Virus record (IMG/VR): IMGVR_UViG_3300042691_033066
Span: 10,077-74,076 of that record
Source of the DNA: a virus
Length of the DNA stretch: 64,000 nucleotides
Direction: 5' to 3' (one strand)
Part shown: positions 1-64,000 of the stretch, one piece after another
Numbering within the stretch: position 1 is the first letter of the stretch
Layout of the letters: each line of letters begins with the position of its first letter
Translations under genes and position numbers: made by a program
Notes under the pieces: model-generated
The model's input: only the letters and a program-made list of their open reading frames with translations
Database searches by the model: none
Told to the model about the DNA's origin: nothing

Positions 1-867
1 ATAAATGTCGCCAACAGACCAACCGACTACGCACCAGCAGAACAGAATTTATATGCACAAGTCTTATCAAGTATAACAATATTAAATGAAGAACCTGCTC
101 GTGGCGGCGGTGGCATACAGACAATTGAAGAAATACGTCAGAACGCACTGGCATTCTTTAACGCTCAAAATCGTGTGGTTACCGATAAAGATTATATTGT
201 ACGTTCGTTGGCAATGCCGGCACAATTTGGACAAGTTGCAAAGGTATTTGTTGTCCGAGACGAACAGATTAATTCAATAGGACTGCAAGGAACCGGGTCG
301 TTGGTTTTGAACAATGATGCAAATCCATTCAACGATAGATCATATGTAATTGATCCCGTGGCACCAAATTCTATAAATTTATATGTACTAGGATATGATG
401 ATCAAAAACGGTTAAGTCCGTTGAACATGTCAGTGAAGAAAAATTTAGCAAAATACTTAGAACAATTTAGAATATTAACCGACGATGTTAATATTTTGGA
501 TGCATTTGTTGTTAACGTCGGCGTAGAGTTTCATGTAGTTGTATATAGAAACTATAACATGAACGATGTCGTTGCTCGTTGTATTGATGCAATAAAAGAT
601 TTTTTTGATATTGACAAATGGCAAATTAACCAACCAATCATTTTGAATGATCTACGACTGACCATAGGTTCGGTGGAAGGCGTACAAACTGTTACGCATG
701 TCACAATAACAAATAAGTATAGATTTAAAGATGGTCGTGACTATTATGAATATAGATATCCAATTGATGAAGCAACTGCTGACGATATAATTTATCCTTC
801 GCTTGATCCATGTATATTTGAAATTAGATATCCTGAAACTGATATCGTTGGATTTGCTCGTCAATAA
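1..867 (+). CDS. Baseplate wedge subunit, T4 gp6-like (5'-truncated by the window edge)
   Basis: Frame 1 is open from base 1 and reads ...GGGGIQTIEEIRQNALAFFNAQNRVVTDKDY..., the gp6/baseplate-J QNRxVTxxDY motif. The track start at 175 is internal. Confidence 0.8.
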   Translation: MNVANRPTDYAPAEQNLYAQVLSSITILNEEPARGGGGIQTIEEIRQNALAFFNAQNRVVTDKDYIVRSLAMPAQFGQVAKVFVVRDEQINSIGLQGTGSLVLNNDANPFNDRSYVIDPVAPNSINLYVLGYDDQKRLSPLNMSVKKNLAKYLEQFRILTDDVNILDAFVVNVGVEFHVVVYRNYNMNDVVARCIDAIKDFFDIDKWQINQPIILNDLRLTIGSVEGVQTVTHVTITNKYRFKDGRDYYEYRYPIDEATADDIIYPSLDPCIFEIRYPETDIVGFARQ

Positions 868-880
868 ATGAGATGATACT

Positions 881-1921
881 ATGAGAACTTTTATAAAACC
901 CACGCAAGACGCAACTCTATACGAACGATACCCTAGTCTTAATTCTGGACTTGATGAAATTATTGAAATAGGTAAGGTTATAAAGACAGGTGATGGTTCA
1001 GCTATGTACGCAACGGCATCTACCAGAATCGTACTAGATTTCGACATCCCGTCCAGTCAACAATATCATCCAAGTGCTTCTTACTATCTAAATTTACGTA
1101 TAGCAAACGCAAATAACGTAAACAGGTATCAGAAGTTAGAAGTATATCCAGTATCACGGAGTTGGACAGAGGGAAGTGGATATAGTTATCAAGATGTTAT
1201 AAATAATCAAGATGGTGTTTCTTGGGAGTCCGCAAGTAATGCCACTCCTTGGGTAGAATTGGGAGGTGACATCGTAACATCCATATCGGCTTCATATACA
1301 TTTACAAAAGTTCCGCTTGACGATGTAAAGATAGATGTTACTAGTTTAATAAGACCTGTGGTAAATAATACAAATTGGTATGAATGGAATGGACTCCTAA
1401 TAAAATTACCAGATCTTGATGAAATTGATGCTAATAACGTTGGAAATGTAAAATTTTTTTCTGTAAATACTTCAACAATATTTAGTCCAACACTTGAAAT
1501 TGTATGGAACAACCAAACGTTTGTAACGGGTTCATTGAAAAGAATTACAAACGGTAATGTTTCAATCATCCCAAAAAATTTAAAAGAATCGTATACCACG
1601 GGCGAAATTGATAAAGTATATTTGGTAGTAAGAGATCCATTTCCCGACAAACGATTTGACGCAGTTCAACGTTATAGAACAGTGTATTATCTACCATCGG
1701 AATCATATTTTAGAATACGAGATGCAGTTTCAAATGTGACCATACACGACTTTGATCAATACTCTAGTATAAATTGTGATTCATCTGGTTCATATTTTAT
1801 TTTAGATACTACGGGATTGGAAATTAATCGCTACTACTCCTTAGATTTAAAAGTTAAGTCAGACAGTCTGGTATTTTATCCAGAATTTAATTATACGTTC
1901 AAGGTAGATACTGATGTCTAA
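881..1921 (+). CDS. Putative virion/baseplate protein (DNRLRE-like beta-sandwich N-terminus)
   Basis: 346 aa. DATLYE...NSG..E start, LEVYPVSRSWTEG and PTLEIVW segments; baseplate context. Confidence 0.5.
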   Translation: MRTFIKPTQDATLYERYPSLNSGLDEIIEIGKVIKTGDGSAMYATASTRIVLDFDIPSSQQYHPSASYYLNLRIANANNVNRYQKLEVYPVSRSWTEGSGYSYQDVINNQDGVSWESASNATPWVELGGDIVTSISASYTFTKVPLDDVKIDVTSLIRPVVNNTNWYEWNGLLIKLPDLDEIDANNVGNVKFFSVNTSTIFSPTLEIVWNNQTFVTGSLKRITNGNVSIIPKNLKESYTTGEIDKVYLVVRDPFPDKRFDAVQRYRTVYYLPSESYFRIRDAVSNVTIHDFDQYSSINCDSSGSYFILDTTGLEINRYYSLDLKVKSDSLVFYPEFNYTFKVDTDV

Positions 1922-2330
1922 TATATTAAATTCATACATTTCAAAATTTTTAGTAAATCTAAAAAAGGAAAACGATGATGTTGTTAAGGTAACAACAAAA
2001 TATTTTTCTCCTCAAGGAGATGTGTATGAATTAGATAAACGAACTATTTCTCCCAATTTAATTCAAACTACACAATCTCTTCAAGAGTTAAATCCCGAAA
2101 TTTCTGATGTATATCCATTCAAAACAGTAACGCCATTGGACTACGACGGATCTACGTTGGTATTCGTACCCGCTACGGACACGATACCAACTGCATCACA
2201 GGGATACTACGCACCTATTTATTTTGAGAGATATAATTCAGAAATTATTGCAAACATAGATACTCAATTTCTTGAGTTAGAACCCGCTACGTTAAGTGCT
2301 ACAGAAATAACGACCGTGAATTTTAGTTAA
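1914..2330 (+). CDS. Hypothetical protein, baseplate cluster
   Basis: 138-aa ORF overlapping the upstream stop, same strand. Confidence 0.55.
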   Translation: MSNILNSYISKFLVNLKKENDDVVKVTTKYFSPQGDVYELDKRTISPNLIQTTQSLQELNPEISDVYPFKTVTPLDYDGSTLVFVPATDTIPTASQGYYAPIYFERYNSEIIANIDTQFLELEPATLSATEITTVNFS

Positions 2331-2333
2331 TAT

Positions 2334-3194
2334 ATGCCAAATCAAAATAATTTTAGAAGTAACGTAACAACAACTGAAGACATACGATATACCGCATCTA
2401 GAATAGTACAAATTCCAGAAGAATCAATTTTTTTGGAAGAAATTGCTTCTAGTTTTGGATACGACGGTGAGGATAACGTAGAAATACATTTCTATACAAT
2501 TCCCGGTAATCAAATAATATTGAGTACCGTGGTAAAAATAAACGAGGATATTCTAAAAGCTCACATAGTCAGTTATTCTGATGACACTTACAAAAATTAT
2601 TTACGGGTAGACCTAACTAAGTTATTCGTAGATAAAAATCTAGTATTGATTCCTGGTCAGTACAAAATGGTGATGAATTTCTTCTCAGACGAAATTGGTG
2701 GCTATACAGATCGTCGTTTGACTATTGAAACCATATCTCCTTCACGAACAGAAGTGGAACTAGTGTTTAATAACACGGTTGATGACATAGTTAGGAATGA
2801 AAATGAGTATTTTTTGAAAGAATTTGTAGATCCTTCGGTTACCAAGACTGATGCGGTTGGTGTGGCGGAGAAAATATTTTTTTCTGGCGTAGCGTTAGAC
2901 AACGCAGACGAAGGAATGACGGCAAATGTAGTCGTTGGTAATATAGAAGTAAATGATATTCAAGTAACCGATGATACGATTGGTCGGGTGGACAGATTGA
3001 ACCTACGTAATGTTTTTGATGCACAACTTGATGATTTCTTACAAGATTTGTTCAAATTTATACGTGAAGAAATAGTTATTAATGGTGACGATAGAATTCA
3101 ACAACAGCAATATCAAGATATTATACGAAAGGTTGTTGAAGAAAAAATCGTTAACATGCGGCAAACGATGGATTCCCGTATAAAGATAAGTTAA
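2334..3194 (+). CDS. Hypothetical virion protein, baseplate cluster
   Basis: 286-aa ORF, tightly packed; ISPSRTEVEL segment. Confidence 0.55.
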   Translation: MPNQNNFRSNVTTTEDIRYTASRIVQIPEESIFLEEIASSFGYDGEDNVEIHFYTIPGNQIILSTVVKINEDILKAHIVSYSDDTYKNYLRVDLTKLFVDKNLVLIPGQYKMVMNFFSDEIGGYTDRRLTIETISPSRTEVELVFNNTVDDIVRNENEYFLKEFVDPSVTKTDAVGVAEKIFFSGVALDNADEGMTANVVVGNIEVNDIQVTDDTIGRVDRLNLRNVFDAQLDDFLQDLFKFIREEIVINGDDRIQQQQYQDIIRKVVEEKIVNMRQTMDSRIKIS

Positions 3195-3214
3195 ATTATA
3201 ATGGATTTTAATAT

Positions 3215-5482
3215 ATGACATCTCCTTTTAGGTTTGGTGACGAATTTGGTGACGAATTTACGCAGTTCATACCGGATGATGGTAATTCTGGTGTAGATTC
3301 GGGCAACACTGGTCAAGCAGGCGGCGGAACAATTACAAATACTGGCGGTAATACCACGACAGGTGGTGGTATAACCACTACCACTGATGGCGGCGGTAAT
3401 AATAACTGTGGTAACCAAGACGACTTTTTGGGATGTGTTGATAATAACGGAACTGCCAGATATTCAACGGGAACTGCTAATAATTTTGGAGAATGTGGTA
3501 CTTACCAAGCCTACGATTTACAATGTTTAACAACACCGCCACCGTCCACACCAACAAGCAATTGTCCAGAATATGGATCATTTTTACAATGTAGTAGTGT
3601 TAATGGATTGGGGATATACGCAGGTGGAGATGCGGGACCTGGAAAACCCTGCTACACGTTTACTGCTCCTGCAGATGAATGTAAAACACAAATAGAGTGT
3701 CCTCCTGTTGGAGAATTCATCCGTTGCACGGGTCAGCAAACGTCAATTGGAGGAATTGCAGAGTTTTCTAACGGTATACAAAATGGACAGTGCTCAAGTT
3801 TCACTAGAGTTGATGAGCAATGTGGACCAACGGATCCGCCCCCGCCGCCATCATCCCCTCCACCCCCACCACCGTCAGCAGAAGCATGTCCGCCATATCA
3901 AGAATTTTTGGGGTGTAATGGATCTACGGGTACTTTTGCATTTGGTTCAAGAAATCAATTTGGTGAATGTGAAACGTATTCCATACCATATGCAGTTCAG
4001 TGCTACAATCCACCTGTATCGCCTGAGGCATGTCCTCCAGCGGGACAGTTTATACAATGTAATGGTACCACTGGAGTTTATCACGCAGGAAGTAGAGACG
4101 CCACCGGACAATGTGGTACGTATACGACACCATATGATATAATTGGCGGTTGTGCAGGGGGAGATCCACCAAGCTGTCCAGCAGAAGGTACATTTAAACG
4201 GTGCGTAGGTACTACCGGTTATTATGAATCTGGTGTAAGCAATGCACAAGGTCAATGTACAGAATACTCACAAGCATATGATGCACAGTGCTATGATCCG
4301 CCTCCACCTGATCCAAGTCCATCACGAACACCTGCGCCAAGTAGTCCTGCATGTAGTCCATACGGAACATTTATAACATGTACTGCAAATGGAACGGGTA
4401 TCTATTCAGAAGGTGTTAAAGATGCATCTGGGGAATGTAAAACATACCAAGTGTCATTTGACGCTCAATGTACAACGTGTCCACAGAACGGTACATTTAT
4501 ACAGTGTGAACAAAGTACGGGTATATACTATACTGGCGTAAAAAATTCGGACGGAACGTGTGCAACAAGACCAAATCCAAACGACAGTAATTGCGTTGTA
4601 CAATGTCCACCAGCAAATGAATTTATTCAATGTGTTGGCAGTGATGCTGTGTATCATACCGGGACATATAATTATAATTTACAACGTTGTGATACAAGAA
4701 CAGTACCAAACGATTCACAGTGTTATAATCCACCGTCGCCATCAAGCACTCCTGCACCAACACCACCACCATCACCACCACCACAGGAAGATTACTGTCC
4801 TCCGTATGGAACATTTGATGGGTGCGCAGGTGACATTGGAATTTATTACCAAGGAACACGTGTTGGTGGTATATGTGAAAAATATCAAATATTTAATGAT
4901 GAACGGTGCTATCAACCACCGCCGTCGCCTTCAAACACACCGGTTCCAATATTCCCAACCCCGTCAAACACACCGGTTCCGATACCCCCAACCCCGTCAA
5001 ACACACCGGCGCCACCGCCATCAAATACTCCTCGACCAACCCCATCTAATACACCATTCCCAACTCCTTCGCCATCGCCTGTCCGATGGAGAGATTGCGT
5101 TGATGGAATTTTAAAGGACGGAAATGCTCCTGCGGCATATAGAGAAGTTAATTATTCTGGTGCAGGCGGGGGAATGTGTTGGGAACCAACGGGAAATGTT
5201 GGATTTTCTCCAAGTTTAAGTGAAGTATTGATGTTCACGTATCAACGAGGATCCAGTGAATTACCACAAGCAAAGAAAATAACGGCAACCAATCCTTCAT
5301 ACGGAAGATCATATTCTGTAACGATAACAACTAATTCTGACATAATTATTACGCCAAGTGCATTTACTATAGCACCACGAAAAAGTGTAGAATTTTCTGT
5401 AAAAGTTACTCCGCAATTATTAGAACAATTAGGTGATGGTAGTTCTACGTTACAAATGTCATTTGATATCATGGAATTGTAA
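3215..5482 (+). CDS. Cys-rich repeat / Pro-rich linker protein, putative virion surface protein
   Basis: 755 aa with ten ~40-aa four-Cys repeats, PTPSNTP linkers and a beta-rich C-terminal domain. Confidence 0.7.
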   Translation: MTSPFRFGDEFGDEFTQFIPDDGNSGVDSGNTGQAGGGTITNTGGNTTTGGGITTTTDGGGNNNCGNQDDFLGCVDNNGTARYSTGTANNFGECGTYQAYDLQCLTTPPPSTPTSNCPEYGSFLQCSSVNGLGIYAGGDAGPGKPCYTFTAPADECKTQIECPPVGEFIRCTGQQTSIGGIAEFSNGIQNGQCSSFTRVDEQCGPTDPPPPPSSPPPPPPSAEACPPYQEFLGCNGSTGTFAFGSRNQFGECETYSIPYAVQCYNPPVSPEACPPAGQFIQCNGTTGVYHAGSRDATGQCGTYTTPYDIIGGCAGGDPPSCPAEGTFKRCVGTTGYYESGVSNAQGQCTEYSQAYDAQCYDPPPPDPSPSRTPAPSSPACSPYGTFITCTANGTGIYSEGVKDASGECKTYQVSFDAQCTTCPQNGTFIQCEQSTGIYYTGVKNSDGTCATRPNPNDSNCVVQCPPANEFIQCVGSDAVYHTGTYNYNLQRCDTRTVPNDSQCYNPPSPSSTPAPTPPPSPPPQEDYCPPYGTFDGCAGDIGIYYQGTRVGGICEKYQIFNDERCYQPPPSPSNTPVPIFPTPSNTPVPIPPTPSNTPAPPPSNTPRPTPSNTPFPTPSPSPVRWRDCVDGILKDGNAPAAYREVNYSGAGGGMCWEPTGNVGFSPSLSEVLMFTYQRGSSELPQAKKITATNPSYGRSYSVTITTNSDIIITPSAFTIAPRKSVEFSVKVTPQLLEQLGDGSSTLQMSFDIMEL
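4931..5060 (+). repeat. Coding tandem repeat, 33-nt period (PSNTPVPI.PT)
   Basis: tcaaacacaccgg recurs at 4931, 4964 and 4997, followed by degenerate copies. Confidence 0.85.
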
Positions 5483-5484
5483 TT

Positions 5485-5979
5485 ATGGGAATCATAAATT
5501 ACACAAAAGGAAATGTTCCTTACTTAATTAGTTATGAGCCATATACGTTAGACAGTACAAACGTGGCATGTGATCTTATCACTGATATGATATCATTTGA
5601 TTTGCGCACACGACCAGTCCCAACTACTGTAAATTATTTTGTTGGGGCCAGATCTTCATATGTTACGACATTGGCAATAAAAAATATTACGTTAAACGCA
5701 AAGTTGAATGTAATTGTTGAATTTGACAACCAAATTTTTATTTTGGATAAAGAACAATCTACAAACAAACTCACTGTAGATCTTTCGCCAGGACAGACAA
5801 AAGAATATGGGATAGAACTAAACAAATCTAGATTAGATTCACGAGTTGATCCTGTTGGATTTTTAAATAATATAACATTGACGATAAAAAATTATGCAAA
5901 TGGTTCCATGATAATAAAATCAGTTACCACAAATCTTCTGGCAGAAAAGTTTTTACCAGACACAATAAACGTAGAATAA
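5485..5979 (+). CDS. Hypothetical beta-sandwich protein
   Basis: 164 aa with alternating hydrophobic strands and an LSPGQTKEY turn typical of Ig-like folds. Confidence 0.5.
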   Translation: MGIINYTKGNVPYLISYEPYTLDSTNVACDLITDMISFDLRTRPVPTTVNYFVGARSSYVTTLAIKNITLNAKLNVIVEFDNQIFILDKEQSTNKLTVDLSPGQTKEYGIELNKSRLDSRVDPVGFLNNITLTIKNYANGSMIIKSVTTNLLAEKFLPDTINVE

Positions 5980-5980
5980 A

Positions 5981-8900
5981 ATGTATAAATTTTCAGTTCC
6001 AGTCATTGTACAAATTATACCCAAAAGAGAACCTGCCAGATTAACTTCAACTGTGCGGGTAAATATCTTTCCTGCTGCAACAACTGAGCAAACTGTTAAA
6101 ATAAATTATCCATTCAATATAACTCCAAAGCCTGTTGAGATAATTTTATCTGAACCGATAATAGCAACAGCATATCAATATTTACAAAATATATTTAATA
6201 CTTACGTAGATGAAGATAGAACGTTAAAAACGTTATTAAACTACGGTGAGGACAGACAATCCGTTATATTAGCAAAACGATATGGTAATATGGATATTAA
6301 TGGGTTGGGTAGAATCCAATTAAAACTTCTACAACCAGTACCCGACGACATTAGTACAACCTCTACGGTATTCTTGAGTAGAGAAGTAGCAAAAACACTA
6401 ATTGACACCGTAAGAATTAGATTTGCGCCTCAACTGGATAAAACCCCGTACCTCAGACCAAAAAATACTAAAGTAGACACAGGACTATCTACGGGTAAGT
6501 ATTTACCAAATGTCACGTTACAAAGATTGCAATTGAGTTCTGGTTCAACTGGTTTGGTGGACGAGTTTAAAAATAAAACGTTTGAAGATGAAATTTTTAG
6601 AAAGTGGTATTCATACGATTTCAATTCCACTGAACTCAATTTAGATTTTTCTGATTACGACAACTTCGTGTTTTATGGCTCTGCTACCATGAGACTGGAA
6701 GCATTTAAAGAAAAAATATCAAGAATAAATCGCATAGAACAAAATAGAATTCAATTTTTGTCCTCATCAACCTACACAGTAACTACGAGTTCTGCGGGAG
6801 CAGTATTTGTACAGGAAAAAAGTGCGCAGTATGCAAAAGAAAAAGAAGAGGTAATTAGAGGATTTGACCGATACGAACAATATTTGTATTTTACACCATC
6901 TGGTTCGGACAGTCCTTACTCGGCGTCGGCATATTACGCTGATACTGGAACCGAGTATAATTCTATTGGATACTGGCCTAAAAATGAATCGGGGAGTTTA
7001 TACTTAATAACCAACCCTATTACAGAAGAATGGTTTACTACGCAACTTGAAATAGCACAACGGTTTGATGAGTTTAATGAAAATAACCTAGTAAATACCG
7101 TCCCAACTCACGTAAGAGAAGACGATAACAACGCAGCGTATATTACGTTTGTGTCAATGATTGGGCATTTCTTTGATAACATCAGACCATACATTGATCA
7201 ATTTACTCAAATTTATAGTAGAAATTTAAATCCAAATGAACAACTTTCAAAGGATTTAATCAATGAAATTGCCGAATCAATCGGGTTTAGATTACCAACA
7301 CTAAATTCAATCTATAATTTAACAGATAATATATTGGGTACGGTGGATGTCGAACCAAGACGGGATCTGACCGCAGAAATTTATAAACGTTTGTTACATA
7401 ACGTACCATTTTATGCAAAAGCTAAGGGTACTAAAACTGCATTAGACGCATTCATTAGAACGTTTGGAATCACACCACAACTGATTTCTGTACGAGAAAC
7501 GGGAACTCCTACTAAAAATTCCTATTATACATTTGATGAATATTCCACTGGATTGGATTTTGATGAAACAAAAAATTCATATGTGAGATTGCCAATATCA
7601 ACATCGTTGCGTAACCCCACTACGTTACAATTTAACATGTCTGCGGCAAAAAATAAGACAATGACAGTGTTAACTGGAGACGATAAGTGGGCATTGAACG
7701 TTGTTGTACATCCATCATCATCTGATTTGGGAAGATTTGAAATTACCTCTGGTAGTAGTAATACACGAATATTGTCTAGTAGTTATTATGAAATTTACAA
7801 CGATGAATTAATAAACGTTGCAATTCAAAATTATACTACGGGTACGTCTTCTCTATATGTTACGCAGACAGAAGGTGAAGATATTATATTTACAGATGCC
7901 GCAACGGAAACTACATATTTTAACGATATGTGGAAGGACACGCAATATGTCTATGTCGGTGGAGCAGGTCCACGAGTGGTGTCTGGTTATGAAGGCACGG
8001 TGGACGATTTACGTTTGTGGAAAACAATTCTTTCCGAAGAAACGTTATTGAATTCCGCATTTGATCCTGGTTCAAATGCAGGTGACACATACGATGCCGC
8101 CTCAGACGAGTTGTTGGTAGTCTTAAACTTTAACAAAATAAATACTGGTTCCGTAGAAGCGTCTTCTTCTATAACAAACCAAAGTCCATACAAAAATATA
8201 TCGGTATCTCCGTCTCTTGAGGAACTGTTCATATTTAATGTGAGCGGATCTGATTTTAACAGATATACAAAGGCAATTCGCCAAGAAATGGCAATCGTTG
8301 GATCCACTGGGAAAGTTTCAAATAAAATTAAAATTGCTGCCGAACCAACGTTTATTAAACAATCGACGGGTGATAAACGACTATACAGAACGCAAAGTAT
8401 CGTATCCCCAGAAACTAAGAGATTGCAACGTGGTAGAAACAAAGTCATCGTTGGTGTATCTCCAACAGAAATCATCAATCAAAATATAATACGTAATTTT
8501 GGTTATGAAAATATAAATGCAATTCTTGGATCACCAACTACTCTATATACTACATTTGAAAAATCACTGGCAACACTAAAGAAACATTACCAGCAGTATT
8601 ATTATGTTGATGTGAACACCAATAGATTTGTCCGAATTATGTCGGAACTGTCTTCAGTATTGGATCAAGTGGTTGATTATTTTATTCCGTCAAAAGCTAC
8701 TTTGTTGAAGGGCATTTTGATAGAACCAAATATCTTGGAACAAGTAAAAATTCCGCCGGTTAAAAACATACGATTCTACGGAAAAGACACCAGAAAGACA
8801 TTAAATGCTCCTGGATCACTAACCAGCAGTAATTCCGATTATGGGGCAACCTTTAATGTTACAAAAACTATTGATGTCAAACCAACCATACCAATTGCAG

Positions 8901-10678
8901 AGTATCCGACGTATAAACAAATTAATAGAACTTATCTATCAAGTTCGTTTATTGCAAAAACTTCTACATACAACACTAAATTAGAATCAGTTCCAACGTT
9001 GAGTGGAAGTGAACATAAACTATTGGCCACTATAATCCCGGAAGTCATCGTCGGGGCGCAGATAGATCAATACGAGGTAGTCTCTCAGTATAAGGCATAC
9101 TTAACCCAGAGTATATATCCCACACCCACGGGAAACTATTCATACTATACGTCATCTCTAAACTTACAAGAACAAACGCCACCTCCATTAAACGCAGTAG
9201 TGGAATCAATTAATTCGGAACTTTTGAATCAAATTTCCACAAATGCAACGTATATGACGTATACTGCAAGTATGAGTATGCGCAACGAGATACTCACGGC
9301 GTCATATAACTTATATAATATACAACATGAAACTACAAATTATACTGGATCACGAAAAACACAACGTATCAACGTTGGTTTGGATAACTTAAATAAAATA
9401 CCTTATAACGATACTTCATATGGATCTCATGGCGCAGAACCATACAATAGATTATACAGTAGAAAACTATTCGGTACGGAAATAAACGCACCCAGAATTG
9501 GTGGAGAAACTAGTATTTACACTCCGGCACTGTATGACATACCGCCATCGGCAGATTTCAGAGAGTTTGGGGTTTATACATATTTCAATAATGAAAATGG
9601 TATATATTACTTTCCAGAAGTAATTAAATCACCTGCATATTCACGGCCACTAACTCAACAGTGGAATTTTACGGAACAGGCATTTGACAGTATAACAACA
9701 TGGTCATACGGAAGTTCCTATAATATTTATGATGTGGTATATCAGAATGTCACTCGTGATGATTTGACTACTTTAGGAAGCATTTCCTTCAAAGATGTAA
9801 ACGCTGGTAACAATAGATACTATGTATTTAAGAACAGACCGGCCTATAGACCAACGGAGGACGGAACAGCATTTTATTCTGGAAGTGTCCCAGCCTATCT
9901 TCCACCATCATTAGATAGAAATAATTGGGAATTGTTAAGATTTACTCCTGTACAAAAACGTGTACCAAAACGTGTGGTGTTTGATACGTTTACCGTAACA
10001 ACGCCAGAATTGAATAATTTTAAAACTACGACAATTTCAATAAATAGAATTATTGACCTTGTAGATCGGTATGTAGATCCTGTGGTAATACCACCAATAT
10101 CACCGAATTCTTATGTAACAGGTGAAATATCACTTCAAAACATGGCAGCTTTATTTGCTGTCCAAGCTAACACCAGTGACGTTAGAATAAGATTGTACAG
10201 AACTATTGGTGCCAGAGATGCCGATATTAATCGTAGTATTGAAGTTAGACCGGAAGATTCACACGGTGTGCTGTTGGATATGTCCGTTATTAATAGTAAT
10301 ATTTTACAAATAACAAATCCAATACCTACACTAGTTGCAGGAGGATCACCACCAGCAGGTAAAATATATTATACAATAAATAATAATACCTCTCTTTCTA
10401 AGTTGGGAATAACTTTACATTTATTCTACTTTGCACTTCAAATTGAACCAAGGGTACCAAGAGGATACCTCAGAAAGCATTACAGATTTTTCAGAGACAA
10501 TTCTACGGGTACCAAACGTAGAAACTATCTGGGTTGTAAAAATACGCAGGATACTACGATTGACGGTCTACCTGCAATCCAAGTATTCCTCAGTGAAGGA
10601 ACAGATATTGTTATTTCCCCAACCACTACAAACCAAGAAATTATTACGGGTGGCGGCGGACAGTTGAACGTAACGTAA
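5981..10678 (+). CDS. Large baseplate wedge protein (gp7/P2-gpI-like segment plus LamG-like domain)
   Basis: 1565 aa. YKRLLHNVPFYAKAKGTKTALDAFIRTFG is a wedge-type motif; YEGTVDDLRLWKTILSEE is a LamG C-terminal motif. Confidence 0.65.
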   Translation: MYKFSVPVIVQIIPKREPARLTSTVRVNIFPAATTEQTVKINYPFNITPKPVEIILSEPIIATAYQYLQNIFNTYVDEDRTLKTLLNYGEDRQSVILAKRYGNMDINGLGRIQLKLLQPVPDDISTTSTVFLSREVAKTLIDTVRIRFAPQLDKTPYLRPKNTKVDTGLSTGKYLPNVTLQRLQLSSGSTGLVDEFKNKTFEDEIFRKWYSYDFNSTELNLDFSDYDNFVFYGSATMRLEAFKEKISRINRIEQNRIQFLSSSTYTVTTSSAGAVFVQEKSAQYAKEKEEVIRGFDRYEQYLYFTPSGSDSPYSASAYYADTGTEYNSIGYWPKNESGSLYLITNPITEEWFTTQLEIAQRFDEFNENNLVNTVPTHVREDDNNAAYITFVSMIGHFFDNIRPYIDQFTQIYSRNLNPNEQLSKDLINEIAESIGFRLPTLNSIYNLTDNILGTVDVEPRRDLTAEIYKRLLHNVPFYAKAKGTKTALDAFIRTFGITPQLISVRETGTPTKNSYYTFDEYSTGLDFDETKNSYVRLPISTSLRNPTTLQFNMSAAKNKTMTVLTGDDKWALNVVVHPSSSDLGRFEITSGSSNTRILSSSYYEIYNDELINVAIQNYTTGTSSLYVTQTEGEDIIFTDAATETTYFNDMWKDTQYVYVGGAGPRVVSGYEGTVDDLRLWKTILSEETLLNSAFDPGSNAGDTYDAASDELLVVLNFNKINTGSVEASSSITNQSPYKNISVSPSLEELFIFNVSGSDFNRYTKAIRQEMAIVGSTGKVSNKIKIAAEPTFIKQSTGDKRLYRTQSIVSPETKRLQRGRNKVIVGVSPTEIINQNIIRNFGYENINAILGSPTTLYTTFEKSLATLKKHYQQYYYVDVNTNRFVRIMSELSSVLDQVVDYFIPSKATLLKGILIEPNILEQVKIPPVKNIRFYGKDTRKTLNAPGSLTSSNSDYGATFNVTKTIDVKPTIPIAEYPTYKQINRTYLSSSFIAKTSTYNTKLESVPTLSGSEHKLLATIIPEVIVGAQIDQYEVVSQYKAYLTQSIYPTPTGNYSYYTSSLNLQEQTPPPLNAVVESINSELLNQISTNATYMTYTASMSMRNEILTASYNLYNIQHETTNYTGSRKTQRINVGLDNLNKIPYNDTSYGSHGAEPYNRLYSRKLFGTEINAPRIGGETSIYTPALYDIPPSADFREFGVYTYFNNENGIYYFPEVIKSPAYSRPLTQQWNFTEQAFDSITTWSYGSSYNIYDVVYQNVTRDDLTTLGSISFKDVNAGNNRYYVFKNRPAYRPTEDGTAFYSGSVPAYLPPSLDRNNWELLRFTPVQKRVPKRVVFDTFTVTTPELNNFKTTTISINRIIDLVDRYVDPVVIPPISPNSYVTGEISLQNMAALFAVQANTSDVRIRLYRTIGARDADINRSIEVRPEDSHGVLLDMSVINSNILQITNPIPTLVAGGSPPAGKIYYTINNNTSLSKLGITLHLFYFALQIEPRVPRGYLRKHYRFFRDNSTGTKRRNYLGCKNTQDTTIDGLPAIQVFLSEGTDIVISPTTTNQEIITGGGGQLNVT

Positions 10679-10697
10679 TAAATCAGTACAAACTATA

Positions 10698-10705
10698 TAT
10701 TTATA
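10698..10705 (+). promoter_or_regulatory. Putative late promoter TATTTATA
   Basis: Recurrent motif, 30 nt before ATG 10736. Confidence 0.6.
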
Positions 10706-10735
10706 TCAGACCTCTTATATGTGGAGTTAAAAATT

Positions 10736-11374
10736 ATGGGATATTTAAACAAAGCAACGGTGACCGTTGACGCTATTCTGACAAAGAAAGGCAGAGAATT
10801 ATTGGCTCGCGGCCGCTCTGCTTTTAATATCACTCAGTTTGCGGTAGCTGACGATGAAGTTGATTACGGTCTGTACGATGTGGCACATCCATTGGGAACG
10901 GAATTTTATGGATCGGCTATTGAAAACATGCCAATTGTTGAAGCAGTACCAGACGAAACACAAAATTTACGGTATAAGTTAGTTACTCTCTCACGAGGAA
11001 CAAACCTCATCCCGACAATTCAAACGGGTATTTCTTCAGTTCAATTAACATACAGTAACACGCAAAATCCAGTAACCACAATTACTCCAACGACAAGTCA
11101 AGGATTTAATGCACTTCCGTTTGGATATACGGCAATTCTATATGATCGTGAAGCAGCAGTCCTAACAAGTAATGGACTTCCTGGGTCACCAACCGTTCCC
11201 GTGTTTATCGGAGATTCAGTTTCGCAAAATGCAATTGTTGTATCTGGAACGGTATTTACGATTTCTCCAAAAGATGTGACCACCGCCACAGAAACACAAC
11301 TTGTACTTATTGGAAATCAAACGGGTGCAACCATAACGATTCCAGTAACAATCAATCCAGCCACAGTCATTTAA
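10736..11374 (+). CDS. Conserved virion/baseplate protein (MGYL...DAILTKKGRELLARG family)
   Basis: LTxKGRELLA...ITQFAxxDDE resembles tail-collar/baseplate N-termini. GGAG lies before ATG 10736. Confidence 0.65.
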   Translation: MGYLNKATVTVDAILTKKGRELLARGRSAFNITQFAVADDEVDYGLYDVAHPLGTEFYGSAIENMPIVEAVPDETQNLRYKLVTLSRGTNLIPTIQTGISSVQLTYSNTQNPVTTITPTTSQGFNALPFGYTAILYDREAAVLTSNGLPGSPTVPVFIGDSVSQNAIVVSGTVFTISPKDVTTATETQLVLIGNQTGATITIPVTINPATVI

Positions 11375-11392
11375 CAATAGGACGTATATCAT

Positions 11393-12586
11393 ATGAGTAT
11401 TTATTCTAGATTTAGTGTGGATGATATAGTAGAAGCAAATCCAACAATAGTAACAACTGGATTGTGGTCTAATGACAGTGGATCATTGGAATCTACTCTA
11501 CATCTTAACCAAGCAGAAGGTCAACAGGTCGGTGTTAGCGGTGAATATTATTTAGACGTATACGACTCTGACCCAGAAGCCACAGAACTTGCAGAAGTAC
11601 AATTTGCTGTAGCATATGGACACATTGACGGCGGTGGCGCTCCATCGTTAAATGAAAATGAACTAGCAACGTTGCCTACCAAGGCAATATACAGTCAATA
11701 CAGAAACTTGTTACTAGATCCATCAGATACAAAGTTTTCGTTTGAAGGCGTTGATTCTGATCACATCTATGTAATTAATTTCCAACGTGCACGAATTCGT
11801 GAACAACTGGACCCAGGTAACTGGGAACTTCCATTCTCTGGTGCAAGAGGATTAGTTACACTTATTGACGATAGTGGTCAAACTCTCGGTGCATTGACTG
11901 CAAATAGTAAAGCCGGACGAGTATTTTCAGTAATTTCTGGTTCAATATCAACTACCTCCGGATCAATTTCTTCCTCATCAAATCCGAGAACGTTTAACGG
12001 ACATGGATATGGGTTGGTGTATCCTGACTTGGGTGTTATCGTATTAAATCCAAATGCATTAGTACCGGCGTTGGGATTCTTCATATCAAGTAGTATAACT
12101 GCATCAATAATTGCGGGTGGAGCGGCTAGCAGTTCGGTGGGATCCGCACTATACGATAACGTGGATGATCTAGATACGGAAAATATATCCTATGCGCCAG
12201 TTACACATTCATTGACAGAAGATGGTTGGTCAAATGCAAAATCTGCATACAATCATAATGCAATATATGTAGCAATTAATAAAGCAACTTCCAGTGATGT
12301 TTATGATAAAGGATTCAGAGCACGTTCGGCCGAAACAATTTCTTCAACTCACTATTTCGTACGGTTGAGAAACAAAGAATTTAACTATTCAAATAACCCA
12401 ACGTTCTATAATCCAGATAACGGATCATTGTCACGCCCAGAATTTAGAAATGATCCAAAAGTATATATTACTACGGTTGGATTGTTTAATGACCAAAATG
12501 AATTACTCGCGGTTGCTAAATTGAGTAAGCCAGTACGTAAGAGTTTTGACGAAGAAGTTTTGCTCCGAGTTCGTCTTGACTTTTAG
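11393..12586 (+). CDS. Virion/baseplate protein with tail-collar-like C-terminus
   Basis: C-terminal YITTVGLFNDQNELLAVAKLSKPVRK; AGGA ribosome-binding site. Confidence 0.65.
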   Translation: MSIYSRFSVDDIVEANPTIVTTGLWSNDSGSLESTLHLNQAEGQQVGVSGEYYLDVYDSDPEATELAEVQFAVAYGHIDGGGAPSLNENELATLPTKAIYSQYRNLLLDPSDTKFSFEGVDSDHIYVINFQRARIREQLDPGNWELPFSGARGLVTLIDDSGQTLGALTANSKAGRVFSVISGSISTTSGSISSSSNPRTFNGHGYGLVYPDLGVIVLNPNALVPALGFFISSSITASIIAGGAASSSVGSALYDNVDDLDTENISYAPVTHSLTEDGWSNAKSAYNHNAIYVAINKATSSDVYDKGFRARSAETISSTHYFVRLRNKEFNYSNNPTFYNPDNGSLSRPEFRNDPKVYITTVGLFNDQNELLAVAKLSKPVRKSFDEEVLLRVRLDF

Positions 12587-12617
12587 TAAATAATAGTTAA
12601 ATAATAGTTTGAATTAG

Positions 12618-12650
12618 AACGACCCCCTGTTAAATGGGGGTCGTTTTATT
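12618..12650 (+). terminator. Rho-independent terminator
   Basis: aacgaccccc-tgttaaat-gggggtcgtt followed by ttatt. Confidence 0.85.
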
Positions 12651-12660
12651 CACTCATCAA

Positions 12661-12668
12661 TATTTATT
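12661..12668 (+). promoter_or_regulatory. Putative late promoter TATTTATT
   Basis: Directly after the terminator and 28 nt before ATG 12697. Confidence 0.55.
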
Positions 12669-12696
12669 AATAGTCACTATAGAGGATATTTGATAC

Positions 12697-13623
12697 ATGC
12701 AAACTTTCGGTAAAGTAGACAGCGGAGATTATACAATAAATACCATGTACGTGTCTGCTCCAATGTCATGGGAATTGCAATCGGGTTCTAACGGACTACA
12801 GATAACATCTCCAGACGATTTGGAAGGGGCAATTACGTTACAACTTGCCACCAATGACACAGAAGATTTTTTCCAATACGACAACGAACCCAAAATAAAC
12901 AAGGAAACTGGCGTATACGAGTATTTGTTATATAGATCAATAAAACACTTGTTCTATAACAACGGATATTTTTACAGTGGCTCTACCATAGCTACATCCA
13001 GTATAACTCCTTTATCGGATTCATTTTATGTATTAAGTATTGGTCAAAATTTTTATGGTGATAGAATTGGTCCTGGTTCGTTTGAGCTTTCCACCGACAT
13101 CGTTGGTAAATATATTTATGACGACGACTACGGCAATTTGTATGTAAGTGAATCGGGTCAAATTAATTATATTGGTAATGTGTTTTACAACAATGGAATT
13201 GCGGTAATTAAGCACGACACTGGCTCGGTAGTTACTTCTATTAGTAGTGCGGGACTAAAGATTGTAGAGGATACGGTGTTGTATTTGGATTATACAAGTG
13301 AGGTTAAGTTTGAACGACACGAAGCAAATGTTATTATTCAACCAAACGAGTTCAATTTTTCGCCGTTCAATCCATCAATATTCTCTACATTTGAATCCAC
13401 GGGCAGCGTTACACAGTCGTTACTTGATCAAAACCTCAAACCAGCAAGTGGGAGTGCTTGGAACTTATATAATTTGATGGGAGCGGACGTTATTAAACCA
13501 TACATAACAACTATTGGGTTATATAACGATAAATATGAGTTACTTGCAGTAGCCAAAACAAGTGAACCAATACAACGCACTTTCGACGTTAACCAGATAT
13601 TTATAGTTAGATTTGATGTCTAA
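12697..13623 (+). CDS. Virion/baseplate protein, paralogue of 11393-12586
   Basis: Shares I.DD..G, G.V.Y..G..V and YITTIGLYNDKYELLAVAKTSEP motifs with the upstream gene. Confidence 0.65.
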   Translation: MQTFGKVDSGDYTINTMYVSAPMSWELQSGSNGLQITSPDDLEGAITLQLATNDTEDFFQYDNEPKINKETGVYEYLLYRSIKHLFYNNGYFYSGSTIATSSITPLSDSFYVLSIGQNFYGDRIGPGSFELSTDIVGKYIYDDDYGNLYVSESGQINYIGNVFYNNGIAVIKHDTGSVVTSISSAGLKIVEDTVLYLDYTSEVKFERHEANVIIQPNEFNFSPFNPSIFSTFESTGSVTQSLLDQNLKPASGSAWNLYNLMGADVIKPYITTIGLYNDKYELLAVAKTSEPIQRTFDVNQIFIVRFDV

Positions 13624-13637
13624 CCTTGGAGAAACAT

Positions 13638-14093
13638 ATGACATTAGAAGAAAGATATAACGCAGCCGGAGCCGACACATATGTGGGTAAGGTTCGTTCT
13701 AAGCAAGCAGCCGATGCCGGGGCAATTGATGGCTCAAATTTTATGAACGGTGAAGGATTTGTTGGAACACCACCAGCACCAGACCAAGTACAGACGGAAT
13801 TCAAACGAAATGCGGCCGGTGATTTTAGATACGGTGGTGGTAGTAAAATACCTGCAGCCACTAACAATAAATCATATCCATTAAGTCGTTGGTTGGCAAA
13901 GGGCGTGGATAAAGCAGACTCATATTTAGTAGACAAGTTTAAACAACTTAATGATGTACGTAACGGAAATAAGGCAATTCATCAATATGACTGGAGAACA
14001 GCAGGTAATTCATTTGCTGGTAAGTCTGCAACTGCAAAAAGTAGAATAGACGGATCACCCGCAGGTCGTGCACCGGGTGGTATCAACGGATAA
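13638..14093 (+). CDS. Hypothetical Gly/Ala-rich protein
   Basis: ATG at 13638 follows GGAG; TATTTATA at 13598-13605 lies 32 nt upstream. Confidence 0.6.
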   Translation: MTLEERYNAAGADTYVGKVRSKQAADAGAIDGSNFMNGEGFVGTPPAPDQVQTEFKRNAAGDFRYGGGSKIPAATNNKSYPLSRWLAKGVDKADSYLVDKFKQLNDVRNGNKAIHQYDWRTAGNSFAGKSATAKSRIDGSPAGRAPGGING

Positions 14094-14114
14094 TAACATT
14101 TACCAAAAGGTTAT

Positions 14115-14480
14115 ATGAAAACTCGGTCAGCAAAAAATAAAGGAAAGCGATTACAAAACGCTCTCCGTGATTTGATACTGGAACACTTTCCGCAATTAGA
14201 ACCCGACGATGTAGTATCTACGTTAATGGGTGACTCGGGGACGGACATAAAATTAAGTCCCGCGGCGCGGAAAGTGTTTCCGTATTCTCCCGAATGTAAG
14301 AACCAAGAAAAATTGAATGTCTGGGCTTCACTAGAACAAGCAGAAAAAAATACAAAGGAAGGAACTTATCCAGTATTATTTTTTAAACGCAACAGAAGTA
14401 AAATGTATGTTGCAATGGACGTAGAACATTTTTTTAATCTTATAAGAAATACACCATCCGTTGACAAAGGTGAGGTATGA
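14115..14480 (+). CDS. Holliday junction resolvase-like PD-(D/E)xK nuclease (T5 D14-like)
   Basis: SAKNKGKRLQ...G.SGTDI.L...ECKNQE...WASLEQA...VLFFKRNRS pattern. Confidence 0.75.
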   Translation: MKTRSAKNKGKRLQNALRDLILEHFPQLEPDDVVSTLMGDSGTDIKLSPAARKVFPYSPECKNQEKLNVWASLEQAEKNTKEGTYPVLFFKRNRSKMYVAMDVEHFFNLIRNTPSVDKGEV

Positions 14481-14489
14481 TGTTAGATT
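14461..14489 (+). promoter_or_regulatory. Sigma70-type promoter for primase and the Mre11-Rad50 fusion
   Basis: TTGACA (14461) - 17 nt - TAGATT (14484), with an extended -10 TG at 14481. Confidence 0.7.
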
Positions 14490-14495
14490 GTAAGT

Positions 14496-15401
14496 ATGAT
14501 TATACTTACACTTCTTCAAGAAATATTAGGTAATTACACTCAACAAAAGGACGAGTATTTATTTGCTTGTCCTTTCTGTCATACGCACAAGAAGAAATTA
14601 TCTGTTAATATAATCAGTAACAAGTGGAAATGTTGGATATGTGGGGCAAAGGGTGGTCACATTATTTGGTTGTTAAAAAAACTTAACGTATCTAAAGATC
14701 TATTAAAAAAGTTTAGAGACGAATTCGGGGACGCAGATCTTAATAAGTTTAAAACAACCACTGCTGAAGTGGTACTCAGACTTCCCCATGAATATAAACC
14801 ACTATGGAAGGTAGAAAAAAGTTACCAGTATTATCATGCAATTAGTTATCTCAAACAACGAGGAATTACCGCAAATGACATCTTACGATATAGGATGGGG
14901 TTTTGTACAGAAGGTCCGTATGCTAATAGAATTATTCTTCCTTCATACGATAGAAACAATCACCTCAATTACTTCACCGCCAGGCTCTTTTACGAAGAAG
15001 GAATGAAGTATAAGAATCCACCCGTGTCCAAAAATATTATTTGTTTTGAGAACATGGTGGATTGGAGTGAACCTATAATTTTATGCGAGGGTATGTTTGA
15101 TGCTATCACACTTCGTCGTAATGCTATACCGTTACTTGGTAAAACGTTACCAAACGAGTTGGAGAAAAAAATTCTACAAGAAAAGGTATCCAACATAATT
15201 ATTTTTCTTGACGAAGATGCACGAAAGGAAGCATTGAAACTTGAACAACACTTGCGTCAATATGATATAGATGTCCGCGTTGTATTGACGAGTGGAAAAG
15301 ACGCAAGTGAGATGGGGTTTGACACTGCGTGGAAAGAAATTGATACCGCACGCCAAACCAATTTTAAGGAACTAATTGAACAACGGTTATTGACTATATG
15401 A
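14496..15401 (+). CDS. DNA primase (Zn finger plus TOPRIM)
   Basis: CPFCH...KCWIC zinc finger; YKNP; ILCEGMFDAI and FLDEDA TOPRIM motifs; GKDASE. Confidence 0.9.
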   Translation: MIILTLLQEILGNYTQQKDEYLFACPFCHTHKKKLSVNIISNKWKCWICGAKGGHIIWLLKKLNVSKDLLKKFRDEFGDADLNKFKTTTAEVVLRLPHEYKPLWKVEKSYQYYHAISYLKQRGITANDILRYRMGFCTEGPYANRIILPSYDRNNHLNYFTARLFYEEGMKYKNPPVSKNIICFENMVDWSEPIILCEGMFDAITLRRNAIPLLGKTLPNELEKKILQEKVSNIIIFLDEDARKEALKLEQHLRQYDIDVRVVLTSGKDASEMGFDTAWKEIDTARQTNFKELIEQRLLTI

Positions 15402-18400
15402 AAATAAATGTTCCCTTTACAAAGTTACAACATGTCGTACATCTAGCCGATATTCATATTCGGTTGTTTCGTCGTCATGACGAATATGAACAAGCATTTG
15501 AACGGTTATACTCTGATATACGTTCAAAGCAATTAGAAGATTTTGTTATCGTATTGGCGGGTGACATTGTTCATGCCAAGACGGACATGTCGCCAGAAAT
15601 GGTGCAAGTCACTTCTCGTTTTCTAAAGAATATTTCTGACATTGCTCCAACCATTTTAATTGCGGGAAACCACGATTGTAATCTCGCTAATACCAATCGC
15701 ATGGATGCATTGACTCCGATTGTTAACAATCTACAACATCCCAATCTCTATTATGTACGAGACAGTGCCGTGGTGTATATTGCTGATACCGCATTTGCGG
15801 TCTGTTCTATTTTTGACGAACAAGACAAATGGCCTACGCCCGACGAGATTGAGGATGTAGATACCAAGATTGCTCTCTATCATGGACCTGTGCATGGGTC
15901 TACGACGGATGCCAACTTTACGATTACCAATCGCCACGTACACGTTGATACGTTTACGGGTTACGATATTGTGATGTTGGGTGACATTCATAAGCATCAA
16001 GTACTGAAAGAAGCCGATCCTATTATCGTCTACGCATCTAGTCTCATCCAGCAAAATCACGGCGAAACACTGGAGAATCATGGCTGGTGTTTGTGGGACA
16101 TTCCGCATCGTACATTTGATTTTGTTACTCTTGAAAACGAGTATGGGTATGTAACACTTGAAGTACATAATACACATATTACATACCCGTCAAATATGCC
16201 CAAGAACGTCCGTATGCGTTTGTTTACGGAAGATCTGGACAACACAGAAGTCAAGAAGATTATTACGACACTTCGGAATAATCATAATATTATTGAACTG
16301 TCGGTAAACAAAAATCGTTTTAATAAAAATACCCCACGGATCGCAAATACTAGTCACGATACATTAGATCTGACCCAAGTTAATGTTCAAAATAATCTCA
16401 TCACACAGTGGTTGAATCGTAATTACGTTACGTTAGATCCAGAAGTTTTGACGGCAATTGAAACGATTAATAAAGATCTTAACAACAAGATTATTAATGA
16501 GGATCAGTCTCGTAACATTCATTGGCGTCCACTGAAGTTTACGTTTTCCAATATGTTTTCGTATGGAGAAAATAACGAGATAGACTTTACGGACATGAAA
16601 GGTGTATATGGAATTTTTGCCGCAAACGCATCGGGCAAGAGTTCTATTATGGACTCGTTAATGTTCTGCCTTTACGATAAGACCCCACGTGCGTTCAAGG
16701 GTGACCACATCATTAATAATCGGAAAGATAACTTTGTTTGTGAACTCACGTTTGAAATTAATAACGAAACATTTGGGATTAAACGCGTTGGTACTCGTAA
16801 AAAGAATGGTGATGTGAAGGTGGATGCGTCATTCTGGAAGATCTTGGATAACGGCGATATTCTTAATCTAAATGGCGAAGATCGTCGGGATACCAACGCA
16901 AATATTCGGAGTCATGTTGGAACTTATGAAGATTTTATTATGACTGCAATGAGTAGTCAGAATAGTAATGCGTTGTTTATTGACAAGTCCCACTCCGAAC
17001 GGAAAGACCTACTCATTCAGTTTATGGGATTGAATATCTTTGATAAGTTGTTTGATGCAGCACACGACGAAGCAAAGGAAATTACGGGTATTCTCAAACG
17101 TTTCAAGAAATCGGATGTGACCGACCAGATTGCAGAAACCCACACGAAGCTACAGTCGGTGGAACAAAGTATTCACAGTTATGACTTACAAAAGGATAAC
17201 CATGAAGGCAACCTTGAAGATTTGGAAGAAGAATATCGTACATGCCAGTCCACCAAACGTCCGGTACCAGAAGTATCAGGCAGTTTAGAGGAGTTGGAAG
17301 TTACGTTCAAGAAAACGCAACAACTCTTGAAGAAAGCACAGGAAAACCATGACTACACCAAAGTCAATTACGAAAAGACCAAGGAAGAATATGCGCAGTT
17401 AACTAGCGACTTTGAAGCCTATGATATGGGGAAGTTGCAGGAATCTGTTGCTAACTACAATAAATTTAACGACCTATTAGTTAAGGGGAATGCCGCGCTT
17501 CGGGTGGTAAATACCAAGATTGAAGAAAAGGTGAAGTTTAAGAATAAGTTGTCGGGTTACAAGTATAATCCTGACTGCGATGTCTGTGTGACAAACAACA
17601 AGTCGGTGGTGGATGATTTGGCAACGGTCAACGTTGAACTGGATGAACTCAATGCGAAGCGACTCATCCAAGAGGACTCTATTACCAAGATTATTGAAGA
17701 GTTAGAACCATTGAAGTTAGAAAAAGAAGTGTATGATGAGGCAATTGAAGCACAATCGCTGATCCAGAAAACCCACCAGACCCAACAACGGTTGAAGGTG
17801 GAACTGGAATCTGCGTTTATGACAATGGAAAAGAATGAAAATAAACTTGGATGGATTCAACTAGATATTGATGCGTATAAGCTGAACGAGGAAAACATTC
17901 TCCACAATCAGAAAATAGAGACGGAGCTTCAAGACATTCAACTGCGTATCAACAATACCAAGAAGCAAATTCAAACCGTTGACAGAGAACTTCGCATTCT
18001 CCATGGCGATAGTTCGGTGTTGGCAGCAAAGAAGAAAGAATTAACGAATAAATTAAAGGAAGCCGAAGAACTGGAAACTACCTACGAAGCATACAATCAT
18101 TATATGCTCGCAGTCGGTCGTGATGGAGTACCGTATGAGTTGATGAGTAAAGCTATTCCGAATATGGAAGCAGAAATCAATAGTATGTTATCACAAATCG
18201 TGGATTTTACGGTTTCTTTGGAAGTGGATGGAAAGAATATTAATGGTAAGTTAAACTATGATTTTGATAGAATCTGGCCTTTAGAAAACTCTTCTGGCAT
18301 GGAACGGTTCGTCAGTAGTTTGGCAATCCGTGTGGCACTTTTGAACGCCAGTAACCTACCTAAATCTAATATGTTAATTATTGATGAAGGATTTGGTGTA

Positions 18401-18562
18401 TTGGATGCGGAACACATGCATTCCATGCAAACCTTGTTTAATTTACTTAAAACCCATTTTGACTTTATACTTATAGTAAGTCACTTGGACACTGCCCGAG
18501 ACATGGTGGATAATCTGATAGAAATCCGAAAGGAGGACGGTTACTCACAAATATCGGTATAA
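15398..18562 (+). CDS. Fused Mre11/SbcD nuclease - Rad50/SbcC ATPase (gp47-gp46-like)
   Basis: Phosphoesterase motifs ADIH, AGD, GNHD, YHG and GDIH; Walker A NASGKSS; coiled coil with CDVC zinc hook; signature SSGME; Walker B IIDEGFGVLD; H-loop VSH. Confidence 0.92.
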   Translation: MKINVPFTKLQHVVHLADIHIRLFRRHDEYEQAFERLYSDIRSKQLEDFVIVLAGDIVHAKTDMSPEMVQVTSRFLKNISDIAPTILIAGNHDCNLANTNRMDALTPIVNNLQHPNLYYVRDSAVVYIADTAFAVCSIFDEQDKWPTPDEIEDVDTKIALYHGPVHGSTTDANFTITNRHVHVDTFTGYDIVMLGDIHKHQVLKEADPIIVYASSLIQQNHGETLENHGWCLWDIPHRTFDFVTLENEYGYVTLEVHNTHITYPSNMPKNVRMRLFTEDLDNTEVKKIITTLRNNHNIIELSVNKNRFNKNTPRIANTSHDTLDLTQVNVQNNLITQWLNRNYVTLDPEVLTAIETINKDLNNKIINEDQSRNIHWRPLKFTFSNMFSYGENNEIDFTDMKGVYGIFAANASGKSSIMDSLMFCLYDKTPRAFKGDHIINNRKDNFVCELTFEINNETFGIKRVGTRKKNGDVKVDASFWKILDNGDILNLNGEDRRDTNANIRSHVGTYEDFIMTAMSSQNSNALFIDKSHSERKDLLIQFMGLNIFDKLFDAAHDEAKEITGILKRFKKSDVTDQIAETHTKLQSVEQSIHSYDLQKDNHEGNLEDLEEEYRTCQSTKRPVPEVSGSLEELEVTFKKTQQLLKKAQENHDYTKVNYEKTKEEYAQLTSDFEAYDMGKLQESVANYNKFNDLLVKGNAALRVVNTKIEEKVKFKNKLSGYKYNPDCDVCVTNNKSVVDDLATVNVELDELNAKRLIQEDSITKIIEELEPLKLEKEVYDEAIEAQSLIQKTHQTQQRLKVELESAFMTMEKNENKLGWIQLDIDAYKLNEENILHNQKIETELQDIQLRINNTKKQIQTVDRELRILHGDSSVLAAKKKELTNKLKEAEELETTYEAYNHYMLAVGRDGVPYELMSKAIPNMEAEINSMLSQIVDFTVSLEVDGKNINGKLNYDFDRIWPLENSSGMERFVSSLAIRVALLNASNLPKSNMLIIDEGFGVLDAEHMHSMQTLFNLLKTHFDFILIVSHLDTARDMVDNLIEIRKEDGYSQISV

Positions 18563-18574
18563 TAGAGAGAATGG

Positions 18575-21500
18575 ATGGCAAGAACTAGAAAATCTATACA
18601 GCCGTTAAATTTATACAAATATGACGTATTAATTGAAGACCAAGGTACACGTTCCGACTACTTTAAAATTAGCCAATTTGACGGCTATTTTTATGGTGGT
18701 CGTAACGCATTTCTGGTGGCGGGAGCTGGTTCGTTAAAGCCCAATTCTAAGATATTAGTAGAAATTTTAAACGTAGACGGAACAACGGTATACAGTGCAC
18801 CAGTTACTCAATTCGTAGAAGGTAATTCTCGACTCATTCAAGTCGAAATATATAACGATACCCCCATCGGAGCTGGTAAAATTGTTATATTGGGATCCAC
18901 CGATACATATTTGGACGGATCTCCAGTGCCTCCTGAATGGAAGGACAAATATAATGTTCGTTGGATAACTGACGTTATTATTTCCCCGTTGATAGAAAAT
19001 AAGACGCCAATTCGTTTTGCGACAACTCCATCGGTGGTGGTAGAAGAAAAATTTTACCGAATACCAAGTTCTTCTATATTCACAGAAAAGGTACTGGTAC
19101 CAATAAGTGTACAACTAACACCAAAATACTATAGTGTATTTCAAAACGGTTATCAACTTAAAATATCAGGATCACAAGACTCGCAATTTTTATCCGAATA
19201 TCAAGATGGCATAATCACTGGATCTGTTGCAGTAAAAGACGGAGAAACTGCTTCTTTATCGTTACCTATAACACGAATATTTAACAGTACATTAGCAGAA
19301 TCACAAGGTTCACTAATTTACACAAACACAAATAAGTTAATTACCGAGGGGTTTATAAGTGGCGGCGGTGGATTTTATACGTCTTCGCTTTCTCCACTTG
19401 GAACCGTAATACTTACAAGTAGTCTAAATTTACAATATAGTAAATTGGAAACATTCAACACGGGTTCTGCAGTTTCATATGCAAACCTACGTGTAGTTGA
19501 TGCAAAAACATTATCTGGTGAAATTCACAAAGTACGTGTTTCGTATAAGAACGCAACAGACCCAGGTGAATACGTTACATTATCTGATGTTAACGTTGCC
19601 GTACAAGAACTACTGGCAGTTGATAGTGCAAGTAAAATAGTCGAGACGGGTAAGTTTAATACGATCTTGGCAAATGATTATTGGTATACTGCTACCATGT
19701 CGTTGCAAAAAAATGAAAATACGCCAACAATACCTCTGTACTACAAATCATCGTCATTAATTTCTAACAGTATTCCTTTAACACAAAGTAATGCAGATTT
19801 ATTAGATTCTATTAATGTAACACCAACAATTGTAAATAATGCTTATATCAACGATGTATCTTACTTCATAGGAACAAGAACAGGAAATTCTGTACAAGTC
19901 TTTCCTCGCAGTGAATATACACTTGCATTTGATGCAGTGGTTTCCAAAAAGTCGGGATCGGTTGAACTAAATCAAGCAGATTACTCGTTGGAAGTATATT
20001 TGGTTGCACACGAAAATTCTACCACAAAATTATTAGAGACTAATTTACGTGGACAATTGCTCGGAACATTAACTCCATCAAGTACATTTACTAAACAAAA
20101 TTTTGAAGGTACAGAGTTTAATTTCACTCCAAAGATTATTGATTCTGGAGATTTTGGATTACGATTTATTGCTTATGGCGGTAACTGGAATATTGCAAAC
20201 ATATCACTAAAACCGGCAGAAGAACCGTTCTTCAGTCCAGATGAAATTGATATTTTGGTTCCAAATGTAAATTACACAGACAAAATTCTTTCGTTTAAAC
20301 TGCAATATTTGGACGTAAATAATAATTCTGTTGCCACTTCAACACTTTCCATACCAACATATTTTACGGGGTCTGAAGAGTTAGTAATTACCACTGTAAC
20401 AAATAGCGTTACATCGTCCTATGCAGAAACGGCATCATTTGTCACACATCAAAATCCCGGCGACAATCGTGTCATTACATCGTTGGGATCGGGTAGTTTA
20501 ACTGGAGAATCTAATTTACGGTTTGATGGATCTACGTTAAGTGTTACCGGATCAATGGTGGTGTCGGGTTCTTCTACATTACGAAACATTGGACCTGCAC
20601 AATTTACGGGATCGGTAAATATTTCCGGTAGTGCAACGGTCACGGGCAATCTAACGGTTTCGGGATTGTTATCGGCAAATTCACAGTCCATAACATATGT
20701 AAGTTCTTCTCAGTTAAATGTGGGAACAAATATCATCACGGTCAATGTACAGAATCCCATCCCACGATTCGGCGGAATAGCAGTTATTGATTCGGGTTCT
20801 TCGCCACAACGTAGTGGATCGTTACTATTTGATTCACAAAATGATCAATGGATCTTTGTCCACCAGAATCAAACCAATCCAACATCCTCTGTATTATTGA
20901 TGGGTCCACAAACATACAATAATATTGGGAATGAAACTGCTCTAACTAACAATTATCTGTTGAAATCGGTGAACGCAGAACATGTGGGTGACTCGCAGGT
21001 TTATGATAATGGGACAAATGTGGGGATTGGTACTGCAAGTCCAACCGAAAAGCTAGAAGTCAGTGGAAGTTTGAAAGGAATTGGAGTAGAAACTAGTTTA
21101 TACAATTTTAAAAATATTTACGGACGTTTAAGTGATTCATTATTACACGTTGCCGGTGGAAGTGGTCTTAATGGACTACTTTACTTAAATTACAATGGCG
21201 GAACCGTATCAATTGGACAATCAACTGCTGCGGTGTTTAGTGTCAACGCAGGAAACGGATTGTATGTAACGACAGGTAATAACGTTGGAATCGGTACTAC
21301 AAGTCCATCTGGTCCATTACAAGTCGGTCCATCCAGCGGAACGCCAATGGGATGGGTATATTTTAATAATAATGTTGGGCCATCAAACTCAACTCCTGCG
21401 GCAATAACTAGTTTAGCAATGGGATGGAATCCATCCAATGGTGGTGGAGAAGCAATTATTGCTTACGGATCAGGGTCAAGCGGTGGTGCGGGAGGTGGTT

Positions 21501-24500
21501 CTGCTCGGAGATTATCACTTGCAGAATGGAATGGCACTACACTAACTGAAGTATTAACTCTACAAAATGCTAAAGTTGGTATTGGTACCACGAGTCCCGC
21601 AAATAAATTACAAATTGGATCGGTTGGTTCGTCCGGCTATGGCGGAAATGATTTAGCAATTGGTAATGGTACACAAGTGATGGCATTTTATCAATATTCC
21701 GGTGGTCCGTCTGCATGGTTTACAAACACAAATTTTTCATTAATGCCATCGGGGGTAGGAAGTACTGGAAACGTTGGTATTGGTACCACGAGTCCGACAC
21801 AAAAATTAGATGTTAACGGTAGTATTGCCTCGCGTGGTGTAGAAATCATAACATCAGACGGTACTGCAAATTATTTAAAAACCGGAGCAGCTCTATATCT
21901 TCAATACGGATCAACCAATCTTGGTATATTAACTGCTGATGGTAAACTTGGTATCGGCACCTTATCACCAACCTCATTACTACACTTATCATCATCTACT
22001 GCTCAAATAACAATAGACAGTTCTAATGATGCAGCCTCGTGGACAAGTGGAATAATACTAAAAACGAAGTTTTATAGAGGATCTGGCATACGATACGATA
22101 GTAAAGACGGTAACGAAAAGTGGTATGCGGGTGTTCCGTATGCAAGTAGTTATCTGGGTTATCAAATTGGATATGATGGATCTTCCGCAGGTACTCCTGA
22201 ATATTTAGCAAGTGCGTCATTATACATTAATAGTTCACGAAATGTCGGTATTGGTACCACGAGTCCTGGATCAAAACTACAAGTTGCTGGTGATATTCGG
22301 TTTGGTACGAACGGAACATACACAGATCTTCGTATGTACACAGACACTGCATTAAGTGGATATAATCAAACAAATATTATCACACCTACAACGATACCTG
22401 GTGGTGGAACAGCACTAACGGCATTATATTTGAAAAATGCAGTCAGTGTAGGAACCAACAGAATGGATTTAATTGTGGATGGTAACGTCGGCATTGGTAC
22501 GACAAGTCCAACGGCTAAACTTGTCGTTAATGGAAGTAATAACGGAGGTCTTTCTTTAGCAGTTAATGGATCTGACACGGAAGGAACGGTTGCCAAGTTT
22601 GCAAGGGGTGGAAGTGAAAAGAATTTTTATGTTAATAATACGAATAACCAATATGTTAATTTAAGTACGGAAGGTGATTTTAGATTTAAAGTAGGAGTTA
22701 CTACAGATCAACCGTATTCAACCGGCGTTTCAGCTATGGTTATTAGTAGTAGTGGTAATGTCGGTATCGGTACCACAAGTCCCGCAACTCCATTGGATGT
22801 TAGTGGCGGTACCGCTGGAACTGGTGGTTGGAACAGAACGGCAACATTAACTGCGACATATCCTATATTACTTTTTAATAGTAACGGTACAAAGTGGGCG
22901 GGTATAGGATACGATTATAGTACAGCAATGCGTATTTGGGTAAACTCAAATAATAACAATGTTTCCGCAAATACATCAATAGTAACGATTGCAAATACTG
23001 GTAGAGTTGGAATTGGAGCAGAAACTCCTGATTCATTATTACACATACAATCGGCATCTAATGCAATAGTTCGTATTGATTCAACTAACGCGGTGAATAA
23101 TGCAGAATTAAAATTATCATACAATACGTCTGATTCGCATGGAATGACACTGCGATACAACGGAAATAATGCGTTAGCGTATATTGATAACACGTATCCG
23201 ACGGCAAGTGGTCAAGTATACGGGGATATTTACTTCCGTCAAAATATCAACGGAACCATGACCTCCCGAATGATGATTCAAGCGCAAACGGGTAATGTCG
23301 GTATCGGTACGACGAGTCCCGGACAAAAACTTGATATAGTTGGAAGATTACGATTCCGTTCCGATGGATCCGTTAGTGCAGGAGCTTGGCACACTGATAG
23401 TAGTGGAACTCAAGATGTGTTTGTTGGACAAGTAGGAACTGCTTATACGGATGATTGGGGTGTTTATACAAATGGTAATTGGCGGTTTCAAATTAGAAGA
23501 GGTGATGGATTAATATATTTAAACGGAAAAACTGCATTTGAGTCAGCAGATAGTTGGTTGCGAGTTAACCAAAGTGCTGCATTTAGTTCTGGCGTATGGT
23601 TCGGTAGTACTCCAAATATAGGTCTTGGTGGAACTGATTCCTATTTGAGTCTAGGTAGTAATGGCGGCACCACAAACTCTCGTATATATTTCCGAGCAGG
23701 AACGTATAACGGCACCAACGTCATGAATTTTGATGGAACTACTGGAAATGCGTATTATGCAGGAAATATTGGTATTGGTGTATCACCAACGAGTAATAGA
23801 TTAGACATTCAAGGTGGACATACCACTACAACCGCGAGATTATACTCAATAGGCGATGGTGCCACGTTAAATGCATCATTAGATATGTGGGCATCGGAAC
23901 CAGGCGTAACATACGATGGATCCGGCATCGGTAATAATGTGAATGGTCATCCGTATTACGGAAGACGAAACACTAGTCTGGCTCAATCTTATATTAGATT
24001 TTTTAATGGAAACATATTTTTTGATGCAGATTCAACGGACGCGTTGGGGGATACACGACTGTTTATTAGTTCTAGTGGAAACGTCGGTATCGGTACGACG
24101 AGTCCACTATATAAGTTACACAACGCGGGTACAACTTATGTTGGGGACACGGTTTCATTTGGTGCGGGTGGTAATTCATTAATTAGTTGGACAACTGGAT
24201 TTAGTGACGGTACAACTTTATTATTATATGGTCCAGACGCAGGTTCTATATATATTAGACCAAATGCAGCAAACTCAGGCATATTTCTTAAGAGTAATGG
24301 CAACGTCGGTATCGGTACCACAAACCCAACGGCAAAGTTGTGTGTAGAAGGTGGCTCGGCAAACTGGAACGAAACAACTCCTGGCACATCAAACGGCACA
24401 ATTCATTTGGACCCAGGTGTAGCCACGGATAATTTTGGTAATGCAATTACTTTTGGCGCAAGTGATTCTTCAAATGGTGAAAATGCACAAGCTGGTATCT

Positions 24501-25189
24501 ACGTCAGAACCGATGGAAGTTATGGTTCTAAAATGTATTTTGCAACATCTAATAATTACGGAGCCGGCGCAACTACCAGAATGTATGTTGCCCATGACGG
24601 AAAAGTAGGTATCAATACAACATCCCCATCTAGAACACTACATGTAGTAGGTGATATTTTAGGAGAAGGTACCAACGGATATGGATTAAATGCATCATCT
24701 GGGAGATATTATTTCTTTGACAATTTCACAGGGAATAATTATATAGGATTAGGTAGCTCAAACTCCGTTGCTCTAGCGGCAGGTGGTAGTGTTACATTAA
24801 CGGTTACATCTGGAATTCTTGATGTAACTGGTCAAGTACGTGCCACCAACGAAATTACTGCATATTATTCTGACGCTAGACTCAAGAATTTCCACGGAAC
24901 GATTAAAGAATCATTAATTAAAATAACCAAATTAAATGGATATTATTTTACGGAAAATGAAACTGCCAAATCGTTGGGATATAAGAATGATAAGATGCAA
25001 ATTGGAGTAAGTGCGCAAGAAGTACAAGCGGTACTTCCTGAAGCGGTAGTCCCCGCACCCATTGACGATATGTATTTAACAGTCAAGTATGAAAAACTCG
25101 TCCCGTTATTGATAGAAGCAATCAAGGAACAACAAGTATTAATTGAACAACTTCAAGAGCGGGTAAACATGCTAGGTGAGACACGATAA
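18575..25189 (+). CDS. Long tail fibre with baseplate-anchoring N-terminus and C-terminal peptidase S74 intramolecular chaperone
   Basis: 2204 aa with about 14 (G)NVGIGTTSP repeats. Ends YSDARLK...GVSAQEV..VLPEAV...YLTVKYEKLVPLLIEAIKEQ. Confidence 0.88.
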   Translation: MARTRKSIQPLNLYKYDVLIEDQGTRSDYFKISQFDGYFYGGRNAFLVAGAGSLKPNSKILVEILNVDGTTVYSAPVTQFVEGNSRLIQVEIYNDTPIGAGKIVILGSTDTYLDGSPVPPEWKDKYNVRWITDVIISPLIENKTPIRFATTPSVVVEEKFYRIPSSSIFTEKVLVPISVQLTPKYYSVFQNGYQLKISGSQDSQFLSEYQDGIITGSVAVKDGETASLSLPITRIFNSTLAESQGSLIYTNTNKLITEGFISGGGGFYTSSLSPLGTVILTSSLNLQYSKLETFNTGSAVSYANLRVVDAKTLSGEIHKVRVSYKNATDPGEYVTLSDVNVAVQELLAVDSASKIVETGKFNTILANDYWYTATMSLQKNENTPTIPLYYKSSSLISNSIPLTQSNADLLDSINVTPTIVNNAYINDVSYFIGTRTGNSVQVFPRSEYTLAFDAVVSKKSGSVELNQADYSLEVYLVAHENSTTKLLETNLRGQLLGTLTPSSTFTKQNFEGTEFNFTPKIIDSGDFGLRFIAYGGNWNIANISLKPAEEPFFSPDEIDILVPNVNYTDKILSFKLQYLDVNNNSVATSTLSIPTYFTGSEELVITTVTNSVTSSYAETASFVTHQNPGDNRVITSLGSGSLTGESNLRFDGSTLSVTGSMVVSGSSTLRNIGPAQFTGSVNISGSATVTGNLTVSGLLSANSQSITYVSSSQLNVGTNIITVNVQNPIPRFGGIAVIDSGSSPQRSGSLLFDSQNDQWIFVHQNQTNPTSSVLLMGPQTYNNIGNETALTNNYLLKSVNAEHVGDSQVYDNGTNVGIGTASPTEKLEVSGSLKGIGVETSLYNFKNIYGRLSDSLLHVAGGSGLNGLLYLNYNGGTVSIGQSTAAVFSVNAGNGLYVTTGNNVGIGTTSPSGPLQVGPSSGTPMGWVYFNNNVGPSNSTPAAITSLAMGWNPSNGGGEAIIAYGSGSSGGAGGGSARRLSLAEWNGTTLTEVLTLQNAKVGIGTTSPANKLQIGSVGSSGYGGNDLAIGNGTQVMAFYQYSGGPSAWFTNTNFSLMPSGVGSTGNVGIGTTSPTQKLDVNGSIASRGVEIITSDGTANYLKTGAALYLQYGSTNLGILTADGKLGIGTLSPTSLLHLSSSTAQITIDSSNDAASWTSGIILKTKFYRGSGIRYDSKDGNEKWYAGVPYASSYLGYQIGYDGSSAGTPEYLASASLYINSSRNVGIGTTSPGSKLQVAGDIRFGTNGTYTDLRMYTDTALSGYNQTNIITPTTIPGGGTALTALYLKNAVSVGTNRMDLIVDGNVGIGTTSPTAKLVVNGSNNGGLSLAVNGSDTEGTVAKFARGGSEKNFYVNNTNNQYVNLSTEGDFRFKVGVTTDQPYSTGVSAMVISSSGNVGIGTTSPATPLDVSGGTAGTGGWNRTATLTATYPILLFNSNGTKWAGIGYDYSTAMRIWVNSNNNNVSANTSIVTIANTGRVGIGAETPDSLLHIQSASNAIVRIDSTNAVNNAELKLSYNTSDSHGMTLRYNGNNALAYIDNTYPTASGQVYGDIYFRQNINGTMTSRMMIQAQTGNVGIGTTSPGQKLDIVGRLRFRSDGSVSAGAWHTDSSGTQDVFVGQVGTAYTDDWGVYTNGNWRFQIRRGDGLIYLNGKTAFESADSWLRVNQSAAFSSGVWFGSTPNIGLGGTDSYLSLGSNGGTTNSRIYFRAGTYNGTNVMNFDGTTGNAYYAGNIGIGVSPTSNRLDIQGGHTTTTARLYSIGDGATLNASLDMWASEPGVTYDGSGIGNNVNGHPYYGRRNTSLAQSYIRFFNGNIFFDADSTDALGDTRLFISSSGNVGIGTTSPLYKLHNAGTTYVGDTVSFGAGGNSLISWTTGFSDGTTLLLYGPDAGSIYIRPNAANSGIFLKSNGNVGIGTTNPTAKLCVEGGSANWNETTPGTSNGTIHLDPGVATDNFGNAITFGASDSSNGENAQAGIYVRTDGSYGSKMYFATSNNYGAGATTRMYVAHDGKVGINTTSPSRTLHVVGDILGEGTNGYGLNASSGRYYFFDNFTGNNYIGLGSSNSVALAAGGSVTLTVTSGILDVTGQVRATNEITAYYSDARLKNFHGTIKESLIKITKLNGYYFTENETAKSLGYKNDKMQIGVSAQEVQAVLPEAVVPAPIDDMYLTVKYEKLVPLLIEAIKEQQVLIEQLQERVNMLGETR
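21016..24630 (+). repeat. Dispersed coding repeats GNVGIGTTSP (about 14 copies)
   Basis: Recurrent gtyggtatyggtacsacragtcc units separated by variable spacers. Confidence 0.8.
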
Positions 25190-25371
25190 TGGGATTAATA
25201 CCAGCCACAGGATCGGCGATACAGTTGAGTCGCGTTGCAGGTGCGTATGGATTAGCTACGACGAATGCAAAGGTTAATGCTACCGCCGTATCTGCTGGAT
25301 TAAAAACTGCTAATGCGCAAACGCCATTATCGTCTACATTTGGTGGACGTACCACACCAAATACCTATTGA
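25189..25371 (+). CDS. Small fibre-associated protein (60 aa)
   Basis: TAATG coupling to the fibre stop. The IPATGSAIQLS N-terminus resembles small proteins that follow S74 fibres. Confidence 0.6.
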   Translation: MGLIPATGSAIQLSRVAGAYGLATTNAKVNATAVSAGLKTANAQTPLSSTFGGRTTPNTY

Positions 25372-25396
25372 CATATAACGGTTGTGTAATTATATT
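25368..25396 (+). promoter_or_regulatory. Sigma70-type promoter
   Basis: TTGACA (25368) - 17 nt - TATATT (25391), 28 nt before ATG 25425. Confidence 0.7.
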
Positions 25397-25424
25397 TAAC
25401 GATTAACCAATTATTGGGGGTTTT

Positions 25425-25829
25425 ATGAAGTTACGAAACGAACAGATATTAAATGTATTTGCTGGACTGAATTCACTGGGAAATGAAAAGTTTTCCGCAA
25501 AGTTGGCATGGAAAATTTCTACTGCTCGCGGCGCTCTTACTCCGTTCGTGGAATCCTTGGAAAAGGCAATGAGTGAACTGCGACTAAAGTATGCAATCCG
25601 CGACGAAGAAGGGAATCCAGTACCTGCGGTGGATGAAAACGGAAAGTCAGTGGAAGGTACTATACAAGTATCTCGGGAAAACGTCCCGGTATTAAATAAA
25701 GAGTTGACAGATTTGTTAAGTGTAGAAACGGATGTAGAAAACGTTAGTCTCTCCGTCAATGATTTCCCCGATACATTGGAAATCTCACCAAATGCGTTGG
25801 CAGCATTACAACCAATTCTTCATGATTAA
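25425..25829 (+). CDS. Hypothetical protein (DUF1617-like)
   Basis: MKLRNEQI...L..L...K..AKLAWKI...KYA..DEEG...ELTDLL..E pattern; GGGGG ribosome-binding site. Family assignment is from memory. Confidence 0.55.
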   Translation: MKLRNEQILNVFAGLNSLGNEKFSAKLAWKISTARGALTPFVESLEKAMSELRLKYAIRDEEGNPVPAVDENGKSVEGTIQVSRENVPVLNKELTDLLSVETDVENVSLSVNDFPDTLEISPNALAALQPILHD

Positions 25830-25840
25830 ACATATTTGAT

Positions 25841-25883
25841 TATTGGGTAGATATTTATAAGAAGGTTAAATATTTACCCAATA
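25841..25883 (+). promoter_or_regulatory. 17-bp hairpin containing the late-promoter motif, adjacent to the start of ORF 25890
   Basis: tattgggtagatattta (25841-25857) pairs with taaatatttacccaata (25867-25883), with one G-U pair. TATTTATA is at 25852-25859. Confidence 0.75.
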
Positions 25884-25889
25884 TGACTT

Positions 25890-28800
25890 ATGAATGAAGA
25901 AAATAATCCATACGACTCACCAGATTACGCACTCAATGGATTCACGGGAACGTTTAAAAAAGTTCCCCCTCCAGAAGATAAAGAGACGTTAACTCGTCGA
26001 TTTGCCGATTTAGATCCAGTGGACGAGGAAACGTCCAGTACAGAACGAGTTCGTAGGTATTATAAGAGACATCCCGAAAAAGTCCGTAAATATTTAAAGG
26101 ATACCGTGAAAGATCGTGTAGCCCGTAATCGTGATCGGGCAAAAGCCGTTAAAAAACACGGGAAAGAAAAGATGAAAAACCATGACGTGCATCATCCAAA
26201 TGGACCGCAGAACGGTGGTGCACGGCTGGCTAAAAAAGATCATGGTCGGGATAAAGTCAATGAAATTTTTGAGTTGGTAGTGGAAAACACTAACTTACAA
26301 AATATTTATCAATTCGTAGAATATGCCGTCCGACGACTAAACATCAAAAATACTCCAAAAATTGTCGTATTGGAACCGAAACCTGATATGACTTCGTTGG
26401 GATCGTATGACGTACTAACCAATACGATTAGTGTTGTTGCTCGTGGACGGATGTTAGCGGACATTCTTCGGACGATTGCGCACGAGATGGCGCACCAACG
26501 GCAAAATGAAATGGGAATCATCACCAATCCGGCAGTTGATGGAGCAACGGGGTCACCCATAGAAAATCAAGCAAATAGTGTCGCAGGTATCTTATTACGA
26601 GATTACGGACGACAAAATAAAAACATCTATCTATCAGAACACTTATTGGTGGAAGGTGGTGCTCATGGTCATTTAGCACATCCATTTGAAGATACCGATT
26701 TATCGTTTAATGATTTTGATGAAATGATCAATCGGTCATTAGTGGGCAATTTGGAAAAAGAAGGGCCTGTCGTAGAAAAAATGGACGGACAAAATATTGC
26801 CTTTACCATTCGTGATGGTAAGGTGGTCTTTGCACGTAATAAAGGACATCTAAAGAATCGTGCAGAAAAGGCATTGTCTGCCGAAGAATTGACTACAATG
26901 TTTGCTGGTCGTGGAGAGATCTCCGATGCGTTTGCTAAAGCAGCCGAAGACATTGAAGCTGCTATGAGTAAATTATCGCCAGATGAAATTGAACAAGTGT
27001 TTGGAAATGGAAAACGGGTGATGAGTACGGAAATTATTTATCCTGGTACTCGTAATGTTATTCCTTATGATAAGACGGTATTAGTATTTCATGGTACATT
27101 AGAACATGACGATGCTGGAGAAAAGGTCGGTGTTCAAAATACTGAAAATGGAAAAGTCATTGCTAATGCAGTTACTAAAGCAAATGCAGATAAACAACGT
27201 ACATTCGGTATATCTGGTCCACGAACGGTTGCTATTTCTGATCAAGTCACAGAAGAAATGCAACAAGTATATTCTCGTTTATCACAAAAATTAGAAGATC
27301 TTCGTGCGCAGTATAATTTAAAACCAACTGCCACATTACATGATTATTTGGAAGAGTGGTGGGGAGAACGTTTGACTGAAATAGAAAGTCAACAAGGATT
27401 TAAGTTTACTAATCAAGAACGTAGTGGACTTACTGCTCGTTGGATTGATAACGATAAAACATTTGGTGTAAAAAATATATCTGACGAGAAAAAAGAGTGG
27501 TTTAGAGAATTTGAAAAGAATGATTTGAAACCAATGCTTAAGCAATCCGTCAAACCAGTTGAACAAGTATTTTTATCGGCAGGTGTGTACTCATTAAAAC
27601 GGGTAGTTGAATTTTTGTCGGCAAATAATCCCGCAATGACTGATGAATTGAAAAAAGAATTTGCGGACAGTGTGCATGGTATACAACAAGCGGGTGGCCC
27701 TGAAAAATTACAAAAGTTAGAGTATGAACTGGCTAGATTAAAAGAACTTGGTATTGATAACGTGGTACCAAGTGAAGGTTTAATATTCACGTATAATGGA
27801 AATCCGTACAAATTAACGGGTGCATTTGCTCCAGTAAATCAAATTATTGGAACGATGAAATACGATAGAGCTCCTGAAAAGACAGAGACTCCAGCAACAG
27901 AACCTCAAAAAACCGAACCTGCGCCAGAAAAAGTAGCAGATGAACCCGTGCAACCAAAAACTCCAGCACAACCGCCCAAACCCATTGCAATTTATCCAGG
28001 ACGGTTTCAACCATATCATGCGGGACATCATGTTACGTATGAAGCATTGGTTGAAAAGTTTGGAAAAGAAAATGTGTATGTGGTGAGTTCAGACAAACAA
28101 GATAGTATTACGTCACCATTTGGTTTTAGTGACAAACAGGAAATCATGACAAGTATGTTTGATATCCCAGAAGATCGTATTATCCAAGTAAAAAATCCAT
28201 ACAATCCAATAGAGTTAACAAAGCAATTACCAGAAGGAACTCCTGTAGTATTTGCGGTCGGTGAAAAAGACGCTCAACGATTGGGTGGTAAATACTTCCA
28301 AAAATATGATCCAAATGAAAAAATGGTAGGATACAAGCAAGCTGGATATGTGTGGATTGGACCACCACCAAATCTGGAAGTTAATGGAAAAGAAATCAGT
28401 GGAACGCAACTTCGGGCAGTTATGGGCGATCCGGCAATTACTGATAGAGCAAAGCAAGAAATTTTTACCAAAATATATGGTAAATTTGATAAGAAAATTT
28501 TTGATAAAGTGGTCAAAAAAACGTCTGATGCAGAAGAAGCTAAAAAGATAACCGCACAACACGGTGAAGAACCAGTTGTCGCAGAACCTGGTGCGAAAAA
28601 ACCAACGAAAGGAAAAGGTAAAAAACCAGACGAAAAAGCATTGGGCCGTGCTAAATCCGTATTGGGTCAAAAAGTTCGTAATCCAAAAACTGATCGTGAC
28701 ATTCTAGTTGCAACTGCCTTGAAATACCCAACAGACGAACCCGTACGAAAAGCAGCAGAACGAATGGTACAACAAGCAATGTCACAAAAAGAAGGAGTGC

Positions 28801-29516
28801 TTACCGAAAATACAAAGTCTGATAAATTGAAAGTCTATGTATCTATACGAGAATACACGGACGAAGATTTGGAAAATGAAGCAGACGAGTATTTTAAAAA
28901 CGAACGGACGTTAAAGACATTCCCAGATATTTTTGATAGTTCCGCAGAACTTAAGAAAGCTATTATGAATGCTCCCAGTGAAGTCTTAACTGTTGATGAG
29001 TTAAATAATTTAGAAAACAGTGATGTACCCGATGTCTTAGGTGGAAAGAATAAGATGCAGGTATTAAAGAAATTATTGGGTCGTAAACAGGATGTCACGG
29101 GATTATTAAAAGATATTAAAGCAAGAAAACCCGTTGCCATGCCGATTGTGATCAAACACACCAATGGATATTATTTGTTGGGAGGAAACACGAGATTGTC
29201 GGTATTGGCAGCAATTGGACATACGATGCCGGTCAAAGTATTGGGACATGGTAGTCCATATCCATCACCATACGTACATGCAACATCCGGTGATGCATCC
29301 AAAGGTAAACAGAAAAAAACTGGTAACAAGGATTTATTTAAAAAATTGATGCAAATGAGAATCACTAACCCAGAAACCGGCAACCAAGTAAAAGTTGATA
29401 CGGCAATGGATTATGATCGTTTACATCCCGCTCATAAGGCAGCTATGGCGTTTATTCGTCAAAACATGAAGGGACTATCCAACAGAGCAGGAATACCAAA
29501 AAACAGAACCGACTAA
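25890..29516 (+). CDS. Multidomain protein: basic/HNH-like segment, HExxH peptidase, ligase-fold nucleotidyltransferase (DUF6267-like), HxGH cytidylyltransferase-like and ParB-like domains
   Basis: Motifs HDVHH; AHEMAH...ENQAN; EKMDG...STE...SEG...YKLTG; YPGRFQPYHAGH...ISGT; YLLGGNTRL. Confidence 0.75.
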   Translation: MNEENNPYDSPDYALNGFTGTFKKVPPPEDKETLTRRFADLDPVDEETSSTERVRRYYKRHPEKVRKYLKDTVKDRVARNRDRAKAVKKHGKEKMKNHDVHHPNGPQNGGARLAKKDHGRDKVNEIFELVVENTNLQNIYQFVEYAVRRLNIKNTPKIVVLEPKPDMTSLGSYDVLTNTISVVARGRMLADILRTIAHEMAHQRQNEMGIITNPAVDGATGSPIENQANSVAGILLRDYGRQNKNIYLSEHLLVEGGAHGHLAHPFEDTDLSFNDFDEMINRSLVGNLEKEGPVVEKMDGQNIAFTIRDGKVVFARNKGHLKNRAEKALSAEELTTMFAGRGEISDAFAKAAEDIEAAMSKLSPDEIEQVFGNGKRVMSTEIIYPGTRNVIPYDKTVLVFHGTLEHDDAGEKVGVQNTENGKVIANAVTKANADKQRTFGISGPRTVAISDQVTEEMQQVYSRLSQKLEDLRAQYNLKPTATLHDYLEEWWGERLTEIESQQGFKFTNQERSGLTARWIDNDKTFGVKNISDEKKEWFREFEKNDLKPMLKQSVKPVEQVFLSAGVYSLKRVVEFLSANNPAMTDELKKEFADSVHGIQQAGGPEKLQKLEYELARLKELGIDNVVPSEGLIFTYNGNPYKLTGAFAPVNQIIGTMKYDRAPEKTETPATEPQKTEPAPEKVADEPVQPKTPAQPPKPIAIYPGRFQPYHAGHHVTYEALVEKFGKENVYVVSSDKQDSITSPFGFSDKQEIMTSMFDIPEDRIIQVKNPYNPIELTKQLPEGTPVVFAVGEKDAQRLGGKYFQKYDPNEKMVGYKQAGYVWIGPPPNLEVNGKEISGTQLRAVMGDPAITDRAKQEIFTKIYGKFDKKIFDKVVKKTSDAEEAKKITAQHGEEPVVAEPGAKKPTKGKGKKPDEKALGRAKSVLGQKVRNPKTDRDILVATALKYPTDEPVRKAAERMVQQAMSQKEGVLTENTKSDKLKVYVSIREYTDEDLENEADEYFKNERTLKTFPDIFDSSAELKKAIMNAPSEVLTVDELNNLENSDVPDVLGGKNKMQVLKKLLGRKQDVTGLLKDIKARKPVAMPIVIKHTNGYYLLGGNTRLSVLAAIGHTMPVKVLGHGSPYPSPYVHATSGDASKGKQKKTGNKDLFKKLMQMRITNPETGNQVKVDTAMDYDRLHPAHKAAMAFIRQNMKGLSNRAGIPKNRTD

Positions 29517-29525
29517 GGGGTTATT

Positions 29526-30119
29526 ATGGCAGATCATCAAGCAATTAACAATGTTCGACGTAAAATTAATGAAGTAATGAAAAAGACCGACGAACGTATT
29601 GTCGTGGGATGGCGTCCAGAATTAAATGAAAAAAGAAACGAAGGTGATGTGTGGGAAGGACTAGATGGAAAACAATGGACGATTAAAAATGGTATCAAAC
29701 AAAACGTTACTAAACTGGATCTAGCAAAGACACCGTGGTTTTGCCCAGAGTGTCAAAAATCTATGAGTCATAGATTGGACGATAAATTTTGGAATATTCG
29801 TGGCAAATGTTTTGATTGTATCATTAAAGAAGAAATGGAAATTCGTCGTCAAGGAAAGTGGAAAGAATATGAAAAGAAAAAACTTCAACAAAATTATGTG
29901 GCATCGTTGAGAGATCATATTAATCAATTACAAGATTACCATGACACAGTAACGTCTCCGTCATTTGTTCATGCCGACCAAGAACGTATTTTGATGATTG
30001 AACAATGGAATGTTGATATAGAAAAAATTAAGACAGATTTACGAAAAGATATTGAAGAACTCACAGCACACCTTACTGAGTGTGAAGCGGAGATGACCAA
30101 CAATGGAACGAGTGATTGA
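29526..30119 (+). CDS. Hypothetical Zn-finger/coiled-coil protein
   Basis: CPEC...CFDC; GDVWEG.DGKQWTIKNG; AAGGGG ribosome-binding site. Confidence 0.65.
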   Translation: MADHQAINNVRRKINEVMKKTDERIVVGWRPELNEKRNEGDVWEGLDGKQWTIKNGIKQNVTKLDLAKTPWFCPECQKSMSHRLDDKFWNIRGKCFDCIIKEEMEIRRQGKWKEYEKKKLQQNYVASLRDHINQLQDYHDTVTSPSFVHADQERILMIEQWNVDIEKIKTDLRKDIEELTAHLTECEAEMTNNGTSD

Positions 30120-30762
30120 AGCTCTTAGAAAATTAATAAAAGATTTTAGTAAAATGCCACAAGTGACGCAACTCGTTGTGGCAGGTGTACTAGTACTAGT
30201 TGCATTTAATATGGGACAGTGCGATAGTGATTCTCAACTGAATAAGTTTAGAGCAGAATTTTCTGTTTTACAAAAAGAAGCAACGGATACGAAACACTTT
30301 GCGGATTCCGTGCAATCAAATGTAATTCGTCTAGCTGATGAGTCCAAGAAAAAAGATTCGGTCATTACCAGACTATCATTCACGATTGACTTTACCAACA
30401 AACAACGTACGCAGTTGAAAGGAAATCTTGTCAAGTTGGAAGATAGTTTGCGGGTAGTAAAAGATACCGCAGAATTAATTGCTATACAAGAAGGTATAAT
30501 TTATAATTTAAAAGATCAAGTCGCCAACGCCGAGTCTGTCATAGAAAACCAAAAACAAGTAATAACAACACAACAGTTTAAAATAACCAAGTTGGACAGT
30601 GCGGTAGCATTAGCAACACAACGAGGTGATAGTTTACAAACTGTTGTGACTAAATTAATTAATATGCCGAAACCACCCCGCCAATGGATTAGTAAAAAGA
30701 CCGCCGGTATGATTGCGTTTGCAACTGGTGTTATTGTCGGAGATCAGTTGGCAAGGAGATGA
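30103..30762 (+). CDS. Membrane-anchored coiled-coil protein (possible spanin-like)
   Basis: Hydrophobic LVVAGVLVLVAF, long heptad region, C-terminal AGMIAFATGVIVG. Confidence 0.5.
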   Translation: MERVIEALRKLIKDFSKMPQVTQLVVAGVLVLVAFNMGQCDSDSQLNKFRAEFSVLQKEATDTKHFADSVQSNVIRLADESKKKDSVITRLSFTIDFTNKQRTQLKGNLVKLEDSLRVVKDTAELIAIQEGIIYNLKDQVANAESVIENQKQVITTQQFKITKLDSAVALATQRGDSLQTVVTKLINMPKPPRQWISKKTAGMIAFATGVIVGDQLARR

Positions 30763-30763
30763 G

Positions 30764-32344
30764 ATGGCTCAAGATTTAAAAGAAATTATTAAACAAGAGT
30801 ACAAAAAGTGTGCAGCTAACCCTGCATATTTTTTGTCTAAATACTCGTATATTCAACATCCGACGCGAGGTCGGATGTTGTTTGATTTGTACCATTACCA
30901 GAAAGACGCATTAAAAGATTTTGACGGACACGATTATAATATTGTCCTCAAAGGTCGTCAGATCGGTATTTCTACGTTGGTTGCCGGATATTCTTTGTGG
31001 TTATTATTATTCCACCGAGATAAAAATATTCTCGTTATTGCTACCAAACAAGAAACTGCAAAGAACTTAGTAACGAAAGTCCGATTCATGCATCAAAATC
31101 TTCCTGTGTGGTTACGAGGAAGTGTTATTACTGATAACAAACTTTCCTTACAATTTGCCAACGGATCGCAGATTAAAGCAGTGGCAAGTAGTAAAGACGC
31201 CGGTCGTTCTGAAGCATTGTCACTATTGATTCTTGACGAGGCGGCATTCATTGATGATGCTGAAATTATTTGGACAGCCGCATCTAGTACGTTGTCAACG
31301 GGTGGTAAAGCAATTCTTTTGTCTACACCAAACGGCATTGGTAACTTCTTCCATAAGATGTGGCAACAAGCAGAAAATAAAGCCAATAGTTTCAATCCGA
31401 TTCTACTGGACTGGCGAGTACACCCAGAACGAGATCAAGCATGGCGTGACCGTCAGACGGAATTGATGGGTGAAATGGAAGCATCGCAGGAACATGATGC
31501 ATCGTTTATCTTTTCGGGTAATACAGTTATTCCACCCGATCTTATTGAGTTTTATAAAAAGACCTATGTCCAAGAACCCATCTCCAAACAAGGATTTGAT
31601 GGAAACCTCTGGGTGTGGGAATATCCATTGGCCGGAAAATCGTATGTAGTATGTGCTGACGTTGCTCGTGGAGATGGTGAAGATTATTCCACGTTCCATG
31701 TGATTGACGTAGAAAAGTCGGTTCAAGTAGCAGAATATAAAGGGAAGGTAGAAACAAAACAGTTTGGTAATATGTTGGTATCTATCGCCACAGAATATAA
31801 CGATGCATTATTAATACCCGATAATAGTTCTATTGGATGGAACTGTATTCAACAAATTATTGACAGGGGATATCGGAATCTCTTCTATATGTCCAGAGAT
31901 TTACAATATGTGGATGTAGAACATCAAGTAACTAATAGACATTATCGTGACGAACGAAATATGGTGCCGGGATTCATGATTTCACAACGTACTCGTCCAC
32001 TGATTATTGCACGTTTAAAAGAATATATGTTGGATAATTCGTTTACTATTCGGTCGGGTCGAATGATGGCGGAGTTGGAAACATTCATCTGGAAAAACGG
32101 TCGTCCAGAGGCTCTGCAGGGGTATAATGACGACTTGGTATTGGCGTTGTGTATTGGACTGTGGGTCCGTGATACTGCGCTTAGATTGCGTCAGGAAGGG
32201 ATAGAGCTGACCAAAATGGCATTGGATAAGACCTCCTATAACACCGTTCCGTTTGCTATAAAGCAAGGTGGATTGGATCATAATCCGTACGAAATGAAAA
32301 TCGGTGATAATCAGACGGAAGATCTTAGGTGGTTGATAGGATAA
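30764..32344 (+). CDS. terL: Terminase large subunit (gp17-like)
   Basis: YHYQ Q-motif, KGRQIGIST Walker A, LLILDEAAF Walker B, LSTPNG, nuclease ADVARGDGEDYS and NDDLVLA. AAGGAG precedes ATG 30764. Confidence 0.95.
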   Translation: MAQDLKEIIKQEYKKCAANPAYFLSKYSYIQHPTRGRMLFDLYHYQKDALKDFDGHDYNIVLKGRQIGISTLVAGYSLWLLLFHRDKNILVIATKQETAKNLVTKVRFMHQNLPVWLRGSVITDNKLSLQFANGSQIKAVASSKDAGRSEALSLLILDEAAFIDDAEIIWTAASSTLSTGGKAILLSTPNGIGNFFHKMWQQAENKANSFNPILLDWRVHPERDQAWRDRQTELMGEMEASQEHDASFIFSGNTVIPPDLIEFYKKTYVQEPISKQGFDGNLWVWEYPLAGKSYVVCADVARGDGEDYSTFHVIDVEKSVQVAEYKGKVETKQFGNMLVSIATEYNDALLIPDNSSIGWNCIQQIIDRGYRNLFYMSRDLQYVDVEHQVTNRHYRDERNMVPGFMISQRTRPLIIARLKEYMLDNSFTIRSGRMMAELETFIWKNGRPEALQGYNDDLVLALCIGLWVRDTALRLRQEGIELTKMALDKTSYNTVPFAIKQGGLDHNPYEMKIGDNQTEDLRWLIG

Positions 32345-32370
32345 TTTGGTTGTATTAAGAATGAGAGTTA

Positions 32371-32378
32371 TATTTATA
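32371..32378 (+). promoter_or_regulatory. Putative late promoter TATTTATA
   Basis: 35 nt before ATG 32414. Confidence 0.6.
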
Positions 32379-32413
32379 TATTGATATACTTTATCTACTC
32401 TGCGGAGATTTGT

Positions 32414-32707
32414 ATGAAGCGTAGTGAATTAGAAGAAATTATTATGGAAGAAATTTATAAGACGTTACATGAAGAACGTCTGATGAATGAACAACCCCTT
32501 GATGAAAAATCCGTTCCACAACCATACGATAGAAAAAATCGTCGTCGGATGAACGGATCGCAAATTGCCCGTAGAGATAAGATTGGAAAGGCAATGAAGA
32601 AAAATAAAAAAATTGTTGCGAAGTTCAAAAAGCAACATGGTAGTGAGTGGGAAGATTATTTATGGGCAACTGCAACAAGTAAAGCCATCACTGGCGGAGA
32701 AAAATAA
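32414..32707 (+). CDS. Small putative head-internal protein
   Basis: GGAG-ATG. Acidic leader [13 protein letters not shown]...LHE...MNE...LDE followed by a basic domain ending WATATSKA. Confidence 0.6.
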
Positions 32708-33276
32708 TGATTAGAATGATAGGATTAGTAGACCTACGTCCAGTTAAGACGTTTAACAGTTCTGCAGATATTGACGAAGCATTGGATCCGGTGGGAAAAG
32801 AAGACAATGACGTTGATAATGATGGTGATGCTGATAAGACCGATAAATATTTAAAAACTCGTCGTGATGCAATCTCAAAGAAGATTAACGAAGACGACAA
32901 TCCAGTTCCATCCAATGACCATGAAGTATCAATGGCAAATAATTCATTGGATGCAATTATTAATCATGCTAATGAGTTAAAAACAAAACTTGGTGAAACA
33001 GAAAAAGATATTCCTGCGTGGATCCAAGATCATATCACAAATGCGGCAAATTATATACAACAAGCTGCTAGTAACTATCACGAACAAAATATCCCAGACG
33101 GACCACAACCAGATAAACCAGAACAACCACAGCAAGAGCCCATGAACGAAAAAGCTCCAGAAGGTTGGGAAGGCACGGTGAAGGCAATGAAGAAGCACTC
33201 AGATAAAATTGACAATCCGTGGGCAATGGCACATTATATGAAGTCTAAGGGATATACATCACATAAAGGAAAATAA
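32707..33276 (+). CDS. Putative head-internal protein with EF-hand-like DxDxDG motif
   Basis: [25 protein letters not shown]...PAWIQDHIT and [15 protein letters not shown] modules separated by IDE/INE/MNE. Confidence 0.6.
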
Positions 33277-33277
33277 C

Positions 33278-33640
33278 ATGGAACAGTTAGGAAAGTTTCT
33301 TGGAACCTTGATGTCCAGTAGAACACAGACCCACATCTTCCATTTACAAACTCCATCATTTGCCGCACATAAGGCATTAGATGATTATTATAGTGGAATT
33401 ATTGATCTTATTGATTCATATGCAGAAATGGCGCAAGGTCGTTATGGTATCATTCGTGGGTACCAAATGACCAGTCAAATCATGGAAGATGATTCCTCGT
33501 TAAAGTATTTTATGGGATTGCAAAAGTTTGTTGACGGCATTCGTGGTCAACTTCCACAAGACGGTGAATTGAACAATACGGTTGATGAAATTTCTGGATT
33601 GATTAGTTCAACTATTTATAAACTTAAATTTTTAAAGTAG
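33278..33640 (+). CDS. Ferritin/Dps-like four-helix protein (DUF5856-like)
   Basis: THIFHLQT.SFAAHKALDDYY...DLIDSYAE..QG.YG...DEI......YKL. Confidence 0.7.
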   Translation: MEQLGKFLGTLMSSRTQTHIFHLQTPSFAAHKALDDYYSGIIDLIDSYAEMAQGRYGIIRGYQMTSQIMEDDSSLKYFMGLQKFVDGIRGQLPQDGELNNTVDEISGLISSTIYKLKFLK

Positions 33641-33649
33641 AGAAATGCC

Positions 33650-34159
33650 ATGCCTACAGGTGATACATTTAATGCACCGCAACCTGACTTTGATACGTAC
33701 AATGAATATGATCAACAGTGTGAAGGGGAAGGTTGCCTAGAAGAAAAAAAGGGACCATGTTGGAAGGGATATGAAATGATCGGAATGAAACAGAAAGACG
33801 GTCGTGAAGTTCCCAACTGTGTTCCCATTGACGAAAGTTGCATATACGACGGTCAATTCTGTCCCGCATGTCTTGCCAAATATATTTTAGAAAACAAAAA
33901 AGCAGGATACTTGGAAGAAGCAGAATACCAAGGACGTACGGTATCGCTTGGAAAACCTATGCGTGGTGATGTGAAAAAATTCAAAGTATTCGTAAAAGAT
34001 CCGTCGTCTGGAAATGTCAAGAAAGTCAATTTCGGTGATCCGAACATGCGAATTAAAAAGTCCAATCCTGCTCGTCGTAAATCATTTAGAGCACGACATA
34101 ACTGCTCCAACCCAGGTCCAAGAACCAAAGCTCGGTATTGGAGTTGTCGTAAGTGGTAA
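33650..34159 (+). CDS. Conserved T4-like phage protein (DUF6321-like)
   Basis: GPCWKGYEMIG...VPNCVP and EAEYQGRTV.LGKP...KVNFGD...RRKSFRARHNC...KARYWSCRKW. Confidence 0.7.
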   Translation: MPTGDTFNAPQPDFDTYNEYDQQCEGEGCLEEKKGPCWKGYEMIGMKQKDGREVPNCVPIDESCIYDGQFCPACLAKYILENKKAGYLEEAEYQGRTVSLGKPMRGDVKKFKVFVKDPSSGNVKKVNFGDPNMRIKKSNPARRKSFRARHNCSNPGPRTKARYWSCRKW

Positions 34160-34569
34160 TTCGTCTTCGTGATTTATTGACCGAAGCAGACACTAAAAAA
34201 GACACTCCATATGTGAGTGGGGATACTTATATTAGTAAGGAAGAAGCAAAGCACATCTATGATAATATGGGATACGACTTTGACTTCAATCAATTTGTTT
34301 TGGGTATGAATGTAGAACTGGAACATCAAGATGTGACAGACGGGAGTTTGGTGAAAACTGCTATGATTGCCGCAGCACATTTGAAAGAAGTTCCTGACTA
34401 TTATACAAAATTAAAACAACACGTTGAACCCAAAAAAGTTACAAAAGAAGATGGTGCACCAACGGGAGGAATTGGATTAAGTCTTCCCGGCGGATATATC
34501 AACGGAGCACCAAATCCTAAAGATGTAAAAAAGACACGATTGCGTCTCAATAAGGAGAAAACACAATGA
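34153..34569 (+). CDS. Conserved phage protein (DUF5661-like)
   Basis: GMNVELEH...IAAAHLKEVPDYYTKL, with leader IRLRDLLTE. Confidence 0.65.
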   Translation: MVIRLRDLLTEADTKKDTPYVSGDTYISKEEAKHIYDNMGYDFDFNQFVLGMNVELEHQDVTDGSLVKTAMIAAAHLKEVPDYYTKLKQHVEPKKVTKEDGAPTGGIGLSLPGGYINGAPNPKDVKKTRLRLNKEKTQ

Positions 34570-34901
34570 TTCGTCTCACCGATTTACTAAAAGAAAATGC
34601 AGAACGCCGGGTAAACTTGATGAAAATTCAAGCTATCATGGAAAAGCTCTATCCAGAATTAACGGATAGTCAATCAAAAAAATTAATGGAATTATGCACA
34701 GAAGTTCATATGATGGCTTCCCAAATGAATACTATCCCTTATATTAGAACAGAGAGTAGTATGATGCAATGGGCAATTTTGGAAGCAACTTTCAAGGCAA
34801 AAGTCGGTGAGCTAAAAGAAGAAGTTGTCAAGGTATGTGAAGATAAAAAAATTGATTCGGCAACTGTAGTTAAAGCACTTGACGAAGTATTAACATATTA
34901 A
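34566..34901 (+). CDS. Hypothetical helical protein with MIRLTDLLKE leader
   Basis: TAAGGAG ribosome-binding site; 111 aa. Confidence 0.6.
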   Translation: MIRLTDLLKENAERRVNLMKIQAIMEKLYPELTDSQSKKLMELCTEVHMMASQMNTIPYIRTESSMMQWAILEATFKAKVGELKEEVVKVCEDKKIDSATVVKALDEVLTY

Positions 34902-34911
34902 GTGAGGTTTT

Positions 34912-36771
34912 ATGGCAGACACTAGCGTTTTCGGTAGACTTAAAAAACTTTTTTCGACCAACACGATTGTACGAAACGTTGGAGGAAAAAAATTAAGAAT
35001 TGCCGATACTGATCAAATTCAATCATTTGTCAATCGTCGTGGCGTAGATCGTTACCACCGGGTATATCAATCAGGTACGGGTGGTTATGGGTCACATCAC
35101 GGTAGGTATGAAGCGGCAGCAGCTTTCCAAGGCGCTCGTCTTCAATTGTTCCGTGATTATGACATGATGGATAATGATCCTATTGTTGCCTCTATCTTAG
35201 ACATTTACGCTGACGAAAGTACGGTAAAAGACGAATTTAATCGTATTTTGACAATTAAAACTGACGACAGCCAAATTCAAGAAATCCTTCATAATTTATT
35301 TTATGATATCCTCAACGTCGAGTTCAATCTCTGGCCGTGGATTCGTAACATGGCAAAATATGGGGATTTCTTTTTATATTTGGATATTGATCCTGAATAC
35401 GGAATCGTTAACGCTATTCCGTTGTCTGTCTACGAAACCATTCGTGTAGAAGGCGAGGAACCGGGCAACCCATTCTCCGTTCGTTTCAGTATTCAAAATG
35501 ACTTCTTAGCACTTGGAAAAACGGAATTTGATAACTATGAAATTGCCCACTTTCGTTTATTAGCCGATACTAATTTCCTTCCATATGGTAAGGCAATGAT
35601 TGAAGGTGGTCGTCGTGTGTGGAAGCAACTCCAACTCATGGAAGATGCAATGTTAATTCATCGTATCATGAGAGCGCCCGACAAACGGAAGTTTAAGATT
35701 GATATTGGTAATATTCCACCGGCAGAAGTGGAAACGTATATGCAACGGATTATTGACAGAATGAAAAAAATTCCGTTGGTAGATCCAAAGACGGGTGATT
35801 ACAATCTCCGATATAACATGCAGAACATCACCGAAGATTTCTATCTTCCCGTGCGTGGAAAAGATTCTGGTACGGACATTGAAACCATGCAAGGATTACA
35901 ATTCAATGCAATTGAAGACATTGAATACCTTCGTAAGAAATTACTTGCAGCATTCAAGGTACCGAAATCATTCATTGGATATGAAGAAGACATTAACGGA
36001 AAAGCAACGTTGGCAGCACAAGACGTTCGTTTCGCTCGTACCATTGAACGTATCCAACGTATCATGATTTCAGAACTCACCAAGATTGCTATTATTCATT
36101 TATATGTCCAAGGATTTACGGACGAAAAACTTATCAATTTTGAACTCTCGTTGACGAACCCGTCCACGTTGTACGAACAAGAAAAGATTAATATCTGGAA
36201 GGAAAAGTTCGCATTAGCAAAGGATATGACGGGTGGTCAAGCAATTCTTCTCTCACAAGATTGGGTGTATAATAATATTCTTGAAATGTCCGACGAAGAA
36301 ATTAAAGATCAACGAGACAAAATCACAGAAGATTTGAAACGTCAACAAGAACAACTTGCCGCACAACAGCCACCGATGCCTGGTGCGGAAGGTGGGGCAC
36401 CACCCGAACAAGCAGCCCCAGAAGAACAACCACCCGAGGGCGGTGAATCGGAAGGTGATGGTGAACAACAGATTGATGATGTGGATCAAATTCTCTCTAG
36501 TTTAGAAGATATGGAAGAAGATGAATCTGAATTAGAAGAAATTTTGGTGAAGAATAAGGGTGGTAGACCACGAGAGGGATTAAAGTTTGGAACAGATAAA
36601 CATCCGCTCGGTCGTGATCCGCTGGGACACAAAGAAAATAAAAAGTCCACAAAAAGAACACTTTCTAATGAAACAAAGACCTTTCTAGATGCATTACAAA
36701 AGAACGGAGTCAGTAAATACCGACAAATTATAACAGAAACCTCTCTAAGTGATGAAAAACTAGAAGGTTAA
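34912..36771 (+). CDS. gp20: Portal protein (T4 gp20-like)
   Basis: YDMMDNDPIV...DIYADE; QLQLMEDAMLIHRIMRAPDKRKFKIDIGNIP; EDFYLPVRG; EDIEYL.KKL.AA.KVP. Confidence 0.95.
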   Translation: MADTSVFGRLKKLFSTNTIVRNVGGKKLRIADTDQIQSFVNRRGVDRYHRVYQSGTGGYGSHHGRYEAAAAFQGARLQLFRDYDMMDNDPIVASILDIYADESTVKDEFNRILTIKTDDSQIQEILHNLFYDILNVEFNLWPWIRNMAKYGDFFLYLDIDPEYGIVNAIPLSVYETIRVEGEEPGNPFSVRFSIQNDFLALGKTEFDNYEIAHFRLLADTNFLPYGKAMIEGGRRVWKQLQLMEDAMLIHRIMRAPDKRKFKIDIGNIPPAEVETYMQRIIDRMKKIPLVDPKTGDYNLRYNMQNITEDFYLPVRGKDSGTDIETMQGLQFNAIEDIEYLRKKLLAAFKVPKSFIGYEEDINGKATLAAQDVRFARTIERIQRIMISELTKIAIIHLYVQGFTDEKLINFELSLTNPSTLYEQEKINIWKEKFALAKDMTGGQAILLSQDWVYNNILEMSDEEIKDQRDKITEDLKRQQEQLAAQQPPMPGAEGGAPPEQAAPEEQPPEGGESEGDGEQQIDDVDQILSSLEDMEEDESELEEILVKNKGGRPREGLKFGTDKHPLGRDPLGHKENKKSTKRTLSNETKTFLDALQKNGVSKYRQIITETSLSDEKLEG

Positions 36772-36832
36772 TGATGTTTCAAGATATTTACTTATATATG
36801 GTGGTTGTTTACTCGTCTAATACGGATAACAT

Positions 36833-37711
36833 ATGAACATCAAACACAATAAAATTAAAAATACCGGCATTCTATTTGAATTACTCGTCAGAAAAGTGGC
36901 ATCAGACGTTCTGGACGGTAAATCAGATAGCTTTGCGGTCAGACTGATGCGAGAACACTTTCATTCCAAGTCAGAATTGGGGAAAGAACTCCAACTGTAT
37001 CGTTCATTTTTTAACACTACAAAATTATCCGAAACGAAATCATTGGATATGTTAAATTTGGTCTTGGTGAAGCGTAAGACATTAAATGAAAAACTGTTAG
37101 ACGCACAAAAATTTCTTTTAATTAAAGAGATTAAACAACACTGTGATCTAAAACAATTTATGGCAGGACGAGTTCCGTCATATAAAGTGTATGCGTCCGT
37201 ATACAAATTATTTGAAACCACAAACCGTTCAGACACCGATCCAGCAATGTTTACACAAATTGATGAGATGGTCAATGCACGGTTTGTTGTTGTGGAACAT
37301 CTCAAGGGTGAACTCAAAGAAGAAAAGATCATCAAAGAAAGCAATTATTCGGAAGTATTGAAAGAACAACCCGAAGAAATTCGCTATTTGTCATATAAGT
37401 TCTTACTAGAACGATTCAACGAAAAGTACAGTAATTTCAGTGACAAGCAAAAAACCTTATTGCGGGAATATATCAATAACGGAACTGATATTGAAAAATT
37501 CGGAAAATATATTTCTGATGAAGCAAAACAGTTAACTCAACGAATCAAGAAAAATTCTCATAAAATTAAAAATGACGTTACCAGAATTAAAATAAACGAA
37601 GTGACTTCTCAATTACAACACATTCAATCTAAAACAACGATAAAAGACAATTATATTACTGCTTTATTAATTGCTTACGAAATTTCACATGAACTTGACT
37701 CGTTGAGTTAA
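36833..37711 (+). CDS. Conserved head-cluster protein
   Basis: 292 aa, KHNKIKNTGILFELLVR start, between portal and protease. TACTTATA variant motif at 36789. Confidence 0.65.
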   Translation: MNIKHNKIKNTGILFELLVRKVASDVLDGKSDSFAVRLMREHFHSKSELGKELQLYRSFFNTTKLSETKSLDMLNLVLVKRKTLNEKLLDAQKFLLIKEIKQHCDLKQFMAGRVPSYKVYASVYKLFETTNRSDTDPAMFTQIDEMVNARFVVVEHLKGELKEEKIIKESNYSEVLKEQPEEIRYLSYKFLLERFNEKYSNFSDKQKTLLREYINNGTDIEKFGKYISDEAKQLTQRIKKNSHKIKNDVTRIKINEVTSQLQHIQSKTTIKDNYITALLIAYEISHELDSLS

Positions 37712-37714
37712 TAT

Positions 37715-38179
37715 ATGAATACAGAAGAAAAACTCCGTGAAATGATTCGGGAACTTATTGAAAATGAATTAAATGAAATCAGTACTACTGCCGGTGTTGC
37801 CGGATACTTGACACCTAAAGCGTTTGTTGGTGATAAACAGGGTAACACAGATCACATAAAACAAATGGCAAAACGCATTGGGTATACGTTAACCAAGCGT
37901 GGCGCAGAAGCAACGGGCAAAGGTGATAAGTTGAATGAAAACTATTACGCATATCGTAACGATGCATCCAAACTTCCCCACCAAAAAATCGGAGAAGCTA
38001 TTTCTCAAATTAACAAACAATTGAAATTGATGGAGAAGGCGTTACATTACAATAATCGTTTAAAAAATGAATATGGCGTCAGTAATGAATCGTTGTGGAA
38101 ACGAACACAAAATCAAATGACTAAATTAGAAGCACGACTCATGGAAATGGCTCGTCGCCTTCGTGAGATGAGAGGATAA
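37715..38179 (+). CDS. Putative head-internal/core protein
   Basis: KLREMIRELIENELNE-ISTTAGVAGYLTPKAF leader and a second LNE site. Confidence 0.6.
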   Translation: MNTEEKLREMIRELIENELNEISTTAGVAGYLTPKAFVGDKQGNTDHIKQMAKRIGYTLTKRGAEATGKGDKLNENYYAYRNDASKLPHQKIGEAISQINKQLKLMEKALHYNNRLKNEYGVSNESLWKRTQNQMTKLEARLMEMARRLREMRG

Positions 38180-38180
38180 T

Positions 38181-38765
38181 ATGGCACTTCTTTGTGAATA
38201 TACTGAACTTCAATATGACAGAAATATATTATTAGAATCTATTGATGGTAACAAACCACTAATTCTAAAAAATGTCGTATTGCAACGAGCAAATGCAAAG
38301 AATCAAAACGGTCGTGTGTATCCAAAAGAAATTCTCATGCGTGAAGCATCGGTTTACAAACAAAACTTTGTCAATCAACGCCGAGCACTTGGAGAACTTG
38401 ATCATCCCGAAAGTCCCGTCGTCAATTTAAAAAATGTGTGTTGCAACGTGGTTGGGTTGTGGCCAGACGGCGATGATGTTCGTGGTGATATAGAAATTCT
38501 TACCACACCAACTGGTAATATTGTTCGGGAACTTATTAAGAATAATATCCGGTTAGGAGTATCATCCAGAGGCATGGGATCGGTACGACAGATGGGAGAA
38601 AATACCGTAGAAGTCCAAGAAGATTTCAGTTTAATTTGTTTTGATATTGTGTCAAATCCTTCCACATTTGGGGCTTTCATTAACGAAAGTGTGGATTCAA
38701 AGATTGTCACCCCATACGATACGATTGATAAGTTGGTTCACGATTTCTTAAGCGAAGTTAAATAA
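38181..38765 (+). CDS. gp21: Prohead core protease (T4 gp21-like)
   Basis: NQNGRVYP, ALGELDHP, TPTGNIV, GVSSRGMGS, FDIVSNPS. Confidence 0.95.
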   Translation: MALLCEYTELQYDRNILLESIDGNKPLILKNVVLQRANAKNQNGRVYPKEILMREASVYKQNFVNQRRALGELDHPESPVVNLKNVCCNVVGLWPDGDDVRGDIEILTTPTGNIVRELIKNNIRLGVSSRGMGSVRQMGENTVEVQEDFSLICFDIVSNPSTFGAFINESVDSKIVTPYDTIDKLVHDFLSEVK

Positions 38766-38776
38766 AGGAGAGTAAT

Positions 38777-39052
38777 ATGTTATTATTAATCAGTGTTATC
38801 GTTGTTGCTGGTACTATTGCATGGTTTGTCATTAAAGATATGAACAAACCCCTTGCCGAAAAACTTTCTACACATGTCAAAAAAGTTGAAGATAAGGTTG
38901 AATCTGTCGCCGATCTCAATAAGGATGGTGTGGTTAATGTTGCTGATGCAAAGGTAGCAGTTGAAAAGACAAAAAAGGCAACGGCTAAGGCAACGGCTAA
39001 AGTTGTTGATAAGGTTAAAAAGTCACGTGGACGTAAAAAGAAAACGGACTAA
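38777..39052 (+). CDS. Small membrane-anchored protein with EF-hand-like loop and basic tail
   Basis: N-terminal hydrophobic helix; DLNKDGVVNVAD; Lys-rich C-terminus; AAGGAG ribosome-binding site. Confidence 0.6.
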   Translation: MLLLISVIVVAGTIAWFVIKDMNKPLAEKLSTHVKKVEDKVESVADLNKDGVVNVADAKVAVEKTKKATAKATAKVVDKVKKSRGRKKKTD

Positions 39053-39055
39053 TAC

Positions 39056-39448
39056 ATGCCAGCAGTTAGTAAGCAACAGCAAAAATTATTTGGACTAGTA
39101 CACGCGTATCAGCAGGGCAAAGTTCCTGCTGATAAGGTCAGTTCAAAGATTAAAAAGATTGCCAATAGTATTTCTCCGGAAGACGCAAAAAAATATGCGT
39201 CTACGTCTCATGCGGACATTAACGGATTGAAAGAGGTGTTCAACTCCCCATCTTACATTCGGCAAACGTTGGAAGAAATTATACAGACTAATACGCCAGA
39301 TTATGTCAAGGGACAACTAATTGACGTATATACAGCGCAGATGCTTACAACTGTCATGAAAAAATTAAACGAAGAAAATAAAAATGTTTTATTACAAAAG
39401 TCATTGAACGAAATAGTGGCTATTTCGTATAAAATATTAACCTACTGA
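39056..39448 (+). CDS. Hypothetical protein (DUF3008-like N-terminus)
   Basis: MPAVSKQQQKLFGLV...IA.S.S..DAKKYAST.H..L pattern. Confidence 0.6.
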   Translation: MPAVSKQQQKLFGLVHAYQQGKVPADKVSSKIKKIANSISPEDAKKYASTSHADINGLKEVFNSPSYIRQTLEEIIQTNTPDYVKGQLIDVYTAQMLTTVMKKLNEENKNVLLQKSLNEIVAISYKILTY

Positions 39449-39451
39449 GAT

Positions 39452-40138
39452 ATGGGGAAAACATTATTTGTCAGCGATTTTGATGATACCTTGGCACGTA
39501 CAGATGCCAAGGTAATTCTTGTTCGGAATGGTGAACGGACGGAAATGGATCCAGCAGCATTTGCCATATATGAACCAGAAAAAGGCGACACATTTGATTT
39601 TTCGCAATTTGATAAACTCATCAATCCTCGTCCCATCCAACGATTTGTTAAATTATTAAAACAAGCAATTGGACGAGCAGATAAAATTGCCATATTAACT
39701 GCCCGAGGTCATACTCGTCCCGTCGCGCAATTTTTAAAAATGCACGGAATTGACGCCGGAGTGTCTATCGCAGCAATAGGTAGCGCAGACCCAGAAAAGA
39801 AAGCAAGTTATATCCGTAAACATATTCAAGCTGGATTTGATAGAGTTGCATTTATTGACGACTCTCCGAAAAATATTGCAGCAGTTGAACGACTACGAAC
39901 AGAATTTCCTAAAGCAAAGATTTTAGCACATCAAGCAAAAGAAGAAGAGGAACATCCAACTGATGAACCCAAATCGGCCAACAAGCCTACATTAGATTCA
40001 CCAGAAATGAGTGCTATTGCTCAACAAGCAAAGCAAATGGGATTGACTGATTTTAGGTTTGGTCGGTATGGAAAAGATGGAAAGGTTACACATATTATTA
40101 AAAACGGACGATTGGTTCCGAAACCCAAGGGGGCATAA
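39452..40138 (+). CDS. HAD-superfamily phosphatase (PNK 3'-phosphatase-like)
   Basis: Motif I DFDDTL, motif II ILTARG, motif III K (EKK), motif IV FIDDS. Confidence 0.8.
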   Translation: MGKTLFVSDFDDTLARTDAKVILVRNGERTEMDPAAFAIYEPEKGDTFDFSQFDKLINPRPIQRFVKLLKQAIGRADKIAILTARGHTRPVAQFLKMHGIDAGVSIAAIGSADPEKKASYIRKHIQAGFDRVAFIDDSPKNIAAVERLRTEFPKAKILAHQAKEEEEHPTDEPKSANKPTLDSPEMSAIAQQAKQMGLTDFRFGRYGKDGKVTHIIKNGRLVPKPKGA

Positions 40139-40353
40139 TGCACGTAAAGGTTAATGAAGGAAAAGATGATTTGAACAAAGCATTGAAGCAGTTTACAAAA
40201 ATGGTTAAGAAGTCGGAGATCATGCAGGAACTACGTAACCGAGAGCACTTTTTAAAGCCATCAAAGAAACGTATTTTCAAACGTCAAGAAGCACTTCGTC
40301 GTAGAAAACGTGAAGAACGAAGAGCAGCAAGACAAAAACATTACGATAATTGA
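40138..40353 (+). CDS. rpsU: Ribosomal protein bS21 (phage-encoded)
   Basis: V.V....L.KALKQF.K.V.K..I..ELR.REHFLKPS.KR..KR..A.RR is the S21 family signature; 71 aa. Confidence 0.9.
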   Translation: MHVKVNEGKDDLNKALKQFTKMVKKSEIMQELRNREHFLKPSKKRIFKRQEALRRRKREERRAARQKHYDN

Positions 40354-40374
40354 TATTTTAGAAATTTAGTAATA

Positions 40375-40479
40375 TATTTATTAAAGTGAAAACACTAATG
40401 TTTAATATTGGTGGGAATTTTTATATCTACTATAACAGATTATAATATCTGTTTTCATTCCTCATAGGAGTATTACAAT
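40375..40479 (+). promoter_or_regulatory. Late promoter plus structured leader of the scaffold-capsid unit
   Basis: TATTTATT at 40375; hairpins at 40393-40413 and 40434-40453; AGGAG ribosome-binding site. Confidence 0.5.
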
Positions 40480-41643
40480 ATGGCAAAGATTACAAATAAT
40501 CTTCTAAAACAAGCCATTGCTGATGCAGAAGCAGTTCGTGAAACTGCCGTTGCTAACGCAAAGTTGGTATTAGAAGAAGCAATTACCCCACAAATTCGTG
40601 ATATGATTGCCCGTCGCCTTCGTGTTGAATCAGAAATGGCAGATACGGAAGAAAAGGAAGAAGTTAAGGAAGAATCAGTAAAAGAACTCCCATTCCAAGA
40701 CGCTGAGGCAGAAGGAGGTGCAGAATTCCCAGCCGATACATCAACCGTTGGTTCCGGTGAAAACAAGGAACCATCAGATGATGCATTTGATACGTCCGCA
40801 ATTGGCGATGGCGGTGAAAATGTAGACGATAGTCACACGGACTGGTATGATGATTGGTCTGAGAGTGATTTTGACCTTGAAGAAGTAATCAAGGAATTAG
40901 AAGAAGATATTGCTCGTCTTGCGGAAGCAGAACATGAAGGCGAAGGCGAAGGCGAAGCAGAAGAAAAGGAAGAAGCACCTGAAGCAGAAAAGAAAGAAAA
41001 CCCATTTGCAGAAAAGAATGGTGAAGAAATGAAGAAAGAAGGATGGAAGCAGAATGAATTGACACACAAGGCACCTGCAGCAGATCCATCAATCGACGCA
41101 AAAGCACCTGTTCATGAAAAAGATATGGAAATGGGTGCTGAAGAAGGTGAAGAAGAACTAGATCTTGAAGCAATTCTTGCAGAACTTGAAGCCGATGAAG
41201 AAGATCCAACTGGTGCACCTGCACATGGTGGAATGGATAAGACAAAAGCAATGGCTGCTCATCTTGCGGGACTCAAGAAAGAATTGGCACAACATCGTGC
41301 GGTCATCAATACCCTACGTGAACGCCTACAAGAAGTTAACTTATTAAACTCAAAGTTGCTCTTCACAAACAAGATCTTCCGTAAGGAAGGTTTAACAAAC
41401 GAACAAAAAGTTCGTATCGTTGAATCATTTGATCGTGCAACAAACGTTCGTGAAGTGAAACTCGTTTATGCGGCACTTGTTGAAAATCTTTCAACAGCAG
41501 CTAAGACTTTCAATGCATCCCGCAAGAAAGTCGTTACCGAAGGATTAGCTTCCAAGGTAACACCAAGTACGGCTCCAAAGAAGGAAGTTATCGTTGAAAA
41601 TACGGTAGCCCGTCGTTTACAAGAACTCGCAGGAATTATCTAA
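40480..41643 (+). CDS. Prohead scaffold protein (gp22 functional analogue)
   Basis: Very acidic coiled-coil protein directly upstream of the capsid gene, with many (L/V/I)xE sites; ends RLQELAGI. Confidence 0.8.
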   Translation: MAKITNNLLKQAIADAEAVRETAVANAKLVLEEAITPQIRDMIARRLRVESEMADTEEKEEVKEESVKELPFQDAEAEGGAEFPADTSTVGSGENKEPSDDAFDTSAIGDGGENVDDSHTDWYDDWSESDFDLEEVIKELEEDIARLAEAEHEGEGEGEAEEKEEAPEAEKKENPFAEKNGEEMKKEGWKQNELTHKAPAADPSIDAKAPVHEKDMEMGAEEGEEELDLEAILAELEADEEDPTGAPAHGGMDKTKAMAAHLAGLKKELAQHRAVINTLRERLQEVNLLNSKLLFTNKIFRKEGLTNEQKVRIVESFDRATNVREVKLVYAALVENLSTAAKTFNASRKKVVTEGLASKVTPSTAPKKEVIVENTVARRLQELAGII

Positions 41644-41663
41644 TATTATAGGAGATTTACCAT

Positions 41664-43271
41664 ATGTCAGATGTACAAGATTTTATCAACGAAGCGGGGA
41701 CGGCACATAAGCACGTCATTGATCAAACCCGCAAATTAGCAGGTAAGTGGGAACGTTCAGGTCTTCTAGAAGGCTTGAAGGGATATGAAAAGCAAGGCAT
41801 GGCAGTCATGCTCGAAAACCAAGCAACACAACTTCTCCAAGAAAACACCAAGACCAACCAAGCTGGTGCAACTGGTGAACAATGGGCAGGTGTTGCTCTT
41901 CCATTAGTCCGTAAGGTCTTCGGAAGTATTGCAGCAAAGAACTTCGTTTCAGTTCAACCAATGAATCTTCCAGCAGGACTTGTGTTCTACATGGACTTCA
42001 AGTATGGTACCACACGTAACGGTCAAACAGCAAACCAATCACTTTATGGTGCCGCAGCTGCTTCTACATGGGGCGGATTCGGTAACACGAACACGGGTGG
42101 TCTATATGGTGCAGGTCGTTTTGGTTACACCATCAACGTCACAAGTTCAGGAACAACGTTAGGTGACACAACTGCATCAGTATCATTCTCAGACGTTAAT
42201 TTTAATGACGTATATGTAGCAACTGGAAGTCTCCGTAAGTTCGTCGTAGATAAGGCCGACCTTCCTGGATTTGATCCATTAGCAGTACGCGCATTCGTCC
42301 CATCTGGTTCAGGTGCAGATTTTGCAGCACTCGTACTTCCTGAATTTACGAAGTATGATGGCACAAACGTCACGTTCATTGTCAATACATCAGCAAATGC
42401 AGTATTGAACAAAGTTGAATATGTGAAGCAACCAACGGATACAACTCGTGGTGATTTTGAAGATCGTGATCCAATTCGTGGCTCAGGAAACGGCACAGGA
42501 CTTGATGACGGTACAGATCTCAACATTCCAGAAATTGATTTGGAACTCAAGAGTGAAACCATCGTTGCCAAGACACGTAAGTTGAAGGCAGTATGGTCAC
42601 CAGAACTTGCACAAGACTTGAACGCATACCACTCAGTTGATGCAGAAGCAGAATTGACAAGTATGTTGTCAGACTATGTTGCAATGGAAATTGATCTTGA
42701 AATCCTTGACATGTTAATCAACGCAGCACCAACGGTTGATTACTGGTCAGCAGAAATTGGTTCAACCTGGAACGGATCAGCATTTGCTGCTTCATCTTTC
42801 ACGGGAACAGCATGGACAAACATGACTTGGTACCAAACACTTGGTCAGAAGATGCAAAAGGTCAGTAACCGTATCCACCAACTCACAATGCGTGGCGGTG
42901 CTAACTTCGCAGTTGTCTCACCAACAGTTGCAACAATTCTTGAAACCATCCCTGGCTTCGCAGCCGGAACAGACGGTGACAAGGCAGAATTTGCAGCAGG
43001 TATCACCAAGATTGGTTCATTCACCAACCGCTTTACCATCTACAAGAACCCATACATGACAGAAAACGTGATGTTAATGGGCTTCCGTGGAAATCAGTTC
43101 TTGGAAACTGGTGCAGTTTACGCTCCATACATTCCATTGATCATGACACCACTCGTGTACGATCCAGCAAACTTCACACCACGCCGTGGCGTGATGACAC
43201 GTTACGCCAAGAAGATTGTCCGTCCGGAATTCTTCGGAAAGATCTACATCGACAAGCTCGCACTTGTATAA
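41664..43271 (+). CDS. gp23: Major capsid protein (T4 gp23-like)
   Basis: LPLVRKVF, VQPMNLPAGLVF, AKTRKLKAVWSPELAQDLNAYH, YAPYIPL, FTPRRGVMTRYA. Confidence 0.97.
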   Translation: MSDVQDFINEAGTAHKHVIDQTRKLAGKWERSGLLEGLKGYEKQGMAVMLENQATQLLQENTKTNQAGATGEQWAGVALPLVRKVFGSIAAKNFVSVQPMNLPAGLVFYMDFKYGTTRNGQTANQSLYGAAAASTWGGFGNTNTGGLYGAGRFGYTINVTSSGTTLGDTTASVSFSDVNFNDVYVATGSLRKFVVDKADLPGFDPLAVRAFVPSGSGADFAALVLPEFTKYDGTNVTFIVNTSANAVLNKVEYVKQPTDTTRGDFEDRDPIRGSGNGTGLDDGTDLNIPEIDLELKSETIVAKTRKLKAVWSPELAQDLNAYHSVDAEAELTSMLSDYVAMEIDLEILDMLINAAPTVDYWSAEIGSTWNGSAFAASSFTGTAWTNMTWYQTLGQKMQKVSNRIHQLTMRGGANFAVVSPTVATILETIPGFAAGTDGDKAEFAAGITKIGSFTNRFTIYKNPYMTENVMLMGFRGNQFLETGAVYAPYIPLIMTPLVYDPANFTPRRGVMTRYAKKIVRPEFFGKIYIDKLALV

Positions 43272-43302
43272 TACGATTCTTTCGTAACGTAGTGAATAAA
43301 TT

Positions 43303-43333
43303 GGGTGACCTTCGGGTCACCCTTTTTATTTTT
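43303..43333 (+). terminator. Rho-independent terminator with cUUCGg tetraloop
   Basis: gggtgacc-ttcg-ggtcaccc-tttttattttt. Confidence 0.92.
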
Positions 43334-43349
43334 ACATCAATTAATTTGA

Positions 43350-43357
43350 TATTTATA
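43350..43357 (+). promoter_or_regulatory. Putative late promoter TATTTATA
   Basis: 23 nt before ATG 43381; within an 18-mer that is repeated at 45817. Confidence 0.6.
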
Positions 43358-43380
43358 TATGACTCTAAGTGAGGGCGTGT

Positions 43381-44547
43381 ATGCAGAATCGTGAACCCAT
43401 CATATTTGAAGAAATATCTATGAATCCACGGGGATTAACTCCGTTTGGATTTTATGATACAGACGTTCAATTTCAACAAGAAGCACCCGATGTTGCGACA
43501 TTCGTTGCTCGTCGATTAGGATTTCCTGTTGTTGATGTTGAACTTACTCATAAACAAATCTATGCGTGTCTAGAAGAAGCAATCACCACGTATAGTAATC
43601 AAGTCAATCAGTTTAATGCACGAGAACACATGCTGTCGGTACAGGGCATGAGTACTTCAACAAATATTACACAACGAAATATTGTATCAACGCCGTTGCC
43701 GCAACTAGTAAAACTTTCTGCACACTATGGAACGGAAGCAGAGAGTGGCGGAAATGTGACAGTTAAAAAGGGATATATTACCGCATCTGCATATCAACAA
43801 ACATATGATCTGAAATCATTATGGGCCGATGTTAGCGAGAGTGGAAAGGTAATAGAAATTCGTCGGGTGTATCACCATATGCCACCGGCTATTGCTCGTT
43901 ACTATGATCCATTTGCAACCACAGGACTTGGTTTAACCAACTTGATGAGTGAATTTGGATTTGACGGATATTCGCCACCAGTCACATTCGTCATGATGCC
44001 AGCATACGAAGATCTTCTCCGTATTCAAGCAATTGAAGTCAACGACATGATTCGTAAGAGTCAATACAGTTTTCAAATATCCAATAATGTTGTACGATTT
44101 ACACCAATCTTTACAAAAGAAACTACAATTTGGTTTGATTATATGGTTGTGGATGATAAAACGTCGGGAATTGCTTTATTACAATCGGGATCAGAAAATA
44201 GTTCAGTATCCGATTTTTCTAATATTCCGTATAATAATATTCAATATAAGAATATTAATCAAATGGGAAGATTGTGGATTTACCGATATACTCTTGCATT
44301 AGCAAAGGAATTATTAGGACTGATTCGTTCCAAATATGAAAATATCCCTATACCGGACGCACAGATTCGTTTGGACGGTGAAACTCTTCGTCGTGAAGCA
44401 GAACAAGAAAAGGATGCACTGATAAAAGAAATTCGGGAAACATTGGAACAGACAGGATATCAATCGCAAATAAAAAAACAAATGGAAAATGCTGAAGCGA
44501 TGAACACCATTTTCAAATATGTACCAGTTCCAATATACATTTTTTAA
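43381..44547 (+). CDS. Neck/head-completion protein (gp13-like)
   Basis: RLGFPVVDVEL...Q; WIYRYTLALAKELLGLIRSKY...LDG..L..EA..E; follows the capsid gene. Confidence 0.8.
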   Translation: MQNREPIIFEEISMNPRGLTPFGFYDTDVQFQQEAPDVATFVARRLGFPVVDVELTHKQIYACLEEAITTYSNQVNQFNAREHMLSVQGMSTSTNITQRNIVSTPLPQLVKLSAHYGTEAESGGNVTVKKGYITASAYQQTYDLKSLWADVSESGKVIEIRRVYHHMPPAIARYYDPFATTGLGLTNLMSEFGFDGYSPPVTFVMMPAYEDLLRIQAIEVNDMIRKSQYSFQISNNVVRFTPIFTKETTIWFDYMVVDDKTSGIALLQSGSENSSVSDFSNIPYNNIQYKNINQMGRLWIYRYTLALAKELLGLIRSKYENIPIPDAQIRLDGETLRREAEQEKDALIKEIRETLEQTGYQSQIKKQMENAEAMNTIFKYVPVPIYIF

Positions 44548-44557
44548 GAGATAGTTC

Positions 44558-45019
44558 ATGCCACGGTTCGTTACTCAACGAGATTTTGAATTTTTCCAAC
44601 ATATCAACAGAGAAATTGTAGTTGATGTTGTTGATATTGAAGTTATTATATATAAAATAATAAGTGATATTACAAAAGTAAATATTTACGGTGAAGCGGT
44701 AGAAAAACCAATGTACCGTGGTATTAGTTTAAATGCACTTATTAAGTATCCAAAAAAGGTGGCAGAAACAGAAGATGGATTTGGATATGATGTTGCACAA
44801 ACTGCGGTAGAGTTCAGGTTTGTAAGAAAAACATTACAAGATGTAAACGTCTACCCAGAAGTCGGAGATGTTATTAAGTATAATGAAAATTTTTATAGTA
44901 TTAATAATATAAACGAAGCACAGTTAGTTGCAGGTAGACCCGAATACAATCAAACCATTTTGTGTGAATGTCACTTGACACGTAGAAGTACCTTTAATAT
45001 TGAGGAAACTCACGTATGA
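44558..45019 (+). CDS. Neck/head-closure protein (gp14-like)
   Basis: NIYGEA...YPEVGDVI.Y...FY.I pattern and gene position. Confidence 0.65.
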   Translation: MPRFVTQRDFEFFQHINREIVVDVVDIEVIIYKIISDITKVNIYGEAVEKPMYRGISLNALIKYPKKVAETEDGFGYDVAQTAVEFRFVRKTLQDVNVYPEVGDVIKYNENFYSINNINEAQLVAGRPEYNQTILCECHLTRRSTFNIEETHV

Positions 45020-45807
45020 GTATACCAACGTTTAATAGAAATCAAATCGTAACGCCCAAATTACAGAACAGAGCATACGATACAAAATCGTCTGAGGGAA
45101 TGGGTTCACCTGTCTCAATCGGGTTACAGACGATTGATACGGCAATATTAAAATACTTACAAACAAAAATAAAACCCGTAGTGACTCAACATGGGAAGCA
45201 GATACAAGTTCCTGTGCTATACGGTAACCCAGAACGATGGAAAAGTGCGCAAGTTGATGGAGCAATTCGTGATAAAAATGGTATGATTCAACTTCCAATC
45301 ATGATGATTCGTCGTACAGGCATGAAAGAAAACGCCATCAATAATCCGACTAACAAATATCAAAATTATTTGTTCAAAACTGGCTGGAATTCTCGTAATA
45401 TCTATGATCGGTTTGCGGCGGTAAACGGGGTAACGCCAACGCAACGATACCAACAAACGCTTATACCAGATTATTATGATATTACATATGAAGGTATGAT
45501 TTGGACCGAATTCATGGAACAAATGAATAAAATCATTGAAGGTCTTTCATTTGAAAGTAACGAGTATTGGGGCGAAGACAATAATTACAAGTTTAAAGCA
45601 AAGATTGATCAATTTGAACAAATCACAGACCTTCCTGCCAATGATGCACGTTTGGTTAGAAGTAAATTTAATATTGATGTAAAGGCATACATTTTACCAC
45701 AAAGTGCATTGGACAAGAATGGAAACAGAACTCAAACTACCAGACTACAATATTCTACTAAAAAAGTGGTATTTGAGTCGGAAGTGGTAACTAGTTTGGA
45801 TAGATAA
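45016..45807 (+). CDS. Tail terminator / sheath stabiliser (gp15-like)
   Basis: VPVLYGNPERW, LPIMMI.RT, P..YDITYE..IWT...EQMNKIIE. Confidence 0.75.
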   Translation: MSIPTFNRNQIVTPKLQNRAYDTKSSEGMGSPVSIGLQTIDTAILKYLQTKIKPVVTQHGKQIQVPVLYGNPERWKSAQVDGAIRDKNGMIQLPIMMIRRTGMKENAINNPTNKYQNYLFKTGWNSRNIYDRFAAVNGVTPTQRYQQTLIPDYYDITYEGMIWTEFMEQMNKIIEGLSFESNEYWGEDNNYKFKAKIDQFEQITDLPANDARLVRSKFNIDVKAYILPQSALDKNGNRTQTTRLQYSTKKVVFESEVVTSLDR

Positions 45808-45914
45808 ATTTTGAAGAATTAATTTGATATTTATTATTAAAATAGTGAAAGTTTGAATAAAAAGTCACATATTTATGATATGTATATCTATTTCAAAAAC
45901 AAGAGGTTTTACTC

Positions 45915-46175
45915 ATGAAAAAAGTTACAGACGTAGAATTAGTTGAAATTCAAAAACTTCGTGAAACATTAGTAGAAATAATAACTTCTATAGGTGAGTT
46001 AACTCTTAATAAATTCGTATTAGAGAATCAACTAAGCACCTTAACGGACGATATAAAAACACAACAAGCACGATTTTTGGAATTCCAAGAACAAGAAAGG
46101 GTTTTATTTAGTAAGTTACAGCAAACATATGGAACCGGTGATATTAATTTAGAAACCGGAGAGATAGCAGAATAA
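45915..46175 (+). CDS. Small coiled-coil hypothetical protein
   Basis: Ends L...YG.G.INLETGEI; GAGGT ribosome-binding site; TATTTAT motifs at 45828 and 45870. Confidence 0.65.
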   Translation: MKKVTDVELVEIQKLRETLVEIITSIGELTLNKFVLENQLSTLTDDIKTQQARFLEFQEQERVLFSKLQQTYGTGDINLETGEIAE

Positions 46176-46198
46176 TATAACCCATTTGGAGGATTCGT

Positions 46199-48556
46199 AT
46201 GGCAAATGAAAGAATTGTTTCTCCTGGTGTATTCACTAGAGAACGTGACTTGAGTTTCTTGACTCAGGGTATCAGTGAAATCGGGGGTGCATTTATCGGA
46301 CCAACGCCAAAAGGTCCAGCGTTCATCCCGACAATTGTAAGAAGTCAACAAGAATATGTTACCCGTTTTGGTGAAGCCGACGCGAATCACTACACAGGGT
46401 TAACCGTAAAAAATTATCTACGTGAATCAGGCGTAGCAACCATCGTTCGTGTTCTTGGAACCGAAGGATATGATAATGACACCACAATACCAGGATTAAT
46501 TTTCGTTTCTGGTTCAAGTGGTAAGAAATTATTTGCAGTGGTACATCCAAGTAGTGTAGGAAATACGATTGATTCAATTGCCGTTTCTGGAACAGGAAAT
46601 AGTTTTTCTGTTAACATCGTGGCTGATGGCGGTTCACCTGTCAGTCAAAGTGGGTTGACCGTAGATGAATCATCAACTGCATATTTTGGTGATTTACTCG
46701 GAATAAGTCCAGTCACCACAAAGAATTCATTTGTATACGCAATCTTCCCAGAAGCAGTTACGGCAGCAACATCTTCTGGTTTGGCATCACAAGTTACCAT
46801 GTTTGCAGAAACGTCAAGTGCAGCAGTAAACTTCACGGACATTGGATTCTCCAATGCTCATACGCCATGGATTCAATCACAAACTATTGCAGGTTCAAAC
46901 ATTGACTTGTTTAAGTTCCACACATTAAGTGACGGCAACTTCGCAAATACAGAAATTAAAGTATCAATTTTGAACATGAAGTCAAGTGATGATGTAGATT
47001 ATCCTTGGGGAACATTCTCCATGTTAATTCGTCGTTATGATGACACGGATGCGCGCATTGAAGTCTTGGAACAATATGATAACCTCACGTTAGATCCAGA
47101 CAGTCCACAATTCGTAGCACGCGTCATTGGTGATAGTGCTCCATATGATGATCCAAACACAGGCGAACGTTATTATCAAGGTGATTTCCCAAATCGTTCA
47201 CAATACATTTATGTACAAATGAGTGATTCGGTCATCCCTGCATCAGCACTTCCGTTTGGATTTGGTCAACTTGAATCCACTGTGAAGTTAACGGCAAACC
47301 AATTAATTAATCCATTATATGTCACATCACGTTGGAGAACGGGTGATGTAGAAGGATATACCACGGAATCCGTTGATAAGAAATATTATTATGGATGGGA
47401 TTTCTCAGATAACGAAGGAACAAATCCTTCATATCTCGGCCCAATCTCCGATCCAGAAAATTCAGTATCAATCGGTACTGCATTTAACCTAGAAGATTTA
47501 AATGAAGTTCCAAGTGGTTCGTTACTTCAATTCTCCGCATCCATCTCACTTGATGATACGGCAAGTCTTGCATATCGTAAGTTCTCCGTACCATTCCAAG
47601 GTGGATTTGATGGTATGAATCCTGCACGTGATATCAAGATGGGCGGTGATATCGTAGCAACAAACTCACAAGGATTTAATCTTGCAACCGCAGCATCGCC
47701 TGGTTCAAAGGCATATAAGAAAGCACTTGACTCAATTGCCAACCAAGATCAATGGGATTTCAATCTTCTTGTTCTTCCTGGCGTTATCTATGATTTCCAT
47801 TCATATGTGGCAAATACTGCACTAAGTCTTTGCGAAGACCGTGGTGACGCATTCTACATCATGGATACGGTTGGACTCAACTCAACGATTGCCAGTGCAA
47901 CGGCAAAGGCGGGTGAAATTGATAGTAACTACGCAGCAACGTATTATCCTTGGTTGAGAGTCATTGATACCAACACGAATAAGTTGATCTGGGTACCACC
48001 TTCAGTTATCCTCCCAGAAATCTATGCATATAATGACAACGTTGCCGCAGAATGGTTTGCACCAGCAGGTTTGAACCGTGGCGGTATTGCAAGTGCAGTG
48101 GGTGTGAAGGTTCGTCTCCCACAAGCAAGTCGTGATACACTCTATGAAGGTAAGGTCAACCCAATTGCACAGTTCCCTGGACAAGGTATCTGTGTGTGGG
48201 GTCAGAAGACACTTCAACGTCGTCCATCAGCACTTGATCGTGTAAATGTCCGTCGTTTGTTAATTGCTGTGAAGAAATATATTGCAAGTGTTTCACGTTA
48301 TCTTGTCTTTGAACAAAACGTGGAAGCAACTCGTAATCGTTTCTTAAACATTGTCAATCCATATTTGGCAGGTGTTCAAGAACGTTCTGGTTTGTACGCA
48401 TTCCGTGTGGTGATGGATGAATCCAATAATACACCGGATATCATTGATAGAAATATCCTTTATGGACAACTCTATCTCCAACCCACAAGAACCGCTGAAT
48501 TCATCATCCTTGATTTCAATGTGCTTCCAACGGGTGCAACCTTCCCAACGGCATAA
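46199..48556 (+). CDS. gp18: Contractile tail sheath protein (gp18-like)
   Basis: SPGVFTRERD, GPTPKGPAF.P, WFAPAGLNRGG, WGQKTLQ...LDRVNVRRLL, PTRTAEFI.LDF. Confidence 0.95.
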   Translation: MANERIVSPGVFTRERDLSFLTQGISEIGGAFIGPTPKGPAFIPTIVRSQQEYVTRFGEADANHYTGLTVKNYLRESGVATIVRVLGTEGYDNDTTIPGLIFVSGSSGKKLFAVVHPSSVGNTIDSIAVSGTGNSFSVNIVADGGSPVSQSGLTVDESSTAYFGDLLGISPVTTKNSFVYAIFPEAVTAATSSGLASQVTMFAETSSAAVNFTDIGFSNAHTPWIQSQTIAGSNIDLFKFHTLSDGNFANTEIKVSILNMKSSDDVDYPWGTFSMLIRRYDDTDARIEVLEQYDNLTLDPDSPQFVARVIGDSAPYDDPNTGERYYQGDFPNRSQYIYVQMSDSVIPASALPFGFGQLESTVKLTANQLINPLYVTSRWRTGDVEGYTTESVDKKYYYGWDFSDNEGTNPSYLGPISDPENSVSIGTAFNLEDLNEVPSGSLLQFSASISLDDTASLAYRKFSVPFQGGFDGMNPARDIKMGGDIVATNSQGFNLATAASPGSKAYKKALDSIANQDQWDFNLLVLPGVIYDFHSYVANTALSLCEDRGDAFYIMDTVGLNSTIASATAKAGEIDSNYAATYYPWLRVIDTNTNKLIWVPPSVILPEIYAYNDNVAAEWFAPAGLNRGGIASAVGVKVRLPQASRDTLYEGKVNPIAQFPGQGICVWGQKTLQRRPSALDRVNVRRLLIAVKKYIASVSRYLVFEQNVEATRNRFLNIVNPYLAGVQERSGLYAFRVVMDESNNTPDIIDRNILYGQLYLQPTRTAEFIILDFNVLPTGATFPTA

Positions 48557-48566
48557 GTTGATAATA

Positions 48567-48598
48567 TGGGGGGAGTGAAATACCTCCCTCCACATTTT
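48567..48598 (+). terminator. Probable Rho-independent terminator
   Basis: tggggggag-tgaaatac-ctccctcca (one G-U pair), then catttt. Confidence 0.6.
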
Positions 48599-48644
48599 CA
48601 ATTAACCACATATTTATAATTAAATATCCTTTCGGAGATTATAC

Positions 48645-49133
48645 ATGGCAAACCTAGTAACTGAACAAGAGCTGTTCTTCACGGCATTTGAACCAAAGAT
48701 GAAGAATCGTTTCATCCTATACATGGATGGCGTTCCTTCATACATTGTCAAAAAGGTTGCACGACCAACGTTAACACAAGAAGCAAAGGCCCTTGACCAC
48801 ATCAACGTACAACGTTTCGTGAAAGGTAAGAGTAAGTGGGGTCAAATGCAACTTGAATTATACGATCCAATTGTACCTTCTGGTGCACAAGCAGTAATGG
48901 AATGGGTCCGTCTTCACCACGAATCAGTAACGGGTCGTGACGGTTACCTTGAATTCTATAAGAAGGACTTGACCCTCAACGTTCTTGGACCAGTAGGTGA
49001 CAAGGTTGAAGAATGGATCATCAAGGGCGCACAAATTCAAGAAGTAAACTTCGGTGATCTTGATTGGGCAACGGATGACGCTGTGACATTCACACTTACT
49101 ATCCAACCTGATTATTGCGTACTTAACTACTAA
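48645..49133 (+). CDS. gp19: Tail tube protein (gp19-like)
   Basis: FEPKMKNRF...GKSKW..M.LELYDPI...VMEW...YKKD......P.GD.VEEW...GA; follows the sheath. TATTTATA at 48611. Confidence 0.88.
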   Translation: MANLVTEQELFFTAFEPKMKNRFILYMDGVPSYIVKKVARPTLTQEAKALDHINVQRFVKGKSKWGQMQLELYDPIVPSGAQAVMEWVRLHHESVTGRDGYLEFYKKDLTLNVLGPVGDKVEEWIIKGAQIQEVNFGDLDWATDDAVTFTLTIQPDYCVLNY

Positions 49134-49151
49134 TTTAGTAGCGAGGTTAAT

Positions 49152-49187
49152 AAAAACTCCCGCATTAACCTGCGGGAGTTTTTTTAT
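49152..49187 (+). terminator. Rho-independent terminator (potentially bidirectional)
   Basis: aaaaactcccgca-ttaacc-tgcgggagttttttt. Confidence 0.9.
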
Positions 49188-49241
49188 ATTATTAAGACAA
49201 CTTTTGATATTTATACTAGAGTCCTTTGTAATGAGATATAT

Positions 49242-49592
49242 ATGCCAGATATTACCGATTTCCAAGTTGGTCAAGGGGAAACGTTTAAATTACTAATTCA
49301 ATTAAAAAATCGTAGTAATAACGATGTCCCATTAGATATTACCGATTATTCATTTACTGGACAAGTTCGTGAAAATTATACGACGGAAGAAGCTGCTGCA
49401 CAATTTTCATTTGAAAAAATACAACCATATACATCGGGAAGTATCTATATCAGACTGACAGCAGATCAGACACTTGCTCTTACACAACGACGGTATGTGT
49501 ACGATATCAATATTACCAGTGGATCGTTTGAACCAATCGTTCGTCGTATTTTAGAGGGTGGCATTGCGGTACGTCCAACAGTCACGAGATAA
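49242..49592 (+). CDS. Fibre/baseplate-associated beta-sandwich protein
   Basis: QGETF...PLDITDYSF.GQVR...G.I...LTADQT..L...YVYDI...RILEG...V.P.VTR; TATTTATA at 49208. Confidence 0.65.
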   Translation: MPDITDFQVGQGETFKLLIQLKNRSNNDVPLDITDYSFTGQVRENYTTEEAAAQFSFEKIQPYTSGSIYIRLTADQTLALTQRRYVYDINITSGSFEPIVRRILEGGIAVRPTVTR

Positions 49593-49595
49593 TGA

Positions 49596-50954
49596 ATGAG
49601 TGACCCAAAAATTGATATACCCGATATCACAGTTGTTATTACCCCAGGCCATGAATATACAACCGAGATAACACCAAGCGAGGTGTATCAGGTAGATGTT
49701 AATGTTGGAGATATTTATAGCGTAAATCTACAACAGCCAGATATTATCGTAACTGATGGTACGAGTTCAGTCTATGAAATGGCTCAACTTGCTGGTTATG
49801 CTTTTTATGCTGGTACGTCAAGTTTAGCAATAAGTGCATCATACGCATCAAATGTAATTCTTGGATTAAATCAGTTAAGTGGTAGTGTATTTTCCGAAAA
49901 TAATTTTACATTCCCCCAAGACTTAACTGTTGGTGGATCATTATTTGCAAATAAAATATTTGTTTCATCATCCGTTATCTATGAATCTGGATCCACAAAG
50001 TTTGGTGACAGTACGGATGATACACATCAATTTACTGGATCGGTTTTAGTTAGAGGACCAGTATCAGCTTCGTCTGTTACAGGTTCGTTTAAAGGTGATG
50101 GATCGCAACTTACGGGATTGGTAACAGATTTACGTATCAGTGGTTCAACTGGTAGTGATACGGTATCATTGTTAACGGACACGTTATCTGTTATTGGCGG
50201 AAATAATTTAACGACTACAGTTACCAATAATCAAATTACAATTAGTCCAGTAGGACTTGCAACAACTGCATCCAATACATTTGTTGGAAACCAAACGATA
50301 ACTGGATCGGTGGATGTTACTGGGGATATTTGGGTTACGCCCGGTGTTGTAAATCAACTAACATCATCGTATGCAATTAAAGCAGAAAATATTGGTGTCA
50401 TTGATGCGGGACTTTATCAAACAGGATCCGATCAGCCAATTGCTCCATTATTAGGAATTACCCGCGTCACAAGTGCAAGTTACGCACTTACCGCTTCATA
50501 TGCATTAAATGGTGGCAGTGGCGGTGGTGGCGGTCTTACAAGTTCGTTATTATCCATTGATCAATATTATTTTATTGGTGATGGAGTGACATCAAACTTT
50601 ACGGTAGCAAAACCCTACAACGATCAGTCATTGATAGTATCGGTGGGCGGTGTAACTTTTATAAGTCCAAATGATTACACGGTTACAGGAAATACGATTT
50701 CATTTTATGAAGCTCCGTATTCAGCATCTAACATTTTTGTTCGTGGGTTTGTTAATGTCACTGATAATGTAACGGGATCGTTTTCAGGTTCATTGACTGG
50801 TCTTGCCACAAACGCAGTAACTGCAAGTTATGTGTCAGATATTGTTCTGGCAAATACTGCTCCGCTTGTTCCGAAAAATGGATCGGTGTATTTTTCTGGA
50901 TCGTATTTATATGTGTATGATGGTCTACAATATAGAAGTGCAAGTTTAAATTAA
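49596..50954 (+). CDS. Fibre-like virion protein
   Basis: SGSTKFGDSTDDTHQFTGS; ASYA repeats; GDGVTSNFT...DYTVTG.TI.F.EAP module. Confidence 0.65.
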   Translation: MSDPKIDIPDITVVITPGHEYTTEITPSEVYQVDVNVGDIYSVNLQQPDIIVTDGTSSVYEMAQLAGYAFYAGTSSLAISASYASNVILGLNQLSGSVFSENNFTFPQDLTVGGSLFANKIFVSSSVIYESGSTKFGDSTDDTHQFTGSVLVRGPVSASSVTGSFKGDGSQLTGLVTDLRISGSTGSDTVSLLTDTLSVIGGNNLTTTVTNNQITISPVGLATTASNTFVGNQTITGSVDVTGDIWVTPGVVNQLTSSYAIKAENIGVIDAGLYQTGSDQPIAPLLGITRVTSASYALTASYALNGGSGGGGGLTSSLLSIDQYYFIGDGVTSNFTVAKPYNDQSLIVSVGGVTFISPNDYTVTGNTISFYEAPYSASNIFVRGFVNVTDNVTGSFSGSLTGLATNAVTASYVSDIVLANTAPLVPKNGSVYFSGSYLYVYDGLQYRSASLN

Positions 50955-50962
50955 GGGAATAT

Positions 50963-51586
50963 ATGACACAGAATAGATTTATACCACTCCATAGTTTAGT
51001 AGCCGGAGCAGTTCCTACCGCCAGTGGACTATATCAAGGTGAATTGGCACTTAATCTTGCCGATGGAAAAATTTATACACGAAGCGGATCCAGTATCCTT
51101 GTATTAAATGAGACAGATGGATTCTTTTCTAGTAGTCAGCAAATAGACATACAAGAAATACCTGGTATTGAAGATTATGCAACCGTATTCTCTAATTCAT
51201 TTGAAGGTACACAGCAGATTACGGGATCTGTTATTTTTGATGGAGCCAGTGTAGAAATCAGTAGTTCACTAAAAGGTGGAATTTTCAATGCAACTGAGTT
51301 AATTGATCCACTCATTCCAGTAGCAAAATATTCTGGAGTTTCTATAGAATATACCGCACAGCGAGCAACTGCAATTCGCTCGGGTATCATACTTGCATCT
51401 TGGAGTGGGAGTACCATCACCCACACGGACGTATCAAACACAGAAATTGGTGATGATACAAATGACTTAAGTTTTAATTTTGTCCGTATTGGGGACGACA
51501 TAAGGTTTCGTGCATATAGTCAAGGATTAGGTACGGGAGAATGGACCGTACAATTCCTATTTAAGATGTTTCCTAACCTTATGTAA
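50963..51586 (+). CDS. Fibre-like virion protein
   Basis: P....L.QGELALNLADGKIY N-terminal motif; C-terminal module shared with 51619 (RSG.I.A.W...D.S...IG.T). Confidence 0.6.
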   Translation: MTQNRFIPLHSLVAGAVPTASGLYQGELALNLADGKIYTRSGSSILVLNETDGFFSSSQQIDIQEIPGIEDYATVFSNSFEGTQQITGSVIFDGASVEISSSLKGGIFNATELIDPLIPVAKYSGVSIEYTAQRATAIRSGIILASWSGSTITHTDVSNTEIGDDTNDLSFNFVRIGDDIRFRAYSQGLGTGEWTVQFLFKMFPNLM

Positions 51587-51618
51587 TATTTATGTATATA
51601 CCATTTCGGAGATAGTAA

Positions 51619-53535
51619 ATGGCAAATGAATTTATAGCCCGTAAGGGCCTAGTAGTACTAGAAAGCGGTGTTAGAGTTACCGGTTCATCCAATTTTGTGG
51701 GTGACGTAACTGCCTCTGGTAATATACGAGCAGCCAATTTTTACGGAAACGGGCAACTTACAGGATCCTTCACTGGTTCGTTTATTGGCGATGGAAGTCA
51801 GATCAGTGGAATTGCAACAACATTGGCATTCAGTGGATCTACTGGAAATGATGTTGTTAACTTAAAAACAGAAGCTCTTACTATTGACGGAAGTAACGGC
51901 ATTACAACAACCGTTACGAATAATAAAGTTACAGTCAATGCACCGTCTGGAACCGTAACTGCATCAAGTCAAATTGATCATAATCTTACTACAAATTATG
52001 ACGCCAACCGACACATTGATCATACTGCGGTATCTATCACTGCGGGGTCTGGTTTAAGTGGCGGTGGTACCATTGCCGCAACACGTACATTAGCACTCGA
52101 TACCTCTTCGGTACATTTCTTAGACGGTGTTAAAAAAGAATTAAACACAGAAGGTGTAGTTAGTAGTTCTACACAAGTTAGTTATACGCAATTACAAAAC
52201 ATTCCTTCGGGGATAGTTAGTAGTTCTGGTCAAGTTGATGTACGCAATACTACTGGTATTGCCACAATTGCCACAACAGGATCCAACACGTTTACTGGTA
52301 TTCAAACAATCAGTAATACCACAAACAGTACAACCTTTAGTGATGGTGCATTAATTGTTCAAGGCGGCGTGGGTATTGCTAAAGATGTAAATATTTCTGG
52401 AAGTCTTCGTGTAACTGGAGTACTAACAGTTGCCTCCATGTCTACGCAGTACGTCACCTCATCACAAGTAAATGTAGGAGCAAGTAAAATTGTTCTTAAT
52501 GATGATGACAATATACGGTTTGCCGGTATTTCCATATTTGATTCTGGGTCGTCAAATGCCACCGCATCTATTTTCTGGGATAGTTTAAATCACCATTTCA
52601 TCTACCAAAATGAAGGAATTGATTCGTATACCGGCGGTATGTTTATTGCTGGTCCACGAAATACGGGAGCACTTGGATCCGAAGAAGGTTTAACAAACGG
52701 AAGAATTCCAGTAGCAGCAGGTGGTGACCACATTGATACCCGACTGGTATCTAGCTCCATGCGGGTGGATTTCCCATCACGACTCACGCACGTTGAAGCA
52801 GGATTATATATTACTGGCTCCGTATCGTCGTCTGTGGGATTTTGGGGTGACGGTAGTAATCTTACGGGAGTTGTTAGTACATTAAGTGTCACGGGTTCAC
52901 AAGGTGGTCAAGGAGCCGTCAATCTTAAGACACAAGGACTCACGGTCACGGGTACCAACGGTATTACTGCAACCGTCAGTGGACAAACACTTACGATTAG
53001 TGGCAGTAACGCAACAACGTCGGCAAAGGGTGTTGCGTCCTTCAATAGTACGAACTTCACAGTTACCAATGGTGAAGTAACGTCAAATAATATTACAATT
53101 AACGGCACCACAGTTACACTTGGCGGAACACGTAATATCACACTACAAGATATTACTACACAAGGATCAACGTCAAGTAATCAACTGACATTAAACGGTG
53201 GAGCAATTATCCACGGGGTACTGTTTACTTCAGCAAGTGCCACCAGTGTAGCGGGTCCAGTAACAAATCAAGTTATTGCCACGGTAGCAACAGGAAGTTA
53301 CGACAGTGCGCAATTTGATTATGTACTGAAGGACGGAACGAATTATCGTACGGGTACTGTAATGACGGTGTGGAACAGTACGACGGGAATTGAATTTACT
53401 GATGCGTCAACTGCTGATATTGGAAACACGGGACAAGCAGTCTTGTCAGTAGATACCAGTGGTGGAAATGTACGATTAAAATTGACCCTAACGTCAGGTA
53501 CGTGGACAGCAAAGACTGCAATACGAATGTTGTAA
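51619..53535 (+). CDS. Tail fibre-like protein (MANEFIARKGL family)
   Basis: Ser/Thr/Gly-rich, GSF.GDGS repeats; TATTTATG at 51587; GGAG ribosome-binding site. Confidence 0.7.
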   Translation: MANEFIARKGLVVLESGVRVTGSSNFVGDVTASGNIRAANFYGNGQLTGSFTGSFIGDGSQISGIATTLAFSGSTGNDVVNLKTEALTIDGSNGITTTVTNNKVTVNAPSGTVTASSQIDHNLTTNYDANRHIDHTAVSITAGSGLSGGGTIAATRTLALDTSSVHFLDGVKKELNTEGVVSSSTQVSYTQLQNIPSGIVSSSGQVDVRNTTGIATIATTGSNTFTGIQTISNTTNSTTFSDGALIVQGGVGIAKDVNISGSLRVTGVLTVASMSTQYVTSSQVNVGASKIVLNDDDNIRFAGISIFDSGSSNATASIFWDSLNHHFIYQNEGIDSYTGGMFIAGPRNTGALGSEEGLTNGRIPVAAGGDHIDTRLVSSSMRVDFPSRLTHVEAGLYITGSVSSSVGFWGDGSNLTGVVSTLSVTGSQGGQGAVNLKTQGLTVTGTNGITATVSGQTLTISGSNATTSAKGVASFNSTNFTVTNGEVTSNNITINGTTVTLGGTRNITLQDITTQGSTSSNQLTLNGGAIIHGVLFTSASATSVAGPVTNQVIATVATGSYDSAQFDYVLKDGTNYRTGTVMTVWNSTTGIEFTDASTADIGNTGQAVLSVDTSGGNVRLKLTLTSGTWTAKTAIRML

Positions 53536-53579
53536 AATAAAAAAATAACACCCTTTGGATAATGAAAAAGGAGTAGCGG

Positions 53580-56500
53580 ATGGCAAATGAATTTATCGCC
53601 AGAAAGGGACTAATCGTTTCTGGTTCCACGGTAGTTACGAACGCAGTAACAGCGTCATTTTTTTCTGGTAACGGTAGTGCTCTAACAAACGTTACTGCCA
53701 CATCCGCCTCCTTTGCATCAACTGCTTCGTTTGCAAATAATGCAGATTTACTTGATGGATTAAATTCTACTGTATTTGCAACCACCGGATCTAATACACT
53801 TTTAGGATCACAAACTGTGTCAGGCTCACTAAATGTAAGAGCTTCTACTAACGACCAAGATCCAATATTACAAATTAGTGAATTTCGTGGCGGATTACTT
53901 ACAAAATTTTATGAGTCACAAGATGCTGGAGTACTAACGGTAGGTTATTATGGATTAACAGGGACTCGTACTGAAATAAATGGCGGTTCTTCTAATTCAA
54001 ATACTTCGATGGTTATGTATCAAGGAGCATCTGCTCAACTGTTACTAACATCTAATGGAACATCATATATCAATGGTGGAAATGTCGGTATAGGTACATC
54101 AAGTCCTGGTGCAAATTTAGATGTTTTAACCTCTGTAATTAGTAGTACTGCTGGTATAGTTGTTAGAAGTGCGGCAGGTGGATTTATTAGATTACTACCA
54201 AGTGCATCTGGGGGATCATATAATAATATAACCAGTGCCGGAGATACTACTCTTATTTACTCCAACGGTACACAGGGAGCTGGATCCCTAGTGATTGCGC
54301 CATGGGCGGCAGCAACTAGTGGAATACGAATGGATGGGAACGGTAACGTCGGTATTGGCACGCCGTCGCCGGGAGCAACTCTGCACGTTCAAGGCACAAT
54401 CTCTTCATCCGGTAACGTATCGTTTGGCGGTAACCTGACCGTTAGTGGATTATTAACCGCAGTATCCACTTCTATTCAATACGTGACTTCATCGCAATTG
54501 AATGTCACCGATAATAAGATTACCGTTCAAAGTAATGATTTAGTACGATTTGGCGGACTATCCGTGTATGATTCCGGGTCGTCAAATGCAACTGCGTCCA
54601 TCTATTGGGATAGTTTAAATCATAACTTTATCTATGAAAATCTTGGCGGATCATCGTATAATAGTGCCATTATTATTGCAGGTCCACAAAATACCAGTAC
54701 ATTAGGTAATGAAGTTGGACTCACCACAAACCGTATCCCTGTTGCAGTTGGTACCGATCACATTGACAGTCGTCTGGCATCAAGTTCCATTCGGGTAGAT
54801 TTCCCATCACGGTTTACGCACATTGAAGCTGGACTACATGTCACGGGATCAATTACGTCATCTGTAGGATTTAGTGGTAACGGCGCAGGTATAACTGGAT
54901 TAACCAATTCAAACTTAAGTGGAACTGCGGGAATTACAAACGCAAATTTGGCAAATAGTACAATTTCCGGCGTGTCGTTGGGTAGTAACTTAAATACGTT
55001 GACCATTAGTAACCCACTATCAGGCACCAGTTATAATGGATCATCAGCAGTAACAATTGCTCTTGCGTCTGGATACGGTGATACGCAAAATCCGTTTGGA
55101 AGCAAAACAGCTAATCATTTCTTAGCTGCACCCAACGGATCAGCAGGTGCTCCAACGTTTCGTGCCATAGTTGCCGCAGATATTCCAACACTCAATCAGA
55201 ATACCACGGGCGCCGCGGCGAGTGCTGGTATTGTTACTGGAACAACGGGACAAATACTTCGCCATGACGACAGAATTATAGAACCGAGTGCTATAACTTC
55301 TGGGTATTTACAGTTTGGATTTACTTCGTGGGCAAATAATAACACAGCTCCATATGCAGACTTCCTCCACATGCGTAGTTATACGGACAGTAGCGGAGGA
55401 AATGATAATTTAGTTTTATTCCGTAAAGATGCAATTGGAATACGAGTATACCAACAGTCATTTGGATCGGCAACTGCATATTCCACGTATAAAGATGTTG
55501 CATTTACGGATAGCAACATCACAGGAACTGCGACTAATATTACGGCGTATACGATTAATCAAAATGTGGGAACAGGCAATAGTCCATCATTTGTTACTGT
55601 TACTTCCACACAAGCAACAGGTACTGCTCCGTTTACTGTCACGAGTACTACCGCAGTTACCAACTTAAACGCAGATTTATTAGACGGAAATCACGCCGCA
55701 GCGTTCTATCTGGCAAGTAACCCTAGCGGATATACCACGAATACTGGAACAGTAACATCTGTCGGTGGAACGGGAACCGTTAGTGGGTTGACCCTAAGTG
55801 GAACAGTTACGACAACAGGTAACTTAACATTAGGTGGTACATTAAGTGTTGCCGCTTCCAACTTTGCCTCACAAACTGCCAATACGTTCTTAGCGGCACC
55901 GAATGGATCTAGTGGTACACCAACGTTCCGTGCAATTGTGGCAGCAGACGTTCCGACGTTGAATCAAAACACGACGGGAACTGCGTCCAATATTACCGCA
56001 TATACAATTAATCAAAATGTGGGGACGAGTAATACACCAACATTTAATTACGTTATTTTTAAAGATTCCATTAATGCAAATACCTATGGATTCCGTGGAT
56101 TGTCCGGTGTTATTACCTGTGATGGTGGAGCACAATATCCGACCGCGTGGAATTTTCAATACGGTGGTACTAGTACTTCAGCAATGTATATTAGTTCCTC
56201 TGGTAATGTTGGTATTGGAACGTCAAGCCCAACCCGTACTTTAACAGTTAATGGTAGTACCAACATCACAGGATCACTTGATGTGACGGGTGCATTTACC
56301 GCACAAACCAAAAGTTTCAAAATTAATCACCAAACTATTCCAAATAGAAGTTTAGTCTATGGTGTATTAGAAGGACCAGAACACGCGGTTTATTGTCGGG
56401 GCAAACTAGTCAATACCAATACCATCACCCTTCCAGACGAATGGGAATGGCTGGTAGATATAGATTCTATTACCGTACAGTTGACATCCATCGGTTCTCA

Positions 56501-56627
56501 TCAACCATTATACGTACAAGAAGTTAACGGACTAACTATTACCGTAGGATCCGATATGCCTGTTAACTGTTACTACATCGTTCACGCAACTCGTAAGGAT
56601 GTAGAACCATTACAAACGGTAGAGTAG
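53580..56627 (+). CDS. Tail fibre protein (MANEFIARKGL family) with C-terminal KSF.I.H...EGPE chaperone-like domain
   Basis: GNVGIGT repeats, an internal duplication, and C-terminal KSFKINH...LVYGVLEGPEHAVYCRG. Confidence 0.75.
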   Translation: MANEFIARKGLIVSGSTVVTNAVTASFFSGNGSALTNVTATSASFASTASFANNADLLDGLNSTVFATTGSNTLLGSQTVSGSLNVRASTNDQDPILQISEFRGGLLTKFYESQDAGVLTVGYYGLTGTRTEINGGSSNSNTSMVMYQGASAQLLLTSNGTSYINGGNVGIGTSSPGANLDVLTSVISSTAGIVVRSAAGGFIRLLPSASGGSYNNITSAGDTTLIYSNGTQGAGSLVIAPWAAATSGIRMDGNGNVGIGTPSPGATLHVQGTISSSGNVSFGGNLTVSGLLTAVSTSIQYVTSSQLNVTDNKITVQSNDLVRFGGLSVYDSGSSNATASIYWDSLNHNFIYENLGGSSYNSAIIIAGPQNTSTLGNEVGLTTNRIPVAVGTDHIDSRLASSSIRVDFPSRFTHIEAGLHVTGSITSSVGFSGNGAGITGLTNSNLSGTAGITNANLANSTISGVSLGSNLNTLTISNPLSGTSYNGSSAVTIALASGYGDTQNPFGSKTANHFLAAPNGSAGAPTFRAIVAADIPTLNQNTTGAAASAGIVTGTTGQILRHDDRIIEPSAITSGYLQFGFTSWANNNTAPYADFLHMRSYTDSSGGNDNLVLFRKDAIGIRVYQQSFGSATAYSTYKDVAFTDSNITGTATNITAYTINQNVGTGNSPSFVTVTSTQATGTAPFTVTSTTAVTNLNADLLDGNHAAAFYLASNPSGYTTNTGTVTSVGGTGTVSGLTLSGTVTTTGNLTLGGTLSVAASNFASQTANTFLAAPNGSSGTPTFRAIVAADVPTLNQNTTGTASNITAYTINQNVGTSNTPTFNYVIFKDSINANTYGFRGLSGVITCDGGAQYPTAWNFQYGGTSTSAMYISSSGNVGIGTSSPTRTLTVNGSTNITGSLDVTGAFTAQTKSFKINHQTIPNRSLVYGVLEGPEHAVYCRGKLVNTNTITLPDEWEWLVDIDSITVQLTSIGSHQPLYVQEVNGLTITVGSDMPVNCYYIVHATRKDVEPLQTVE

Positions 56628-56628
56628 T

Positions 56629-57912
56629 ATGGCTACATCGTATAATCCCAAAGTGGTTACCAGTGGGTTGGTACTGGCACTTGATCCAGCAAACATTAAG
56701 AGTTTCCGTGGACCAGCACAAACAAATAGACTAACGCAGATTGCGTATAACTATAGTAATACTAATACTGCTACATTTAAAATAACAAATGGAACTGCGA
56801 CGATAAACATCCCCACCATAGGTACACGAACGGTAAAGTATGTGGATATCTATAATGATTATGTTGGTGGTTCCGGTGATTGTTGCCCGTCTTTATTTAG
56901 TTATGGAGATTTTACTACCGGAGTAACAGGCAATACCACGTACACATATTCTATAATATATAAAACTGTTACGGGATACACCCATCCAAATTACATGTAT
57001 CGGTACGAGTATAATGGAGGAACGTATGTAACAGAGGCAGGTGTTCATAGTACAAGTAATCGTACGCATCTAGGCGATGGATGGTATTTTGCATGGGGAC
57101 AATTTACGACACAAGCATCAACTACTCGTTTGATAACGTATTTGTTTCATTATGAATATGCGACATATAATAGGGTATATGTAGCTGGAATACAATTGAC
57201 ACAAGGAAGTTATATTGGAATCCCCCAGCACATGTTAAGTCCTAGTCAGACTAGAGGAGCTACGGTGGCTACCGGTGGGGGACTCACGGATCTAAGTAAT
57301 AATACAAACCACGGGGAATTGGTAAATAGTCCTACGTTTAATAGCGGAAGTGCCACTAGTATTACGTTTGATGGGGTGGCAAGTTATATAGCAGTATCAA
57401 ATCCAACTACTTCGGCACAATGGACGCCATCCGGCGGTGGATTGAATAATATTACATTAGAAATATGGATTAAGGTATCAGATACTGCGGGTGGATTTTA
57501 TATATCAAAACCTTGGAACGGAAACGGGGAATATAATTACGTAGCTTATAATGGTGGATTCCAGATGGTAATAGGAAATCAAAACTATACATTAAGTGTT
57601 CCAAGTTTTGAGGATAATAATTGGCATCAAGTAGTATACTGGATAAGTCCGACGCAAGTTGGATACTATATTGATGGAAATAGACTATCTGGTAGTAATA
57701 ATCATGGTATAACAAATAACACGCCGACGAATGGAAATTCATCACTTACACTAAATTATATGACGTTATATCCTTATGGAAACGGATGGGGCGGAAATAC
57801 GGGATTCTCTATTGCAGGAGATCTTGCACTTACCAAAATATACAACAGAGTATTGACTGCATCCGAAGTACTTCAAAATTTTACTGTAAATCGTTCACGT
57901 TTTGGTATTTGA
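56629..57912 (+). CDS. LamG/concanavalin A-like adhesin
   Basis: PKVVTSGLVLALD.AN; ITFDG; TLEIWIK; NWHQVV; KIYNRVLTASEVLQNF...RFGI. Confidence 0.8.
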   Translation: MATSYNPKVVTSGLVLALDPANIKSFRGPAQTNRLTQIAYNYSNTNTATFKITNGTATINIPTIGTRTVKYVDIYNDYVGGSGDCCPSLFSYGDFTTGVTGNTTYTYSIIYKTVTGYTHPNYMYRYEYNGGTYVTEAGVHSTSNRTHLGDGWYFAWGQFTTQASTTRLITYLFHYEYATYNRVYVAGIQLTQGSYIGIPQHMLSPSQTRGATVATGGGLTDLSNNTNHGELVNSPTFNSGSATSITFDGVASYIAVSNPTTSAQWTPSGGGLNNITLEIWIKVSDTAGGFYISKPWNGNGEYNYVAYNGGFQMVIGNQNYTLSVPSFEDNNWHQVVYWISPTQVGYYIDGNRLSGSNNHGITNNTPTNGNSSLTLNYMTLYPYGNGWGGNTGFSIAGDLALTKIYNRVLTASEVLQNFTVNRSRFGI

Positions 57913-57914
57913 TC

Positions 57915-59090
57915 ATGGGATATACTAATGGACCAAAGATTGTAACCAACGGATTGGCATTGATGTTGGATACTGCAAACATAAAAAGTTTTCGAGGCGA
58001 ACCAACGACTAATCTAGTTACCTCTGCTGCAGCAATGTCTAGTTGGACATGGTATTACAGAACCATATCTGCTTCCACATTTACGACAGAATTTGGAACC
58101 ACTGGATACAGGTTTCTCAACCAACCATCTTGGAATGGTGTTTATAGAAATTTTAACTTGGTAAATTCTGGAACGTATACGTTTTCTGCGTGGTTTCGGT
58201 ATATCGGAGGAAGTTCTAATAATAATGGTGCAACCGTTTACATAAGCAATTATGGTGGTGGAGATACTGCAATTGGGTTAGACAAAACCAAAGTGGGTGT
58301 TTGGCAACGAGTATCACATACGGTATCTGTCACATCACCAACTAACGTATATTTTTATTTAATTTCATATGGCGGCACTGACAACGGAACGGGTAATCCC
58401 GACTTCAGTTCATGGGAAGTTACCATGCCGCAAATAGAATTGAAATCATATGCAACTCCATTCGTAGATGGAACACGGGGAACCACTGTTGCTACTGGAG
58501 GTGGTTGGTCGGATTTAACTGGTAATGGTAATAATGGAGAATTGGTAAACACCCCAACATTTAACAGTAATAACGGTGGTGGAATAGTGTTTAACGGATC
58601 CAATACGCAAATTATTATACCAGAAATATCTGCTCTTAATACACAGACCCCAACTGTTGAAGTGTGGGTAAAAACAAATGCAACTTCACAAAATGGATTT
58701 TGGTTTGAAAAAGGAAATGTTAATACACAATATGCATTATTTCAAGAAGGAGCAAATATTACATGGCGACACACTACTAACGTAGGATCTTTAACAGCTC
58801 CGTGTGCAACGTATATGAATACATCGCAGTATGCACACGTTGTTGGAACTTATACTTCTGGTGATAGACGTATTTATGTAAATGGTGTTCAAGTTGCGTC
58901 CGATACCTTAGCATACACAATACCAACTAATGCAAATGGTAGTTCTATTGGAGTGTACGGTGGATATAACGGCGGAAGAGGATATTACTATGACGGTAAT
59001 ATTGCAGCCGTTCGAGTCTATAATAAAACATTGTCGTCAACGGAAGTATTACAAAACTTCAATGCCACCCGCGGGAGATTTGGTATATGA
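57915..59090 (+). CDS. LamG/concanavalin A-like adhesin
   Basis: Likely start MGYTNGPK at 57915; TVEVWVK; IYVNG; RVYNKTLS..EVLQNFNA.RGRFGI. Confidence 0.8.
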   Translation: MGYTNGPKIVTNGLALMLDTANIKSFRGEPTTNLVTSAAAMSSWTWYYRTISASTFTTEFGTTGYRFLNQPSWNGVYRNFNLVNSGTYTFSAWFRYIGGSSNNNGATVYISNYGGGDTAIGLDKTKVGVWQRVSHTVSVTSPTNVYFYLISYGGTDNGTGNPDFSSWEVTMPQIELKSYATPFVDGTRGTTVATGGGWSDLTGNGNNGELVNTPTFNSNNGGGIVFNGSNTQIIIPEISALNTQTPTVEVWVKTNATSQNGFWFEKGNVNTQYALFQEGANITWRHTTNVGSLTAPCATYMNTSQYAHVVGTYTSGDRRIYVNGVQVASDTLAYTIPTNANGSSIGVYGGYNGGRGYYYDGNIAAVRVYNKTLSSTEVLQNFNATRGRFGI

Positions 59091-59866
59091 GTGTCAGTGG
59101 TGGTCCAACTAATAGTACCATGCTACCCGTAAACCAAGCAAATATTAGCGGATTGGTAATTGATAATTTAGTATTTTACTACGATACAGGTAGAACGTTT
59201 TCATATTCTGGGGCGGGTAGTACTTGGAACGATTTGAGTGGAAACAATAGACACGCAACTTTATATAACGCAGGAAATAGTACATATACTGGAAGTTTTC
59301 CCGGTGCTCCAACATATAATAGTACAACGGAAAAAGCAATACATTTTACGTTTGATGGAAATGACTTCGGAAAGTTTTCGCAAGTAACAAGCACTTCCGC
59401 AAGAACATTCTCTGCATGGGTTAAACTTACTGACGGTACATCTAGAGAAAATGGATTACTTTCGCATTGTAACGGAGGACCGGTCGGAGAAGCATATGCA
59501 GTTACCAGTGGTAAAATGAAATATTGGTATTATAGTTCTACTTGGAACACAGCAGTAGGAACAACATCGGTAAATGATGGAAATTGGAAAAATTTAGTGT
59601 GGGTTAAAAATGGAACAGCAAGTACCATGTATATAAATGGTGTGGCAGATTACACGAATACACTAGTAGCGGATGTAAATAGTTTATTAGTATCGGTGGG
59701 TTCTATGTGGGGACCATGTTACTCAGACAGTTATGGTGCAGGAAGTGATTTTTACACGCAAACATTTAATGGTTCTATTGCTATACTAATGCTACATTCT
59801 AGTGCATTAACTGCGACACAAGTGGCAACTAATTTTGACAGATTACGGTCACGATTCGGTATCTAA
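59087..59866 (+). CDS. LamG/concanavalin A-like adhesin
   Basis: LVFYYD...SYSGAGSTWNDLSGN; TFSAWVK; MYING; ends RSRFGI. Confidence 0.8.
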   Translation: MSVSGGPTNSTMLPVNQANISGLVIDNLVFYYDTGRTFSYSGAGSTWNDLSGNNRHATLYNAGNSTYTGSFPGAPTYNSTTEKAIHFTFDGNDFGKFSQVTSTSARTFSAWVKLTDGTSRENGLLSHCNGGPVGEAYAVTSGKMKYWYYSSTWNTAVGTTSVNDGNWKNLVWVKNGTASTMYINGVADYTNTLVADVNSLLVSVGSMWGPCYSDSYGAGSDFYTQTFNGSIAILMLHSSALTATQVATNFDRLRSRFGI

Positions 59867-59903
59867 AATCTATTTATGGTAGTGTATTTTGATGAGAAAC
59901 TAA

Positions 59904-61166
59904 ATGCCAAATAATATTCTTATAACACCAGGAAGTGCCAGTATACAGTTCAGTGGATCAAACGCAAACACAATTCGTTTGCAAGTAGAACCCTCTGGTA
60001 GTATTGCGTTTTACGGAAACTCTGGGAGTTTATTCGGTATTACGGACAGTTTAGTCGGATCATTGATGAGTGTCAACGATATTTCGGGACTTCCTATCCT
60101 AGAAGTATTCAGTGATGACCGAGTGGTGATGGGAACATATAATCAAAATACATTAGTTGTCACCGGTAGTCGGGTGGGTATGGGAACAGCAACGCCTCAG
60201 TCAGTATTACATGTTTCTGGAACAGTATCATATGGTAGTGTTAGAATTTCCCCAACTGCCGCCGCCGGAGAATCGGCAATAGCATTTTTCACCGACGTTG
60301 CTGGAACCGATACCAATGATGCATGGGTTGTGGGTCACGCAGGATGGGGTAATACTGGTGATTTTGTAATTGGTAATGAAAACAATGGTGCCGGCGGTAA
60401 CGTTCGACTACTCATAGAAAAAGCAGGTAATGTTGGTATTAACGATACATCGCCAGGTACTAAACTAGTAATTAGTCATCAAGGAACAATCAATACAACT
60501 ACTCCTGGTACTACATTATATAATATACATTTTACCGGATTATCTACCAACGATAATGCCCAAGGCATAACATTTAATGGTGGTGGTAGTGGCGCACAGG
60601 CTGGATTATATGTACAAGGTTCCAGTGCATATGGAACCAAGATGTATTTTGCTACTACCAATGATTATGGTGCTGGGTCAAAAACCAGAATGATGATAGA
60701 TCATTCCGGTAACGTCGGAATTGGCATCACATCACCCACTACTACTTTTGATGTGAACGGAAGTGCAAGAATTGTTACCGCTCTTGGAGTCGGAACGGCA
60801 CCTTCTGCAAATCAAGGAGAAATTCGTGCTACCCATGAGGTCACTGCCTACTACTCATCCGATGCACGGTTAAAAGAAAATATTAACCCACTGAGTAATG
60901 CTTTAAATAAATTATTACAAGTTAATGGCGTGGAGTTTGATTGGACCGAAGAATACATCAATAAACGTGGCGGAGAAGATGGATACTTTGTTCGCAAACA
61001 TGACGTAGGGATTATTGCTCAAGAGATTAAAGAAGTCTTACCAGAGGTCGTAGCGGAACGAGAAGACGGGTATTTAGCGGTACGGTACGAAAAGATCGTT
61101 CCATTATTAATAGAAGCAATTAAAGAATTACAAGCAGAAATTGCCGAATTAAAACGTCAATCGTAA
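59904..61166 (+). CDS. Short tail fibre with peptidase S74 chaperone
   Basis: GNVGI repeats; SSDARLKENI...GIIAQEI.EVLPEVV...YLAVRYEKIVPLLIEAIKEL; TATTTATG at 59871. Confidence 0.85.
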   Translation: MPNNILITPGSASIQFSGSNANTIRLQVEPSGSIAFYGNSGSLFGITDSLVGSLMSVNDISGLPILEVFSDDRVVMGTYNQNTLVVTGSRVGMGTATPQSVLHVSGTVSYGSVRISPTAAAGESAIAFFTDVAGTDTNDAWVVGHAGWGNTGDFVIGNENNGAGGNVRLLIEKAGNVGINDTSPGTKLVISHQGTINTTTPGTTLYNIHFTGLSTNDNAQGITFNGGGSGAQAGLYVQGSSAYGTKMYFATTNDYGAGSKTRMMIDHSGNVGIGITSPTTTFDVNGSARIVTALGVGTAPSANQGEIRATHEVTAYYSSDARLKENINPLSNALNKLLQVNGVEFDWTEEYINKRGGEDGYFVRKHDVGIIAQEIKEVLPEVVAEREDGYLAVRYEKIVPLLIEAIKELQAEIAELKRQS

Positions 61167-61214
61167 AGGTTTTTCTATTTATATAAAGTTATGTAAATAC
61201 TGCAACTGGATAAA

Positions 61215-61733
61215 ATGCTAAGAACTAGAATACCCGGCCAAATCATACAAAGCTCTAGTATTTTCCCGATTTCCTTTGCCACCGGCAGTGGAATTGTTTC
61301 ATCGTCGGCACAAATTCTTGCAGCATTACCATCGGGACTAGTTTCCAGTTCTACTCAAGTTGATTATAACTCAATACAAAATCAACCGATCAGTATCCCC
61401 AGTGCGTCTATTGCCGACGTTGCACTTTTCGTACTACAAAATACTTTTACGGGATCCTTTACTGGATCATTTGTCGGAGATGGATCAAATTTAATCTTTG
61501 AAACCGTCAATACCAACAAGAATACGGATAGTTTACTAGTAATTGGAAATATTTATAATAACTACAGTAATAAGCAAACCACTGTGTTCCGTAATGGCGA
61601 TGTAGTCGTTTCGGGATCCGTCACGGTGTCAGACACGGGGGTACTGTTATTGACACCACGAGATACACCAAATACACATGTTTCCGGCGCACTATTTTAT
61701 TCGTCGTCAGGGGAGTTGTATTTGGGCAGTTAG
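61215..61733 (+). CDS. Short fibre-like virion protein
   Basis: VSSSAQI and FTGSFTGSFVGDGS motifs shared with neighbours; TATTTATA at 61176. Confidence 0.6.
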   Translation: MLRTRIPGQIIQSSSIFPISFATGSGIVSSSAQILAALPSGLVSSSTQVDYNSIQNQPISIPSASIADVALFVLQNTFTGSFTGSFVGDGSNLIFETVNTNKNTDSLLVIGNIYNNYSNKQTTVFRNGDVVVSGSVTVSDTGVLLLTPRDTPNTHVSGALFYSSSGELYLGS

Positions 61734-61772
61734 TTAATATGTATAATTAATACCTTTTTTTGGAGAAGTACA

Positions 61773-63959
61773 ATGGCATCGTGGCAAAAGATTATAGTAT
61801 CTGGGTCTAATGCAGAACTAAACACAGTAGGTTTAGTCACAAGTATGAGCGTTGGGGCAAACCAAATCATTGCTACCTCGCCTTCCCAGACAAAACTTTC
61901 CGGCTCCTTCAGTGGATCATTTTTCGGTGATGGTAGTCAACTTACCGGCGTAGCAGCAACGAATGTAGAATATGCAAACGTCCTCAACAAACCGACGTTA
62001 GTATCTGCATCAAGTCAAATTGATATTACATCAACGACTAACTACACGACATTTAGTTCCTCACTATCTACGGTAGATCAAAACCAACAAAATCAAATTA
62101 ATGCATTAACAGCAAGTACCAGTTCTTATGCAACAACTGGCGCAAACACATTTAATGGCAATCAAATCATTAATGGTTCATTGAATGCAACTGCTGGTAT
62201 TACGGGTTCGTTTAATGGTGACGGTTCACAACTCACGGGAATAGCAACTACACTTTCCATCACAGGATCAACCAGTGGAACGGATTCTGTTAATCTCAAG
62301 ACTGATGGATTGACATTTAGTGGTGGTAGTAACGTTACGGCAACAGTCACAAATAACACTGTTACGATTGGTGTTACTGGATTAGTTTCCGAATCAGCAC
62401 AAATTGACGTACGCAATACAACTGGCATTGCGACAATTGCTACGACGGGATCTAACACCTTCACGGGTGTACAGACAATTTCCAATACCACAAATAGTAC
62501 CAATTACACCGATGGTGCTCTTATTGTTCAAGGTGGTGTAGGAATTGCAAAAGACGTAAACATTTCTGGATCCTTAACCGTTCAAGGAGTGTTGACGGCA
62601 GTATCTATGTCAACACAATATGTCACCTCATCACAACTCAATGTTGGTGTCAGTAAGATTACATTAAACGATGATGATCTTGTACGATTTGCAGGATTGG
62701 CAGTATATGATTCCGGTTCAACTGCTGGATCCGGGTCACTCTTGTGGGATAGTTTAAATAATCACTGGATTTATGAAAATACTACGGATGCAAATTATAA
62801 TAGTGCTATCCTTATTGCAGGTCCAAAGAACTACGGTGATCTTGGAAGCGAAGTAGAACTTGTTGCAGGACGTATTCCAGTAGCAGTTGGTGGTGATCAC
62901 ATTGATACGAATGCAGCATCTAGTTCCATCTATATTGACTTTGCAACACGAAAGACCTACATTGAAGCTGGATTGCTGGTCACAGGATCTATCACCGCTT
63001 CGTCATTCTCTGGCGACGGTAGTGGACTTACGGGAGTTTCAGCAACAAACGTTGAATATGCAAATGTTCTCAATAAGCCAACGTTGGTTTCTGCCTCTGG
63101 TCAAATTGATCACGACCTCACAGCAAACTTCCTAGCAAACGAACACATTGACCACAGTACCGTTTCCATTAGTGCAGGTAGTGGTTTAACTGGCGGTGGT
63201 GACATTACTGCAACACGTACCCTTTCACTTGATACTGGCTCTTCAACATTTACGGATGGAGTCAAGGCAAAACTTAATACAGAAGGCGTACTCAGTAGTT
63301 CGGCACAAATTAATGCAATTCTTGATGCAGATGGCGTACTCAGTAGTTCAGCACAAGTTACAGCAGTACTCAACAGTGCAAATGTTCACAGTGGATCATA
63401 TCTTGGAACGGCTACAACCAGTAATCTCCCAGAAGGTACCAATCTTTACTACTTAGATACACGAGTAAAAGATAAACTTAATCTGGAAAATGTGGTCAGT
63501 AGTTCTGCACAAATTGTTGCAGGTATTGCTGGTACAACCATTGCACCAACAACAATTAATGCAACAACCATCAACGCATCAGGTAATGTAACGGTTACTG
63601 GTGATTTGACCGTCAATGGAACTACCACCACATTTAATACAACCAATGTCTTAATTGAAGATCGGTATATCCTCCTTAACAGTGGATCAGTTGCAGGTGC
63701 TCCCGCACAAGGTGGTATCGTCGTTCAAGATGGCGGAACTGCCTCTGGTTCAGCAATGTTGTACAGTACCGACAATGCTAAAAATCGTTGGGGTGTTGCA
63801 GAAAACGTAGCAGCAAATGCAACAACAGCAACACAAACTGCATATGTTGCAACGGTCACGGATATGAACGTAGCAGCACAAGCAAGTGCAGTTGCAACGT
63901 ATGAGAAGCCAGGAAACATCAAGATTGAAACAAACGGTGATATCTATATCTGGGCATAA
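61773..63959 (+). CDS. Tail fibre-like protein (MASWQKIIVSGS family)
   Basis: Shares long blocks with 51619; NLPEGTNLYY and GDLTVNGTTT...IEDRYILLN motifs. Confidence 0.7.
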   Translation: MASWQKIIVSGSNAELNTVGLVTSMSVGANQIIATSPSQTKLSGSFSGSFFGDGSQLTGVAATNVEYANVLNKPTLVSASSQIDITSTTNYTTFSSSLSTVDQNQQNQINALTASTSSYATTGANTFNGNQIINGSLNATAGITGSFNGDGSQLTGIATTLSITGSTSGTDSVNLKTDGLTFSGGSNVTATVTNNTVTIGVTGLVSESAQIDVRNTTGIATIATTGSNTFTGVQTISNTTNSTNYTDGALIVQGGVGIAKDVNISGSLTVQGVLTAVSMSTQYVTSSQLNVGVSKITLNDDDLVRFAGLAVYDSGSTAGSGSLLWDSLNNHWIYENTTDANYNSAILIAGPKNYGDLGSEVELVAGRIPVAVGGDHIDTNAASSSIYIDFATRKTYIEAGLLVTGSITASSFSGDGSGLTGVSATNVEYANVLNKPTLVSASGQIDHDLTANFLANEHIDHSTVSISAGSGLTGGGDITATRTLSLDTGSSTFTDGVKAKLNTEGVLSSSAQINAILDADGVLSSSAQVTAVLNSANVHSGSYLGTATTSNLPEGTNLYYLDTRVKDKLNLENVVSSSAQIVAGIAGTTIAPTTINATTINASGNVTVTGDLTVNGTTTTFNTTNVLIEDRYILLNSGSVAGAPAQGGIVVQDGGTASGSAMLYSTDNAKNRWGVAENVAANATTATQTAYVATVTDMNVAAQASAVATYEKPGNIKIETNGDIYIWA

Positions 63960-63976
63960 ACTTTAAGGAGTAGGTT

Positions 63977-64000
63977 ATGGGATTATTTGAAAAGGCTATT
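63977..64000 (+). CDS. Start of the next gene (3'-truncated)
   Basis: TAAGGAG ribosome-binding site, then MGLFEKAI to the window end. Confidence 0.5.

Follow-up and report, generated by a model that had tools for sequence, protein, structure and literature searches.

We found three elements ahead of a 1208-aa gene in an uncultured freshwater T4-like phage, namely an early promoter, a stable hairpin and a late promoter motif nested in the tip of that hairpin. The classes to which these elements belong, the folding energetics and a module that is conserved and covaries in relatives point to an insulating hairpin with a nested late promoter, which would act mostly on translation; we regard this reading as evenly balanced between right and wrong. 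The source record is a 74-kb fragment, of which the window, meaning the whole stretch of DNA analysed here, covers 64 kb. The hairpin region forms a compact boundary between transcription units within the structural-gene block and comprises the following features.

25368..25396, + strand: early (host sigma70-class) promoter, TTGACA-17-TATATT, predicted start near 25403
25425..25829, + strand: 134-aa gene of the early cassette, phrog_1401 (PHROG match, E 4.4e-6)
25831..25834 with 25889-25892, + strand: weak 4-bp outer helix, CAUA with UAUG (AUG included), in the MFE and centroid structures
25841..25857, + strand: 5' arm of the hairpin (17-bp stem)
25852..25859, + strand: late-type motif TATTTATA, predicted late start ~25865
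25858..25866, + strand: 9-nt loop TAAGAAGGT, from the fold
25867..25883, + strand: 3' arm of the hairpin, most of the late transcript's A/U-rich, SD-less leader
25890..29516, + strand: 1208-aa multidomain gene (Pfam PF01467, phrog_395)

Hairpin geometry and the nested late promoter motif

The stem consists of 17 pairs, including one G-U and three G-C, begins 11 nt past the stop codon of the 134-aa gene and ends 6 nt before ATG 25890, with the main stem spanning -49 to -7; all coordinates that the first-pass annotation had given for the arms and this spacing were correct. Its minimum free energy is -21 kcal/mol (z = -5.3 to -5.4; 0 of 200 shuffles folded as well; folding energies use 37 C parameters), and the outer helix contributes about 2.7 kcal/mol. 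It is the sole uninterrupted stem of at least 14 bp in the 64-kb window (at most one G-U, loop 3-12), and no such stem arose by the same criteria in 30 Markov shuffles. Likewise, no other TATTTAT site in the contig overlaps a comparable stem, in agreement with the earlier remark that the other promoter motifs have none as long.

The motif TATTTATA straddles the border between arm and loop, the first six of its bases belonging to the 5' arm and the last two to the loop, which bears out the claim that it sits mostly in the 5' arm. It is a member of an enriched late-type class, of which 14 of the 28 + strand copies fall within the 2.8% of the DNA that is non-coding (P = 4.5e-15); the coding strand carries 13 of the 14 TATTTATA copies, and the copy studied here stands 30 nt upstream of ATG 25890 (class range, 23-41 nt). 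According to the T4 rule, late motifs occupy -13 to -6 (PMC1524935), and applying this rule to TATTTATA predicts that late RNA starts near 25865, 2 nt ahead of the 3' arm, and lacks the whole 5' arm. The RNA from 25865 folds at only -1.2 kcal/mol. Among the contig's first nine genes, none resembles a gp55-type late sigma.

The loop sequence AAGAAGG was also considered as a split or displayed Shine-Dalgarno sequence. Its distance is 23 nt to AUG 25890 and 16 nt to an out-of-frame AUG at 25883, most of it precedes the predicted late start, and one arm rather than a whole hairpin separates it from AUG 25890. Given the 23-nt distance and the position relative to the late start, it is probably not a working Shine-Dalgarno sequence.

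Early promoter and the 134-aa gene

The early promoter is intergenic (TTGACA at 25368-25373, a 17-nt spacer and TATATT at 25391-25396), scores 11/12 and is the top sigma70-type match in 16 kb. It lies 28 nt upstream of ATG 25425, which is preceded by a GGGGG Shine-Dalgarno sequence. Eight distinct relatives have TTGACA-17-TAnnTT in front of their orthologous gene despite diverged spacers (among them L123, L124, L126, L128, L130, L131 and L134). In the relative G001 (178 kb, 99%-complete), the early class has 26 members on the coding strand and 0 on the other strand (2.7 expected), and its consensus -10 is TATATT, so that the window box equals the class consensus. The sigma70 promoter that had been proposed to drive ORF 25425 was placed at the right coordinates, and it belongs to a conserved, strand-specific early class. 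Its link with the hairpin is imperfect, because the hairpin is kept in the 82% relative L119 with no clear TTGACA box, and is present in L132 with the box absent.

A tail-fibre operon precedes the region of the 134-aa gene. We found 38 homologues of the 134-aa protein, and the cassette proteins P0002-P0011 are 84-92% identical. Its AlphaFold model (pLDDT 92) gave no fold match in a Foldseek search of the PDB and matched 30 uncharacterised phage proteins in BFVD, and tblastn of the protein against phage records gave no match. At the nucleotide level, there was no match by megablast of the region against phage records, by Rfam covariance models over 25100-26100 (E <= 1) or in scans of genome contigs. 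Of the 6 loci from a metagenome scan, 5 repeat contig types that were already known and 1 covers the first 17 residues only, and contigs from four DNA runs contained only an L119-type relative and the window's own strain.

The hairpin module in related phages

In relatives, a hairpin of 14-23 pairs comes after the 134-aa gene; both its GTATAAATAG loop and its U5 tract are invariant, and at least seven relatives carry such a U5-tailed equivalent after the orthologous gene. In the alignment of these hairpins, pairing holds in 95% of cells, and both sides have changed in 8 of the 21 pairs; 0 of 500 shuffles did as well, and slid controls reached 39-56% pairing. The covariation that had been proposed as a check is therefore present in the U-tailed hairpins of relatives; in contrast, the window-type hairpin was found in three sequence versions that are too alike to show it, and IMG/VR pattern scans for either arm returned only these three versions plus chance or coding matches. 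The evidence that the window hairpin is homologous in detail to the terminator of relatives consists of its position and of 6 bp at the base of the stem (TTGGGT/ACCCAA, common to the window and L123). MAFFT produces a different, unreliable alignment when given this hairpin and those of the TATAAATA clade. Other TATAAATA sites in related loci, checked for hairpin nesting, were ordinary.

These conserved features could also mean that the hairpin is a plain terminator or attenuator, which mainly stops upstream transcription before the nested promoter restarts it and leaves translation unregulated. The invariant U5 tract and covariation in relatives favor this explanation, as does the usual layout elsewhere in the contig of a terminator followed by TATTTAT, where the other TATTTAT sites lie 15-25 nt downstream of separate GC-rich terminators. 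Promoter-overlapping PeSL stem-loops of RB49 and phi1 also terminate strongly (PMC2839356). However, the tail of the window hairpin, UGACUUAUG, has no U-tract and a d'Aubenton-Carafa T score of 1.33, whereas the corresponding hairpins in relatives reach 2.2-4.1 and a canonical terminator at 43295 in the window has 5.0. Moreover, the stem is not GC-rich, having 3 G-C pairs only and an A-U-rich base, whereas the phage's recognisable terminators elsewhere are GC-rich with U runs, and a terminator scan does not pick the hairpin up. The absence of a U-tailed terminator after ORF 25425 had been noticed at first pass. Judged by its tail and stem, termination at the window hairpin looks weak, and we consider the plain terminator unlikely.

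The relatives also indicate which gene the hairpin accompanies. There, the same cassette and hairpin stand ahead of the head-tail adaptor gene, a different late gene, and on this comparison the hairpin belongs to the upstream 134-aa early cassette and not to the 1208-aa gene. In L003, which has no 134-aa gene, the stem is decayed (-7.4 kcal/mol, z -0.9), and L121 has neither the hairpin nor the TTGACA box. The view of the hairpin as a lock on the downstream "polyprotein" is therefore not upheld, since it travels with the 134-aa cassette and was lost as a stem where the cassette is missing.

The same comparison bears on whether the hairpin is a decaying relic at a cassette junction, that is, the remnant of an ancestral terminator at a PeSL-type shuffling point, behind which recombination had placed the 1208-aa gene and which has no present regulatory role. 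Flanking genes vary among the window, L003 and the TATAAATA-clade loci on both sides (upstream, the 134-aa gene or, in L003, tail-fibre-like genes; downstream, the 1208-aa gene or the head-tail adaptor), and in L003 similarity fails within the 5' arm and the stem is broken without compensation. In addition, L005 and L008 contain homologues of the 1208-aa gene that carry the late motif and manage without the hairpin. On the other hand, the 17-bp stem is perfect both in the window and in L119, where it is 3 bp longer towards the AUG, despite ~18% divergence of nearby coding sequence, and decay is seen only where the upstream cassette is absent. We thus view a relic as quite unlikely. L119 and L003 both keep the 3' arm sequence, including where the 5' arm has changed.

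Initiation region of the 1208-aa gene

The 1208-aa protein has a cytidylyltransferase-like domain at residues 701-842 and gave no match in a PDB sequence search. Its gene has no Shine-Dalgarno sequence (+0.7 kcal/mol, the weakest of 65 genes), and L119 and L003 have kept both its start codon and its leader. Opening the region from -20 to +13 around AUG 25890 costs 19 kcal/mol in the long RNA and 2.4 kcal/mol in the RNA from 25865. Opening the AUG alone costs 0.9-2.2 kcal/mol, and the AUG is touched only by the 4-bp outer helix. The fold comparison of long and short leaders suggested in the first-pass annotation thus yielded the large difference in cost, but with an AUG that is nearly free. A T4-style burial of the initiation region, as had been claimed, is contradicted by the stem stopping at -7, the missing Shine-Dalgarno sequence and the AUG outside the main stem. 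Similarly, the rationale of toxic, virion-destined cargo finds no support, because the hairpin tracks the cassette rather than the 1208-aa gene, and the L005 and L008 homologues lack it.

With the U-tract lost and the stem ending 6 nt before an SD-less AUG, a translational mask on read-through RNA is plausible. A stem ending at -7 could also occupy the usual place of the SD helix and be tolerated.

Proposed mechanism

From the sequence we infer the start sites, the read-through and the effect on translation as follows. The host-sigma70-class early promoter would drive the 134-aa gene, and the early transcript, together with any read-through from the tail-fibre operon, would enter the hairpin at 25841-25883. 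Late RNA is predicted to start at ~25865, at the border of the loop and the 3' arm; with the late promoter TATTTATA in the hairpin tip, this RNA would be without the 5' arm, and the hairpin therefore could not form in it. The hairpin may thereby insulate the downstream gene from all upstream transcription, with the nested late promoter bypassing it. In relatives, where the hairpin is a canonical U-tailed terminator, such insulation would be transcriptional. In the window lineage, the U-tract appears to have been lost and the stem to have come to abut the start of a newly adjacent SD-less gene, so the main effect here would be on translation, perhaps with pausing or partial termination in addition. 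Read-through RNAs, with the A/U-rich leader (-23 to -7) locked in the stem, would be poorly translated, and late RNAs would have this leader open.

Two further explanations concern other roles of the same duplex. The hairpin may stabilise the 3' end of the 134-aa mRNA or be cut by RNase III to separate two messages: it starts far enough past the stop codon (11 nt) that a terminating ribosome would not melt it, and RNase III substrates have a duplex size near its 17 bp. This has no specific support and explains neither the nested late promoter nor the stem abutting the AUG, which makes it improbable. A DNA-level operator, in which a dimeric regulator of the late promoter binds the inverted repeat, fits the dyad symmetry overlapping the promoter motif and has a parallel in the operator by which I-TevI represses its own late promoter (PMC2988022), but we find it barely credible because relatives keep pairing while the stem sequence changes (8 pairs on both sides), as expected of a folded strand rather than of a protein-binding sequence, and a 17-bp arm far exceeds typical half-sites.

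The insulating hairpin with a nested late promoter may have a wider setting. We tentatively suggest, with confidence well short of even, that this freshwater T4-like clade possesses a conserved late-promoter stem-loop cassette whose terminator was turned into a translational mask in the TATTTATA sub-clade. The clade cassette would be an early-promoter moron in the late region, with a terminator loop housing a restart late promoter; the sub-clade would have switched its late promoter from TATAAATA to TATTTATA, and the mask would now serve the newly adjacent SD-less gene. If true, this would let one observe how evolution can lead from transcriptional to translational insulation. In relatives, the covariation-supported 8-bp late promoter in an intrinsic-terminator loop constitutes a very compact stop-and-restart signal, which may help to annotate operon boundaries in metagenomic genomes of the T4-like kind and could perhaps serve as a part in synthetic biology. 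Furthermore, the promoter classes of this phage group are now defined by sequence (early, TTGACA-17-TATATT; late, TATTTATA).

Comparison with known systems

The nested-promoter hairpin is a variant of control known from phage T4. T4-type masks are described for e, soc, 49 and I-TevI, and also for I-TevII/III, segB and Aeh1 mobE, with an 8-bp late promoter in the DNA for the 5' strand of the helix and late RNA without this strand (PMC3014915, PMC2988022). The window resembles them in having a stable hairpin, predicted here, on longer upstream transcripts and beside the start of a late gene. An upstream promoter that could give such transcripts is present at the sequence level (25368, with no U-tailed terminator), and the late promoter lies in the 5'-strand DNA (TATTTATA, predicted start 25865). 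In contrast, the helix of T4 masks contains the SD and/or the AUG, whereas the window has no SD and its AUG lies 6 nt outside the main stem. The promoter motif also differs (TATTTATA in the window, TATAAATA in T4 masks), and the window hairpin has evolved together with the upstream early cassette, unlike T4-mask hairpins, which go with the regulated gene. Since neither AUG nor SD is in the main stem, strict membership of the e/soc/49/I-TevI class fails; the cost of opening -20 to +13 (19 vs 2.4 kcal/mol) makes a functional likeness to T4 masks possible. Judging by its layout, a textbook T4-type mask is used by this phage group elsewhere, at position 109416 of G001, where the 5' arm contains TATAAATA, the 3' arm contains AGGAGG and the stem is followed at once by the ATG. 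The hairpin of seg43(25) in Aeromonas phage 25 is noted as a similar, untested case (PMC2988022); it has the RBS just below the stem, and the description there mentions no nested late promoter or early cassette.

In the PeSL cassettes of RB49 and phi1 (Arbiol et al. 2010), a stem-loop over a promoter terminates or attenuates upstream transcription, and the cassettes flank small genes of unknown function, within virion modules too, at recombination-prone junctions (PMC2839356). The window similarly has a promoter physically overlapped by a stem-loop, a small gene and a junction of gene content that differs among close relatives. However, the overlapped PeSL promoter is of the sigma70-type early kind, whereas in the window the early promoter is separate, ~470 nt upstream of the stem-loop with no notable stem there, and the late one is nested. 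Lambdoid morons, a concept cited in PMC1524935, are promoter-ORF-terminator units, and the cassette is like them in its small single ORF, host-type promoter and terminator (in relatives) between late structural genes; unlike them, it occurs in a lytic T4-like phage without prophage expression, its terminator houses a restart promoter, and the U-tract is missing in the window. The window hairpin extends the T4 principle, in which the promoter lies within the very structure that has to be escaped, to a distant uncultured phage group, and links e/soc/I-TevI masks with PeSL-type promoter/terminator cassettes through a plausible evolutionary intermediate.

Source record and phage group
The window is part (bases 10077-74076) of a single virus record of 74,076 bp, and the samples whose DNA contains this stretch are freshwater and 'fungus' metagenomes. 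All genes of the window lie on the + strand, and structural genes (tail fibres, sheath, terminase, baseplate) account for almost the whole gene set. For the terminase, the closest matches among cultured phages (~52% identity) come from Flavobacterium phage immuto (160 kb) and Microcystis phage Mel-JY01 (190 kb). Given that a relative record, G001, spans 177,878 bp (99% complete) and a further relative contig 131,861 bp, the record covers only part of a large T4-like genome.

A late promoter motif nested in a unique hairpin
We focused on the junction between a 134-aa gene (25425-25829) and the 1208-aa big gene (25890-29516), termed a polyprotein in the first-pass annotation, and found the elements described there at the following positions:
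25368-25373 and 25391-25396, + strand: sigma70-type early promoter TTGACA-17-TATATT (11/12 match, top score in 16 kb)
25841-25857 / 25867-25883, + strand: 17-bp stem with one G-U pair and a 9-nt loop
25852-25859, + strand: late-type motif TATTTATA, straddling the arm/loop border (six bases within the 5' arm, two within the loop)

The stem follows the stop codon of the 134-aa ORF (25827-25829) and ends 6 nt before ATG 25890. It folds at -21 kcal/mol (z about -5.3; as stable in 0/200 shuffles), and 25841-25883 is both the longest near-perfect inverted repeat of the window and, consistent with the claim that other motif sites have no stem this long, the sole uninterrupted stem of at least 14 bp in the 64 kb (0 in 30 Markov shuffles). 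The reported absence of a U-tailed terminator also held, as the tail UGACUUAUG lacks a U-tract (T score of 1.33 vs 2.2-4.1 in relatives). The stem contains 3 G-C pairs and is A-U-rich at its base; as a terminator, the hairpin looks weak.

On the + strand of the contig, TATTTAT occurs 28 times, and 14 copies touch non-coding DNA, which makes up 2.8% of the total (binomial P = 4.5e-15); three additional copies fall within the final 30-50 nt of the preceding gene, and the sites are usually 15-25 nt downstream of a separate GC-rich terminator. TATTTATA is found on the coding strand in 13/14 copies, and the intergenic 8-mers mostly end 23-41 nt from the start codon (30 nt for the 25852 copy). Judged by this placement, the motif is a real class of predicted late promoters. 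In T4-type phages the late motif occupies -13 to -6 (PMC1524935), and the late RNA is thus predicted to start at ~25865, 2 nt ahead of the 3' arm. Among loci of related phages (L-numbers), two related clades differ in their coding-strand motif: it is TATTTATA in the window, L002, L003 and L005, and TATAAATA in L123-L134 and G001; the two motifs are unlike at positions 4-5 and are mutual reverse complements, which suggests a shift in late-sigma specificity.

The early promoter and the 134-aa gene
The early box lies 28 nt upstream of ATG 25425. Orthologous 134-aa genes are preceded by TTGACA-16/17-TAnnTT in L123, L124, L126, L128, L130, L131 and L134, with varying spacers and box-to-ATG distances. 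The complete G001 record contains 26 coding-strand copies of TTGACA-N16-18-TAnn[AT]T vs 0 on the other strand (expected 2.7), the majority 20-50 nt upstream of a Shine-Dalgarno (SD) sequence and ATG, and the most frequent -10 box is TATATT. The window box matches the consensus of this class (TTGACAAA...TATATT) and, on these sequence grounds, the promoter claimed before ORF 25425 is a real member of a putative early class.

Four copies of this class are contained in the structural region of G001. A second exact TTGACA-17-TATATT, in the same TTATATTTAA context, lies in the contig bases before the window (L137:1205-1233, genome position 1205), upstream of genes for a UvdE-like endonuclease, a glycosyltransferase and a dehydrogenase, which make up an early-type block where the contig begins. 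Within the structural block of the window, TTGACA-17-TAGATT (14461-14498) ends just 6 nt upstream of ATG 14496, and a leaderless early transcript is possible there. At L123:947-975, the early promoter upstream of the 134-aa gene has TATAAATA within its 17-nt spacer, where the motif would supply a late promoter besides the early one. The closest relative (L135:1960-2000, 95% over the first 40 residues) has TATTTATA 17 nt upstream of the 134-aa ATG instead of a TTGACA box; thus, the promoter type of this gene varies within the clade. The modelled 134-aa protein has a confident fold (pLDDT 92) matching 30 BFVD entries, all uncharacterised proteins from a range of tailed phages, and no solved structure, and by this model is a widespread phage family to which no function is assigned.

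A counterpart terminator in relatives
In relatives with a 134-aa protein at 48-60% identity, a hairpin of 14-23 pairs lies 3' of the gene, with the T4 late consensus GTATAAATAG as its loop; next come an invariant U5 tract, GAGG and an ATG, which starts a late gene other than that in the window (head-tail adaptor family; PHROGs). Stem sequences vary while pairing is kept (95% of cells paired; 0/500 shuffles as high), and 8/21 pairs are altered on both sides, compared with 1-3 double-changed pairs and 39-56% pairing in slid controls. The covariation proposed as a check is therefore present in these U-tailed hairpins; the window-type hairpin was found in just three versions. By its sequence, the relatives' hairpin is a canonical intrinsic terminator with a putative restart promoter in its loop, and RNA begun 6 nt past the motif, without the 5' arm, would be unable to terminate. 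None of the other TATAAATA sites in the relatives' loci was nested in a hairpin, so the nested arrangement is specific to the cassette, that is, the 134-aa gene with its early promoter and 3' hairpin. Because the window hairpin has a stem base (TTGGGT/ACCCAA) and a position in common with that of L123, we read it as a probable local descendant of the relatives' terminator; the alignment between them is not reliable in detail.

Co-occurrence of hairpin and cassette
In L119 (82%) the window-type hairpin is retained and is 3 bp longer towards the AUG (-23.2 kcal/mol). L003/L004 share the late promoter and the leader, their big gene is 74% identical, and no 134-aa gene lies upstream; here the 5' arm has changed from tattggg to tactgta with no compensating change, leaving a fold of -7.4 kcal/mol (z -0.9). 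The TTGACA box and hairpin are both absent from L121 (70%), and the big-gene homologues in L005 and L008 have TATTTAT(A/T) without a nested hairpin. Apart from L119 and L132, which have a hairpin without a clear TTGACA box, these comparisons indicate that the hairpin goes with the cassette rather than the big gene. Consequently, the proposal that the polyprotein is locked because it is toxic virion cargo finds no support. The big gene of L119 (2466-2790 vs window 25890-25895), like that of the strain dominating four DNA runs, carries an in-frame insertion of 318 nt (106 aa) after codon 2, and the L005 homologue (53%) has an N-terminal extension too.

Possible effect on translation of the big gene
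The contig is SD-rich, and the big gene has the weakest SD among its 65 genes (+0.7 kcal/mol vs a median of -5.0), with no Shine-Dalgarno in 25866-25889; the remaining weak-SD genes are translationally coupled. The L005 and L008 homologues likewise lack one. The unstructured A/U-rich leader, of which the 3' arm forms 17/24 nt, is therefore the only ribosome-recruiting feature. In folding calculations, the -20..+13 region takes 19 kcal/mol to open in RNA from 25403 vs 2.4 kcal/mol in RNA from 25865, and -6..+13 takes 5.8 vs 1.8 kcal/mol; the AUG alone, held by a 4-bp outer helix (CAUA/UAUG), needs about 1-2 kcal/mol. A translational mask on the long RNA is thus plausible but atypical. Late transcripts reading through from the tail-fibre operon would contain the full hairpin too, and big-gene expression would then depend on its own promoter, not simply on time. 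Overall, the described sequence features were confirmed, and their regulatory interpretation is partly supported.

Comparison with known systems
T4 e, soc, 49 and I-TevI have the SD and/or AUG within the helix and the late promoter in the DNA for the 5' strand (PMC3014915, PMC2988022). The window shares the promoter placement of this claimed layout, but its main stem holds no SD and leaves the AUG outside. An untested case, seg43(25), has a very stable hairpin just upstream of an RBS that is not sequestered (PMC2988022). The PeSL cassettes of RB49/phi1, stem-loop terminators overlapping early promoters, flank small unknown genes at shuffling junctions (PMC2839356), and the window module is their late-promoter counterpart. 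Textbook T4-type masks are, from their predicted hairpins, present in the same phage group: two minus-strand hairpins of G001, at 109416 and 111203, carry TATAAATA either in the 5' arm or within the loop. At 109416 the motif is in the 5' arm, the 3' arm contains AGGAGG, and the stem is followed immediately by the ATG; at 111203, AAGGAG and ATG lie downstream of the stem. The gene after each hairpin is small and Cys-rich (MKTCKNCSKE.. and MVGKCLNCEK.., respectively), an arrangement resembling T4 homing-endonuclease masks. The window case is a variant of this known control, with the late promoter nested as in T4 and without burial of an SD or the AUG in the main stem.
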